A DNA stretch of 63,529 bases, counting the filler, from Salisapilia sapeloensis CBS 127946 (lineage: Eukaryota > Protista > Oomycota): NCBI GenBank assembly GCA_023334545.1. It is 8 parts of 8 records of this genome, joined end to end, with 100 filler letters (N's around TTAATTAATTAA, not from the genome) between each part and the next. Parts side by side here need not be neighbours in the genome. Positions count along the whole stretch, not along the records: positions 1 to 12,927 come from JAADVB010000402.1; 7 more parts are not named here. One strand, written 5' to 3'. Under the pieces are notes generated by a model that saw only the letters and a list, made by a program, of their open reading frames with translations, made no database searches and was not told the DNA's origin. Position 1 is the stretch's first letter. The number at the start of each line of letters is the position of its first letter. A program made the translations under genes and the position numbers. Shown here one piece after another: positions 1 to 63,529 of this stretch.

Positions 1-291
1 CGCGTGTAGAAAGTTGGGATCGTTTGAGCAGTAGGCGGCAGATCGCACAATGAGCTTCGTTGGGCGGACTGGTTCGGTCGGTGGGTCATGTAGCATCTTC
101 GCGTTGGACATTGCGAAGAAAAGCATGATGCATGATGCATGATGCATGGATCATGACAACGCCGTCGGTAGACTGGTCGCTATACATGATGGATGGAGAG
201 ACTCGAAAAAACATAGAGACAGCGATTCTTTGGCAAGACCATGTAGAAGTATCCAGACATGAGAACTGTATTAATAACACTTTCCGATCGT

Positions 292-1120
292 CTACGAAGC
301 TGTTCGATTCGTATCTTGTACCCACGCCATAAAGTCATCAATCAACACTGGCCAGGCTTCGTTCTCGTCGTACTTGTCATATCCTGTTTGAACTTTAAAG
401 AGGAAATCAATTAGTAGATTCCACGTGTCCTTGGTCACTCCTTTCGTCGGGTTCTGGTCTTTTAAAAACTCGAGCCAGTGCTTTCCCACGACCGGAAATC
501 GAGGCGGCAGCAATAGCTCCCACATCCCAGATGCCATTTCAATGCCCACACTCTTTTGGCCAGGGTCTTTTGAAAAAGTAAAGCAAAAGGCATAAAACTT
601 TTTAAATTGATCGTCACTTGCAATGGACGCCTCGAGTTCCGAAATTTTCGATGCAAGTGATGCCATCGAGTCACATCGAAGACGTTTCATGCCTGTAAGG
701 AACTCGGACCGAGTGAAAACACCCATGTACCCTGCTTCCATGAACCACGCGAGGATCACGATGGTGATATCTTGTGGATCCAAGTTGGCGTCTTCACAAA
801 ATTTTAGCACACCATCTTCATTAATCGTGTCTTCGTCATCCGGATCGGCGTACTCGTCGAACCATTTATTCACGGCCTCTTCAAAACCCTTGGGAAGTGG
901 CTCTACTTGCTCTCCGCCATTGCCATCGGCGAAATAGGAGTCAATGGCTATTTCGAGATTCCACCCACAGTCTCGAAGATACCCTTCCGCCACCGACTTC
1001 CTATCAATTCAGAGGACATATCATCAGGGCATTCCTATAGTCTAATTACGTAGTAAAAAGGTACTTGGCATTCGTAGTACGGACGAAATGGCTGATCTTA
1101 TCGTGTCGACGGCCAGACAT
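292..1120 (-). CDS. DCN1: DCN1-like protein (defective in cullin neddylation 1; UBA-like + PONY domain), 2 exons (1120-1065, 1000-292)
   Basis: GWNLEIAIDSYF UBA-like motif; FYAFCFTFSK..QKS, KGVTKDTWNLLIDF and YDENEAWPVLIDDF are PONY-domain motifs. A 64-nt GT..AG intron (1064-1001) joins MSGRRHDKISHFVRTTNAK in frame to KSVAEGYL. Confidence 0.93.
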
Positions 1121-1230
1121 GAGGAGTTCGAGTGCTTTTTAGTTGTGAATAAGATAAACTTTTTTCTGACAGGTTCTATATCATCAATTTGATTGGTGCA
1201 TAAGAGACATTCAAGCAATCTGACTGGCTG

Positions 1231-3006
1231 ATGCAGGCGGAGATGATTCCGTCATCCTTGTCAACTTCGACTTCATTTTCCAATTCGATCGCTCAAGACG
1301 AGATGGCAGACTTACTACAAGCAGTTGCAAGCGGAAAGACATCGTCTAATGATCAGCAAGATCATGGTAAAGCTGTGGGCATCTCGAATGCCCAAGCGGA
1401 ACTCTTAAAGGAGCATGCAGTGTCCTGGGCGGCTGCCCACGGCCTGCTGGTTGGTGCCAAGGATGGCAATGCATCCGCTACCTTTACGCACATCCCTTTC
1501 TGTCTACTCCCAGTCCAGGTATATGGCAATACGACGAGTGTATTGTATAATTGGCTAAAGGAATCTATACAAGTAGCTTTCAAAGGCACAATTCGAACGT
1601 GGAGTGGAGCTATCGCCATTGTATGGACGACTAATGGACCGCGTTAGTCGTGACCTAGACTGGCTGCACAGCACTGTGGAATCGTAGGCTTCTACAACTC
1701 GTTCAACTCTTGACTAGGTATTAATATTGGATGAGAGTAGTGTTGTGGCAGAAGACAAATTCACTGGTCGATTGCTCGAACTGTCCAAGAAGGTAGCAGA
1801 AGAAGGTATCCAGCAAAAGGCGTACTTGGGCATCCACCGGTCGGACTATATGCTGCATGACCCACCAAAGGACGTATCTAGCAACCAAGAGCAGCGTCTG
1901 CTCCAAGTAGAACTCAACACCATCTCGGCTTCCTTTGCTTCTATCAGTTCCAAGGTGACGGATCTGCACAAGTACGAACCTTTCATATCCATCCCGCTCT
2001 ATTGTATCTTATAATAGTTCTCAGGTACCTGATCAACCGTCTCGGAACGGAAATTCCAGACTTGTCGTCGAACTATGGCATCTCAGCAACCGACTTGGGC
2101 GGTTGCCTGCCGTCCAACGACGCAATCATCAACCTCCCGAAAGGATTCGCGGCTGCCCACCACCACTACAACAATCCTTCCGCGATTATTCTAATGGTCG
2201 TTCAGCCAAATGAAGCTAATTCGATTGATCAGCGCTGGATCGAGTACAACCTATGGGACCACCATCATATTCGTGTCCTCCGTCGAACGCTTACTGAAAT
2301 CCACGCAATGGCGGCGCTAAAGAACGTTGATGGAAAGCGCAAGCTCTTTATCGACGGCAAAGAAGTCAGTGTCGTCTACTTCCGCTCAGGGTACACACCT
2401 GAAGACCATCCGACCGAGGTCGAGTGGGAAGCCAGGGAGCTCCTGGAACGCTCGTACGCGATCAAGTGCCCTTCGGTCGCCTACCACCTCGCTGGTACGA
2501 AGAAGGTACAGCAGACACTTGCGGATCCGAGTGTCCTCCGTCGCTTCATCTCGAACGAAGAGGACGCCAAGACGATTGAAGCGTCTTTTGCTGGGCTTTA
2601 CGGTCTTGAACAAAAGTCTGTCGAGACGGAAAAGATTAAGCAAATGGCCGTGTCCAACCCCAAGGGCTATGTGCTGAAACCTCAGCGCGAAGGTGGTGGA
2701 AACAACTTGTATGGACAAGAAGTCTCGAAAGCGATGCAGGACATGAGCCCAAGTGAACTCGAGTCGTATATCTTGATGGAGCGCATTTTCCCAAAAGAGA
2801 TGTCCGCTGTGTTGGTGAGATCGAATACGATGGCGAGTGGTCCGACGATTAGTGAACTTGGGATGTTCATCACGACTCTGTTTGACGACGGAGAGGAAGT
2901 GATGAATGCACATGCTGGACATTTGCTCCGGACGAAGTTGTCGGAAGTCGATGAAGGAGGCGTCGCGACTGGATTCTCCGTCATTAGCAGTCCTCTACTT
3001 GTATAA
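1231..3006 (+). CDS. GSS: Eukaryotic glutathione synthetase, 4 exons (introns about 1519-1576, 1684-1740, 1972-2024)
   Basis: LGIHRSDYM, QVELNTISASF, VYFRSGY, YHLAGTKKVQQ, VLKPQREGGGNN, YILMERI, SELG and GHLLRTK..EGGVATG motifs. Three GT-AG introns join the ORF fragments in frame. Confidence 0.96.
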
Positions 3007-3047
3007 GCTTGAATAAAAAACCGACTGAAGCTGTTTATATTTTTATC

Positions 3048-3719
3048 ATGAACGTCCTATCTGTCGTATATGATGCCGATAGCGATCGATTTGTCCTGGC
3101 AGAAGATGGCGGAGGAGTACGATGGCAGGGAGAGATGATCCATCCGCAAATAGACTTGACATCGTCTAGCAGAAGCATGATCCAACCGGATGAAGTGCAT
3201 GTCAAGACTGCTCTTGCCGGTATGTCTGGCGTCTGGACGGATGCTCGTGACTTGCAACGTATTGGAGATAGCGGAGACGCATACCTACCGTCAGAAGTAA
3301 ACATTGGATGTCGATTTATAGCATGCAAAGGTCTTTCACCATCTCTCGAGACAGAAGAGTATAACATTGGAGACCGCGTCTTTGTGTGGCACGACAGTCG
3401 CTGGCGTCCTGGTAGAGTACTAGCGAGACGCATCCACAACTACGACATCTTACACTCTAGTAAGGATATTGTACTTCATGACATCCTTCCAGTTTACCTC
3501 CGACCTCGAGACAAGATAAAGCACGAGAAACCTGCGAGTCCTTTAGCTGTTGGCGATCGAGTCACGTGGACACCTGTAGACTACTGCTCTCTCACATGCA
3601 ACGACCAAAAGACATACACTGGACGCATCCTGCACATCTCTTATACGCGTCGACTAGCTACCATCCAACTAATGTCCTATCAAATACTCCAAGTGTCCAC
3701 AACTCAGCTCCAGAAGTGA
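3048..3719 (+). CDS. Hypothetical protein with two putative Tudor/Agenet/KOW-like beta-barrels
   Basis: Open 223-codon frame from ATG 3048. It contains YNIGDRVFVWHDSRWRPGRV and LAVGDRVTWTP..YTGRILHI segments typical of SH3-like barrels. Confidence 0.55.
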   Translation: MNVLSVVYDADSDRFVLAEDGGGVRWQGEMIHPQIDLTSSSRSMIQPDEVHVKTALAGMSGVWTDARDLQRIGDSGDAYLPSEVNIGCRFIACKGLSPSLETEEYNIGDRVFVWHDSRWRPGRVLARRIHNYDILHSSKDIVLHDILPVYLRPRDKIKHEKPASPLAVGDRVTWTPVDYCSLTCNDQKTYTGRILHISYTRRLATIQLMSYQILQVSTTQLQK

Positions 3720-3739
3720 ATTACGATGTTTACTAAAGC

Positions 3740-4460
3740 CTATTTGGTCTTGTTCTTCTTAGTCGATCCAGGTCCTTTCACCTTTTGCTTCTTGCTCGTA
3801 CGCTGCTGAGTAGTTGGCTCACCACCAAAGGCGTTGGTGATCGTGTCGCTCCACTGACTCCACTGCTTGGCCGTGTCGACGGACGGATCACGCCACGGAC
3901 GCTTCAGATCTCCCCATGCCTTTTCACCTTGGATCGTCACTCGCATGAGAGGCGACTGGAGCAAGTTGTATGGCTGGGTCACGGCCTGGACGAGGAGGGG
4001 CGGGAAGAACTGCCATTTCCAGTGGACGAAGATTGTGATGAGCGTCGTCAGGGCGAACTTTTGGATGTCACCTTTGGCTGCACGCATGTCATGCTCTGCA
4101 ACGGTGATCTTCTCCTCTGCTTCACCTTCCTGACCAAAGCCAATGTCCTCCTTGACAGTCAAGACACCAGCCTCCGTGTTGTTCTACTCCAGCGATCAAT
4201 ACGATTCACACATATAAGTGGAGCAATTACATAGACATACTCTGGATTGAATGTACGCATAGATCAGCATGCCATAGCAAGCGACTTGAGACAGTGCGTA
4301 GAAAACTCGAATGCCAAGGATGTGCCCTAGGATAACGGATGAGGTTCTGAAGTCATACATTCGAATATGGAAACATACAAGGGTCCTCCGTATCAAGAAA
4401 GGTCTTGGCACCAATGGCAAGGCTCATTGTGAGCACCATCATCTTCCACGTGCGCGCCAT
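3740..4460 (-). CDS. PHO88: PHO88/SND3-family ER membrane protein, 3 exons
   Basis: The C-terminal exon has HWKWQFFPPLLVQAVTQPYNLLQSPL..GDLKRPW. Upstream exons (MARTWKMMVLTMSLAIGAKTFLDTEDP; YALSQVACYGMLIYAYIQSR) are bounded by GT-AG introns. Confidence 0.8.
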
Positions 4461-4826
4461 GACGAGCTAAAGGGAGGGGGCGATGATCTGCCACGTACGA
4501 CGATGTCAATCTTGTAACTAAATCGTCTGGCGAAAGAAAAGAAAACAAAAGAAAAGAATAATGTAGCATCTGGCCTATATTACCAGTAACTTGTCTTTGA
4601 TGTCATATCGTTACCTGTAGCTAAAAATGAATCGACATTAGACAAAGAGTACTCTACGGTGGGTACAAAATCACATGTATAGCAAGTAGTATTGCCAACG
4701 ATGCCTATCATCCTCCGCCGACAACCCGAAACAGCATGTGCAGACAATTAAAAGGCAGAGCACTCTGGTGAAAGCTCAAGTCATCGAACTGAAAGATCGT
4801 TCATTGCATCTATATCATAGCTCCTA

Positions 4827-6727
4827 CTAGATTGCGCATAATCCAATTATCCATGTCGGCCGGTGTGTGAACGCTCGATGGATCGTATGTACTTTGAACG
4901 GGTAATATATTCGCTGCAAGAACCAGTCCAAAACATCAAGGTACCCTCTCTCACAAGCAGTCAGCAGTGGTCTACGTGTATGTACTGAAACCCCTTGCTC
5001 GAAGAGCCATCGTGCGAGTTTGAAGGGACCATTTCGGATCGATGCTTCCATGCATTCGTTCTCGTCGTCAATGGTAGAATTCTTAAAGGACCACTTGACC
5101 ACCTCTAAGCGACCATCCCAACTCGCTTGTCTTGGCCCATCCGATACTACTTCCTCCCCTAGATGAATATGGAGCCAAGAGACAGTCTCTTTATGACCAC
5201 CGTACGCAGCTCCAGTCCCTCGCTTCGACTATGAATACGGTGCAGTCTCGACTCTGCAGCCATTGCAGAATGTAAAGATGATTGTTCTCTGCTGCGACCT
5301 CGATGCCGTTTTTCGTCGGCAAGACATATCCTTTCGAGATCAGCTTCTGCAATAGGTCTGCTTTTCCATCTCTACAGCCTCGTCAATCGCCTTCGTTGAG
5401 CACATGTTCACTTTAACCTTTCAAACAGCTTACTCGTCTATAAGAACTGTAAGACGTCAATGTGTCCTTCCGTGACAGGAACATCCATCAAAAATGCCAT
5501 CACGGAACCTGTTGGCTGTCCACATGCTTGCAAAGTAGCTTTAGTACTTTCAAATGACCGTTGGTAGTTAACTTTGCCAAGGAACTCGCGCTCAAAGGAT
5601 TGGCACGCTGTGTGTACAGGCACTGGAGGACCTTGTAGTGGCCGGCGAACGAAGCTGCTTCCAAAGTGTGAACAAGGCACCACTCGGTGACAATGTTCTG
5701 GATCAAGTACTGTAAGCAGGCCCAGTGTCCATTCCTGGCGGCTGCGAGGCAAATATTTCTCGATGTTGACTTGTAGCCTCTGGCCCCAAGCCACTCGATA
5801 ATTTCTACCTAATTAGTTGTGGCAGCAGCGGCGTATAGATCCAGCATTTCTTCACGCCAGTCGACATCTTCTCCATACGGAATGACATTGTGTACATACT
5901 GGAGCACATCGAGGTGACCAGCTACAGCAGCATTCGCGATAATTTTACTTAATCCCAAGTGCTCATTTAATATCTCCTTTTTCAGGAGGTCAAGATGGCC
6001 ATACTTGATCATGATATCCTTTGTGTCCATCGTGTACGGATGGCTTGGACCAATGTACTCTCCATGCGGGGCTCTTTCACCATAATATCCTATCGCATTC
6101 CGCTTTTCCAGTAATCTGGTTCCTCATTTTGTCTTGACGATATATTCTACGCGACTGCGTTTGCCAATCTCCTGACTGTAGGGCCACTCTAGTGTGTATC
6201 TGTGGTTCCATACAATGGCAACTACGATGCACTCATAGCATACATGCCAATGAGGAACGAGCTGTCGGACACACTGGAGCATGTCATTCTTTCCTTCCTC
6301 ACTGACAACAATTGTGAGCACGCACCATTGATTGTAAAGCGGTGGCTCAGACCGATCTCGCTGCAACTGCTGTACAATATACCAGCACGATAGTTGAGCA
6401 GCATTGTTTAGTTCACCCGCTGCCCAGTCAATTGTATAATCCTCTAGCAATTCCGTGACATGTGGAAGTCCTTCCAAACTAACAATGCTACAAGTGAGCA
6501 CAACGATGGTTGTTAAGTGGTTTACTCGTTCAGTTAGATTGCACATCTTGATAGAGTCGTATGCACCGGGTGAAAGCTAAAGTGAAGAGCGTAGGCAGAG
6601 GGTCCAGAAACCACGGCATATATGATTGATAACTCTGATGGAGTGGATGATGTTCATTAGTCAAGATGTTCAAGGTCAGCTGGGTACAAGATGCTACTTC
6701 GTCATGTACAACTAGATTGATCGCCAT
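4827..6727 (-). pseudogene. Decayed oomycete-type ankyrin-repeat gene
   Basis: Ankyrin-like motifs are spread across different frames: LPHVTELL, NAAVAGHLDVLQYVH, AASFAGHYKVLQCLY, AAENNHLYILQWL, AAYGGHKETVSWL, ACERGYLDVLDWF. They are separated by stops and frameshifts without usable splice sites. Confidence 0.75.
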
Positions 6728-7172
6728 ATTCTACGTTTATCTGCTGTAATTTGTAATTATCGATAAGTGGACTTTGTATCGATTTAAAATGCATTCCTCA
6801 ACTTCCTCGTTCCAAGTGACCATTCCAACAGAATACGCTTTTACAAGTTGTTCTGCTATAATTAGCTCAAAAGAGGTTGATGGATGTGATTGCCTGTATA
6901 AAGTATAAGGATAGCATCATGCTTCCGGCCCGTTCGTATATTTGTTGCTACTCTGAACGGATCATATAATCGACAGTCAACTATCGACTCGGATGCCGGT
7001 GTATGTAAACTATGTTTATCACCAGGACTGACTTGCATAATGGCTCAATCCATTTCGAAACAAGCATGGAAACCCAGCACAGCAACATGCCAATTCTACA
7101 TAAAGCAATGGGTCAGACATCGCTGACTGCTCATTTTATACAGCGGCCCATAAATTTGCATTTCATTTGCAC

Positions 7173-9181
7173 TCAGTTATCTACTACACTTCCATCCTTC
7201 AGCATTCTGCGCAGTTCAAAAGAGATTTGCACTGCCGTCGGCCGCTCTCTTGGTTCGAAATTCAGACACTTGTCTACGAGATCCCGCATCTCCTGTGGGC
7301 AGTCCTCGGAGACACTTGGCTTGATCATGCGACAAGCAACACGATGCAGAAGTGCATAGTCCGGAAGGATTTTGCCTTCTTGGTCCACGGCATCATGTAA
7401 AGGCAGCTCGTTCGTATCCAACTCGGTCAAAATAGCTCCAAACGAGTACGAATCGCAAGTGTGGTCATAAGACTCGCCAGCTACCACTTCAGGTGCAAGC
7501 CACTACATTACAGAAAAAGTATTCATTAGTAAATAAATTAATAAAAAGGATAAGATTGCGACACATACCCGAGCAGTTCCAACGGCTTGAGTGGTCATGG
7601 TATTGTTATCCGACATGAGCCGAGCGGAGCCAAAGTCACTCACTTTCGCAATCATCTCTTCTGATAGCAGAACGTTCCGAGACTTGAGGTCACGATGGAC
7701 AATCGGTCGTTCGAAAGACTGAACATACACAAGTGCTTCGGCAATATCAATAGCGATGCTAAGCTTTTCCTTGGTCCAATGTCGAGGCACGTTCGGGCGC
7801 TGTAGATACTCTCGCAAGTCACCATTCGGCATGTATGTGAATAGCGCTTGGAAGTTCGATCGCATCGTCCACGCCACACCGATGCAGTCGACAATGTTCG
7901 CATGCTCGATCCTTGCAACTAGCTTTACTTCATCGACAAACGTTTCAAAAGCCGACGGATCAGCGACATTACGTGCTAATCTTTTTGATGCGTAGTAGTT
8001 ATCGTAGTACGACACTAACCAGACGACTCCGAACGCGCCAGAGCCGAGGATCTTGATGTCCTGAATATCTGTGTAATTCAATTTTCTCTCCACAAGCTCT
8101 CTGTCGCTCCAGATATCATAGACACCGGCGTCATTAGACGGACTTTGGGCGTGAGATAAAGGCTGAAGCTGAGATAAAGACAGATATGGAGCTGAAGGCA
8201 GAGGTTGTGCAAGGGGTACAGCGTGAGCTTCTGTTTCGGCCTCTGTCGTCGCTGTCGTCGCTGTCCCTGTTTCAGGAACGCGATTCGCTTCATGTCGTCG
8301 GTATGCATCCTCGGCGTATGCTTCGGCCATAGCAGACTTGCGTTGATGCATACACCACATCCACATAGCACCAGCAATGACAGCAAAAATAGCGAGTGGA
8401 AGGACGATGGCGAGTACGTTCGGACCATCGGCGCTTTCATGATATAAAGCAGGCGCGTGGCCTCCTTGAGATGATCCGTCCGAATCATCGAACGAGCGCC
8501 ATGAAGAGTGGCTGTCAAGTCCTGGTAGAGTGAACAATGAATCATCCTTTGATGCCTTCGAGTCGTCAGAAAATGTCCGTGACATGCTACTTGCCTCACT
8601 CATTGCAATAGCTGACGCCGCAGCAGTGGTTAGATCAGCAAGTGATGAAGCCTCTGGTATCTGCAACTCTTTAGGTGTAGCAGGTGCAACTGCTTGGAGT
8701 ACTCGGTGCTCATTCAAATTGCTTGACACGGACCCGTGAGTCGGAAATATTAAGTCGTGCCAGTTTCCTACATATACAAACAGATTAGCTCTTTTATACG
8801 CATACACAAGAGGAGTAAAGTCGTATAGCTACCTTCCAATCCTGCCAAGGTTGAAGCATTTCCATTGCCAGCGTCTTCTTGACACAAGTGCTCGAAGGCG
8901 TGATAGAGTTCCTTTAAATTAACGTATCCGAATGATTCGGAAGGAAAAGCGCATTCTGGGAGTCCTTTATATAGTGTCTGGTAAATTTCAACGCATGAGT
9001 CCGTGCAGTCATAGGCTAAGGTTTCCATGTCCACGCATTCAGTGTTCGATTGGAATTTGTTTACTTCTGCTTGCATTTCGGTCAATTTATTCCCCTCTTC
9101 CTCTGTACATTTTTCACTTTGCACGATTTGTCGGAAATGCGTGCTGATGAGCATCATGAGGAGGATGGTTGGTCGATACAT
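7173..9181 (-). CDS. Receptor-like TKL kinase with N-terminal signal peptide, elicitin-like 6-Cys ectodomain, Ser-rich stalk, TM helix and intact kinase; 3 exons (9181-8833, 8767-7569, 7502-7173), 625 aa
   Basis: Intron 8832-8768 (65 nt, phase 1) joins ..AGLE-G to NWHDL..; intron 7568-7503 (66 nt) gives GTAR-WLAPE. Kinase motifs GSGAFG, ASK, HRDLKSRN and DFG are intact. TM helix is VLAIVLPLAIFAVIAGAMWMW. An INR/FPR-like motif lies at 9222-9237. Confidence 0.8.
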
Positions 9182-11087
9182 GAGGCTATAGTCTTCCAAT
9201 GTGCTGATGTGAGTACTCAGGAGAAATTGAAAGTGTGCGCTATGTGAAACACTAACGAGAGACCACAAATCTGACAGTCGAAATGTGGCGGTCACACTGG
9301 AGATATTCACAAGAATTGTTACAACCGTACGTATATATCTTGATTTCCACCAATCTCTGTACTGGGAGTAAAATCCATCTCTTGTATCCACTCATTTCCT
9401 CTCAGCTGTCTTCGTCGGCTCGCCGAAGGAAATGCATGATGCCACAAATTTTGCAGCGGTTTCCTTTTGATACTTGAACTCATTGAGACTTTTCCGCAAT
9501 GTATGGCGGGACAATAAAGAAATGTACACATATAAAGGGATACCAGTATCAACTCTTGAATTACCTTTGCGTAAATGGAGACTAGGAAGCGATGTAGTAG
9601 CACATAATGAAGCGAGCGGGGCCATTGACTAGCACCTTGCCCTATGCACAGACGCTACGAAAATTTGTGGCTGTGAGGAGTGCCCTGCTCAGCGTAAAAG
9701 CTACGCTTCGTGTTGAATTGCTGCGAGATAAAGACCTTTTAGAGCATATAGAAACCTTCACCGTCAAGCTAGCTGCATTATACTTCATTCTTACCGACGA
9801 TTGCATTTAATTATGCATTAATCTACTTGTGAGTATGTGTGTGGAAATACACGAGGGATCTAGTAACCAAATTTTAGATCAGGAAAGTTGCTCGTAGCAT
9901 TTCAATTTTACCAGTTGGCTGTTAGCGATAGATAGTACAAGTCATCGGAGCTTTGGACTGTCTGCCAAACTGTCGATCGCATGCTTTGAAAATATCCTTG
10001 TAGCCATACAAGGCATCTGGGGAATTCAATTTGCCATGACAATTTACTGCTTTTACCTTCGTCCTCTACCAGCATATCCCGTCAGCTAGCTTCGGCCCAC
10101 TACTTTCATGATAACTCGAAGCTACTTGCTCTTGCGGTTTTGGCTATCATAATACTTCAATGGTGTGTTTTAAATGAAGACCCGCGATTTCGTACTATAT
10201 GCCAAAGCATGCCAAAGCTGAGTCGTCCGGTTCTCCCTAGTCGATTATCATTGACAGTTGTCACCTTCCTTACTCTGCCATCCTCTATCCTGTGTCTCTC
10301 ATGGAAATTCAAGGTTACCACAAATCGTCTTATAAGCTTACATTTCTAGTGCCGATCTTTTGACCTTCCAATCCCAACAGTTTCGTGTTAATTTACCTGA
10401 AGAATCGGAAATCGCACACACACGATCGCCGAATGAAGTGCTTGTCGTTCAAAAAACTTTGATGTGTAGTGTGAGAGAGATAATGCTTTATATGGGTCTG
10501 ATGAAAATCAAACAGATTAACAAACAAATGAAACTTGTAGTCATGAATGAGACTATATCGACAAAGCCATCAAGCGAGAGCGACAAAAAAGACTTGAGAG
10601 CAAACATCGTGGTGCATACAGCGACAAAGCTCTCAATTCCCAACACGAGTCTCGTCTGTCATGCATTGACCACAACTACGATCGACTCGAAGCAAAGCTG
10701 ACAGGTGAATCACCCAGGAAGCTTTGGGATACTATTTGCCAAAGAAAATCATGCATTTAACCGACTACATACCAACAGCATTGCTACCAACAAAACCGCT
10801 AATGAGCACTACCTTATCTTGAATCCTCCTCCAGTACCGTTCTAATGCATGGAAGCCACATTGAGCCTTTCAGTCGAAATCAAATAGTATAAGCCCCACA
10901 AGTAAGCAACAGGGCAAGTCTCATATAGTAGTCTCTTCAAAATAATAAAACATTCTTTATGCATTATGATGTTTTATTTGCATGCTTTTTTAAAGTCTAT
11001 ATTCTGCATGCAATCGATCTGTACATGTCAAGTATGCATTGTATTCATCTCACCTGTCGTGGTCTGTATCGTATTGAACTACATTGT

Positions 11088-12128
11088 CTACACAAGGTCG
11101 TCCTTGGCTTCGGCGTTCGTTGTTGTTACACTATCCGTATCCTCCTCTTCTTCTTCCGCTTTCTCCTCCTTCTGCTCTTCCTCTGCTAGTTTCAAAAGGT
11201 GCTGTCGAGTCAAGTACCCCATGACTGCCAGTAACGACAGAGCGCTGACAGCTCCCACCATGAGCACGACAATCTCCGTCGTATGATCTCGTCCGCCTTC
11301 CGATAGCAATACTGTCAAATGTTGCGCAGCGTGTCCAGAGTACACCCAAATGGAGCTATACACGAGTCCGGTGACAAGTGCAGCAAAGAAAAAGACAAAG
11401 AACGAAACATCTAGGACACTCAGTCCGTAGTTTTTAATGGCAATGGGGAAAAAAGCCACGCGTGTGAGGCATACGACCAGAATCTGTCTGCGTCGAACGG
11501 CGTGTTGGAGAGCTTTCAGGACAGGATGACCTTGCGTCAAGTACGCTGCGACTCGATCTCGACAGGCATACCGGCCAATAAAGAACGAAATGAGTGACCC
11601 GCTCAGCTTGCCGACAGTCGTTAAGATCAGTCCGAGCCAAAAGCCAAACATGTACCCAGCCAAGACCTCGAAAAGCGTCGAGGGAAAGCTGATTAGGGAA
11701 TACATTAGACAAGTCGTTTGGATCGTAGCAAGAGATCGTACCAGAGGATGATCGAGAGTGTGAATGTACTCGTGAAGATCGTCGAGCCTGCGACTTTATG
11801 TTCCTATCCGTAACCGTTAGGTATAGGACGTGTAGGTAAGTAGATCAATAAATACCTTGAGCCATGTGATCACGTTGTAAAAGTCGTCACTTTTGACGAA
11901 ATGGCTGATCAGAGCTACGGAAGCTGCGATGGTAGTTACAACAATAACGCCAACGATTGCTCGTTTCATGCTGCAAAGACCTCTCGTGCCGTTCATGGCA
12001 TTTAGCTCTGGCAAATCATTGCCTATTGGCTGTTTGGCACTGTACAGAGCGGGTTCTGACTCCAGATGGGCGACCTCAGCTGCCGTGCCCGTGGGGGACG
12101 TGACCACTGGAGAATACTGCCGCAGCAT
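11088..12128 (-). CDS. VTT-domain (TVP38/TMEM64, SNARE-associated Golgi / DedA family) membrane protein, 3 exons
   Basis: FPSTLFEVLAGYMFGFWLG, GSLISFFIGRY, LTRVAFFPIAIKNYGLS motifs. The upstream exons MLRQYSP..ITWLK and EHKVAGS..IILC join through GT-AG introns. Confidence 0.88.
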
Positions 12129-12927
12129 CCGGAGGAGCGGGCTATCCGAGTCGCGATTCGGACGTTTCTGTTCGCGTCCAAGTGGGAACGCAAAGTGAGC
12201 TCGCATGTGGGACGGCGCAGTGATTTTTTCCTTCGATTTGCTGTACGTACCGCCTCTTTTTCTGTTAGAAACGACATAGAGCGGCAAAAAGTAGCGAAAT
12301 GGCCAATGAAAGTAGCGGGTAAATTTGAAAGGCTTTGGTTTTGTTTGCTGCTGTAAAACACGAATCGTAGCATTGAATAGTACGAGTATCGCTGCATGGG
12401 GAGGATACGCGTCATGGAGCTTGTGGTAGGTCGGTTGTGGTCCGAAACTTTCAATAGTTCGACGGTTTTGTAAAATCAAATTAATATTCAACGAAATGCG
12501 CTGGTGGTGGATGATGCAGTGCAGAGCTTCATGTCGGTTGCGTGTACCTTGCAAGGACACGTCAGAGCTACACAATAGTGCTTTATCACGGGATGGCCAA
12601 TTCTAAAGCTAAATTATCTTCGAGAGTTTCTATCGAAAAGAAATGCAAAAGGATGAATTGTCCGATCACTACTTGAAATAAAGCGTCGAAGAGCACAGTC
12701 TTGTTCATAGTCCAATTTTCTTTTCAGTATCTTTAACGCAGGTGCCTGAAAGAGCAATTCAGGTCATCACAATCTTGTTCTACAGCGTACTCAGTGACGT
12801 GTCCGAGTTTCCACTCATCCCAGTCCTTTTTTGCCTTTGAAGCTTGAAGTCAAGTACCGACGTCGACTTGTTTGATCTTGCCTTTCGATACACTCAAAAC
12901 TACGACACGGTAGCCCAAGCTCGTCGA

Positions 12928-13027
12928 NNNNNNNNNNNNNNNNNNNNNNNNNNNNNNNNNNNNNNNNNNNNTTAATTAATTAANNNNNNNNNNNNNNNNN
13001 NNNNNNNNNNNNNNNNNNNNNNNNNNN
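12928..13027. other. Artificial contig spacer (N + TTAATTAATTAA + N, 100 nt)
   Basis: The 12-mer carries stops in all six frames, is embedded in Ns, and recurs identically 7 times. Confidence 0.99.
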
Positions 13028-13168
13028 CTCTGCCCCGGAGCCGAAGAAGTAGAGATCGCAACTCGATAGAGCGATATCATTTGCTTTGCATAGCTCACTT
13101 TCGAAAGACCAGTAACAAATAATGCAATCGGATAAATCCGGCTTGATCATGTTAATTTACTTTTTTGG
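13028..13168 (+). repeat. Left arm of a perfect 141-bp inverted repeat at the termini of contig 13028-15603
   Basis: Exact reverse complement of 15463-15603. Confidence 0.95.
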
Positions 13169-13499
13169 ATTGGTTAAAGTTATGTTGATGGGCTGATTTC
13201 GACACATAGCGAGGCGCAGGTTTACGACGGAAGGCGGCACACTTTTAGGTTTATTGGTATACCTCTATAGATATGCTGTTAGCGAAAAAACCTTTGGAAG
13301 GCAATCCCGTATTTGTAGTGAGAGCGATAGAGGTTTAAACGGGTTTAAATGGAGACGACTGACAAATTTGTAGTTTGCACTTGTAGACGAGAGTTGGGGT
13401 ATATATCATGATCATGATGTGATCTTTCTAGGTTACCATGTTACCGTAATCGTCCGAGTCCACCAAAGTTGCCAATATGGTCGATGTCGTGATACTCAA

Positions 13500-13930
13500 C
13501 TGTTACTAGGGTTTCTCCGTGTCCTTGACTACCGAAACTACTCTTTAAATGTGATCTAGAGCTTCGACAATACTATCAGGTGCAATCCATATACCCTCCT
13601 TGAAAGACAGATTGCACTCGTTTTTCTTGTAAGGAATATCTGAAAACAATATTGTAGTCAGAAGATAGGGACGAAGACTTTGAGTAGCTGCTATGATGCT
13701 ACAAGCAAGCTTAAAAGAAGAAGCGGGAGAATAGTGCGGCATTTGTACTTAGTTCGGATGGTAGAGCCTTCTGGGATACGCTAATGACCGGAAATCTGCA
13801 TTTCTATAGCATCTAAACTAAATCAAAAAGAGTTGGAATCAAACACAAATATATTGGTGAAGGACATGGAGTTTAAGGCAGTTATGAACTGTCAATTGCA
13901 GGGTCTCATATGCTGACAAGTCCATCGCTT
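13500..13930 (+). mobile_element. Possible highly decayed Ty1/copia RNase H remnant
   Basis: Scattered motif echoes appear at roughly copia spacing: RVLR, SQK..LSSC, DRKSA, IKHKYI, MLTSP. They are interrupted by stops and frameshifts, so the evidence is weak. Confidence 0.3.
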
Positions 13931-15462
13931 TAGCAATTGTCATAGAGCGATATTTTGGATATTTGCAGCATAAACATAACGGCCAGGTTTTAAGTTGAAG
14001 GCAGAAGAGCAAACCGCTGTGGCAAACAAATGCAATTTTATATACAGACGACTGTTTAATAGGATTTCGACACGTTGATTAATCAAAGACGCAAACTTGA
14101 CATGCAATCAAGTTGTGGTGCTAGAATTGCCAACTCTAGTGACTTAGTACTTTTCCTTACAACAGGAAAATCAGCCCCATTTAACTGCCAAGATGAGTAG
14201 TCTGTTCAACCTCGCGAAACTCGTCAATCCTGGCCCTAGTATTGATCTTGATCTCGCGTAGATTATAATGTCTCCCTCCAGTCTTATGTTTCGGATATCG
14301 TCCTGCCATTTTGGCCACGGAAGTATGTGTGATGCTAATGAGCATTCACATCAGAGGATATGTGTCCCAACGCAAAAACAGGAGGATCGATGATGACGTT
14401 GCTTGTAGTGAACTTCGCATCCCAGAGAGTGGAGAGTGAAGTTATAAAAATATATCCACTTTTCTTAGATTTATGATCGTCAATGGAAAGTTGGACGTAT
14501 GAAGATATCATACTGGCTATCAGTGGTAACTGCTTGCGTCAAATATCATAGTGCTTTCAAAGCAGGGCAGAAAGATCTCGAGCCTGTGCTAAGGCGGTTG
14601 CCTTAGAGTGCAACCTACATCAGATTAATTATTGCCTGTAATGATGCATATTGCGCCTATTAAGATCCTGGATATTAGTGGCCTCTGCTTAGTATCAAGT
14701 AATACACAACCCCATTTACACAAATTTTCTTCTACTTCTTTTCTTCGAGTGTGCGATGAAGATAATAAGTGTCAAATTGTTCTTGAGGTCAAACAATGAA
14801 GCGACGTGTCACACCTCTAGATGCACGGGGTGGGTCAAATGGTCTTATTTGTCGTGTGAATACCATTGCTTAGCATTCCGAAAACTTATACTAAACTTGA
14901 AAGATTGAAAATCATATCGTACCACAAATTGATCCATGGTATCTTTACTTCCGTTGTCTTAGTGTGTGCAATTCCAAGTAGAACAACAAGACCGACTCTT
15001 ACCATGACTAGATCACGAGAGTGCTCGACGAAAAGTTGTTTTTGAAGTTCAACGATAACATTTCTCAATGTAGGCATTGTATAAATTCAGTGTTTGTGTT
15101 CACATATAAGTTTGATGATGAAGGCATATCATTGCTTTAAGGTGTGTTGGCCTAGAGAGTTCCAAAGTCAAAAACCTTGTCTTATGGGTCTGCGTTTTCA
15201 TCGTTGATCCTTTAGTCCTGCAGTTCTAATATTTTTCTATCTAATGATTCCAGGCACCATCAAGTAGAAGAGGACATGCACTCACTTTCCTGGCTTCATC
15301 GGAATGAAGCACATTTAAATGTAATCGAAATTCAAACGCACCAAGACTATTTCTCACCGCCGCATTGGTGATTCTACACTTTTTGGAAATGCAGTAACTA
15401 TGCAGTCTAACGACGATTGCCTTCGATGACGATCACAAATACATTCGAGTAACCACCAAATC

Positions 15463-15603
15463 CCAAAAAAGTAAATTAACATGATCAAGCCGGATTTATC
15501 CGATTGCATTATTTGTTACTGGTCTTTCGAAAGTGAGCTATGCAAAGCAAATGATATCGCTCTATCGAGTTGCGATCTCTACTTCTTCGGCTCCGGGGCA
15601 GAG
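15463..15603 (-). repeat. Right arm of the 141-bp inverted repeat (contig end)
   Basis: Exact reverse complement of 13028-13168. Confidence 0.95.
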
Positions 15604-15703
15604 NNNNNNNNNNNNNNNNNNNNNNNNNNNNNNNNNNNNNNNNNNNNTTAATTAATTAANNNNNNNNNNNNNNNNNNNNNNNNNNNNNNNNNNNNNNNNN
15701 NNN
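15604..15703. other. Artificial contig spacer
   Basis: N run with TTAATTAATTAA. Confidence 0.99.
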
Positions 15704-16067
15704 CAAAAGCAAAAAGCACAAAACATAAAGCAAAAAGCATAAAGCATAAGCGTAGGAAGAGATGCAATTGTGGGTTTATGTATATAAGAAATGCGAAAAA
15801 AATGAAAACCTACGCCAGTAACCTGCTTTATTTTAATGAAATCGAGTCAGATAATCTATACTCCAGATGGCTTGATGATAGCTACAAGCTGACAGCTAGT
15901 GCTCTCAGCTGCGTTAATATAGCTAGAGAACGATATTCAGCATCATTTTAATCGTCATAGCGTTTTCATTTTTTTCGCATTTCTTATATACATAAACCCA
16001 CAATTGCATCTCTTCCTACGCTTATGCTTTATGCTTTTTGCTTTATGTTTTGTGCTTTTTGCTTTTG
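15704..16067. repeat. Perfect fold-back: 106-bp arms (15704-15809 / 15962-16067) with a 152-bp spacer
   Basis: The arms are exact reverse complements; the left arm is cut by the contig start. Confidence 0.93.
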
Positions 16068-17984
16068 AACCTTCCTGCATCGCCACTCCCAAGTATTTGT
16101 ACATCTGCGCCTCTATGCTTTTGTCCTTGCAAACTTACGTCCTTTCATGCTTCCATACTTCCACGTCTTCACGCATCCACACTTCATACCTTCATGCTTC
16201 TTTTATACAAATCGGTATGTCATGCTGTCTATCAAAAGCGTATACATTACTCTTACCTTTCTGTCCTTTCGTCATTCCGACATTCCATGCCCCGACTCTT
16301 CCGTAGATCCAGACCCGATATCATATGCCAGTATGAAGTCAAAATATATTCATACACATATCTTTGGCTCCGTGGATAGGTTTAGAAATAGATTTGCTCA
16401 CGAACGCGAGCTTTTGATGCCAAAATGCAAACCAAGATAGAAAGCGAAGTATGGAAGGAGAGCACAACAGTCAGGTCACGAGCGTCAGTCCTGGAATGTG
16501 GAAACCCGGCGCCCGACAGCTTTTGTCAGATCGGTAGGCCGCTGATAGGTAGGATACATACGTATCAAATGGCTGGATACATGTATCCATGTATCCATGG
16601 ATATACGGATACTTAGATACTTAGATACTTGGATACATAGGTGCTTGGATATCTAGATACTCTGTACAGTCAATTGACGATCTTTTTTCCCGCGAAACAA
16701 GACGGAGGTAGAGATGGCGAGCTATCGCAGCCTTTCCCGGTGCTGGCTTCGCTTAAAATCGAGCGCGGTGATTGGATTCGGACTCGCATCGTCGCTTCCA
16801 TTGGCCGGATCTCCTCCGTCTACCTCATCACCACACACCTATCGACGGGAAAGTTCAGAAAAACAAGATGCACGGCCCAGTGCCACTTGCGATTGGCCAT
16901 AAGGAGGTTAGTCGAGAGACGCCGGAGAAGGAGGAGGGAGAAAGCTCAGTCCGGAATTTGCGCGCAACTACGAACACAGCGCCACCGAGGGCGGGAGAAA
17001 GCTACTGCAACGCCGAGCGAAGGCTTTGCAACAGTGGACAAGGCGCACCACAGTTCTCCCGCCTCTCTTCCCGGACTCCACCCCATCCGATGCAACCAAC
17101 GGCAAAAGCTACGCCTTGACTTGCTCCAACTCCATCCCCAAAGACGACTCCAACTTCGGCTCAAACACGAATATGAGCGCGCCAAAACCAGTAAGCTGTG
17201 AACTCATCGGAAAGTCGCCAGCGAAACTAGCCCATCAACCGAAAAACGGACAACGACGGCGCATGATCAAGAGCGGAGAGCGGAGAGCGGAAAATACTGG
17301 AGAGTTGTCGAGCAGCAATTCAGTCAACATCAAGACCTGAAGACACGGAGTTCAAAAGCATTCATCGGAAAATGTACGACTGAGAGATCGCGTCGCTCCA
17401 GCACGCCGAGCGTCCAAGCCTGTATAAACGCCACTCAAGTCAAGCGACTTCATCATGCATCATTGGCGACATCCGCTGAGCGCGACGACAACGCCGAAAA
17501 CTCGCCTCGTATCGCCAAAAGTTCAACTCGTTTCTCAACATTCCTTCAAGTCCCTCTTTTTGATCTGACGAATCTCGAGCCCGAGACGTGCTGTTGTGTA
17601 TAGGAGAGTGCCGCGTGCCATGCTGACGTCGAGCCTTCGCGAAGACCACCTTCCCTATTCGACTCGTGATAAGCAAAGCGCGTCGCAAACGGATGACACG
17701 GGTAAGATGGGCGGAGTAATCTGGACCTTGGGTCCTTGCTGCTCAAGACGACCGATGCCATGTCCCCACCGGCCGATGTAGCAAACCTCCATGCACTGTA
17801 TGTTGTATACTTCATGTTTGCACGTTGAAAAGAGCGCTTGCGCCACGTGTGATCGCTGAAAAGAGCCACGGGCCATGTATGGATGTGGGGATGCGCCGTC
17901 GAGCCACGTACGATTATTGCATGTTGCCATCGAAGGCAGTAGCTGTAGCGACGAGATGATAGCGAGAAGAGCCTGGAGCCACTC

Positions 17985-18018
17985 GAGTAGTGAGTAGTGA
18001 GTAGTGAGTAGTGAGTAG
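17985..18018 (+). repeat. Heptamer tandem repeat (GAGTAGT) x about 5
   Basis: Read directly from the sequence. Confidence 0.9.
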
Positions 18019-19373
18019 GAGAAGAGGCCTCGAGCCCACGTACGCCCCAGCAAGATGGCATCGAAGCCCACATACAAGAAGAAGAGGTTCCAAACCCACA
18101 CACGAATTCCATCGCTGTCCGCCGCTGCCCGCCGATATGCAAGGTACGTATCTGTATATGTCTATATGCATCTGTAGGCAAGTAGGTGTGGCTGGCGAGC
18201 TTGCGGCGATATCGGGGATGGCGGGGTGTTCGTCCAGCGGCAAGTGAAGATCTGGGGGAAGGACCTCTCATCTCCGTGGACGTCCGTCGGTGCGTACAAG
18301 GGGGAAGATGTCAACTTCTGTGAAAGTGAGACAGCATGGCATGTATCGGCTACACTCTCCATGCATACGCGACACACGCAGAGTACAAGCGCCGAGAATT
18401 GACCGTCCAACCAAGGAGCTGCCGGACGAAATGACAGAGTTCGTGAGCGGATTGAAGGCACGCAGTAGAACGAAGACTGGCGGCCGAACTTTTATCCAGG
18501 CGACTAGAGTTTGTAAATACATAATAGATATGCACACTTGAATACCTGTATTTTGAGCCTTGAATCTTGCAACTTGTTTGTCTGTACGCGTACATCTCTC
18601 TCCGCCATGCATCGAAATGGGAAGATGTATATGTATGCATTGCATTGAACTATGTCTGCTTGTTTGCGGTCACTTTTGGCGCTTCTCCGTCGTTTCAGCG
18701 TTTTCCAACAATGCTCTTATCGACGAGCGATGTCGAGGGCTAGACTCTATTACCACACGCGCCGTATAAAGCATGATACGATCGACACTAAAATATGTGC
18801 ATACCTTATCTGCTGGTCGCACGTGCGTTCGCTTCTTTCATTTCCGGCTTGTCGACCTTCAACTGCTGCTCACGAGATGCTTTCGTATGCTGGAAGCCAT
18901 CGGTGTCTGGGAAGCTAGCGGACGGAGCAATTGGGCGACTTATGTTGGCGTCGAACGGCGTACAGGCAGCTTACGGAATGCTCTGCCAGTCCTTTCCTAT
19001 TATCGACAGCCAAATGCAAAGTCAAGGTGGACGTCTCGCAGCACTACGTAGCAGCACTTCCGCTCGAACGCTCGGCTCCTCGTTCTCCAGACGCCATTAT
19101 CTGCGAATTTATATGCTCATTACGTCTCTATTGTGGCTTTAACTACGAAGCTACTTGGAAACCATCCGCGACTTGATGGAAGGCGGTGCTTACGCTGTCT
19201 CATAACACGTCTCGCTTTGTACCGCTGCTCCACAAGATACTAGTTACTGGTAACCTCGGGGTGACAAGATAATCACCGATCGATACGAGCTCAAGAAAGT
19301 GGAACAAAGCGATATCTGCAATAGGCAAGGAAAATTTGCGACAATTAAAATGGAATTGGATAGCATCCTCGAT

Positions 19374-20913
19374 CTAGACCGACGCAGCTTGAAGGTACGT
19401 GACGATCTCGGCCGCAGACGGTCGTTGCATCGGCTCCGTCGAGACGCACTTGTCAATCGCCACCCGGACGTCATTGGGCATGTGCACATTCACATCGTAC
19501 ACTCCCGTGACCTTTCCTTGTTTAATCCGATTGGCAATCTCCAAGTCCGCCAACGTCCTTCCCTTCTCCGCGACCAACGGTGCAAACGGCTGCTGCTTCG
19601 TCCACACTTCCACGAGGATCATGCCCAAGGCATACACGTTCGCTCGAGTCGGATCCGCTTGCTCACCTCGCACAAGTTCCGGCGCCGTCCACGGTAGTTT
19701 ACCCGTACCATACTTGGCCTTCTCTGGCTTCGCCTGGTGCGTCAGGACACACTCGAAGACGTTCAACTTGCACGTCAGCATGTCATCCACCAAGACCTTT
19801 CGACTCGTGAGCTCTTGCATGCACATGCCTCGAGCCGAGTCATGCAAGTACGCTAGTCCTTGCGCCACGTCGAGACTCATTTTCTTCTGGAGCGTCCCAT
19901 CCAGCTCTTGCTTGTCAATGTACGACAGCAAGCTGCCTTTCGTCATGAACTGCGCGACGACGACGTAGTCAGCGTCCACGACCCACGTGACTCCGAGGAC
20001 CTGGACGACGTTCGGGTGTGATAGTTTTGTCAGGACTTTGGATTGCTCCATGAAGGTCTGTTGCGCTTCCTTCGATGACATCTCGGTCTCGAGACGCTTC
20101 ACGGCGACGCGCTCGCCACGGTACTGTCCGCTCCAGACGCTGCTGTTGCCCATGTTCTTCGTGAGCGTCAGTTCGGATGGGGCGATGCGCATGGCGGAGA
20201 GACCTTCGTCGGTCGAGATGAAGGACGGCTTCTGGGGTGGAGCTTCTTCCTTTGCCATCAAATGCGTCGCTCGGTCGTTTTCGGGAGATGACCGGACGGG
20301 GCTTCGAGCGTTGCGTTTCCGAACGAGGATGTATGCCACGGTGCTGAGGATGAGTACGACGACGACGACGACGATGACGATGACGATCTTCGTTGTTGAC
20401 ATTTCTCCACGCTCCTCCGAAGCGGCATTATCGGCGCCAGACGCGGAGGAAGAGCTCGACGAGTGACTACGTGAGTCCGAGGGAACATTACTACCACCCA
20501 CATCTGCCGAATTGCCCAAACTGGACGACACACTATCATTGCTGCTTCCAGCTTCTTCAGCTTTTTCGCATTTAAAAGTGATCCCGTTGAAAGTTTTCGA
20601 GTCCTGAGTGCACTCCAGAGTAGAGGTGTTCGGATTGTCATCAGAAGTTTTTCTGTTAAAATAGGTCAGAGAGGATGAGCTTCGTGCATGATACAAATAA
20701 TATGAAGAGCATACATATTCAACGACTCATGGGTCACATTGTTCAGATCCGCATTAATCACATTAGTTTGTATCAACTGACTGTAGAAGGTCAAATGAAA
20801 GGTTAGCAAAGTGCTCAACAGAATTATAGATAGTATTGTGCACTCCGATAATTTTTGTACATGTGGATACTAACAATCAAAGCGATTGTGCTAGTAAGAG
20901 CCTTTTCGAGCAT
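19374..20913 (-). CDS. Receptor-like TKL pseudokinase (signal peptide, short 2-Cys ectodomain, Ser-rich stalk, TM, catalytically dead kinase fold); 3 exons (20913-20861, 20780-20715, 20652-19374)
   Basis: VAVK, HPNVVQVLGVTW, WTAPE and VYALGMILVE are present, but HRD is replaced by QEL, DFG by NVF, and the G-loop is degenerate. The TM helix is IVIVIVVVVVVLILSTVAYILV. The 5' exons are inferred from frame-consistent GT-AG introns. Confidence 0.8.
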
Positions 20914-20954
20914 TAAAAAGTCTAGGTCTCTGTGTGAATTAAAAGTCTATGTCT

Positions 20955-21530
20955 AAGGCCGTATTCTTTAAGCAGATAATCGGATATCATGCAAGGCAAT
21001 CAAGGGATTGTGAACAAGCACGCAAACACTGTAATTCGAACCACTGTCCAAGTCTGTGGCGGTTCTTCCGAGTCTTACGTTGCTATGAGCCTCTCTATTC
21101 CAATCCACATGTACTGCACGCTACTCTGTCATGTCTTGGCGGGGAATCGCGTCGAGCGTATCCTCAGAAGCCTTTCAGGTTGAAGTTGCTTTCGCTTTAT
21201 TTGCAACACTGAGCTCTTCGCCATTTCAGTGGGACGATGTACAGTGTGGATCGCAAATATCGCTTAATTATTTCGCCCACCAATGTACTATGCCTGTTCC
21301 GAAATAATAGCGAAGAGCTCACTAAGCCTTTCGCGCGCTTTTTCAAATGTGCACATATCGAGCACTAGGCGTGACTTGAAGTCTTCTCGAAGATCGCTCC
21401 CCTATGCTATCATCAGAGACGAACGATCACTTGCTGTTGTACTAGTTGGCGGGAAAGTTGTATTAAAGTGTTACTTTAGGTTTCCAGTGCCAAGAGGCAA
21501 AGCAAAATCGGCTATTCCCAGCGAAGGCGG
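20955..21530 (-). mobile_element. Copy 1 of a dispersed, decayed repeat family (unidentified)
   Basis: Aligns by eye with 33427-33726, 56859-57390 and about 63290-63529 (for example GAAGATCGCTCCCCTATG, ACTGAGCTCTTCGCCA, AAGGCAATCAAGGGATTGT). Confidence 0.75.
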
Positions 21531-22252
21531 AGTTTACCGAGTAGATTATCATGAGCAGAGTTACAATATGTATATCCCTAATCATGCCGAGTTGGCATGC
21601 AGCGCGTATATGTCCTATAAGTCTGTAAAGTATAAATATGCTGAAGAGGGAAGCACACAAATATACAGCTATGTGTATCGTTTTATTTGCACTGCGTACA
21701 ATATCCACGAGAGCCATCGTGTGCGCCCATTGCTCTCTAGAATACGCTCTCTTGCTGTCAAAGCTTTCTCTAGAATCACCGAAGTTGAAGGTGAAAACCT
21801 TTGCATCCTTACATATTCATTAATTTATGGCTGTAAGGCCGATCCGGCAGATCGATTGAAGCAGTCGGCTTTGGACAAATAAAGTACAGCGCACAGTACT
21901 TTGTTGTATGTTTCTTTCGAAATCTTGTCATCTCATATATTTCTGTAGATCTCTAGTTGTAGAGGTTAAAAAAGTACTTCACAAACTTTCGTAGCTCCAT
22001 TACATCGATAAAGCTTTACTACAAGCGCCTTCCAGACAACGGTCATTTAGTTTAAAAATCCTCTTGAGCTCTAGAGCTCGTGAGTTCATTCGCTACGCTT
22101 ACTGCTGACCAAATGCATTTCGGGATCTAGCACTGTTCGTGAATGCATACATGAACAAATTACTAAAGCCAATGAAGCAGCAAACTCGTTGTTGCATCCA
22201 TGCGTCAATCCAAATATCATTTCAATTAAAGGAGTACAAATCATTATCTTGA

Positions 22253-23590
22253 CTAAGGGCAGCTCGTGGTACTGGCCGATCCGGTGGGTGTATTCGGACG
22301 GTATCTCAGCGTCACCTCCTCTTCCTTTCCTGGGTCCACATGTAGCTTTCCTGCACTCGCTAAACTCAACAACGTCGCCGTATCCACTTCACTGTCCTGT
22401 CGGAACCCTGGACTACTCTTCCTCTCTACATGCACCGGCGCAATGCCACCACTACAGTGCGTATCTAGTTCATCCAGTAGATCCTCCTTGATCTCGGACT
22501 TGAAGAACGCACTGTCACTCGGCGTAGATCGAAAGTCACGAATAGGAGCGCTTCTGCTCTTGTCCAGGTGCGTCATCTTGTCCTGCGTTGGGGCACTGGA
22601 GGCAACCGTGGAGTTACCATTAAGATGATAAGCCAACGTCGTACCGATTGTGTCTTCTGGATCAGGCGCAGGCATGTTATAGAAGGCATAGAGGATAACG
22701 AGACCCAAAGCTTGGAGAAACACGAGATTGACAATCACGAGAGCTGCTGTCGGGACAGACCAGTGGTACATGAGGTAGCGAACACCAGTGAGCTGTGCCA
22801 AGATCGTAAGCTTCATGCTGTACACCTGCACGTCCGGATGGTTCAGCTCGATATGCACAAACCGCAGTCGATGTTCTTTGCCTTCCTTGTACCCGTTAAA
22901 CACTCTGGTACGAATTGTTTGAGTAGGTTCCATGAGCCCTAGCACCTGCGGGATCAGCCATAGACCCGTTCGGACCCATCGAACAAGTACTTGTGCGTCG
23001 CGCACGAGTGCCGGACGAGCACTCCAGGCTAAATCCTTTCCTCCTTTACTCTGCAGACCTGTATTCACCATAAACGTCCCGATCTTTCGATTTACATCTG
23101 ACTCTGGAAGCACTAGCTCGAGGTAAATGTCATAGGACATGCCAGGCTCGAGCATCATTTCGTAGTTTTCCAGCTCTTCGTCCATGATATCAGGGATAAT
23201 ATCTTTCGGAGACGAGTCATATAAGCCCCACTGCTGCTCTGGGTGGTGTAGACTCAAGTTGGCGGACGGTAGGGAGATCGGTCGCCATCCTTTTGAAGCT
23301 ACTTGGGAATGGTGACCGTAGTTGAGAATCAAATCGTGTTCATGCAGTCGAGATGGGATCATGATATGGTACACAATCGCATACACGACTGTGGCAACTG
23401 TCACGAGTGCAGCTAAGACTGCACCGACTTGAGATAGCCGCAATAGCCATTGGAAAGCATACTTGGAGTGCGTGTCCAACGTTTGCTTCCATTCCTCAGT
23501 ACGTCTCCGCCGCTCATCTTCATTCGTGGCAAACTCTGCGATTGCAGCAGGTAGCAAGCCACTTAGAAAGGCAAGAGGTAGACCAAGCAT
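22253..23590 (-). CDS. BSCL2: Seipin (BSCL2/Sei1 family, lipid-droplet biogenesis)
   Basis: Two TM segments flank a lumenal domain with YDIYLELVLPESDVNRKIGTFMV and AQLTGVRYLMYHW motifs. Confidence 0.9.
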   Translation of the reverse strand: MLGLPLAFLSGLLPAAIAEFATNEDERRRRTEEWKQTLDTHSKYAFQWLLRLSQVGAVLAALVTVATVVYAIVYHIMIPSRLHEHDLILNYGHHSQVASKGWRPISLPSANLSLHHPEQQWGLYDSSPKDIIPDIMDEELENYEMMLEPGMSYDIYLELVLPESDVNRKIGTFMVNTGLQSKGGKDLAWSARPALVRDAQVLVRWVRTGLWLIPQVLGLMEPTQTIRTRVFNGYKEGKEHRLRFVHIELNHPDVQVYSMKLTILAQLTGVRYLMYHWSVPTAALVIVNLVFLQALGLVILYAFYNMPAPDPEDTIGTTLAYHLNGNSTVASSAPTQDKMTHLDKSRSAPIRDFRSTPSDSAFFKSEIKEDLLDELDTHCSGGIAPVHVERKSSPGFRQDSEVDTATLLSLASAGKLHVDPGKEEEVTLRYRPNTPTGSASTTSCP

Positions 23591-23755
23591 GACGTGAGCA
23601 CTGATCGAGAGATAGATAAATGATCCAGTACGTGGTGCCCTCGTTCTTTAGGACCTAAATGTCCGTGTCATATTAGAATGGATAGTTTACTATTTTAGTA
23701 TGTAGAAAGTGTCCTGTCCGTTTTCCTTCTGGCGAAAGAAAATAAATTTGATTTC

Positions 23756-24901
23756 ATGACAGGATGGACGAAATGGAGTCGACTTATGCGGTGGAAGAAG
23801 CCTGTGTGTAAGATTTGTTTAGAAGAGATGCCGCACATAGCATGGGCAACAACTTCAGACACGACCTTGTGCTTCCAACGATGCAGCCATTCCTTCTGTC
23901 GTGGTACGGCATGTACCTAGGACGAATGAAATATTTAGACTAATTTTCCACTAGTATGTCTGCAGCAGTATCTCAAGAACAAAGTCCAAGCACATGACGT
24001 TGAGCCTGGTAGCATGTCTCAAGATAGACATCTTCATTCTACGTGCTTACAAGTAGTTTAGAGAAATTAATTTGTCCGAATCTCGACTGTGGACAGCATA
24101 TCGATAGTTCTGACATCTACCTCCTCCTCGGTCATGACGCTTTCACCCATCTTCTTCAACTCCGTTCACGTAAACAGGTACCACCTCCAAGTCCATTATG
24201 CCAAATATCTACTTATACGTATCTAGTTGGAGAAGAATCCACGCGCGAGATGGTGTCCACGACCTGGCTGTGAGGAATTGATCCTCTGTGACCCGTCGAC
24301 GCCAACATTTGTCTGTCCCAAGTGCAGTACGAAAGGATGTTACCATTGTCGAGCGATTGCCCATCGCTTTTGGTTCTGTCCGAAACGATGGCAAGCGAAT
24401 CTGTCAGAAACGATGGCAGATGCGTCTTACGTGCAATGGGAAAAGTCTGTCGGGCAATGGAACAGTGTTCGTAGCTGCCCGACTTGTCACATGCGTATCT
24501 GGAAAGCAGAAGGGTATGCACACGCAGCATCCTTATGTCTCGATTCTATATTAAATGCAAGATAGATGCAACCACATGACGTGTGGCAAGTGCTCATTTG
24601 AATTCTGCTGGGCGTGTGGAGCACCATGGGAAAACAGGTACGACCTGTATAAATTTCACGTGCTCTCCTGAACTTATATCTTCATAGACATTATCGCTGT
24701 CGAGATGCAGCACTAGCAAGACAAAACCAAACGGCACCTCGTTTGATCGACTTTGTTTTTGGGTATGCAGCCATCATCGGTATCGTTGCTAGCATCGTCA
24801 TGCTCGGGACACCGACATTTGTTGCGTGGTTCATCCTTGCCTACCTACTGCTCATGACATCCGGACGACTAGGTCATGCCCATGCACTCGCAGAAACTTA
24901 A
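23756..24901 (+). CDS. RBR (RING1-IBR-RING2) E3 ubiquitin ligase with C-terminal TM anchor, multi-exon
   Basis: CKICLEE..CSHSFC, ICPNLDC, WCPRPGC..CPKCSTKGCYHC, SCPTCHMRIWKAEG|CNHMTCGKCSFEFCWAC. A hydrophobic C-terminus (YAAIIGIVASIVML..WFILAYLLL) resembles RNF144/RNF19-type anchors. Confidence 0.88.
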
Positions 24902-25503
24902 GTATACGTAATTGAAGTCTATCGACATATCCATCATCTCTTACATATTTCAAGTACACAAAGCGACAGCTAGTCAATCAGCATATTCAGGCAAATCCAT
25001 CTATCACCTGAAAAGGCGCAGACAATCAGAGTTACGAGAATAGAAGCTTCGACCATAACGTCCATGTTGCTCGAAGCACTGAACGTTCTGAAAAGCATCA
25101 CTATTGACGACCTCGGTCAAGAAATTTGACTCGATATACTTTGCATCTTCTCTAGCATACAACAGCTTTTTCCCACCGATCTGATCAAGACGTGGCAACC
25201 TAGCATCCATGGCAACCTAGCATCTATGGCAGCTACCCACGACCTATACAAGCATTTCATCCTGCATGGTATGCCCGGTTAAATACAACTACCTTGACTA
25301 TCACTTTATATCTAGAATACGACTACGTTTATGAGACAGACAAAGAGAATCGGATTGGAAAAATTGGTATCGGAAGAGCATTCGGTGCTACTTTGCTCCT
25401 CTTTTCTCTGTGCTGAAAGCATTATTCACTACTAGCACTCGCTTAGGACCACTTTCTCAATAGCATTGATTTGCTATAGAAAAATCACCTCTCGTTCTGT
25501 ATC

Positions 25504-27302
25504 ATGGACGTGAAAATGGCAGACGAAAGCGGGGAAGACCCGCTCGATATGGTTGGCGCTCGCATTCGTCACTCTCAATCCACAGGCAATAGAGATACGT
25601 GGATCACGAGATACGATCCACACCTAGATGCCTATACACTCTACGCTCCATTCCAAGAAAAGCAGGTTCTCACTCGGAATGAGATGTCCGATTTGGCATC
25701 AGACACATCGACCTTGATCCAGCCACATGCCGAAAGCTCCATGTTAGAAGACACGAGTTCAAAATACGTCGGCATCTGGATCCAGAATCGAAATTCAGAC
25801 GGATCCATCCGTCATGCTATTGTCCAAGCCTACCTTCCGTTCCATGACACGTACTTAATCCAGTTCCAGAACGGAAGTTCCGAAGACATAGCAGAGATAG
25901 AACTCCATAATCGGATGATATTCACTTTACGGCAAACTTCTACGCCTCCTAGTACCGATGCTCCAGCGAAAAAGGTCAAGAAAGATAAAGGAAAGAGGAA
26001 ACAGGCGAATCCAGTCAAGAAGGCAGTCTCGACCGATAGTAGCGGTGGCAATATCCTCGACCTCACGTCTGATGTGGAGATGAAAGTCCAGCCTATCATA
26101 GACTTGGAGATAGAGGAACCTGTCGATAATCTGGTAGATGACGTCAGTGACGCTCCATCCGATCCAGTGGAACCACCAGTGGAACCACCAGTGGAGGAAT
26201 TAGCACCAATATCCCGTTCAGCTCTACTTCGAAATGCGCCAAATAGTAGGAAAGAACCTGTACAACCGTTAGAATCAAGAACAGCAGCTTTCAAGGTCGT
26301 TCGAGATGCCGTGGCAGAGCTACTCGAACGACCAGAGACAGAGGGAGAGAACACGAACACAATCCAACGTAGTGTCATCCACAATTCAGACATCAAAGTA
26401 CGTCCTACAAATATCATAATCTAAGCAAGAACTAACGTGCATTTCATTAGGATCGAGATGCTGTCCGACGATTTGTCGAAGCCAAAGGCATGCGTGTGTT
26501 AAACCAACTCCTAAAGACATACGCATCCGGTTGTGATGAAGATAAGTGCTGGAACCTCTCCTACATCCTCAAGGTACACTTCCTTCCATCTTAAACTGTC
26601 CTCGAACTAAACACAAGGTAGCTCATTGCGATGATATCGTCTCCGACTGAAGAGCAGGTGTCGGACAGTGGTATCGGCAAGACGATCGGATCACTCTGTC
26701 GTAAACACCCGACGCTCTGTCCTATCCCTTTGCCTCAACTCATTCGCGACTTGGCCAAGTACATTAAGAAGAAGTGGATTCGAGACATCAAGCGCTCTCC
26801 GACACTCAATAAACCAAAACGAGTCGCTCGAGCTCATGGTATACGTCCCACGCGTGCTACAGCGGGAATGAAACGACCGCGGGAACCAGACGTCAAGAGC
26901 AATCCTAAAGTCATCCCAGCACCGTCGGAAGCACCAAGAGTTCGCAGTCTCAAGCCTGACTGGATGCGCAAGGGTGAAGAGCTGTCGAGAACTCGCGTAA
27001 CGCTTTCGAATGATGAACATGCAGAGAGACGTAAGTATAAGGTGTCAGTGAGTTTAAATGAGCAACATCCAAAGGGCGGAGGAGAACGAGGAGTCTACGG
27101 TCGTCGTCAGAAACTGTCATTCGGATCGTCATGGCAGGTACAAGACTTTGACAAGCACCAGCCACCAAGTGACGTTAGCAAAGGCCGAATATCTCGATCG
27201 TCCGACTCGTCGCTAACGAGAGGTTACGGTGTCGACACGAAGCTTGGACACAAGTCGATTTTGCGTCAACAGAGTCAGTATAAAGATTCTCCGACCCTGT
27301 GA
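25504..27302 (+). CDS. TFIIS N-terminal (TND/LW) domain protein with N-terminal Tudor-like segments; possible PP1 regulator; at least 3 exons
   Basis: In-frame splicing gives ..DIK|DRDAVRRFVEAKGMRVLNQLL..WNLSYILK|LIAMISSPTEEQVSDSGIGKTIGSLCRK, which is TND-like. The C-terminus has RQKLSF and KSILR. Confidence 0.65.
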
Positions 27303-27361
27303 CTAGATGTTTTTGCGGTGGGACTCGGACGTGACGTACGCAACGAATAAATGTTATCTAC

Positions 27362-29742
27362 CTAGAGTTCCCAACTAGACAAGAGGTACCCCATGACATC
27401 CTACATGCATCATTAGTTTCCATCGTCATCGGCAAAAGGATATAAAAGTGTCGTACATCAATGTAGCTATCATGTTGACTCGGAGGCATGTGTAGATGCC
27501 GGACGTAGTTCTGCAGACTCGCACGGAGTTTGTCCTTCTTAAAGACATCCGACTTCCACGTCTCCTGCAGATCGATGCGACGAGGAAACGTGCTGTAGTA
27601 GTCAATCACGGCAATCACTTGCTCCGTACACACATACATGCTTCTACCATACTTTGTCCGGAGAGCCTGCAGTCGCATCTCCTTCTCCGACATGACCGAT
27701 GGCTCTCCTATACTCTCCACAGCATACTTTTTCATCGTTTCCATCGCTATCTCTACCTCCCGACGATAATCCACGAGCTCCTTCTCCACCTTGGCCTCCT
27801 TCTCATCCCCATTGCTATCCTTCTCCTCTGCATTGCTCGAAGTCTGAGACGCCTGTACCAGAGGCCCAACGACTGAAGTCTTGCCTTTCGTCTCAAACAT
27901 ACGTCCACTCGGATGCTCTTCACCTGACAAAGAAGACGTAAGCACCGTGACTGTCTGAGGCTTCTTGATTGTCGCCATAGGTTTCCGGCGCTTTCTCCTA
28001 GCAGACACTGGCCTCTTCACCTTCGTCTGTTCCATATCCTCCGTCGCTTTCGACGCAGGACTTGTCTTGCTATACAAGTACTTCCATACACTCGAGTACA
28101 CCGTTTCTCCATGATATTCTGTTCGCTTATACGTGCGTTGGACAGGACACAACTGATATGGCATCCCGACTACCTTTAACGATCCACTACGCAGTCGCTC
28201 TTGACGCACGTGGAAGTACCGGAAGAGACTGACTGGTGTCGTACGCTTCGTATCGTACGTACCGACGATACACCCGACGAACGGTTCTTTGACCTCCCCA
28301 TCGTCGCGCTTGAAGAGCTGCTGGTAGCTCGTCTGGTTGTCAATGTCTCGTACAGAAGGATCAGGAGCAAACGTCGGGTGCGAGTGGTACCACCCGACGA
28401 CCTCGAGCTCTGCGTTCTGAATGATTTCACGGAGCTCCACCTCACTCCCTGGATCCATCTCAACATCCGTCGATCCGTCGTCTCCGTCGATCATGAGCGA
28501 TCGACAGGGGAACGCGGCTTGGATATACAACGTCCGAGTGGCTGCATCCCACTTGCCACCAAGGAATCCGATGATCTCACACGTCGCGAGATGGGCGTGG
28601 AGGTCACTGATGAACGTCGCGTCTGGATGGACTTTGACTTGGAACGGCGCGTCGAGATTCTGCTCCGTCTGTCGAGATCCGGAGACAGCATCTCCTTTGT
28701 ACAGTTCACACTGGACCATCGTATGTGGATCTAAATTCCCGTCTACCAAGTTCTCTCGGATTTGATTCTGCTGGACGGAACGACTGGAACGTTTCGATCG
28801 TCCTTCGTCCTTGGGTTTTTCGACATCACTACGAACGTTCGCGCCGTCATCCGCAAAGATAGTATCATCCCAGACAAGATCCTGCTGTACTTGCAACAAC
28901 TTCGTATCGCTTGAAGCTTGTGCCTTGTGCTTTGTCCAGATGAACGATAGAGGAGACGTCTCTTGGATAGGAGATGCCGTCGGAGGATCTACAGACTCTA
29001 CTATAGTCTCGGACTCGTCTGTCACGTTAACCGAAGATACTTTCTTTTCTTTCGTTGGCTTCTTCCGTCCATTCGTCTCTCGTTTCTCCACCTTTCGACT
29101 CTTCTTAGGCACAGGACGCTCCAAGTCTTCATCCGTCTCGACCTTCTTCCTCTGTTTACTTGCTCGTCCGTTCTTCTTTACTTTCTTCGGAGCTGACTTT
29201 GGCGTTTCCACCTCTTCCCACTCTGGAACGACCGAGATGACTGGAGACACCTGCGCCAATGCTTGGGCATCTTCCTCCGTATACTCCTCCCCCATGTGCA
29301 AAAGCTGATCAGCGTTCACAAGAGCACGTTTGAAACTCGCACGCAGTCTCTTGTGCTTTTCACTGAATTTCTGACGCTCCGCCATCTCGTGATAGTGCAT
29401 GCCGTAGTCTCGAATGTCTCGCGGATCCAGCTTGAGTATCGAATAATTGTTTTCATCGAGAAATAGGACGACACAAGAAGAGACAAGCGGTGCATCGGGG
29501 TTGTTCACATCATCCGGATGCTTCTCCGGCAACGGAAGTGCTTTATACCCGTCCGGTAGGCTCAATCCACTCGCAATCACCGCCTGCCAGGATCGAAAGA
29601 GGACACCTGGCCACCATGGAAAGCCCTTGAGCTTCGCCCAAACGACGCTATAGTCTAGGAACTCGCTGTCTATTTGCTGTAGTAGCTCTGCTTGTGCATG
29701 CCACTCTTGTGTCTTCCGAGTCGCCTCCAGCGGCACTATCAT
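27362..29742 (-). CDS. PWWP + MPN/JAMM domain protein (MPND/MYSM1-like putative deubiquitinase); short terminal exon after an intron near 27400-27455
   Basis: YSVVWAKLKGFPWWPG is a PWWP motif. CEIIGFLGG..GWYHSHPTFAPDPSVRD is a complete E..HSH-x7-S-x2-D JAMM motif. Confidence 0.88.
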
Positions 29743-29833
29743 CGTGGTCGAGAGCAGCGGACCGTGTCGTGGGAGGTCTTGTGATGGTATACAAAAACCA
29801 AGTCATTTTCGAAACACGCGAGAAGCGGACAAT

Positions 29834-32119
29834 ATGAAGGTGGAGCCGGTGGAGGCCGATTTCGAGCACCATGTCGTGATTGATGGAGATATCTTGGGCA
29901 CGACAGCACCTTTGGAACTATCGCAACTTGATCGAGTCATTCAAAGTGTACGTAAACTCGTAAAATGCATGAAAGAGAGACTAGTAGGAACCGTTATCAT
30001 CCAATTTGTGTCCTAGACCACAAGAGGCTTGGTAGTATTCCCGAAAATCCAGAGCCGATTAGAATGCATTCGATCCCAAGTTATTGATCAAAAGTATGTG
30101 GATGCAAGACTTACTTTTTCAATTTCTTTGATTCTATAAGCATCTGCATTAGCCTCCTGCTACCTGCGACTGCCGTGTCCGAGACAATTCGGCTCTTGGA
30201 AACCATTCCAGACGCTCTACGATACTTTAAAGTTAGCATCGTCAAAGGTATGTCCATATCGCCATTACCATGAATATTAGCTCATCCGAATGCCCTTAGA
30301 ATTAACTGGCATCCCGCTCGGATCCACCGTGCCGCAGTTCATCGGGACTTCTACAGATCCTCCTGCTCCTGTTAAAAGTCCTCCTATCCCTCCGATAAAA
30401 GAGGTTCAGATCAAGCCCGAGCCATCTCTAAAAGTATCCAAAGCAGGTGTCAAACGAGCCCGTGCAGATGTTCATTTACGATCAAATGCTTCAAAAAGCA
30501 CTCGAACGCATGCAACGACTCGTACCTCCGACATAACTCCAACCGTGCCAAACCCTTGGGAAGATGTAGAATACCGGTCGGTGGAATGCATTAACATCCA
30601 GAACGAAGGAGCTGTCGAACGTGTTCGTACGCTTCGATACACAGGCACACCATTCCTTCTCGAAGGTCATCCAAATTGGATGAAGTTTGCCGATGGCTGG
30701 GTGCGTAGTGACGGCTCGCTCGACACATCCAATTTCCTTCGTGGTCTTCATGACGTTCAAGTCCCTGTGCTTGAACGTAATTATGAAGAAGTAAATCCGA
30801 TTAATACGCACGTCAGTCTCTCGCACTTTGTCAAACAGTTTTGGGAAAAAGGAAAAGCAGAGTACTACCTGCATCAATGGCAATTTCCACTTAATCCTGT
30901 CGCGAATAAACTCTTGTGTTACAAAAGTGAACACTTGCCTGTCCTCGGGACGAACCTACTGGACTATTGGCTTGATGCCGTTCGACGTGACAACCCGTTG
31001 CAATACCTCTTCATGGGACACCAATCCACTTGCAGTCGTATGCACCAAGATCATGGCGGTCTTGACATTACCATTGCGCCCATTGTCGGCACGAAACGCG
31101 TCACGATGCTCCATCGAAATGCTGGCAAGCTAGACACGATCCACGGTCAAGTCGACTTCCACGACATCAATTTGGATCAAAACCCCATGCTCGCCTTCAT
31201 CCGCGCTTGGCAAGTCGACGTCAAGCCAGGACAGATCCTGTACATGCCCGACGGCACCTTCCACGCATGTGAAAACATCACGGCTTGTCTGTCCTATCAC
31301 CGCTTCCACGTCGATTCAGTCAATCTCCCGGGCTTCCTCCACTCGTTCTTTGCGCAGGATGCACAGACGATCCACCACGCTGAGATCCTATGGAACGCGA
31401 CGCATGACGTCATATCGGACTTAGAAGATGCGTTCTCCGCGAACAATGAGACGCTACCGAACACTAGTACCATCCGTCGGCAGCTAGATACTGTACGAGC
31501 TCTACGCCACGCATGTCGAGCCATATCGCTTGAAGACGCGGTCCCGACGACAGACAATTGGGAATGGACGCAGATCTTGCATGACATCGACCAGCTCCTA
31601 TTGAAAATGGATCCGTCAGCCAAGACACAGGCGCCAAAGGACTGCACGACGGAACGGAAGAGAGAGAAGACAGGGACGAAAAGAAGGGAAGTGAATGTGA
31701 AGGAAGAGCCGAAGACGACGACTGCTTCTAGTCGATGGGAAGAGCTCAATGTTCATGTTGGTGACATCGTCGGCGTCCAAGTCGCGTCGAATGGCTTCCG
31801 TGCAAAGGTACAAAAGGTCGTGTCGAATATGCAGCTATGTAAAGTCCATTACACTGGCTGGGGAAGTGTCTACGATGAGTACCTACCTATCAGTGCTCTG
31901 TATAAACCAGGGAAAAAGGTGCAGTATAAGAAGGCACCAGCAGTGAATGAAGTCGTGCAGGCCAAGTGGGGTAGCTGCACCGTCCTCTTCTCTGCTGTTG
32001 TGCACAAGGTTATACGATCCGACGCTTGTAAGGTGCATTACCTTAAGCTCGAAGATGACTGGGATCAATGGCTACTTCCGCATCAGATCTTTAGGAACTA
32101 CGGACCGGATAAAGAATAA
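29834..32119 (+). CDS. JmjC-domain 2-oxoglutarate oxygenase with two C-terminal Tudor-knot/chromo-barrel-like domains (main exon 30290-32119; 5' exons from 29834 tentative)
   Basis: YLHQWQF, YLFMG..SRMHQD, GTKRV and PGQILYMPDGTFHACEN give an intact HxD..H triad. KVHYTGWGSVYDEY and KVHYLKLEDDWDQW are barrel motifs. Confidence 0.85.
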
Positions 32120-32155
32120 ACAGATACTTGTATGAGGTGCAAGTGTTAGTTGCGT

Positions 32156-33077
32156 TTAAAAGTCACACGTGTCTAGACGTGCAATGTTCGGACTATTGTC
32201 TGCGTCGTTCTCTTCATTACCTTCTGGTATCGGAGATATGCTCAGCTTCTTCTGGCGTACGTGTATCTTCGTTGTTATCGTACTTGTACGCCACGTTGGA
32301 CGAGCGCCTTGCTCTTGAAGCAATTGGATCAGTTTGATATGGTCTTCTTGATCTTGTTCGCTACAAGACGCGTTCATGGCACAAGACAGAGGCATGACAT
32401 CATCCTGAAAAGCACGGTTAGAACGAGAGGTAGTTGCATGCAAATGGCGGAAATACATTGGCAACGGCATTGATGTCAGCTCCGAACAGGATTAGTAGGT
32501 AGGCAGTCTTGAACAGATTCTGTTGACAAGCTAGATGTAGTGGAGCTAGCAAGTCTCCAGGTCGCTAGGAAACAAATTTAATACCACAGGAGAGTTAGAT
32601 GGTTGGAAAAGGTAGAGTACCTGCCAGTTGACATCCATGCCAGCGTTCAGAAGCCAACGTAGAAACGATTGTGCAGCATCTTGATCAGACGGATGATGGA
32701 TGCTTTCGATTACTAGATGCAGAGCGTTTTTCAGGTACGGACGATGGATATCTAGTCCATTGGAAACGAGAAAGTGAAGCAGGTCCACTCGACGAGAGGA
32801 ACAAGCTAGATGAAAGACTCTCACACCGTAGAATATTGGAATCCGCTATGTATCAGTCGTAAATAGTCTAGTGAAGGTATCATATAGACTGGAAGGCTAC
32901 GTGGGGAGAGTAATCGAGTAGATGCTGCATCTCCCGGACTCGACCTTGTGTTGCCAATTGGACGAGGGAGCGTCCGAGATCGACTAGTGCTGCTGCTACC
33001 GCTTGATCCTGTTCTCTCAACCGCTCCAAAAACTTCATCTCATCCGCTAGACTATCCGTTGACCGAAAGGACGTCAT
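32156..33077 (-). CDS. Ankyrin-repeat protein, multi-exon
   Basis: FHLACSSRRVDLLHFLV, NALHLVI..LLNAGMDVNWQ and LLILFGADINAVAN motifs are joined by GT-AG introns. Confidence 0.75.
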
Positions 33078-33426
33078 GATGGACTTATATCTTAATAAGC
33101 GACCTTCGGTAGAGGATCTGATGGTTACGATAACAAAAGATATTGAAACTTGGGGACACAAGAGAGCTTTTTCATTTCTTTTACTTTACTAACGAGTTTC
33201 CATCTAGCCTCTACGCGCATCCGTCGTTGCTATTCCTTCATCTGGTACACCTATATTATCGATGGAGTCTGCGAAGCAGCGTTAAGAATTTTCCGTCCAT
33301 TTTTCCATTAATCTCCTCAGATCATGCCCATAATGGAAGGAGATAAGGAACCAAGGCACTATTTGAGGGTAGTCTTCCGTCTCTATAAATGTCTGTTTGG
33401 CAGCATAACCAAAAGCAAGAGCAGAA

Positions 33427-33726
33427 AAGGTTGTGCTTGCTGAGCAGATAATCGAATAGTACATAAGGAATTTCCGGTGATTATGAAAAAAAGCATAGAT
33501 GGATTGTAATAGGAGTCACTGTGAAAATCCCTGGTTGTTTGTCCAGCTCTTACGTCATTTTCCACGTATATCGTTCGTTCCTCTGCCATGTTTTGGCGGG
33601 ACTAGTGTCGAGCTTATCGTGGTAGATCAGCGAAGCCCTTCAGGTTGAAGTGTAATTCGCTTTATTTCCAACACTGAGCTCTTCGCCAATTCAGTGGGAC
33701 AAAGTACAGTGCGAGTTGAAAAATCG
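33427..33726 (-). mobile_element. Copy 2 of the dispersed decayed repeat family (contig ends inside it)
   Basis: Homologous to 20955-21250 and 57100-57390. Confidence 0.75.
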
Positions 33727-33826
33727 NNNNNNNNNNNNNNNNNNNNNNNNNNNNNNNNNNNNNNNNNNNNTTAATTAATTAANNNNNNNNNNNNNNNNNN
33801 NNNNNNNNNNNNNNNNNNNNNNNNNN
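33727..33826. other. Artificial contig spacer
   Basis: N run with TTAATTAATTAA. Confidence 0.99.
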
Positions 33827-34548
33827 GAAGGATTGTTTTCGGGTGCAAGTTCTGCATGGACGGGTCTAGCAGACCGGCTCGCAGTCCTCTCGTCTTCTCA
33901 CCTAGCTTCAATGGAGGTACGTTTCAGTAGATCTGCGATGTAGGCCGCACTAGATACGCGGCCAACTTCTCTCCGCACAAGATGACACGAATCTTTAATC
34001 GGGATGCGATGCTCTGCGAAAGACAAGCCTTGGAAGAGTCTGGTCACCCGAGCAAGACTCAGTTTCTTTCTGTCTACGCGAACTAATCTTCTTTCTCCTA
34101 TAACCGCTTCACCTCCGTCCTTGGACCCCCAATATAATCCATCAATTAGGCAGAGAATGCCACCACGAAGTCTCCCTCAGCGCTCCCCACAGTCCCATTT
34201 GCGGCCTCGAGCACTTCAGGTCTCGCGGCTCAGACACTTCAGGTCCCGCCGCCCAGACAGTTCAGGTCCCACGACACAGTCCAGGTCCCCAGGCGTGTCG
34301 CATACCGTATGGCGCGAGTCACGGAGTTCCAATTTCGCGGATCTTCCGTATCCCCACGCGACACCATACAAAAAACGAGTCGGCGGTCCGATTTGTATCC
34401 CAGCCGAAGCATCCGATCCCCCCGTCTTCGTCCCTCGACTAGATGTGCACACCTACGCCCTAACAAACGCAAACTGCACAGTCAAACGGTGTCTTTATTC
34501 GCCGTCATCCACGCCTCCTGATCCTCCGCTCGCCGACGACCGATTCAG

Positions 34549-34567
34549 TCTCACTTTCCAATTCTCG
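34549..34567 (+). promoter_or_regulatory. Oomycete INR+FPR core promoter of INO1
   Basis: TCTCACTTTCCAATTCTCG lies about 40 nt upstream of ATG 34603 and matches the oomycete TCAYTY..CAWTT consensus. Confidence 0.65.
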
Positions 34568-34602
34568 CTGCCCAGCGCACACGTCCCAAGAACCAACACA
34601 AG

Positions 34603-36156
34603 ATGGCCACGTCCGAATTCATCCGCGACCCGATCAAGATCAACAGCGACCATGTCACCTACACTGACGACGCCATCACAGCCGAGTACGCCTACCATGT
34701 CACCAAGGTCGAAGGCAACGTTGCCACGCCCGTCTCCGAAAAATACTCCTTCCGCACCGAGCGCAAGGTCCCCAAGCTCGGCGTTATGATTGTCGGTCTC
34801 GGCGGCAACAACGGATCCACGCTTGTCGGCGGCGTCCTCGCCAACAAGCACAACCTCACTTGGCACACAAAGGAAGGCGAGCAGCACGCCAACTACCTCG
34901 GTAGCATCACCCAGGCGTCCACCGTTAAGCTCGGAGTGGATGCCAAGGGAGACAACGTCTACGTGCCGTTCTCCCACTTGCTCCCGATGGTTCACCCGAA
35001 CGACATGGTCATCGGCGGCTGGGACATCTCGGCCATGAACTTGGCCGACGCCATGGAGCGTGCCAAGGTCTTTGACTACGGCCTCCAGCAGCAGCTGCGT
35101 CCGCTCATGGAAGACATCAAGCCCTTGCCTTCGATCTACTACCCCGACTTCATCGCCGCGAACCAGAGTGACCGTGCTGACAACGTACTCCAGGGCTCCA
35201 AGCAGGACAACCTCGAGGCTGTGCGCAAGCAGATCCGCGACTTCAAGGCCGACAACGGCGTCGACAAAGTCATCGTACTCTGGTCCGCCAACACGGAGCG
35301 CTACGCCGACATCGTCGAAGGCGTTAACGACACGAGCGCCAACTTGCTGAACGCGATCAAGGCTGGGGAAGATGAGGTGTCTCCGTCCACGATCTTTGCC
35401 ATCGCTTCGATCCTCGAAGGCTGCTCGTACATCAACGGCAGTCCCCAGAACACGTTCGTGCCCGGTGTGCTCGACTTGGCCGAGGAGAAAAAGGTCTTTG
35501 TGGGCGGCGACGACTTCAAGAGCGGTCAGACCAAGATGAAGTCGGTGCTCGTGGACTTCCTCGTGTCAGCCGGCATGAAGCCCGAGTCCATCGTGTCATA
35601 CAACCACCTGGGCAACAACGACGGTAAGAACTTGTCTGCCCCGCAGCAGTTCCGGTCGAAGGAGATCAGCAAGTCCAACGTTGTCGATGACATGGTCGCG
35701 TCGAACAAGATCGTGTACGACGAAGGCGAGCACCCGGACCACGTCGTCGTCATCAAGTACGTGCCGCACGTGGGTGACAGCAAGCGCGCCATGGACGAGT
35801 TCACCAGCCGCATCTTCATGAACGGCACGAACACGATCGCCTTGCACAACACGTGTGAGGACTCTCTGCTCGCCACGCCGCTCATCCTGGACCTGGTCAT
35901 CGTGTGTGAGCTGGCGGAGCGCATCACAATCAAGAAGGAAGGCTCGGACGAGTACGAGCGTCTGCACTCGGTCCTGACCATCCTGAGCTACATGCTCAAG
36001 GCTCCTCTCGTGCCGCGAGGGACGCCGGTGGTCAACGCCCTCTTTGCCCAGCGCGAGTGTTTGAGCAACATCCTCCGTGCTTGTGTCGGTCTCCCAGCGG
36101 ACAACTATATGGGTCTCGAGAACAAGCTCACGAGCATCATCGCTGGTAGGAAGTAG
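34603..36156 (+). CDS. INO1: myo-inositol-1-phosphate synthase
   Basis: [47 protein letters not shown] and [10 protein letters not shown] motifs; intronless with strong GC3 codon bias. Confidence 0.98.
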
Positions 36157-37292
36157 AGTGTTTTGTAGTCTGTAGATGGTATGGATCAGTTTCCCCCTCG
36201 CTCGAGCGCCAAAGGAGGTATTCAACAGTACCTTTGGCTCGCTAGTGAAGGCAGTACGTGCATTTGACAATATAAAAGGAATTCAAACAACATCTACGAG
36301 TTACTTGCGTAGGGATCGAAGGAGCATCGGCATGAGGCGGATACACTGCTTTCCTATCGACATTTTGGAGGAAGGTTTCTACAGAGAGCCTAGTGGAGAA
36401 GATCACCATCATGCATGGAATGGTAATCTCGACTTGTGGATACTTACCGGGAGGGATAAAGTCACGTGAAAAAGATTCACAATCGCACCTTATGCAATGC
36501 TAATTTGGGCTGATGTCCTCTACATGACGTACGCGCTGCCGAGTATCTTTATCGCTGGCATGCAGCATTCACAAAAGGAAGCTGAATTACCAAGCGTGCC
36601 AATCAGTACGAGTATTGTGCCATCACGCTCTGCAAACGAAGGTAGGACGTCATGACCACTCGTCACTACCTATGCTCTCCACTCGACCATCCTGACCATA
36701 CGACAGCAGGCGTTAGGATGCGATGCATGCGCACGCAGCTTGAGACCTGTACTGTACTAAGAAGCTGAATGAAATCCCGGTTTGCTAGCAGAATAAAGTC
36801 TTCATGTGAATTCAACGATCATAGACTAGCCATCACGGCATACGAGAAACTAACTGCATGCCTAGCAGACGTCAGAACCAGTCGACGATATATATGCCAC
36901 TGGTAGCTTCCACTTGTTGGAGCCGTGGAAATGCATCTGCCAAGCACTCTTTGCTGGTAAAGGATATCTGTATGACGCGTACGGCAGAAAACATATACAC
37001 CGAACGTGCCTCTTTCTACGGATAGCATTAGAGCTGAATCGAAGCATTAACAAGACTTTGGATGACCAAATAAAACGTTTGAATTCGTGTCGTCTAATGA
37101 GACTAGGAAGGAAGGCATCTAGACCACCAGGAACAAGAACAATGTTGAAAGGGAAAACATGCATCTTATTTAAAATTAAAAAGGAAACATTGGAAAGCTG
37201 GAAATGGTTACTGGAAATCGGAAATCGGAAATGCTGGAAAGGAAATCACGGGCGGGTGGATGGATACACTCGCCGGTCACAAGTCACTCGAC

Positions 37293-38171
37293 TCAGATGT
37301 CGTAGTGAAGGGAGACAATGGCCTTCTGGAAGGCTCTGTCGAGGTCGGTAGACGACCGTAGAATCTTGGAAACAGTGCGCACAGATCGGAATGTCGGCAC
37401 GGGTTTCTTCACATTGTAGTTGCTGAGACCGATCAAAATCGCACGGACGCTGTCAGCACGGTGCGTTCGAACGAGAGGCCCGGTCTTGCTTATGAGTGCA
37501 TTGACTACTTCGGCTCGAGATGGAGAGGCGGAAACATCAGAGTAATCCGCGAGACGCGTCGGCCAGTCTTGCTCCTCGCGAGGCTTCTCTGCAGTCTGGG
37601 ACCCGAGTGGAATGGCTGGCTTCGAGGCGCATGGGGTCACTTCGGAAGCCTGGCCTTCGTCCATCGTCATCGCTTGAGCCTTCATGCTGAAGCGCATACG
37701 CTTGGACGGCCGTGGGATGTCAATCCAGAACGACGTCGGCGGAGTCCGTGGCTTTCTTTCGTCAAGAGCCTTCGTACAAGTTGGCTCACTTTCGGTAGGG
37801 CATGAAGCGTCAGGCTTCTCGCAGATCGGCTCACAGTCGGTAAGACACGAGACGTCAGGCTTCTCGCAGGTCGGCTTACGGTCGGCAAGACACGAAACAT
37901 CAAAGTGGGCCTCGGCCGACACAGAAAGCACGTTGAGTAACTTGGACTTCTTTGATGATCGCTTCGTGCTGAGGACGTGGACAACATCGATCTTATAGTC
38001 GACGTTCAATGTCTGGAGCGACGACGGACTTCTGGTAGTCGAGGCCGACGATAGCAATGAGGCTTGGCGGATTGACTTTAGAACGACAGTCAAGCAGTTG
38101 TATGCGGACCGGTATCCGCGGAGGTAGCAGGTAGCGAGGTGGCGCGCGAGGCGGTAGGCAAGTTGGAACAT
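37293..38171 (-). CDS. Orphan protein with three 15-aa Cys-containing tandem repeats
   Basis: 292-codon ORF with an INR-like GCTCATTCC about 30 nt upstream (38202-38210). The 45-nt repeat at 37764-37901 is in frame. Confidence 0.55.
   Translation of the reverse strand: MFQLAYRLARHLATCYLRGYRSAYNCLTVVLKSIRQASLLSSASTTRSPSSLQTLNVDYKIDVVHVLSTKRSSKKSKLLNVLSVSAEAHFDVSCLADRKPTCEKPDVSCLTDCEPICEKPDASCPTESEPTCTKALDERKPRTPPTSFWIDIPRPSKRMRFSMKAQAMTMDEGQASEVTPCASKPAIPLGSQTAEKPREEQDWPTRLADYSDVSASPSRAEVVNALISKTGPLVRTHRADSVRAILIGLSNYNVKKPVPTFRSVRTVSKILRSSTDLDRAFQKAIVSLHYDI
37764..37901 (-). repeat. 45-bp tandem repeat x3 (DVSCLADRKPTCEKP / DVSCLTDCEPICEKP / DASCPTESEPTCTKA)
   Basis: Read directly from DNA and translation. 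Confidence 0.85.
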
Positions 38172-38744
38172 CGTAGTTGTTGGCTCTTGGGTGTTTTTTC
38201 AGGAATGAGCCGCTGTCTGGGTTCCCCTCCTTCTGTAAGATGGACGCGTCGAGACTAGCAGAGACTTGGCACGAGTCTCTCACATCACCTCCGAAAAAGA
38301 CGCGCCGACGAATGTTCATCTCGACTTCGCAGTACTAATCTCTGGATGCCTCCTGCTATCAATCGTATCTGGTTTGGTCATGTGATGTTGCAAAGGGGCT
38401 TCCTTGATTCATCCTCCATGAGCTACCGATTTGATAGCACTCGGCACCTTCCATAGACCTAAAGTGTTGAGACGACGTATCTTCCGCAAGTGTAGTTTAG
38501 AATAGTTGGACGAAGTGAAAGTAGTGGAGATTTGGGAATTTGCACACAAACACGTCGAAGTGGATTACTCGACATGAATCCAGGCAACTCTAGCGCAGAT
38601 GTAGATGTAGCTGTCTTTGAAGTCGATTCCGTCGCTTCATGATACGAAGATGTACAGGACACTTGGAATTTCTATCACCTCGTCTCGTTCGTGTTCACAT
38701 TATATGGGACAACGGCACAGTAGACCGGAAACATCAAAAAGAGG

Positions 38745-39083
38745 ATGGAGATCCCGGCGCCTCTTCTCTCAGGCTCTGTCGCGTACCTCGTGTTGACGCT
38801 GACGGCTATGGCTTCTGGCGTGGCCCTACGTATGACTGGGAAGCTTGATTCCGAAAACGCAAAGTACAGTCTATCGTGTGTGTTGTATGCTCTCCAGCTA
38901 TTAATTCATGTACTAGAATCTTCATTCTCCTGTCGTTCATCGGCGGCGTCTGCCTCTGGATGTTCTGGTACGCTTTTGTCTTCTGTTCAAGTGTCAATAT
39001 ATTCTAATCTAAAAGGTAGGGCTTGCGCGTGGCTGCATCAGTGGCACATTCTCATCGTTCCAACGTATAACAAGGCGGAATAG
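38745..39083 (+). CDS. VMA9: V-type H+-ATPase subunit e (ATP6V0E/Vma9), 3 exons
   Basis: The spliced product is MEIPAPLLSGSVAYLVLTLTAMASGVALRMTGKLDSENAK-IFILLSFIGGVCLWMFW-ACAWLHQWHILIVPTYNKAE: two TM helices and a WLHQWHxLxxP motif. Confidence 0.85.
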   Translation: MEIPAPLLSGSVAYLVLTLTAMASGVALRMTGKLDSENAKYSLSCVLYALQLLIHVLESSFSCRSSAASASGCSGTLLSSVQVSIYSNLKGRACAWLHQWHILIVPTYNKAE

Positions 39084-39161
39084 CATTCCTTTTTCTATTA
39101 GCTGCAAGAATACAAACAGATTTCTGTTCAACTACGCTTATTTCATTGCTCAAAAGAAAGA

Positions 39162-40947
39162 CTAGAGATTAAAATCAAACGTCTGGTCGACACTCGCATC
39201 TTCGGTCGTACCGAACGCAAACTCACGATTCTCTGCGTCGGCGACTGGAGCTCCCACGAGGTCATCATCGTCTTCTCCGTTGAAGTACAGCTCGATGATG
39301 CGTAATGCCTTTTCGTAAATATCCTCTTCCTGATGGAACTGCAGACCTTGGATACGGTCCACACCTTCCGCCTCCTCCATAAACAACGCCATCTTATTCT
39401 CTCCACCCGACTCGCGCGTGCTCTCTCCTACTCTCAAAATGTTCTCCAACGCGTCGAGGCAAACGTTAATAATCTTCGGGTCATTACAGTCGAGCATCCG
39501 GACCATCGGAGCGATGCATCCTTCTTGCACCAAGAGCTCAATCTGACTCGGGTCGCCACCAGAAGTACCATTGGCAATCGCCCACGCAGCTTCCTTCTGG
39601 ACCTCGAACTCTCCAGTCGTGAGCTGGTGAAGGATGAGCGGGATGATCCCTGCCTCAAGCACTTCCTGCATCTGACTTGGTGACCCGGCAGTGATATTCG
39701 AGATGGCCCAGCAGGCCTCTTTTCTTAAAAGTTTCTTCTCGTGCTTTAAAAGGGGAACGATACGGTAGAGCAGACCCAAGTCCAGCATCGCCTGTGTCTG
39801 GCTTTCGTTGCCAGTGACGATATTGCCAGCAGTGCGCAAAGCAGGCGTCTGGATGGCTGTGAGTGGACTTGTAAGTAGGTCGATCAGTCGCCTGCCGATG
39901 CCAGCATCCAGTACGGTTTGGACGGATTCTTGGGAGCCGTCCGAGAGGTAGGACAGTGTCCAACAGGCGTCTGTCACCACTTCTTCGTCCGTCGAGTGGA
40001 TGAGATGAGGGAGGATATTCAAGGCAGGAGACACTAAGCTAAGATCTGGCTTTGGTTTCCCTCTACACAAGTTGGAAAGTGTCCAAGTGGCATTGCGTAG
40101 GAGACTCATTTTGTTTTGACTTCGACGGAGGACTGCTAGCAAAGGCATCATGACACCAGCGTTCAGCACGTGGTCCCGGAATTGTGGAGAGTCACCGGAA
40201 ATGTTGCCTAGCGCCCACACAGCCTGTTCGCTAACATCGTCATTGGACGACAGCAGCAACTCGCAGAGAACTGGAACGGCTCCGGAATGGACTACAGCCT
40301 CTGTGTGAGACGAGGTACCAGAGGCAATATTCGTAAGTGCCCACGCAGCCTCAAATTGAAGTTCTGGTCGTTCATGACGACGGAGGAAGGTCACGAGTAA
40401 CGGGACGACACCGAGGTTAACGACCTCCTGGATCGGGGGATTGTGCTCTGGTTCGTTTGTTATTCAGTGTGGTCTGACGGGTAGAGTCATGGTATATACC
40501 GAGTGATAGGAGACGTCGGAGTCTGGAAGTGGCAATCGTCTGCTCCTCCGGGTCGAGCGATTGGACCATGGCGGCAATCTTGGGCAAATCACTCACCTAC
40601 GAGAGCGGTAAATCACCGGGATGATATATTATTGTTGTCAATCATACGCTAACACCAGCGGCATGTACGCCTCGTTGACTCTCATCTGTGGGCGAGTCAT
40701 TCTACACGCTTCTTGTTAGCAGGAGTGGTACAGTAAAATTCTAGCATCGACACAGTACGGCAGTGAGGTCCATGCGTCGACGTTGATTCAGTCGATCTTC
40801 TTTCCGAGTTTTACGGATCTGGACGGTCGTGTCCTCTCTACGACGGCGTGTGGCATCCGAGTCGATTCCTTTTTTAAAGCTACGCTGCCGCTCATTTTTC
40901 CGGAGCGCCATCATATTCACTGGGGATTTTCCAGCAGTGTCCGCCAT
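39162..40947 (-). CDS. KPNA: Importin subunit alpha (IBB + ARM repeats), 4 exons
   Basis: IBB domain ([25 protein letters not shown]); ARM motifs [54 protein letters not shown]. Confidence 0.96.
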
Positions 40948-43104
40948 TTGTACGAAAAGCTCGGTTCAACTGAATCACTTGTCTTTTGTATTGCTCGAAC
41001 GTCGAAAATCGAATCGATGCCACCAATTTCGTTGGACGGCAAAACAACTTGGACAGAGTATTTAAAGGGCAGCTCAGATTTATACGAACAAAATAACAGA
41101 GCGCAGTTGAAGCGAACGCTGAGTTACCACAGATTACATCTTGAGTGCAATACACGCCCTGTTTCTCTATCCGGAGCTAAGAGTTTGGTGTCTTTCATAG
41201 GAGTAACTAAAACATAAAAATGATGCAGAGGAGTTGAGTTAGAGTTTATGCGCATAACGGAGTCGGCCGACTGCGCTAGATTGCTTAAGACTTCGCGATT
41301 GGGAGGAAGCCTGCCAAATCCAAATCCAATTTTAATTTGTCGATCCATTTACAAACTATCTAAGGGACCGGATGTACACCTCTGCTCATTTTCGCTTGCT
41401 CTTATGATTAGAGACGCAATTTGAGCACATACCCACCTTTCGTATAAAATTTTATACTTCCTTCTCTTCTAGGGAAGTACTCGCGCTGGTACACTCTTCC
41501 TTTATAAACCGAGCATGCAGGATCATTTTGTAATTGTTGCTCTTGATTTGTTTTAATTGCTCACCTCGATATGCATCACTTTTATCCTTTATCATCCGAG
41601 CATGCTTACCTTCAAGTACGTACGTGTGAGACATAGTTTCTTCTTTTGCTATTCCTTCCAAATGCCTACTCTATAGGTCATAAAAAGTTTGAGTCGATTA
41701 AGGCTCCGTAGGCGGAAGTCTAGAAATGGGATCCGAGGATCAAACCTAGCAGTAAATCTTCCTTTGCTTTTAATTTTGCATTGATGTATAGTGATGAGCT
41801 GAGTCTACCAGTAAAACAAATCATATAACTTTTTTAGGAAGTGAGGTACAGTGATGTCAAGTTAACTATGATGTCTAATGTCCGTCCCGAGCATGCGAAT
41901 AGTCGCATGCTCGCCTACCGACCTAGCCGTGCTAACTCATGTAACGACCGCTTGTGATTAATTGATGGTCCTCGCTATTCGTCAATAATAACTGAAGGAA
42001 GTGGAGGTACAGGCAAAAATCTGCCGTTTACTTGGAAAGATGGGGAGACGATTAGAGAGTTTTGTGAATATCAGTAGGGCGAAAATGGAAAGATTTAACT
42101 ACATGAAGGTACTGTAAATGCATGCTGAAGTAGCAACTAAGCTCACACATCATCCCTCCTAGTTCCAAATTGAGGAGATATCATGTGGAAATGATTACAA
42201 GGCAAATTGCGTAAGGAATCAATGCCCCAATATGAAGTAAAAGCGGAGTCAAGCCGTCTATTACATAAAATACCTTGTGCTGTGAAGCCTGTGATCCAGA
42301 AACCCATTCATTTTCGCAATGTTAATGCTGCAATTAGATCACTGTCTCAACTGCTAATGAAGACAGCAGAACAAATACGACCATGAGCTTGTACTAGATT
42401 AAAAGACCCCATGGTGTGATAAGGTTTTATCTTGTATATGTGCATTTCCGAGTAGTGGCGCATAGATCTTATACGAGAACACTAGGTATTATCCAAAGTA
42501 CTTGCAAGTGCGAGCGGAAATGTATCCGGAATCCCGACCAAACCTTTACTCGTCAAGATTTTAGTAGTCGAAGAACACGCCACGCGCAGTGAAGCCCATT
42601 TTCAGCAAATATGAATGGAAACTTTGTTTTTTATTCTGCAGGCCTTTTCAAAAATAAATCACACACTTATGCAATAAAGCCTAGTTGAGTCAGGTGCCCG
42701 TAGTGCTCATGACGTGATACTCCTATATACGAGAGCTTCACTAAGAGGTAGATACTCCCACAGCCTTTCGACTTGTTAAATGCAGTTGAATGCAACAGTC
42801 AACAACCGTCTGGTAGAGTACAGAACGCTGTAGTTTGATTTAACCGTGTTGGGATCTTGGAAAGCAGAACGTGTGTCTTGACCGATACGAAATGACCAAA
42901 GCACGATGACAGCATCGCAAACCGAGCGAGTGTCCACAAAAGGACGGAGAAGTGATAGATGGGCCGTCCACAAAAGAATGTCCATTGTACTTTTTCAAAT
43001 TGTTGCTCTATACAAATTTCAAGTAAGTCGACTTGAACCACCAAACAACACCACTAAGTCATTCTAAGTTTTGCGCCACGGCTTTAGCTACGTTTTACAC
43101 AAAA

Positions 43105-43874
43105 ATGAGTGACGGATCCAACGACACCGCTTCTAGCGCGCCATCGTCCTCCCCCGCACCGATGGCGCCGCAGACATCGCAGGCTCCACAGATTTCTACG
43201 TCGACAGTGCGTCGCTTGGGTCCTGAGCCAAAGCGACAGCGTATTATGTGGGACAATGACAGCGCCCATGCAGACGGAAAGACTTCTATTCGCGTTTTAC
43301 TAGACTGGATTACATCGCCGCCGAACTTCGACCGGTGGCTTGAAGCGAAAGCACGTGGTGGAGGAGAAACACGAGAGCAACTGTGTACTGAAGTTCGAGA
43401 GGCGATGGAGAAAGAAGGCATTAGCCATCGTGAGAATGCGAACATCCGTACTCAGATTAATGAACTTGAGCGCTCATATGCTTCTGCTATTGCTTGGTTG
43501 GAAGCGAATGGATACGATGGGCAATTGCCAAAACCGTTGCCGAACGACGATCGTGCGCGAGCTGCTGCGGTTATTGGTGTAGAGCGTCACGTACTCAAGC
43601 TGTGTCGCTATTTTCATGAACTCGATAGTGTCATGAGTGGCAAACCAACGCTTTTAGTTCCTGGTCGCGCTGCTTCTCCCAGCAAGGTCGTGGATGAGAA
43701 GGTGGAACCAGACTATGCGTCTGAAGTCTCTCATGAAGATCCGAGACAGCCATCTCGAGTGTCCGATTTAGAACGTGAGTCGACAGAGACAAGATCGATG
43801 CCGCTGAGTGGAACGAGACAGGAGTATTCGCCTGAGCGACGGCCAGTGTACGCTGCGTCGAACGGCTCTCGGTC
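43105..43874 (+). CDS. Myb/SANT-like (trihelix-type) putative DNA-binding protein of an expanded oomycete family; 3' end truncated by the spacer
   Basis: WDND..SIRVLLDWIT..NFDRW..IRTQINELERSYASA..LCRYFHELDSVM pattern; INR-like AGTCATTC upstream. Confidence 0.65.
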
Positions 43875-43974
43875 NNNNNNNNNNNNNNNNNNNNNNNNNN
43901 NNNNNNNNNNNNNNNNNNTTAATTAATTAANNNNNNNNNNNNNNNNNNNNNNNNNNNNNNNNNNNNNNNNNNNN
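43875..43974. other. Artificial contig spacer
   Basis: N run with TTAATTAATTAA. Confidence 0.99.
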
Positions 43975-45108
43975 ATACATGGATCTTCTGTCGATTTTTG
44001 TACCATAGTTCAACAAGTCAATTCTATAAATTATTCTGTTGAAGCGTGTGCTCGAATTTTTCAACGAAAGCACTATCCCGTTGACCGTCCTTGCTCACAC
44101 CAGTCTTCGTAGCATTTATTACTACTACTATGATCAATTATAATTAAGTTTGTGGTATATTGTGTTATGCCTACTTACAAGCAACGAACTCTAATATCCA
44201 ACACATGAAGAAGGTGTACCGACGACAAGAGACAAGCAGTGGTGATAGAAAGTGAGAACGCTATCTAGGTCGGCTATCTCTGTTCTAGGAGAACCGTCCA
44301 AACAATTTTAAGCAGGTAGAGGTAACTTTTCGAAGATCAGGAGATAGACTGTACTGGGTTTGTAAGTGATAGGAATATATCTGCAGATATAGTAGTCTCT
44401 AATCAATAATTTGAACTGCTTGTTGAGGTGTCCATGTCGACTCGTCCATGTATGTGGATATACGCCAATGTCAGATGGTCATGAGACCCGCAAAGACTTG
44501 CAACCTCCAAACATATTAAAGTACTCCCTCGAGTTCATGCAAAGCCATCGCTTTGATATCGTTTGCAATTTTATCAAGACCGACTGTGCTGGATCGATCC
44601 TCAAAGGGCGCGATCATGAAAAGTCACGATCTGCCAACTTCAAGATTCTCCGCCAACGGACACTTCAACTTCAAGGGTACACTTTCTATTTTCACTTACC
44701 TTTTCTATTCAAAGCAACTTCGCATACGGAGCAGTGCTGAGCATGCCGTTAAGCACGCTAGCAACACTTCAGTCAAATTTTTCTAGTGAATAGCCCTCAA
44801 CGTAGGCATGAGAGTAGATAGCAAACTTGACTTGGCAATTTGCCTTCAACTCAGCAAGCAACTTTCCTTTCATTTCATTTCAAGCATCTTTGCAGAGCAG
44901 CACACCGACAGGAGGATTATCTTGTAAGCGTTGGAATTGAAAAGAGAAAGCAGAAGAGCAAAACTGTAACGGGAAGTTACATGAATGTATCCCAAGCTGG
45001 GGTAACATTCCGGATCTTGAAGTGGGTCCTTGTATTAGAGCATGTGATGCAAATACAAAGGTACAAGGAACACGAATGGTCGTTAGGCCTTTCCATACTA
45101 AGATGAAG

Positions 45109-45208
45109 NNNNNNNNNNNNNNNNNNNNNNNNNNNNNNNNNNNNNNNNNNNNTTAATTAATTAANNNNNNNNNNNNNNNNNNNNNNNNNNNNNNNNNNNN
45201 NNNNNNNN
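45109..45208. other. Artificial contig spacer
   Basis: N run with TTAATTAATTAA. Confidence 0.99.
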
Positions 45209-45349
45209 CTTATCCATGACTGCGCTCTGGAACGATGGAAAGAATGAACTCAGATGATGCAATTGAATTGGACACATGCGCCGTAGTTACTGAGCACGAC
45301 CGATGTTGGAATCAAATTGCGGTCGTGATCGGAGGGGGATGCGTACGCA
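45209..45349 (+). repeat. Left arm of a perfect 141-bp inverted repeat at the termini of contig 45209-49577
   Basis: Exact reverse complement of 49437-49577. Confidence 0.95.
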
Positions 45350-45527
45350 CAGCTATCTATTAACGATGTAAATACTGCAAGTCCAGTGCTATTACTATCA
45401 AGTCATGCAATGCAACCGCACATAAGTTGAACTTTCGAGATGTACACCTTGCTACGCGCCGTAAGAAGCTCGGCTCGTACACCACACTTCTCGATCTTCA
45501 TTCGCTTACAACCTGTCTCTCGTCAAC

Positions 45528-45845
45528 ATGAAAGTCATACCCATAATCCTTTTCATCTTGTACAGTATTGTGGTACCCACCATGGCTGACTATTTGCGTG
45601 GAAATGTGGTTCAAAGTGCTTTGACCGCTTTTGACGATCAGCACCAACCATCAGCCTCCAGAGGTGTTCACACGGAGGGGAAAGAAACGCTAGGCTACAT
45701 ACCTCAGCCCATGATAGTCTTCTCGATGTTCAAATCGCTTTTTGGATTGAATGACAGCTCCGATGACACCAGCAATAAGAAAAGAGAGGCTGGGACGGGA
45801 TGCCGAAAAACCAAAAATGGGAAGGAAGCGGCGCTGTGCAATTAA
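45528..45845 (+). CDS. Small secreted protein (105 aa) with a YLRG motif right after the signal peptide
   Basis: MKVIPIILFILYSIVVPTMA is signal-peptide-like; an INR-like TTCATTC lies about 30 nt upstream. Confidence 0.6.
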   Translation: MKVIPIILFILYSIVVPTMADYLRGNVVQSALTAFDDQHQPSASRGVHTEGKETLGYIPQPMIVFSMFKSLFGLNDSSDDTSNKKREAGTGCRKTKNGKEAALCN

Positions 45846-46087
45846 GTCAGGCATTGCATTCACAGTCTACCTCGAAATGTGACGAATTCAATACATGTAT
45901 CTTAGCGTAAATGACCCTTGCAAGTAAATCAAACACCACGATTAAGCTCCTATGGCACATCGAGTATGAAGAGAAAGTCTAAGTAGTATTCATTCAGCAT
46001 CGACTTTGAAAATAGATCTACATTCCCGGCATTGGAGGCTGGTCCGCCTTGATGCAAAATAGTTTTCTCGCATCCGGTGTGCCCGTC

Positions 46088-47155
46088 CTACATAAAGCCA
46101 GATCCCTTGATGTTCTGCTTCAAAATAATGTCTTTGCATGCGTTGAACACGACTTGGACGTTCTGTGAATCCGTGGCGCATGTCACGTGGTGGTAGATTT
46201 CCTTGTCTGGCACGCGGTTCATCTCGAGGAACTTACCGAGGAAGTACTGGACACCCAACTCAAAGTCACCGATGCCGCCTGGGAAGTCGTTGAAGACGTC
46301 CACGGTCTTTGGATCCACCTTGTTGATCTTGTCCGCGAACAAGTCTTTCTTGTTCAAGAACAGAATCATGGCCGAGTTGACAAAGAACTTGTTATTGACA
46401 ATCTCTTCGAACAGCGTAATGGCTTCGATCATACGGTTCGTCGATGCATCTTCATACAGAGATTGGTCGTACTCACTCAACGCTGCAACGAAGATCACGG
46501 CCGTCACGTCTTCGAAGCAGTGAATCCATTTCTTTCGCTCGTTTCGCTGGCCACCAACGTCGTACATGACAAAGGTGGCGCCGTCGATTGAGTAGCGCTC
46601 TTCGACAATACCAGACGTTCGGACACGGGCGTAGAGCATATCTTGCTGCGTCGCTGCGTAGTCATCCGCCATAATACGGTCGATGTCTTCAAAGTAGTAC
46701 TTGACCGACTCGATGATCTGATACTCTGCTCGGCGGTTCCACGTCGCGACGATGCCAGGGTCGTTCCACAAGTTCTTGATCTTCTGACCGATGGCAGGAT
46801 TGATTTCTGCCTCGTCACTGATAGACTTGATGTCGTCAAAGTCCTGGCCACACTGGACTTCGCCCTTGAGTTTCAGCTCGATGCACTGCTCCATGAGGAT
46901 TTTAATCGAAGTAACCACGTTATTGTACACGATGGGTGTGCAGTGCCGCTTCTCTTCTTCCGTCAACGGAGCTCCATACAGGATCTTCATCTGTTTGAAA
47001 ACAGTGCTTTTGCCGGACTCTCCGGCACCTAGTAGAAGCAGCTTGACTTTTTCCTGCTCCGCCCGGTTAGCCTCTTCATTCTTCGCATCTAGCTCACGAG
47101 ACTTGGCGTAAGCTACCCTCTCTTCTTCGGTCATTTTAGAGCCACAGACGCCCAT
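46088..47155 (-). CDS. GPA1: Heterotrimeric G-protein alpha subunit
   Basis: MGVCGS acylation N-terminus; LLLGAGESGKST, RVRTSG, DVGGQRNERKKW, FLNKKD and TCAT G-boxes. Confidence 0.97.
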   Translation of the reverse strand: MGVCGSKMTEEERVAYAKSRELDAKNEEANRAEQEKVKLLLLGAGESGKSTVFKQMKILYGAPLTEEEKRHCTPIVYNNVVTSIKILMEQCIELKLKGEVQCGQDFDDIKSISDEAEINPAIGQKIKNLWNDPGIVATWNRRAEYQIIESVKYYFEDIDRIMADDYAATQQDMLYARVRTSGIVEERYSIDGATFVMYDVGGQRNERKKWIHCFEDVTAVIFVAALSEYDQSLYEDASTNRMIEAITLFEEIVNNKFFVNSAMILFLNKKDLFADKINKVDPKTVDVFNDFPGGIGDFELGVQYFLGKFLEMNRVPDKEIYHHVTCATDSQNVQVVFNACKDIILKQNIKGSGFM

Positions 47156-47820
47156 GGTATGCTAGTGGTAACCTAAGTAGTGCAAGGTAGAGCCGTCGGT
47201 TTTCGCGATGGCGACTTTTGTGCAATTTGTCGGCGGAAGTTGTAGAATGAAACCTCGTTGGTTTCTCCTTGCTACTTTTGGCTCAGACCTCTAGGCAATA
47301 GAGGAAGGGTCGGATTCACGACTCAAGCTCTGGTGATGTGAAGCATAACGATCATATACACGGCTATTTATAGACAGCTCTGTTTTAGAGACGTGGACGC
47401 AGTTTCCTGTGCTGAAAATAGCAGTCCAATAATAGAGGACGTGGGGCTTCAGACTGAAGACGACACTACTTGCAGTGGAACGGCTGTGGCTCAAGATTTT
47501 TCTTTCACTAGCAAGCGATATAACATACCTTGAACATTCTATAATTTTGACGAGCATGCTTTCTTCACCAAGTCTGTAAGCGGAGAGAGACGTGAATCAA
47601 GGTACGCGTATCCAGTACAAACAGCTCATGACAACTAGATCGCAGAGAATGTATGAACGTAAACAGAAAACCAAAGGAATAGAAATGAGAATGCAAATGT
47701 AAATAGGACGTTGATTGATCTCTACTTAAAAGCAACGGAAACACCATCACGATGTGGTGGTGCATCAACGCAAGGGAGCGGCGATGCCGACTCTTTTACA
47801 GACTAGCCATAGGTAGCAGC

Positions 47821-48866
<1,046 letters not shown>

Positions 48867-49436
48867 GCTACTACGAACTCATTGTCGAGTTAGCTATCGT
48901 TGCTTTAAATATACGACTTGTTTTCATATTTCATGGTGGTTTTAAATGGTTCTCTTTGCTTGGTGATGAGGATGTTGTGTTTTGTGTTCATGCATACATT
49001 TTGACGGGGTCACCACTTGCTGATCTGAGTCCTGTCTTCATCTCGTGCTGGTGTAGAAAAGAAAAATAGGTCGACGGTGTTTGTCGAAGACTTTAAAAGG
49101 AATAAACAAGCTTGTTTCACTTTACGCTGCAAGCAGTTAACTTACCATGGTCAATCAAAACGTCAAGATGTTATACGTTTTGGTCACTACAAACAGCACG
49201 ATTCGGATTCACACTGAAGTTCTTTTACTCTTGCTCATCTGTGAGGTATTTTACCATAACCGACATGAGATAAAGAACACAGTTCTAGTCTTTCACCAAT
49301 GCAGTACGGCAAATTCGAAAAATGTCACATTCCACACTTCTCTCTCAACCAGTGCAACCTGACAATATAACTCTGGCTACGAAATTAAGCTCCTCATATG
49401 CTTGTACGATAATTGAACGGACTAGGATTATTACGA

Positions 49437-49577
49437 TGCGTACGCATCCCCCTCCGATCACGACCGCAATTTGATTCCAACATCGGTCGTGCTCAGTAAC
49501 TACGGCGCATGTGTCCAATTCAATTGCATCATCTGAGTTCATTCTTTCCATCGTTCCAGAGCGCAGTCATGGATAAG
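49437..49577 (-). repeat. Right arm of the 141-bp inverted repeat (contig end)
   Basis: Exact reverse complement of 45209-45349. Confidence 0.95.
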
Positions 49578-49677
49578 NNNNNNNNNNNNNNNNNNNNNNN
49601 NNNNNNNNNNNNNNNNNNNNNTTAATTAATTAANNNNNNNNNNNNNNNNNNNNNNNNNNNNNNNNNNNNNNNNNNNN
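49578..49677. other. Artificial contig spacer
   Basis: N run with TTAATTAATTAA. Confidence 0.99.
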
Positions 49678-50167
49678 GGAGAATGGGCAGTTTGTTCAAG
49701 GCTCGAAAGAGAGGATGTGACATTAGACTGGAAAGGTAGCTGAAGGGTCCGAGAGGACTACGATGGATAAATGTAGATAGAGAAGAGAAGATTGGAAATA
49801 ATCAAGAAATATATTGCCGAACACGAAAAGTCTTTAGACGGCAGTCATGCTCCTTTTCCATCCATTATCCTTGAAAACATGCCAAGAAACTAAAAATGAT
49901 TTTGTTCTACCGTTCAGAAAACTGCTCCGCGAAGTCCTCTTTGTATTCTATTTCTCGGCAAATTATTTTTGGCACTCTAAAATTTATATTTTAGAGGTCT
50001 GGCGATTCAAGTCTAGAGATTCAATGAACTGCCATAGGAAAGTTTGAGTAGAACCAACAATAACTTGAGCGAAATAGAGATATATGATATGAATACAAGA
50101 GATAGTAACACACAACAGGGCACGTGAGTTCAAACGAAAAAAACAGACATCTTGTTTGTAAGCACCG

Positions 50168-51628
50168 TTACATGGAGTACATTTGGATCTTGAAGGCGAA
50201 GACGGCAATGAGGAACCCGATGAAGTTGAGAATGCCACCGAGCAGGACAGGAAGCTTGTAGCCCATGGAGGTGTTGATGATTCCAGATCCCACTGCGAAA
50301 TTGATGAGCTGTCCTCCAGCGTTGGCAGAATTGATTGCACCGACGTAGACACCAATGTTGTTGTCACCGTAGACGTGGACAATGAGCGGAACCATCAAGG
50401 CAAAGATGGCAGTCTGGGAGATACTTGTGATGACGACCCAAAAAACAGCTAGACTTGGGTTGCTTGTAAACGAGAGAGCGATTAGAAGCGACTGTGGGAT
50501 GAGAGCGACGGCAATGGTCCACTTGGCTCCGAACTTCTTCACGCAGAACGGAAGCGCCCATGACGCGATGTACCCGACAAGGTTAAAGATGAGATCGGCT
50601 CGGCCGCCAGCAACCTGGACACCATGGTTGTAGTTTTCCTGAGCTGTCGTGCAGTCGTCTCCACATGCATCTGCGCCTTCAGCTTCTCCTCCATATACTT
50701 CCATGCCGAAGAACTGACCCTTGTTGCCGTTGTACGCTGTGTGGCCGTACTGCGTCAGCAACATCATAAACCAGTAGACAATTAGCGGGCCCGTGAGCTG
50801 CTTGATGCCAAAGTAGACCTGGTAGAAGGCATTACCAACCGCCTTGAGTGCTGGCTCAGATACCTCCGGCTTCTCCAGAGGCTTCTCCTTGGCCACGACA
50901 CAGCAAGCAGCGACAGTGATGACCATGACAACGGAGAGGAAGCCAAGGAACTCATGGATGGTCAAGTGAGCAGCTCCGAAGGCTTCGATGTAGCCAGCGA
51001 TGAGAAGAGAACCGACCGTCGACCAGCCTTGACCGAGCGAGGCACCGAGCGTTTGACGCTTTCCAGCAAAGTCAGCAATGATGAGGAAGCCAGGGGTCAT
51101 GACGACGTTGACCGTAATGTCCATCCAGATGTAGAAGATGATCGTGAACAAGGCAGTGTACGTACGGCTGGTTTCCTCGCCCTCTTTTCCAGAACCATAG
51201 TCTCCGCAAGCTTCTCCCATTTCACGCGTGTATCCCATGAGCGTCCAGCAGATAGCACTGGCAAGCGCTGCACCCACGAGGAACGGACGACGTCTACCGT
51301 ATGGACTCGTGGAGCGGTCACTGAAGACACCAGCCATTGGGGCGACTACAATACCACTGATAGGTCCGATGAACTGCGTAAGCTGGACGGCAAAGTTGGG
51401 AAGCATCGTACTAAGGTAGGGGCCTAGTGCTGCCCACTGAGCAGACCAAGCCATTTGCACTCCGAGACGAGGGAACGAAATCAGAAGCAACTTCCATAGC
51501 GGAGCACCTTCGTATTCTTCATCCTTTTCCGGATCCACAACGGAAGGCGATTCATGAGGTAATTTGGTGCCAGGCGAGATGAGGCCTTGTTCCAAACCAG
51601 CACCGAGGTTTGCGTCTCCACCAGTCAT
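50168..51628 (-). CDS. GPH-family (SUT/SUC/SLC45-like) sugar:cation symporter, MFS
   Basis: About 12 TM segments; GVQMAWSAQW, GVFSDRSTSPYGRRRPF and WMDITVNVV..IIADF motifs. Confidence 0.88.
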   Translation of the reverse strand: MTGGDANLGAGLEQGLISPGTKLPHESPSVVDPEKDEEYEGAPLWKLLLISFPRLGVQMAWSAQWAALGPYLSTMLPNFAVQLTQFIGPISGIVVAPMAGVFSDRSTSPYGRRRPFLVGAALASAICWTLMGYTREMGEACGDYGSGKEGEETSRTYTALFTIIFYIWMDITVNVVMTPGFLIIADFAGKRQTLGASLGQGWSTVGSLLIAGYIEAFGAAHLTIHEFLGFLSVVMVITVAACCVVAKEKPLEKPEVSEPALKAVGNAFYQVYFGIKQLTGPLIVYWFMMLLTQYGHTAYNGNKGQFFGMEVYGGEAEGADACGDDCTTAQENYNHGVQVAGGRADLIFNLVGYIASWALPFCVKKFGAKWTIAVALIPQSLLIALSFTSNPSLAVFWVVITSISQTAIFALMVPLIVHVYGDNNIGVYVGAINSANAGGQLINFAVGSGIINTSMGYKLPVLLGGILNFIGFLIAVFAFKIQMYSM

Positions 51629-52485
51629 GATTTACAGCTTGAATGCGACGAGTATGGACCCGAAGAGATTGCTTGGGGCTTCGGCGCAAATTGAAGAATA
51701 AGGACTTTGTCAGTAGTATACGGTGACTGAAGCCACAAGTCGACGACTGTCTTGGATCTGACTTTTACATTAGACGAGATATGTGTAGAGTAGCGTCCAA
51801 CGAAGTAAACGTGACACCTCGATTGAAGATCAGTTCAGCCTGCTAAATGGTGGAACTCCCCTCGTTGAACCTGACGTCTTTGACGACGAAACGGAACCAC
51901 ACATCTAGCGCTACCACCCGATGAGCTTGGTGATCGCCTTTTTGTAATCGCACTTCTATTGCTTTCGCCTTACTGGAATTAAAATGATTAATGCCATGTG
52001 TTGCATGCTGACATGCTAAATAGGTTCATCCAAACCTGGCTACACGTTTGAAACAGCACTACGGAATCCGAGAGACACTACATCCGTACTACGAACGCAC
52101 ACAGACGGTATGCGTTTGTCGGTCGTCTTGTACGTGTCAGCTAATAGTCCAGAGAGAGAGGTAAAATGCCTGTATTTTGCTGTCAAGTCATCCAAAGCTT
52201 ACAGCCATCTTCAAGCCATGTGGTACTCTAGCACAGCAGCACGCGAGGGGCTTTGATATACAGAGTAAATTGAAGGCGCTCAAGCTAATCTGTAGCCTTG
52301 CATGCAGCTGTCAGATGCGAGTGGATCTTTTTAAAGGTACATACGAAGCGAATCAGAAAGGTGGCTAGATACCCCGCTTGCCAGTCACAATGCGTGCGAC
52401 AAGCAGCTCAATCGTCAGCATAAATGCCAAAAGTTCAAGCCTCAATCCTGACGTGGTTGGATGCAGAGATGCTTGGGTTCTGTAT

Positions 52486-54233
52486 TTAGTCATTATTCTC
52501 TCCCTGGTCGTGCTCGCGTCGTTTATGATCAACCTCCTCTTCGTGCTTCTCCCGCAGGATGAGAATTTCAGCTACGCGCTGTCGGCCGCGCTCCCACTCT
52601 CTGTTTTTGATACCTTCCATTAGTTCGGCTGCTTGCGCTAGCCCTCGCTCGCGATGAGCATCTTCCTGACCAAGAAGCTTCCCGACGTGAATGTCGTGGG
52701 AGCCACCGAGAGCAGCCGCCAAGGCCTCGCGATCGTGAAGTAACGCTCGACACTCATCGGATATATAATCTTCATCGTCGCCATCGTCTGTTGTAATTCG
52801 TTCGAGTAGACTAGAAGCGAGCTGGTTTACGTTTTCAAAGAACGCATTCTCCAGCGCTTCGACTGCTCGAAAGTGCTCCGTTGCAATGTCTCTCGCTTCA
52901 CTCCCAGTCGAGTCCACAACGCTCTCCAATCCCTGTATAAGGCTTTGTGCACTTTCAATCAAATCGGACTCGATTCCGAGCAACTCTTTATGAAGTTTTT
53001 GTATCAAAACCTGAATCCCGTCAAACGTCTTTTCACCCTCCTTGTTACCGCTCGCTAGACTGCGCAGCATTGGCTTTACAGTTTGCCTGTACTCGTCCAT
53101 TGCAATTATACTAGCCTGTTGCGATTGTGTCTGAAGTTCATGGTACTTAGAGTTAAACGCGTCGACGTGGCCTGCTAGGACCTGGTGCTTTTCCAACAAA
53201 GCCATTTTCACATCTTCCGCCGCTGCTTTTACTTTTTCACGATAATCGTCGACCAAAGAGCTGAGTCCAGGAAGCACCTCAATCTTTACCAGTTCTGTGT
53301 CCTCTCGGAACATTTCTGTAAAGAGCGTCTATCATGCCCCGGTTACACAAGTCGTCAAAAACGTAGATATAAACACCAATCCAGGCACTTACCTCAATGA
53401 TAAGGACGTTTGCATTGTGCAAGATCGCAGTGTACTTTTGCTGCTCCATGTCCCGAGCTGCTACCGCGTCTTCAATCGCTCGGGCTTCTTTCATCTCCTC
53501 CAGTTCATCCTGGTACTGTTCACGTGCTTGAGCCAATTCTCCACCATCAATCAACGTATAGTCCAAGTAGCGTAATTGATCAAGATGGGCGATCACATAT
53601 CTGCATGCATGTGAAGGAAAGAATGGAAAATAAAATACGAGTATACTTACAGTCGATACTCCGGATCGGAGCACAAAGGATTTCCAGTCAAATTGAGCAC
53701 TCGAAGATTTTCAAAATCTTTCAAATACAACAACCCCTCGGTATTTGGCAAATTGTTTTTCCCAATCGACAGAACCTAAAAAATGTAAGAAAAGCATCAA
53801 GCACAGCCGATTCCAAGCCAAATACCTGTAGTTTCGTCAGCTTGTCTAAATTCTCCAACTTTGAAATGTTGTTTGAATACAGGCTTAAATCCTCCAGCTC
53901 TTCAAGCGCGTCGAGCCCACTGATCCGTGCAATGTTGTTGAATGAAAGGTCGAGCCACTTTAAGTGCACCAAATGATCCAAACCTTCGATCTCTTCAATC
54001 ACATTGTTATCCAGCTGAAGCTGCACGATCGACCGAAGTGTGGTCAAGTTTTCAATTTTAAAAAGCCGCTGGAAAGACAGCGTGAGCGACTTGAGCTTGA
54101 GAAAATCGACTTCCTCAACTGCCTCATCCACAGCATCGATATTTGCAGGATCGCTAAAGGAGCAAGCAGCGGTCTTGATCAAATCGTCACTCACGACCGC
54201 CACTTCGGGTTGCCGAATACCTAATCGATGCAT
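52486..54233 (-). CDS. DRC3: Dynein regulatory complex subunit 3 (LRRC48), multi-exon
   Basis: N-terminal LRRs (LTLSFQRLFKIENL..LQLDNNVIEEIEGL..LDLSFNNI), an LRR cap YVIAHLDQLRYLDY, then the coiled coil AREQYQDELEE and a C-terminal helical region. Confidence 0.85.
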
Positions 54234-54366
54234 TCTTCCCTCCCGAGCCTCTTTCTAGAGTGAAATGGCCTGGGAAGCTATTAATAGCTTTGTACGTTCA
54301 TTGTCAATGATAATGCAGTTCCACCGTCCAAGTTTCCATTACGATTTACAACGACATTCAAGCAAC

Positions 54367-55752
54367 ATGCCTAGGATTCGAATCGCTATTCGAATGCGAT
54401 CTCAGCTCGCACGAACTTTTGCACCGACTTGGAGAAGTCGCCACCGCGCCTCCTTTGCTAGACGAACCATGTCTGCCCTGACGTTCCAATGGGAAAATGA
54501 TGCCCAGCGTCAAGAAGGTGTAAAGCATTTCAACGCGTTTTTACAGCATACGCAGCAGCAGGTACAGTCGAATGCGAGCGCTATTGTGCACGTCGTTATG
54601 GGCAATGAAGCTGCAGATGCCGATTCGATCGTAAGCGCACTCGTTTACGCCTACCTTAAGCACCAGACTACGGAGGACACAGAGCAGCGCCTGTACGTCC
54701 CGATCATCCCTGTGCCGCGATCGGAACTCCGACTTCGATGCGAGGTCGAAGCACTGCTGAGTCAGCTGGAAGTCTCCCAAGATGCTCTCATCTTTATCGA
54801 TGAATTTCCTTGGCAAAGGATCTCTCCTGAGAATCTGTATATCACACTCGTCGATCACAATGCCTTAAACCTACGTCGTCTGAACCTCTCAGATGAATCT
54901 GCTATCCACGAACGAGTGGTGGAAATCTTGGATCACCATGAAGACACAGGAGCTCACACAAATGCGAAAGATAGAGAGATTGCCTTTGCGGATGGAAAAG
55001 CACTTGTCGCATCTAATTGTACCGTAATTGGCGAAAGGCTCCTCAAGTATGCAGACGCACTCGACAGTCACCAGTACGCTCTTTCATCCACTCTTCTACT
55101 TGCTGTCATCGCCCTGGACAGCGTCAATTTTGACCGAGATGCCCAGAAAGTTACGCAGAGAGACATTGACGCCGCCAATCGGCTATCTCCGCATGCCTTC
55201 GCCGGTGTCGACCAGCTCTTCCGATGGCTTCAAGATGAAAAGTTCGACATGAAGCACTGGGTCAACTTTACACTTGAAAATTGTCTTCAGTGCGACTACA
55301 AGGAATTCCCGTTGCCAAACGACTGCACTCTGCCTTCGACAAATTTGTTCCGATACGGCGTCAGTGCCATTCGGGTCGACCTGAAGACATTCTTAAGCAA
55401 GGCTAGTGACGAAGAAGAATTGGAGAAGCAACTGGAACAGTTTACGGAAGAGAATGGTTTACTCTTTTTAGTCGTGATGACCATATACATGGACGGGAAT
55501 GGTCAGCGGCACCGAGAGCTCTTGTTCTACGAAAAGCCTCAGGACCACACCTCCAGGGTCGCTGTCGGCCACTGCATCAAGTATTTGTCAGAGAAAGAAC
55601 CATCTCTCGAACTGACTCCGGTAGAGCCACCAGCGACGTGCGAAGGCGCTCCTATTCTACTGTACAGCCAGGGAAACGTCGGTGCATCACGCAAGCAAGT
55701 CGTACCATTGCTGCAGAGGGCACTGGCTCATCCACTACTGACAAAACTGTAG
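54367..55752 (+). CDS. PPX1: DHH-family exopolyphosphatase (PPX1/prune-like) with a probable mitochondrial presequence
   Basis: VMGNEAADADSIVSA, LVDHN, ILDHH and IALDS motifs plus a DHHA2 region (CDYKEF). The N-terminal 34 aa are Arg-rich and lack acidic residues. Confidence 0.88.
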   Translation: MPRIRIAIRMRSQLARTFAPTWRSRHRASFARRTMSALTFQWENDAQRQEGVKHFNAFLQHTQQQVQSNASAIVHVVMGNEAADADSIVSALVYAYLKHQTTEDTEQRLYVPIIPVPRSELRLRCEVEALLSQLEVSQDALIFIDEFPWQRISPENLYITLVDHNALNLRRLNLSDESAIHERVVEILDHHEDTGAHTNAKDREIAFADGKALVASNCTVIGERLLKYADALDSHQYALSSTLLLAVIALDSVNFDRDAQKVTQRDIDAANRLSPHAFAGVDQLFRWLQDEKFDMKHWVNFTLENCLQCDYKEFPLPNDCTLPSTNLFRYGVSAIRVDLKTFLSKASDEEELEKQLEQFTEENGLLFLVVMTIYMDGNGQRHRELLFYEKPQDHTSRVAVGHCIKYLSEKEPSLELTPVEPPATCEGAPILLYSQGNVGASRKQVVPLLQRALAHPLLTKL

Positions 55753-55854
55753 CTTTTTAAAATTCAGACAGCAATATAAGCTGAACGAAGATTACAAAGA
55801 AAAAGAATTGTTTTAGGCTTGTATACAGCATGCTTCAACATTCTAAATCACTTT

Positions 55855-56758
55855 CTAGTTATCCTGGGGATCTTCGACGTCTTTACTTGCGCATCCCAGC
55901 CAAGCTTCTTCTGATGCATTACATGGTTCACCAACGCCTCTCTCAATCTCCAACTGGCGATATCGGACGACATTTTGATTAACCGAGCAAGTTATTACCA
56001 TCAACCTCGAATTGTGGCAGATTCCGATTAGATCCTCTTCGCTCGCTTCGCCATCATACCCAAGTTCTTTTGGGAAGCATTGTCGATACATGACCCCACC
56101 ACAACCATCTACTGCTTCTTTCGTCAAAACAAAGTTGCCTTGCGATGCTGTGGACACGCACTGTCTTGCATTGAACTGGTCTAACAAAGCCAGTGTACCC
56201 TCCGTTGCCCTCGGCACATCTTCCGGTAGACACGGATCGCTGTCGTCTTTACTGGCGCAAAATGGGTGGGATGGTTGGCATTGACTGACGAAGCCATTGC
56301 AGCATACTCGGTTGTAGCTTATCATTCCAAGATTTACCACATTTGTTAGAGGCGAGAGATCTGGCAAACTTTCCAAGCTTCCCATCTTCACTAGAAAAAG
56401 TCTTTCGAGCTTAGAAAGCGATGCAAAGGAAGGGAGGTGCTTAACCTTACTGACGATTGCCAGCGTCATCTCTCGCAATCCGGTGGCCCCATCTAGCTTC
56501 GGTATGATCGGAAGGTTGGAATGCACCCCAAGATGGATCAATTGAAGCTTGTTCATCCCTTCAAACATATCCTCCGGCATTGAAATCAAATTCCGATTAT
56601 CTACGCGCCCTTCGATGTGTAGATATTCCAATTGAGTGAATCGCTTCGCCCAGGATGGAATTTCCTCCACACCGGTGTAAAAGAGTGAAAGCCTCTCCAA
56701 AGATGTACATTTTGCTAGTTCCTCTGGCCATTCGAGTAAATATCGATTGATAAGCTGA
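55855..56758 (-). CDS. C-terminal part of an oomycete LRR/WLGC-type membrane protein (5' end cut by the spacer)
   Basis: LRR-like LEYLHIEG, LQLIHLGVH and LREMTLA; Cys-rich cap CCNGF; terminal CNASEEAWLGC. Confidence 0.75.
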
Positions 56759-56858
56759 NNNNNNNNNNNNNNNNNNNNNNNNNNNNNNNNNNNNNNNNNN
56801 NNTTAATTAATTAANNNNNNNNNNNNNNNNNNNNNNNNNNNNNNNNNNNNNNNNNNNN
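56759..56858. other. Artificial contig spacer
   Basis: N run with TTAATTAATTAA. Confidence 0.99.
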
Positions 56859-57390
56859 ACACCAAGCTAGGAATACAAAAACAAGTGATCGTTCATCTTC
56901 AAGTAAGCCATAGGGGAGCGATCTTCGAGAAGACTTCCAGACACGCCTGCTGCTCGAAATGCGCACATCTGAAAAAGCGCGCGAAACAGTCGCTTCACTG
57001 GGTGAGCTCTTCGCTTTACTTGCGCTAGTGAGCTCTTCGCTATTATATCGGAACAGGCACAGTCCAGTGGTGGACGGAATAAGTAAGCGATATTTGCGAT
57101 TCGCACTGTACCCGTCCCAGCAAAACAGCGAAAAGCTCAATGTTGCAAGTAAATCGAATGACACTTCAATCTGAAGGACTTCGGACGATCAACCACGATA
57201 CGCTCGACATTGTTCCCACCAAGACATGACAGAGGAACGGAAAATACATGTGAATAGGAATAGAAAGGCGGATAGCGATGTGAGAGTAGGACGAACGGCC
57301 AGAGACTTCTGCATTCAATCCTATTACAGTTTTTGCGTCTCTGTTTACAATCCCTTGATTGCCTTTCATGATAATCCAGTACCGCTCAAC
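56859..57390 (+). mobile_element. Copy 3 of the dispersed decayed repeat family; its first 141 bp are identical to 63389-63529
   Basis: Homologous to the reverse complement of 20955-21450; carries an internal duplication of GTGAGCTCTTCGCT. Confidence 0.75.
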
Positions 57391-57720
57391 GGACCCGGGC
57401 TGAGTGGGCACCATGCGAATACATAGACACATTATATAGTCTTAATTGGTGAGGCCTGCTGCATTTGGACTAAAGTAGACGAAACGTTCAAATTCAGTCC
57501 TGTATTCGCATTTTAGTAGTCATCTACGAAGTGTCACTGCATATTCCGTGTCTACGCACTTGCTACAGCTATAGTCCATCGATTATCTATCATCTCGAGA
57601 ACGTGACTGCACACGTGTGGCAATCTCGGACAGCAAGGGAGCCTTCCAGTACACGGTGTACCTTGAACGGTCGTATACGTATTTTGATCTTTTTAGAGAT
57701 GAAGGATCGACTTGTGGACA

Positions 57721-58112
57721 CTCTAGACCAGCCAACTAGACACTTTCGAGCATGCTCTATCCATAGGTGCCAAAAGTGGAATTTTGAAAAACAAGAGCTT
57801 GGTCGTCGACTCGATCTCGCTACTATTGTCCCGACGTTCTAGGATGTTGTGTTGGCGGCTTGGCTCTATCGAGGCATACAAAAAGCTAGTTATTCAAACC
57901 AACAGCGCTGACTGTAAGGAAAGTGTTGCGAATTCTGGGCTTACTAGCTTTTTGTATGATCTCGAGAAGTCGAGGATCGAACGAACACTGGAGCAAGCGG
58001 ACAACGAAGTAGCGATCTCGAGTCGACCACCAAAACTTTTGTTTTTCGAATGTCCATTTTTGACATGGATAGATAGAGCGCACTCCAAAGTGTCTAAAGG
58101 GATGGTCTAGAG
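57721..58112. mobile_element. MITE-like fold-back element with diverged arms of about 105 bp (57721-57824 / 58008-58112)
   Basis: CTCTAGACCA..TAGACACTTT..GCTCTATC..GAAAAACAA..GGTCGTCGACTCGA..TCGCTACT aligns to the reverse complement of the right arm; no coding capacity. Confidence 0.65.
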
Positions 58113-58469
58113 GCTCTACATGTCATTCCTTGCCTCATGAGAGCTCGCTGAAAACCCCATCCGTCCTTTCAAGTATCTCCACTTGAAGTTTTTAAGAACA
58201 CGCCTCAAGCTAGAAAGCGAAAGACCAGAGGATGGAAACGCTGACAATGCAAATCAATGCGGCAGATCCACTTCTCGATGACGATAAATCATGAGAGGGA
58301 GGAATAATACGTATAACTTAATTATACTTCTTTGCTACAAAGACATTTGCGCTGTGTGCGAGTCCATCAGGTCTCTAGGACGCATAGACTATTTATAGTA
58401 TCCAATGAGATGGTAAACGGCAGGTACTTGCTAATAGGACGTTCCTCGAGATTAGACAACATCTCCTTC

Positions 58470-60116
58470 ATGGCGGAAACAAATTATGCAGATTCGACAG
58501 AGTGGATCATGGAAGCGGTAGCTTTATACCCGTACGAACCGGATGAAGAAGATGAGTTGGAACTAGAAGAAGGCGATGTGCTGCGTGTTACTGAAATGCA
58601 GGATGATGGATGGTGGATTGGCTATCTGGTCGACGATCCCCGAGCACAAGGACTCTTCCCTTCCAATTACGTCAAGAAATTGTCTGGAAAGCAGCAACCT
58701 AGCACGACCGCAAGCCCCACTATGAAGCGTACAACTTCGTCTAAATCTTTTGGCAATGAAAACACATCTTCGGCAGGACAGGCAACAACGACAGCAAGGA
58801 GGTCGTATGAAAATAGACTCGCTGCTGTTGAGGAACGACCGGGAAGTGAAGATAGCAACTATGCGCATGAGTCGCCAATAGATGATGAAGATAGGCTAGA
58901 ACGAAGTCACAGTCAAAGCCGAATTGGTTCTAATACGCAGTTGGAAGCAAGTATGAGAAAGGAAGAGCAGCAAAAGGTAGCACGAGTTGATCGAGAAATG
59001 TCCGTGCAAGACAAATGTGAGAAACGTACGAGTCCGTCGAAGAACACTCAAGGATATCCGACAGAGCAATTAAAGCAAAAGCGTACCCGCGAGAACTCTA
59101 GGTCACCAACAAAAGCCAGCTTAGCCAACAAAGCAGAAATTATGCAAGAACGAAGATTGCAGGAGCAAAGGAAGCAAGAGTCTGCTGCTGCGAATGCAAT
59201 TTGTCGCTGGGTGCTTCAAAAAACCTGTGAAGCAAAAGATCGAAATAGGCAAAGAAATCGACGGCGGCATGTTCAACGCAGGGAAGATGCCGCTATCAGG
59301 ATTCAACATTGGTTTGAGGCACAACGCGTTCGGCAGTACTGGAAGGCGTGGCGCCAACAAGAACGAGAGAGGGCGAGGAAGCAAGCGCTGGAGGAGAAAA
59401 GATTAGCAAGGGAAAAAGAAGAGAGGAGGCGGCAGCAGGAAGAAATGAAACGGCAGCAAGAAGAGAAAAGAAGACAGGAAGAAGAGAAAAAGGTAGAGCA
59501 AGAAGAGAGAAGGCGACAACGGGAATTGGAGAAGAGAGCACAAGAAGAGAGGAGGCGACAACAAGAAAAAGAGGAGCGGGAACTGGCAAGAGCTAATGAA
59601 AGAGATGATTCGAAGCAGAGACAGCTCTTACGGCAAGAATCGGTTGAGGTAGTAAAGACCATAGTTGCTCAGGAGCTTGACTCCAAGTTTCAAGATCAGG
59701 AAAAGAAAATCGTCGAGCTGCACCGGTTAATGTCGAGTATGCATACGCTGATGGACAAGCAAAGTAAAGTGTTAGAAAAAGCTTTTACAGTATCTCCACA
59801 AGGACAAATATCAACGCAGGTGTCCAATCCTCCTTCCCCGCACAGAAAGCCAGAGCCTCCTCGCACCATTGCAACAAAAGCTGGTCCCAATGTCGTTCGA
59901 ACAGGTTTTAAGCGACCAGGATCTTCTCGTCCTACTACTGGAAAGCTTCCGATTTTGCCCGCAACCGTAAAGCCTGTACGACCGTTGAAGCCGTCTGGGA
60001 TCAAGCCTCCCCGTGCAGGCATATACTCAAGCAAACTACCTCAACTGTCAAATAAGACGAGCCCAGACAAATCCACAAGTCAAAAGCGGAGTAAAACGAT
60101 TGAAAGAAGGTATTGA
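58470..60116 (+). CDS. SH3-domain protein with an IQ motif, an E/R/K-rich single-alpha-helix/coiled-coil region and a Pro-rich tail
   Basis: AVALYPYEPDEEDELELEEGDVL..DDGWWIG..GLFPSNYV is an SH3 domain; AAIRIQHWFEAQRVR is IQ-like; (E/R/K/Q)n tract. Confidence 0.85.
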   Translation: MAETNYADSTEWIMEAVALYPYEPDEEDELELEEGDVLRVTEMQDDGWWIGYLVDDPRAQGLFPSNYVKKLSGKQQPSTTASPTMKRTTSSKSFGNENTSSAGQATTTARRSYENRLAAVEERPGSEDSNYAHESPIDDEDRLERSHSQSRIGSNTQLEASMRKEEQQKVARVDREMSVQDKCEKRTSPSKNTQGYPTEQLKQKRTRENSRSPTKASLANKAEIMQERRLQEQRKQESAAANAICRWVLQKTCEAKDRNRQRNRRRHVQRREDAAIRIQHWFEAQRVRQYWKAWRQQERERARKQALEEKRLAREKEERRRQQEEMKRQQEEKRRQEEEKKVEQEERRRQRELEKRAQEERRRQQEKEERELARANERDDSKQRQLLRQESVEVVKTIVAQELDSKFQDQEKKIVELHRLMSSMHTLMDKQSKVLEKAFTVSPQGQISTQVSNPPSPHRKPEPPRTIATKAGPNVVRTGFKRPGSSRPTTGKLPILPATVKPVRPLKPSGIKPPRAGIYSSKLPQLSNKTSPDKSTSQKRSKTIERRY

Positions 60117-60299
60117 TTCGAACTCAGCAATAGAATTTGATACTTATATAAGTACATGGATATCTTATCGAGTGATTGAATGGGCTTTTGGTCGACATCA
60201 ATTTTCATACTTATCCGGTTTAGAGTTACTTTGTACTATCATGGACAGGTTAGAGCGTTTCGATCAGTGGTCTGAAAAGGCGCTTCATTGACAATTACC

Positions 60300-61943
60300 A
60301 TGGAGAATGCGTCTGGGTCGTACTTTGAGTCGTACATGCGCAATAATGCCTTCTTAAAGCACAGTGGAGAGACATCAGGAAACAAGAAGAAACTAATGAC
60401 CGATCGAAATGCCTACATTTCATTTTTAGAAGTTCAATTGGAACGTGTTTCCGCTGCTTGCTTAACGGTCCAAAGCTTTGAGAAACGAGTAGCTGAGGTC
60501 GAAAAGATTCAAGCTACATGTGAAGAGAAATGCAATTCCGTCTCGAAAATTGTGCGATTAAATCAAGATTACGTCGAGCAGGTTGGTGACCAAATGAGGC
60601 AAGAAGTTACGGAATCTCTGGATCGGATCAAAAAGTGGAGGCATGACGTAGATACTCAGATCGAAGAGCAAAAGGAAATGCTCCAGCGACTATGTAATGA
60701 GATGGAAGCTAAAGAAGAAGAACGAACGGATTTTGCTAATCGTCTACAAGCAGAGCTAAATGATTTGTCTGTCGTTATAAAGGAAGAAGTAGATGATGTC
60801 CGAACATTAATTGGAGCGAATGAGGCACGCATTGATAGCCTCCAGGTTACAATGAGTGAAATTGAAGTGTTAGCTATTGGAATAGAGAACAAAGTGGAGA
60901 AGTGCGTTCAACGGGTAATGTGAATATGCATACATGCAGACGCTGAATTTGACTAAGTGCTTTTTATACTTGCAGGAGTCGGAACGGCTGCAAGAGCAAT
61001 GCATGATAGCGTCAAAGGAAATAAATAGGATGAAGGATAAGATGGTACAGCTTTATGATTGCTTAAAAGGATAAATACCAACCATCTAAAATGTATCATG
61101 CAGAGACATCAGGCGTCTAAAGCGCATGAATCATGTCGAAGTGAGATGAATCATCTCGTTGATCAGTCTAATAGTGAATGGAAGGAAGCTGTGGAAACAT
61201 TGAATCATACAGTGCAGGAGTCTTCTACTTGTTATGACCGGGAGCTACTTGCTCTTAAAAAGATGCTCAAAGCATGCTATGAAGAGCAACAGTCAGTCAT
61301 CACGAGTCATAAAGAAGCGATTGGTGAACACGAGCAACAGCTAGCATCCGCCAAGAAAGAAAACGAGAAAGTTTCTATTATCGAAGATAATTTGCACAAA
61401 TTGAAAAGCGCACTTCGATACATGCAAAGCTGGCAAGAGGAGACACGGGAGCATGATGACGAAAAACACGAACAGATAGAAAATAAACTTAGTCACCTGG
61501 AGCGAATGACCTATGAAACAACCGAGAGCTGTCTGGAGTGTGTAAATAACCTCCAAGTGAGTTTATCAAAGACACTCTCTAGTATCCAAGACGAACTGCA
61601 TCAGACCACAGGAAACTCATACGCAAAGGCAGTGGAAACGATCGATACCAAACTGCGAACGATTGTTGAGAGTGAGCGTCAGCAACAACGAGACATGGCC
61701 AATCGCGTGAACGAACTTGAAACTATGCTACGAAAAACAAGATTACAGCAAGGCAATTCAATTCCTTTAGCATGTAAGAGCGAACGTGGGCCTCAGTCAC
61801 AAGCAGCATCGGAATCAAAAGGTACAAAGGCGAGTGGTAATTACGTTTCTCCAATACGATCCAGCTTTTGCCGCAATAGTGGCAGCGCAAGTGTGAAGAA
61901 GAGAGCAAAAGTCGCTCGCCAAGTAAATGCATCGAAGGCATAG
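60300..61943 (+). CDS. Conserved hypothetical coiled-coil protein, multi-exon
   Basis: DRNAYISFLEVQLERVSAAC N-terminal motif and long heptad-rich ORFs (60288-60923, 61059-61943) with GT-AG introns between them. Confidence 0.7.
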
Positions 61944-62005
61944 CTAGAAATGGAGGCTAGTGGGAACATGATTCATTGGATTTGAAGAGAGCCTTCGCAA
62001 GCAGA

Positions 62006-63094
62006 CTATATAGGTCTAGCAAGGTTCAGTCGGCTAAATCTCTTCTGGCGTGGGTTACGAGTTTTCAAGATCGCTCGTTGCGGTGCTTTTTTTATAGTAC
62101 TCTGCAAATAGTTGACGATGTCGATACCTATAACAATATTGTATTCCTAAAGGAGCGTTTAGTAGTGCAAATGAGGTAGAGGAGAATGGGCATATACTTC
62201 CAATATACGCATGATGCGATCGCTTGCTTCGTACCGCTCTTTTGTTATACGTGCTAGATTATGTTCACTTTGCCTTTTATCTCGGCCATCTCGCATGGCA
62301 TCTATAATTTCTAATCATTGCATTTATCTTTAATCGTTCATCACATACCAGCATGACAAGGTGCTTACGAATTTCTCGTTTAGTTTCGTCCGCAATCTCA
62401 CTCTGGAGAATATGAAGTAGATGATTCATCCGTCGAGTATGGTGACTACTCTCTGTCGAAACCACACTTATCTTTCGACTAGGACTATGTTGCAGGTCAA
62501 TATCAATCATTATATAAGTACGAACTAAATAGTACCCCTTTTGGTTTTCCTTACGCTTGTACGAACTACTGCGGTCACTGTAATACGTTTGAAGGTCTTC
62601 GACCGAAGTGTGCAGCTGCTGTGCTTGCAAAAGCTACATGTAAAAAATGCGCATGACGTCAATCTCCGCTTCTGCCATTCGACCAGCTATAGGATTCATG
62701 GCTTACTCGACTTTCACGATGAGCTTTCGCAGCTAGGCCTTCCTTCTCATCCACCACATATTGAAGGCTCTCAGCGACAACTGCCTTCGGATAACACGAT
62801 GAGGAAGTTTTTGCTATCGCCGGTAGTAGATCTCGCTTGTGTTTCGACATGAACTTTTCAGTATCTAGAGCAATTCGCTCGCGAAGCGTAGTGAGGACAT
62901 CCAAAAGGTTTGCATTCGCTGGGTCTCTCACTGGTACTGGAGTGTTCTCAACAGTGTCAAGCTTGTCTACATCTTTCGACAAACAAAGTGTTGTAGTAAT
63001 CAATCACGCATTTTGGTCAACTCATACAAAGTATACAAAGCCTACCTAATGAGTTTCCCCAGTATATGCCGATGGACTCATCTGAAGATGACAT
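62006..63094 (-). CDS. Hypothetical multi-exon protein (model tentative)
   Basis: Exon fragments MSSSDESIGIYWGNSL|DVDKLDTVEN..HRESR|LLQAQQLHT..|..|AMRDGRDKRQ..RILE|EYNIV..LARPI can be joined through GT-AG introns. Confidence 0.5.
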
Positions 63095-63289
63095 GCGTGC
63101 GATTTATATCTCCAAGATTTTACAAGAAGACATTTCTATTTTAATCAATTTATACCCTACGTATCCTGCTTTCAATCGACCAAAATAATCGACTAAACCC
63201 CGTATTGGATGTATGTGATAGCATCCTAAACCGTGTTCGCGCTGAATCAGTGTTCAGAGGAATTGGGGATTCACATGGTATCATTCTAT

Positions 63290-63529
63290 TCACGACAATC
63301 GAAGCGGCAATTAGCGTACGGGGAGAGTAGTCGGTTTTACTGTGCACTTGCCATTGGAAACCTAACGCAGCACTTCAATACAACTTCCACACCAAGCTAG
63401 GAATACAAAAACAAGTGATCGTTCATCTTCAAGTAAGCCATAGGGGAGCGATCTTCGAGAAGACTTCCAGACACGCCTGCTGCTCGAAATGCGCACATCT
63501 GAAAAAGCGCGCGAAACAGTCGCTTCACT
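63290..63529 (+). mobile_element. Copy 4 (or the 5' part of copy 3) of the dispersed repeat family; 63389-63529 is identical to 56859-56999
   Basis: 63290-63388 aligns with the reverse complement of 21441-21530; the last 141 nt exactly repeat the contig start. Confidence 0.75.

What the first reader, a model, noticed from the sequence alone, without database searches (positions are those of the whole stretch)
7173..9181. Elicitin-domain receptor kinase: a candidate one-protein sterol/lipid sensor
Seen in sequence: the ORF track splits this locus into 8768-9391, 7503-8807 and 7173-7487, but two canonical short introns (8832-8768, 65 nt; 7568-7503, 66 nt) join them in frame into 625 aa. The order is a signal-peptide-like N-terminus, a six-Cys domain spaced C-23-C-9-C-3-C-13-C-22-C with LPEC, an Ala/Ser-rich stalk, one TM helix, and a TKL kinase with all catalytic motifs. 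Established knowledge: elicitins and elicitin-like (ELL) proteins are oomycete six-Cys domains. True elicitins bind sterols and fatty acids, and they usually occur secreted or surface-anchored, not on kinases. From memory (verify), a Phytophthora receptor kinase, SSRK1, was reported to sense sterol in partnership with free elicitins. Inference: this gene may be a Rosetta-stone fusion of the ligand-binding module and the signalling kinase. The short C2-C3 loop (9 aa) is ELL-like, so sterol binding is not guaranteed.
Basis: partly seen in the sequence, partly recalled or inferred. Interest (0 to 1): 0.8.

Follow-up and report, generated by a model that had tools for sequence, protein, structure and literature searches.

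The report
Receptor kinase with elicitin-like ectodomain
This is a real, expressed three-exon oomycete-type gene for a membrane receptor kinase whose small six-cysteine outer domain probably has the elicitin fold; that domain combination sits in databases but is undiscussed in the papers searched, and a sterol-sensing role is unproven and rather unlikely.

Summary
On the minus strand, ATG 9181 to stop 7173 gives 625 aa in three exons. Transcript contigs from three RNA runs remove both predicted introns exactly (8768-8832, 7503-7568), and the DNA run keeps them.

The protein has a signal peptide, a six-Cys domain (C-23-C-9-C-3-C-13-C-22-C), a Ser/Ala-rich stalk, one TM helix and a TKL kinase with all catalytic motifs. 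The kinase falls in the oomycete receptor-kinase clade that also holds LRR receptor kinases.

The elicitin call is only partly supported.
- Against: no Pfam Elicitin match and no credible sequence homologue among 1.84 billion cluster representatives. Two ESM Atlas shape searches and one of two Foldseek-free PDB searches did not recover elicitins.
- For: a low-confidence AlphaFold model of the mature domain matches cinnamomin and cryptogein best (TM 0.55). Cryptogein and sylvaticin rank 1 and 2 of 48,161 chains (Z 6.6, 5.3).

Related kinases from Pythium porphyrae (Pfam-significant), P. insidiosum and Aphanomyces euteiches carry similar six-Cys ectodomains, so the architecture already exists in databases. 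No paper I could search describes it.

Direct sterol sensing is doubtful. The C2-C3 segment is 9 residues against 23 in cryptogein, and a tested elicitin-like protein barely binds sterol.

The parts
7152..9297 (-). Assembled mRNA extent (about 2.0 kb after splicing)
   Evidence: One RNA contig in each of X2, X3 and X5 spans 7152-9297 with both introns removed
9182..9297 (-). 5' leader of 116 nt with no ATG
8833..9181 (-). Exon 1 coding part (residues 1-116 plus the first base of codon 117)
9116..9181 (-). Signal-peptide-like N-terminus (residues 1-22; R3, hydrophobic core TILLMMLIST, VQS before the likely cut)
   Evidence: Sequence inspection of the translation. No signal-peptide predictor was available.
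8867..9115 (-). Six-Cys ectodomain (residues 23-105), candidate divergent elicitin-like fold
   Evidence: Cys spacing; fold matches to elicitins; no Pfam hit
8768..8832 (-). Intron 1, 65 nt, GT..AG, phase 1
   Evidence: Skipped in all three RNA contigs, kept in the DNA contigs
7569..8767 (-). Exon 2 (residues 117-516)
8421..8866 (-). Ser/Ala/Asp-rich extracellular stalk (residues 106-232, spans intron 1) with one N-x-S sequon at residue 108
   Evidence: Composition S 17%, A 13%
8346..8420 (-). Single transmembrane helix (residues 233-257), followed by HQRK
   Evidence: Kyte-Doolittle maximum of 2.54 at residue 234
8061..8345 (-). Cytoplasmic juxtamembrane region (residues 258-352), including the WSD..L motif also present in P0038
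7218..8060 (-). TKL protein kinase domain (residues 353-611, spans intron 2) with all catalytic motifs
   Evidence: Pfam PF07714 8e-28 and 7e-11, PF00069 7e-26 and 6e-14 on the two pieces; motifs; clade placement
7503..7568 (-). Intron 2, 66 nt, GT..AG, phase 0, between kinase subdomains VII and VIII
7173..7502 (-). Exon 3 coding part (residues 517-625 plus the TGA stop)

Best explanation
The locus is one transcribed, correctly spliced gene for a type-I single-pass receptor-like Ser/Thr (TKL) kinase of an oomycete or oomycete-like organism.

Shown: the gene structure and its transcript. The protein has a signal peptide, an 80-residue six-Cys domain, a probably glycosylated Ser/Ala-rich stalk, one TM helix and a kinase with all catalytic motifs. 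The kinase lies in the oomycete receptor-kinase clade that also holds LRR receptor kinases.

Inferred, about two chances in three: the six-Cys domain is a highly diverged, compact elicitin-like (ELL) domain. It keeps the elicitin cysteine framework (mature positions 3 and 27, then C-3-C-13-C-22-C) and the helix/beta-hairpin/helix C-terminal half, but lacks most of the C2-C3 segment.

Inferred mechanism: the ectodomain binds an extracellular ligand or partner, this brings kinase domains together, and trans-phosphorylation starts signalling. Because the omega-loop segment is missing, I think the ectodomain more likely acts as a partner- or ligand-binding module than as a stand-alone sterol sensor with a cryptogein-type cavity. 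One possibility is contact with an LRR receptor kinase, since most P. sojae elicitin-family proteins contact the SSRK1 ectodomain.
For: Gene model and expression.

Kinase: Pfam and motifs. The best homologues are oomycete TKL receptor kinases, at 52-57% identity. WIN lies inside a clade of 41 Pythium, Phytophthora and Globisporangium kinases (99% SH-aLRT) that includes five Pfam-flagged LRR receptor kinases plus P0038 and P0054.

Elicitin-like ectodomain:
- The Cys spacing matches the elicitin pattern at four of five gaps.
- The predicted secondary structure is helix, helix, beta-hairpin right after Cys5, then a helix carrying Cys6.
- Foldseek against PDB puts cryptogein first for model 1. For model 2 it puts cinnamomin, cryptogein and cryptogein-cholesterol at ranks 1-3 (TM 0.56/0.55 for the first two).
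- A Foldseek-free VIA-align search of 48,161 chains puts cryptogein (Z 6.6, 82 residues end to end) and sylvaticin (Z 5.3) at ranks 1 and 2, above a plateau at Z 4.3.
- AFDB hits include Elicitin and Elicitin-like clusters and P. oligandrum Elicitin-like protein 2 at rank 1.
- In the protein-language-model search, Elicitin clusters are the best named family.

Precedent:
- P0038 (Pythium porphyrae) has a Pfam-significant Elicitin domain, a TM helix and a kinase of the same clade.
- P0054 and P0080/P0122 have six-Cys elicitin-pattern ectodomains with sub-threshold Pfam Elicitin hits.

Against a sterol cavity: the ELL SOL7 has a KD of 513 uM and a sealed cavity, and sterol does not enhance ELL-SSRK1 binding. 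Even so, 43 of the elicitin-family proteins tested in P. sojae (a family of 59) interact with the SSRK1 ectodomain.
Against: No Pfam Elicitin match, even at E<=10. phmmer against 1.84 billion representatives found only a spurious bacterial repeat protein. Pairwise BLAST to the P0038 and P0054 ectodomains is insignificant, and MAFFT cannot align them.

Both structure models are single-sequence and low confidence (pLDDT 63 and 61). All Foldseek E-values are near 1 or above. Z 6.6 is below the level the tool's own note calls safe. The ESM Atlas shape search found no elicitin with either model. The wide VIA search with the model that includes the signal peptide had no elicitin in its top 50. AlphaFold may simply recall the elicitin fold from the Cys pattern.

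No data here bear on ligand, partner or disulfide connectivity.
Confidence: 0.6

Rival explanations
1. One reading: a one-protein sterol or lipid sensor. The elicitin-type ectodomain itself binds sterol or fatty acid, and ligand binding directly activates the fused kinase. This would be a Rosetta-stone fusion of the SSRK1 plus elicitin pair.
For: The same architecture and fold evidence as above. Elicitins and a receptor kinase do cooperate in sterol sensing in P. sojae. By Cys-anchored comparison with cryptogein recalled from memory (not tool-tested), the hairpin Gly and the Tyr corresponding to Tyr87 are kept.
Against: The C2-C3 segment is 9 residues against 23 in canonical elicitins. From memory, in cryptogein that segment carries the omega loop and Tyr47, which form the cavity mouth. 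The only ELL assayed (SOL7) binds sitosterol with a KD of 513 uM and has a sealed cavity, and sterol does not promote ELL-SSRK1 contacts. In the same from-memory register, the position of Val84 (V84F abolishes binding) is Lys or Leu. The domain is very acidic and polar.
Confidence: 0.13
2. The ectodomain is an unrelated, lineage-specific small disulfide-rich helical domain. Its Cys spacing resembles elicitin by chance, and the gene is simply one more oomycete receptor kinase with an orphan ectodomain.
For: No sequence-level signal of any kind. The models are low confidence. The shape searches in ESM Atlas and the wide VIA search with model 1 were negative. The P. infestans kinome paper shows transmembrane TKLs with short, long and LRR-bearing ectodomains, and one search lists only LRR-type Pfam ectodomain domains apart from P0038.
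Against: Both elicitin representatives rank 1 and 2 of 48,161 chains for the mature-domain model. Elicitins top Foldseek for both models. The Cys-gap coincidence has p of about 1e-4. Mature-protein Cys positions 3 and 27 equal those of canonical elicitins. A related kinase carries a Pfam-verified elicitin domain at the same position.
Confidence: 0.26
3. Gene-model artefact: two separate genes, a small secreted Cys-rich protein ending at the stop at 8768 and a separate kinase.
For: Unspliced, the exon-1 frame ends at a stop codon at 8768-8770.
Against: Single transcript contigs in three RNA runs bridge both junctions with 255 or more flanking letters. No unspliced RNA contig was recovered.
Confidence: 0.01

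Closest known systems
Elicitins and elicitin-like (ELL) proteins of oomycetes (Pfam PF00964; beta-cryptogein 1BEO/1BXM, beta-cinnamomin 1LJP, sylvaticin 2POS)
   Same: An N-terminal signal peptide followed directly by a six-Cys domain of about 80-100 residues. Cys sits at mature positions 3 and 27, and the later gaps are 3, 13, 22 against 4, 14, 23. The predicted order is helix, helix, hairpin, helix. These are the best structural matches in PDB for the mature-domain model.
   Different: No HMM or sequence match. The C2-C3 segment is 9 instead of 23 residues, so the omega-loop region is missing. The domain is tethered through a TM helix to a kinase, rather than secreted, wall-linked or GPI-anchored, which are the anchoring modes listed in review PMC8231210.
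Oomycete LRR receptor-like kinases, including SSRK1/PsRLK12 of Phytophthora sojae (PMC11551405, PMC8254037)
   Same: Single-pass topology. The kinase domain belongs to the same oomycete-specific transmembrane TKL clade as LRR-bearing members. All catalytic motifs are present.
   Different: There are no LRRs. The ectodomain is a small six-Cys domain. SSRK1 itself was not in my alignment, so its exact relation to this kinase is untested.
Pythium porphyrae 'elicitin-like protein' (P0038, 572 aa); probable analogues in Pythium insidiosum (P0054) and Aphanomyces euteiches (P0080/P0122)
   Same: The same order of parts: six-Cys elicitin-pattern domain, low-complexity stalk, TM helix, WSD juxtamembrane motif, TKL kinase. 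P0038 and P0054 lie in the same kinase clade, and a common clade with the window's kinase is not rejected (AU p 0.60).
   Different: The ectodomains share no detectable sequence similarity with each other or with this one. P0038 has the canonical C-23-C-4-C-14-C core and a significant Pfam hit, which the window's protein lacks. The P0080 kinase sits in a separate saprolegnian clade, so the fusion may have arisen more than once.

Membership tests
Elicitin / elicitin-like (PF00964) | Match to the family profile HMM | tested here: not met
   hmmscan against Pfam-A gives no Elicitin hit at E<=1 on exon 1, nor at E<=10 on the mature domain. The controls scored: P0038 2e-10, P0054 0.018, P0080 0.25.
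Elicitin / elicitin-like (PF00964) | Six conserved cysteines with elicitin-type spacing (canonical C-23-C-23-C-4-C-14-C-23-C; ELLs vary) | tested here: met
   C-23-C-9-C-3-C-13-C-22-C. Four of five gaps are within 1 residue of canonical, with naive p of 7e-5. The C2-C3 gap deviates, which is tolerated in ELLs according to PMC6502433.
Elicitin / elicitin-like (PF00964) | Elicitin fold (helical core plus two-stranded hairpin), with disulfides 1-5, 2-4, 3-6 | tested here: inconclusive
   Mature-domain model: 1LJP and 1BEO at TM 0.55-0.56 and ranks 1-2; 1BXM at Z 6.6 and 2POS at Z 5.3, ranks 1-2 of 48,161. But pLDDT is 61, E-values are about 1, and there were three negative searches. Disulfide connectivity could not be read, because model coordinates are not exposed.
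Elicitin / elicitin-like (PF00964) | Secretory signal peptide directly before the domain | tested here: inconclusive
   Judged by eye only: R3, an 11-residue hydrophobic core, and V-Q-S before E23. No signal-peptide predictor was available.
Elicitin / elicitin-like (PF00964) | Sterol or fatty-acid binding in a hydrophobic cavity (true elicitins) | not testable with these tools
   Needs a binding assay. The missing C2-C3 segment and the SOL7 data argue against it.
Oomycete transmembrane TKL receptor-like kinases | Protein kinase domain of TKL type with intact catalytic motifs | tested here: met
   PF07714 and PF00069 on both pieces. G-loop, Lys378, HRD, DFG and APE are all present.
Oomycete transmembrane TKL receptor-like kinases | Kinase domain falls in the oomycete-specific receptor-kinase clade | tested here: met
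   Inside a 41-member clade with 99% SH-aLRT that includes LRR receptor kinases. The window's branch is long (0.9), so its position within the clade is unresolved.
Oomycete transmembrane TKL receptor-like kinases | Single TM helix between the ectodomain and the kinase | tested here: met
   Hydropathy peak at residues 233-257, followed by HQRK.
SSRK1-type sterol-sensing receptor kinase | LRR ectodomain with an elicitin- and sterol-binding LRR6-8 region (Y263) | tested here: not met
   No LRR Pfam hit on the ectodomain. The ectodomain is a six-Cys domain plus stalk. SSRK1 features are from PMC11551405.

The most novel reading that the evidence does not exclude
Elicitin-like ectodomains fused to receptor kinases may form a recurrent, so far undescribed class of oomycete surface receptors (this gene, P. 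porphyrae, P. insidiosum, A. euteiches). In this class the elicitin-family module and the receptor kinase, which cooperate as separate proteins in SSRK1 sterol sensing, are joined in one chain. The fused form would then sense a lipid or sterol directly, or dock constitutively onto an SSRK1-type LRR kinase as a kinase-bearing co-receptor. Either way it would be genetic 'Rosetta-stone' evidence that elicitin-family domains are primarily signalling modules of the pathogen itself.
Probability: 0.2. Interest if true: 0.75.

Novelty: new variant of a known kind. Interest (0 to 1): 0.5.

Why it matters
Elicitins have been studied for 30 years mainly as secreted sterol carriers and plant-immunity triggers. 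Only in 2024 were they shown to feed a receptor kinase (SSRK1) in the pathogen's own sterol sensing. A gene that wires an elicitin-type domain covalently to a kinase of the same receptor clade would independently support that signalling role. It would also give a simple one-gene system to study it, through ectodomain binding assays, a kinase read-out and a knockout. This work further shows that such fusions exist in several oomycete lineages without having been discussed in the kinome papers, the elicitin review or the other papers searched here. If the fold assignment is wrong, the gene is just one more orphan-ectodomain receptor kinase and of local interest only.

Tried and rejected
- Pfam on the ectodomain gave no hit.
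- phmmer of exon 1 against PDB sequences gave only a chance PLA2 hit at E 1.8.
- phmmer of exon 1 against 1.84 billion representatives gave only P0121, a bacterial repeat protein matched through a short NTTEKC..Y..Y motif. I judged it spurious.
- BLASTP of the ectodomain against the P0038 and P0054 ectodomains was insignificant. MAFFT of the four six-Cys ectodomains did not put the cysteines in register, so I did not go on to a profile comparison.
- Word-indexed searches with the P0038 and P0080 ectodomain regions, meant to count further elicitin-kinase fusions, found only the query species. An Atlas search with P0038 found no large cluster combining Elicitin and kinase.
- I considered whether the C-13-C pair here is the LRR C-terminal cap motif common in the related kinases. 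I rejected this because the flanking sequence is unrelated.
- ESM Atlas shape searches were negative with both models. The wide VIA search with the signal-peptide-containing model was also negative.
- The literature searches found no description of an elicitin-kinase fusion: kinome, elicitin domain plus protein kinase, Pythium porphyrae, P. insidiosum, the TMK survey and the elicitin review.
- The source organism could not be named. The best kinase identity is only 52-57%, to Pythium, Globisporangium and Phytophthora. The locus's own ORF did not appear among the hits, and exon 1 found no self-match in the representative library.
Full report
**1. The observation**

- Read from the ATG at 9181, exon 1 (9181-8833, 349 nt) ends at a GT.
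- A 65-nt stretch (8832-8768) ends in AG.
- Exon 2 (8767-7569, 1199 nt) restores the frame through a split GGA codon.
- A 66-nt GT..AG stretch (7568-7503) follows in phase 0.
- Exon 3 (7502-7173) ends in TGA.
- The product is 625 aa.

This is not just a plausible model. Three RNA runs of the same organism (X2, X3, X5) each contain one contig of about 2.0 kb covering 7152-9297. In each, exactly 7503-7568 and 8767/8-8832 are skipped (CT..AC on the + strand, i.e. GT..AG on the gene's strand), with at least 255 letters on the shorter side of each joint. The contigs of DNA run X1 keep both stretches. The 116-nt leader has no ATG, so 9181 is the first start codon. The alternative of 'two genes, one ending at the stop at 8768' is therefore rejected, as far as assembled contigs can show.

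**2. Anatomy of the protein**

- Residues 1-22 look like a signal peptide: R3, TILLMMLIST, then VQS before E23. This is by eye only.
- Residues 23-105 hold six Cys (25, 49, 59, 63, 77, 100), with gaps of 23, 9, 3, 13 and 22, and LPEC before Cys5.
- Residues 106-232 are Ser/Ala/Asp-rich, with one N-A-S sequon.
- Residues 233-257 are the only strongly hydrophobic stretch (Kyte-Doolittle 2.5), followed by HQRK.
- The cytoplasmic part has a WSD..L juxtamembrane motif, then a kinase domain (353-611) with GSGAFGVV, Lys378, HRDLKSRN, DFG and APE.
- Pfam scores PK_Tyr_Ser-Thr and Pkinase on both exon pieces, with profile coordinates that continue across intron 2.

**3. The kinase**

The best homologues of the exon-2 piece are oomycete TKL proteins from Globisporangium, Nothophytophthora, Phytophthora and Pythium. 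They are 54-57% identical over the kinase part, and about 52% over the full domain. Several carry LRR domains.

In a maximum-likelihood tree of 87 kinase domains, the window's kinase lies inside a clade of 41 sequences with 99% SH-aLRT support. That clade holds five Pfam-flagged LRR receptor kinases. Many of its other members keep what looks like the LRR C-terminal cap motif, C-13-C. Saprolegnian kinases form a separate clade. The window's branch is long (0.9), so its exact sister is unresolved. This clade corresponds to the 'oomycete-specific' transmembrane TKL subfamilies of the P. infestans kinome paper (PMC3019232) and to 'clade III' of the transmembrane-kinase survey (PMC10463195). I infer this from their descriptions. 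I did not align their sequences, nor SSRK1 itself.

**4. Is the ectodomain an elicitin domain?**

Sequence methods say nothing.
- Pfam Elicitin gives no hit even at E<=10.
- The PDB sequence search gives only a chance hit.
- phmmer against 1.84 billion cluster representatives returns one spurious bacterial repeat protein.
- So the domain is an orphan at the sequence level, and it fails the profile criterion for PF00964.

Four weaker lines point to elicitin.

(a) Cysteine framework. Recalled from memory, canonical elicitins have Cys at mature positions 3, 27, 51, 56, 71 and 95. This numbering is consistent with the V84 numbering used in PMC11551405. If the signal peptide is cut after S22, the Cys here sit at 3, 27, 37, 41, 55 and 78. 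Four of five gaps agree within one residue. Under a uniform placement null this has p of about 7e-5.

(b) Secondary structure. Both AlphaFold runs predict a long helix after Cys1, a helix carrying Cys3 and Cys4, a beta-hairpin immediately after Cys5, and a helix carrying Cys6. By my memory of the elicitin fold, that is the order in its C-terminal half.

(c) Structure comparison.
- With the 116-aa model (pLDDT 63), Foldseek's first PDB hit is beta-cryptogein. Two more cryptogein entries and sylvaticin are in the top eight.
- Elicitin and Elicitin-like clusters are ranks 3, 5 and 21 in AFDB clusters.
- P. oligandrum Elicitin-like protein 2 is rank 1 in Swiss-Prot models.
- With the mature-domain model (pLDDT 61), ranks 1-3 are cinnamomin, cryptogein and cryptogein-cholesterol, with TM 0.56/0.55 over the whole length for the first two.
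- A search that does not use Foldseek places cryptogein (Z 6.6, model 2-83 on chain -1..98) and sylvaticin (Z 5.3) at ranks 1 and 2 of 48,161 representative chains. Unrelated helical proteins follow at Z 4.3 or less.

(d) Language-model features. Elicitin clusters are the top three hits for exon 1, with scores of 0.74-0.77. They remain the best named family for the mature part alone, at 0.70. By the tool's own calibration these are leads only.

Against this:
- All Foldseek E-values are about 1 or worse, and Z 6.6 is in the range the tool warns about.
- The models are single-sequence and low confidence, and AlphaFold may be recalling the fold from the Cys pattern.
- The ESM Atlas shape search found no elicitin with either model.
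- The wide VIA search with the model that still carries the signal-peptide helix had no elicitin in its top 50.

I put the elicitin-like fold at roughly two in three.

**5. Precedent and prevalence**

Among the 120 kinase homologues listed, one carries Pfam Elicitin together with the kinase families. This is P0038, a 572-aa Pythium porphyrae protein named 'elicitin-like protein' in nr. I confirmed the hit: Elicitin E 1e-9 to 2e-10 at residues 64-138, a TM helix, the same WSD motif and a kinase. Its ectodomain also matches sylvaticin by sequence (E 0.003).

A regular-expression scan for elicitin-type Cys spacing found two more.
- P0054 from Pythium insidiosum: C-18-C-29-C-4-C-14-C-17-C, Pfam Elicitin E 0.018.
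- P0080/P0122 from Aphanomyces euteiches: C-21-C-22-C-4-C-13-C-19-C, Pfam E 0.25.
- Both have a low-complexity stalk and a TM helix before the kinase.

P0038 and P0054 fall in the same kinase clade as the window's gene. Forcing the three together, along with two P. oligandrum kinases, is not rejected (AU p 0.60; that tree is even slightly better). Two long branches are involved, so this shows only that a common origin is possible. P0080 lies in the saprolegnian clade, so either the fusion is old or it arose more than once.

Each ectodomain is itself an orphan in word-indexed searches, which fits fast-evolving surface domains. No large Atlas cluster combines both families.

In the literature I could search, the architecture is not mentioned.
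- The P. infestans kinome paper and the cross-kingdom transmembrane-kinase survey contain no occurrence of 'elicitin'.
- A 2021 review of elicitin anchoring lists secretion, wall linkage and GPI anchors, and contains no occurrence of 'kinase' or 'transmembrane'.
- Other searches gave nothing relevant.

**6. How it probably works**

Shown: an expressed type-I membrane protein with an active-looking kinase of the receptor clade. The rest is inferred.

The default mechanism for such proteins is ligand- or partner-driven approximation of kinase domains, followed by trans-phosphorylation. That proposal is weakened by the 9-residue C2-C3 segment. From memory, in cryptogein the corresponding 23 residues include the omega loop and Tyr47 at the cavity mouth.

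It is also weakened by experimental data in the SSRK1 paper.
- The ELL SOL7 has a sealed cavity and a KD of 513 uM for sitosterol, against 3-5 uM for true elicitins.
- Sterol does not enhance ELL-SSRK1 binding.
- Yet 43 of the elicitin-family proteins tested in P. sojae (a family of 59) contact the SSRK1 ectodomain.

This suggests an alternative. A tethered ELL domain could dock on an LRR receptor kinase and bring a second kinase into the complex. Neither idea is tested here.

**7. Verdict**

- The gene is best filed as a new variant of the oomycete transmembrane TKL receptor kinases, with a candidate, highly diverged elicitin-like ectodomain. It is not a member of Pfam Elicitin, because the profile criterion was tested and not met.
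- The architecture is not unique to this genome, but it appears undescribed.
- Interest is moderate. It rises if the fold and a link to sterol or SSRK1 signalling are shown, and falls to routine if the ectodomain proves unrelated.

**8. Context in the window**

- The neighbours are ordinary housekeeping genes: a DCN1-like protein, glutathione synthase, Pho88 and a VTT/TVP38 membrane protein.
- No second elicitin-like or kinase gene lies in the 12.9 kb.
- No tRNA was found.
- The source organism was not identifiable with the tools. By its kinase it is an oomycete or a close relative that is poorly represented in protein databases.

Noticed in passing
window 4827-6546, minus strand: Several short ORFs in different frames carry ankyrin-like repeat motifs (GYLDVLDWF, GHLKVLKLL, GHIDVLQFL, GHLDVLQYV). 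This may be an intron-split or decayed ankyrin-repeat gene. Pfam gave no hit at E<=0.01 on the two pieces tested.
   Followed up: partly
window 1231-1647 and 2002-3006, plus strand: A eukaryotic glutathione synthase is split over at least two ORFs (PF03917 and PF03199), implying one or more introns between about 1650 and 2000.
   Followed up: partly
window 292-993 (-), 3740-4162 (-), 11088-11705 (-): These are a DCN1-like protein (UBA_4 plus Cullin_binding), a Pho88-family protein and a VTT/TVP38-domain membrane protein. Gene spacing is tight, suggesting a compact genome.
   Followed up: partly
window 8083-8124: Small RNA contigs in X3 (153 nt) and X5 (272 nt) match only this 34-42-nt stretch, with 1-2 differences, and then run on into unlike sequence. 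They may come from a paralogous transcript sharing the juxtamembrane WSD region (tables 7-8).
   Followed up: no
P0002-P0047 (related oomycete kinases): Many homologues annotated with only a kinase domain share a conserved juxtamembrane ectodomain motif (..FL..L..(D/E)...F....C-13-C(V/I)S..) just before the TM helix. This appears to be the C-terminal cap of an LRR ectodomain, and several of these gene models look N-terminally truncated.
   Followed up: partly
window 7152-7172: The assembled transcripts end only 21 nt after the stop codon. Either the 3' UTR is very short or the contigs are truncated.
   Followed up: no
window 3009-3719 (+) and 11817-12575 (-): Two long ORFs (236 and 252 aa) have no Pfam family at E<=0.01. 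Whether they are coding is unknown.
   Followed up: no
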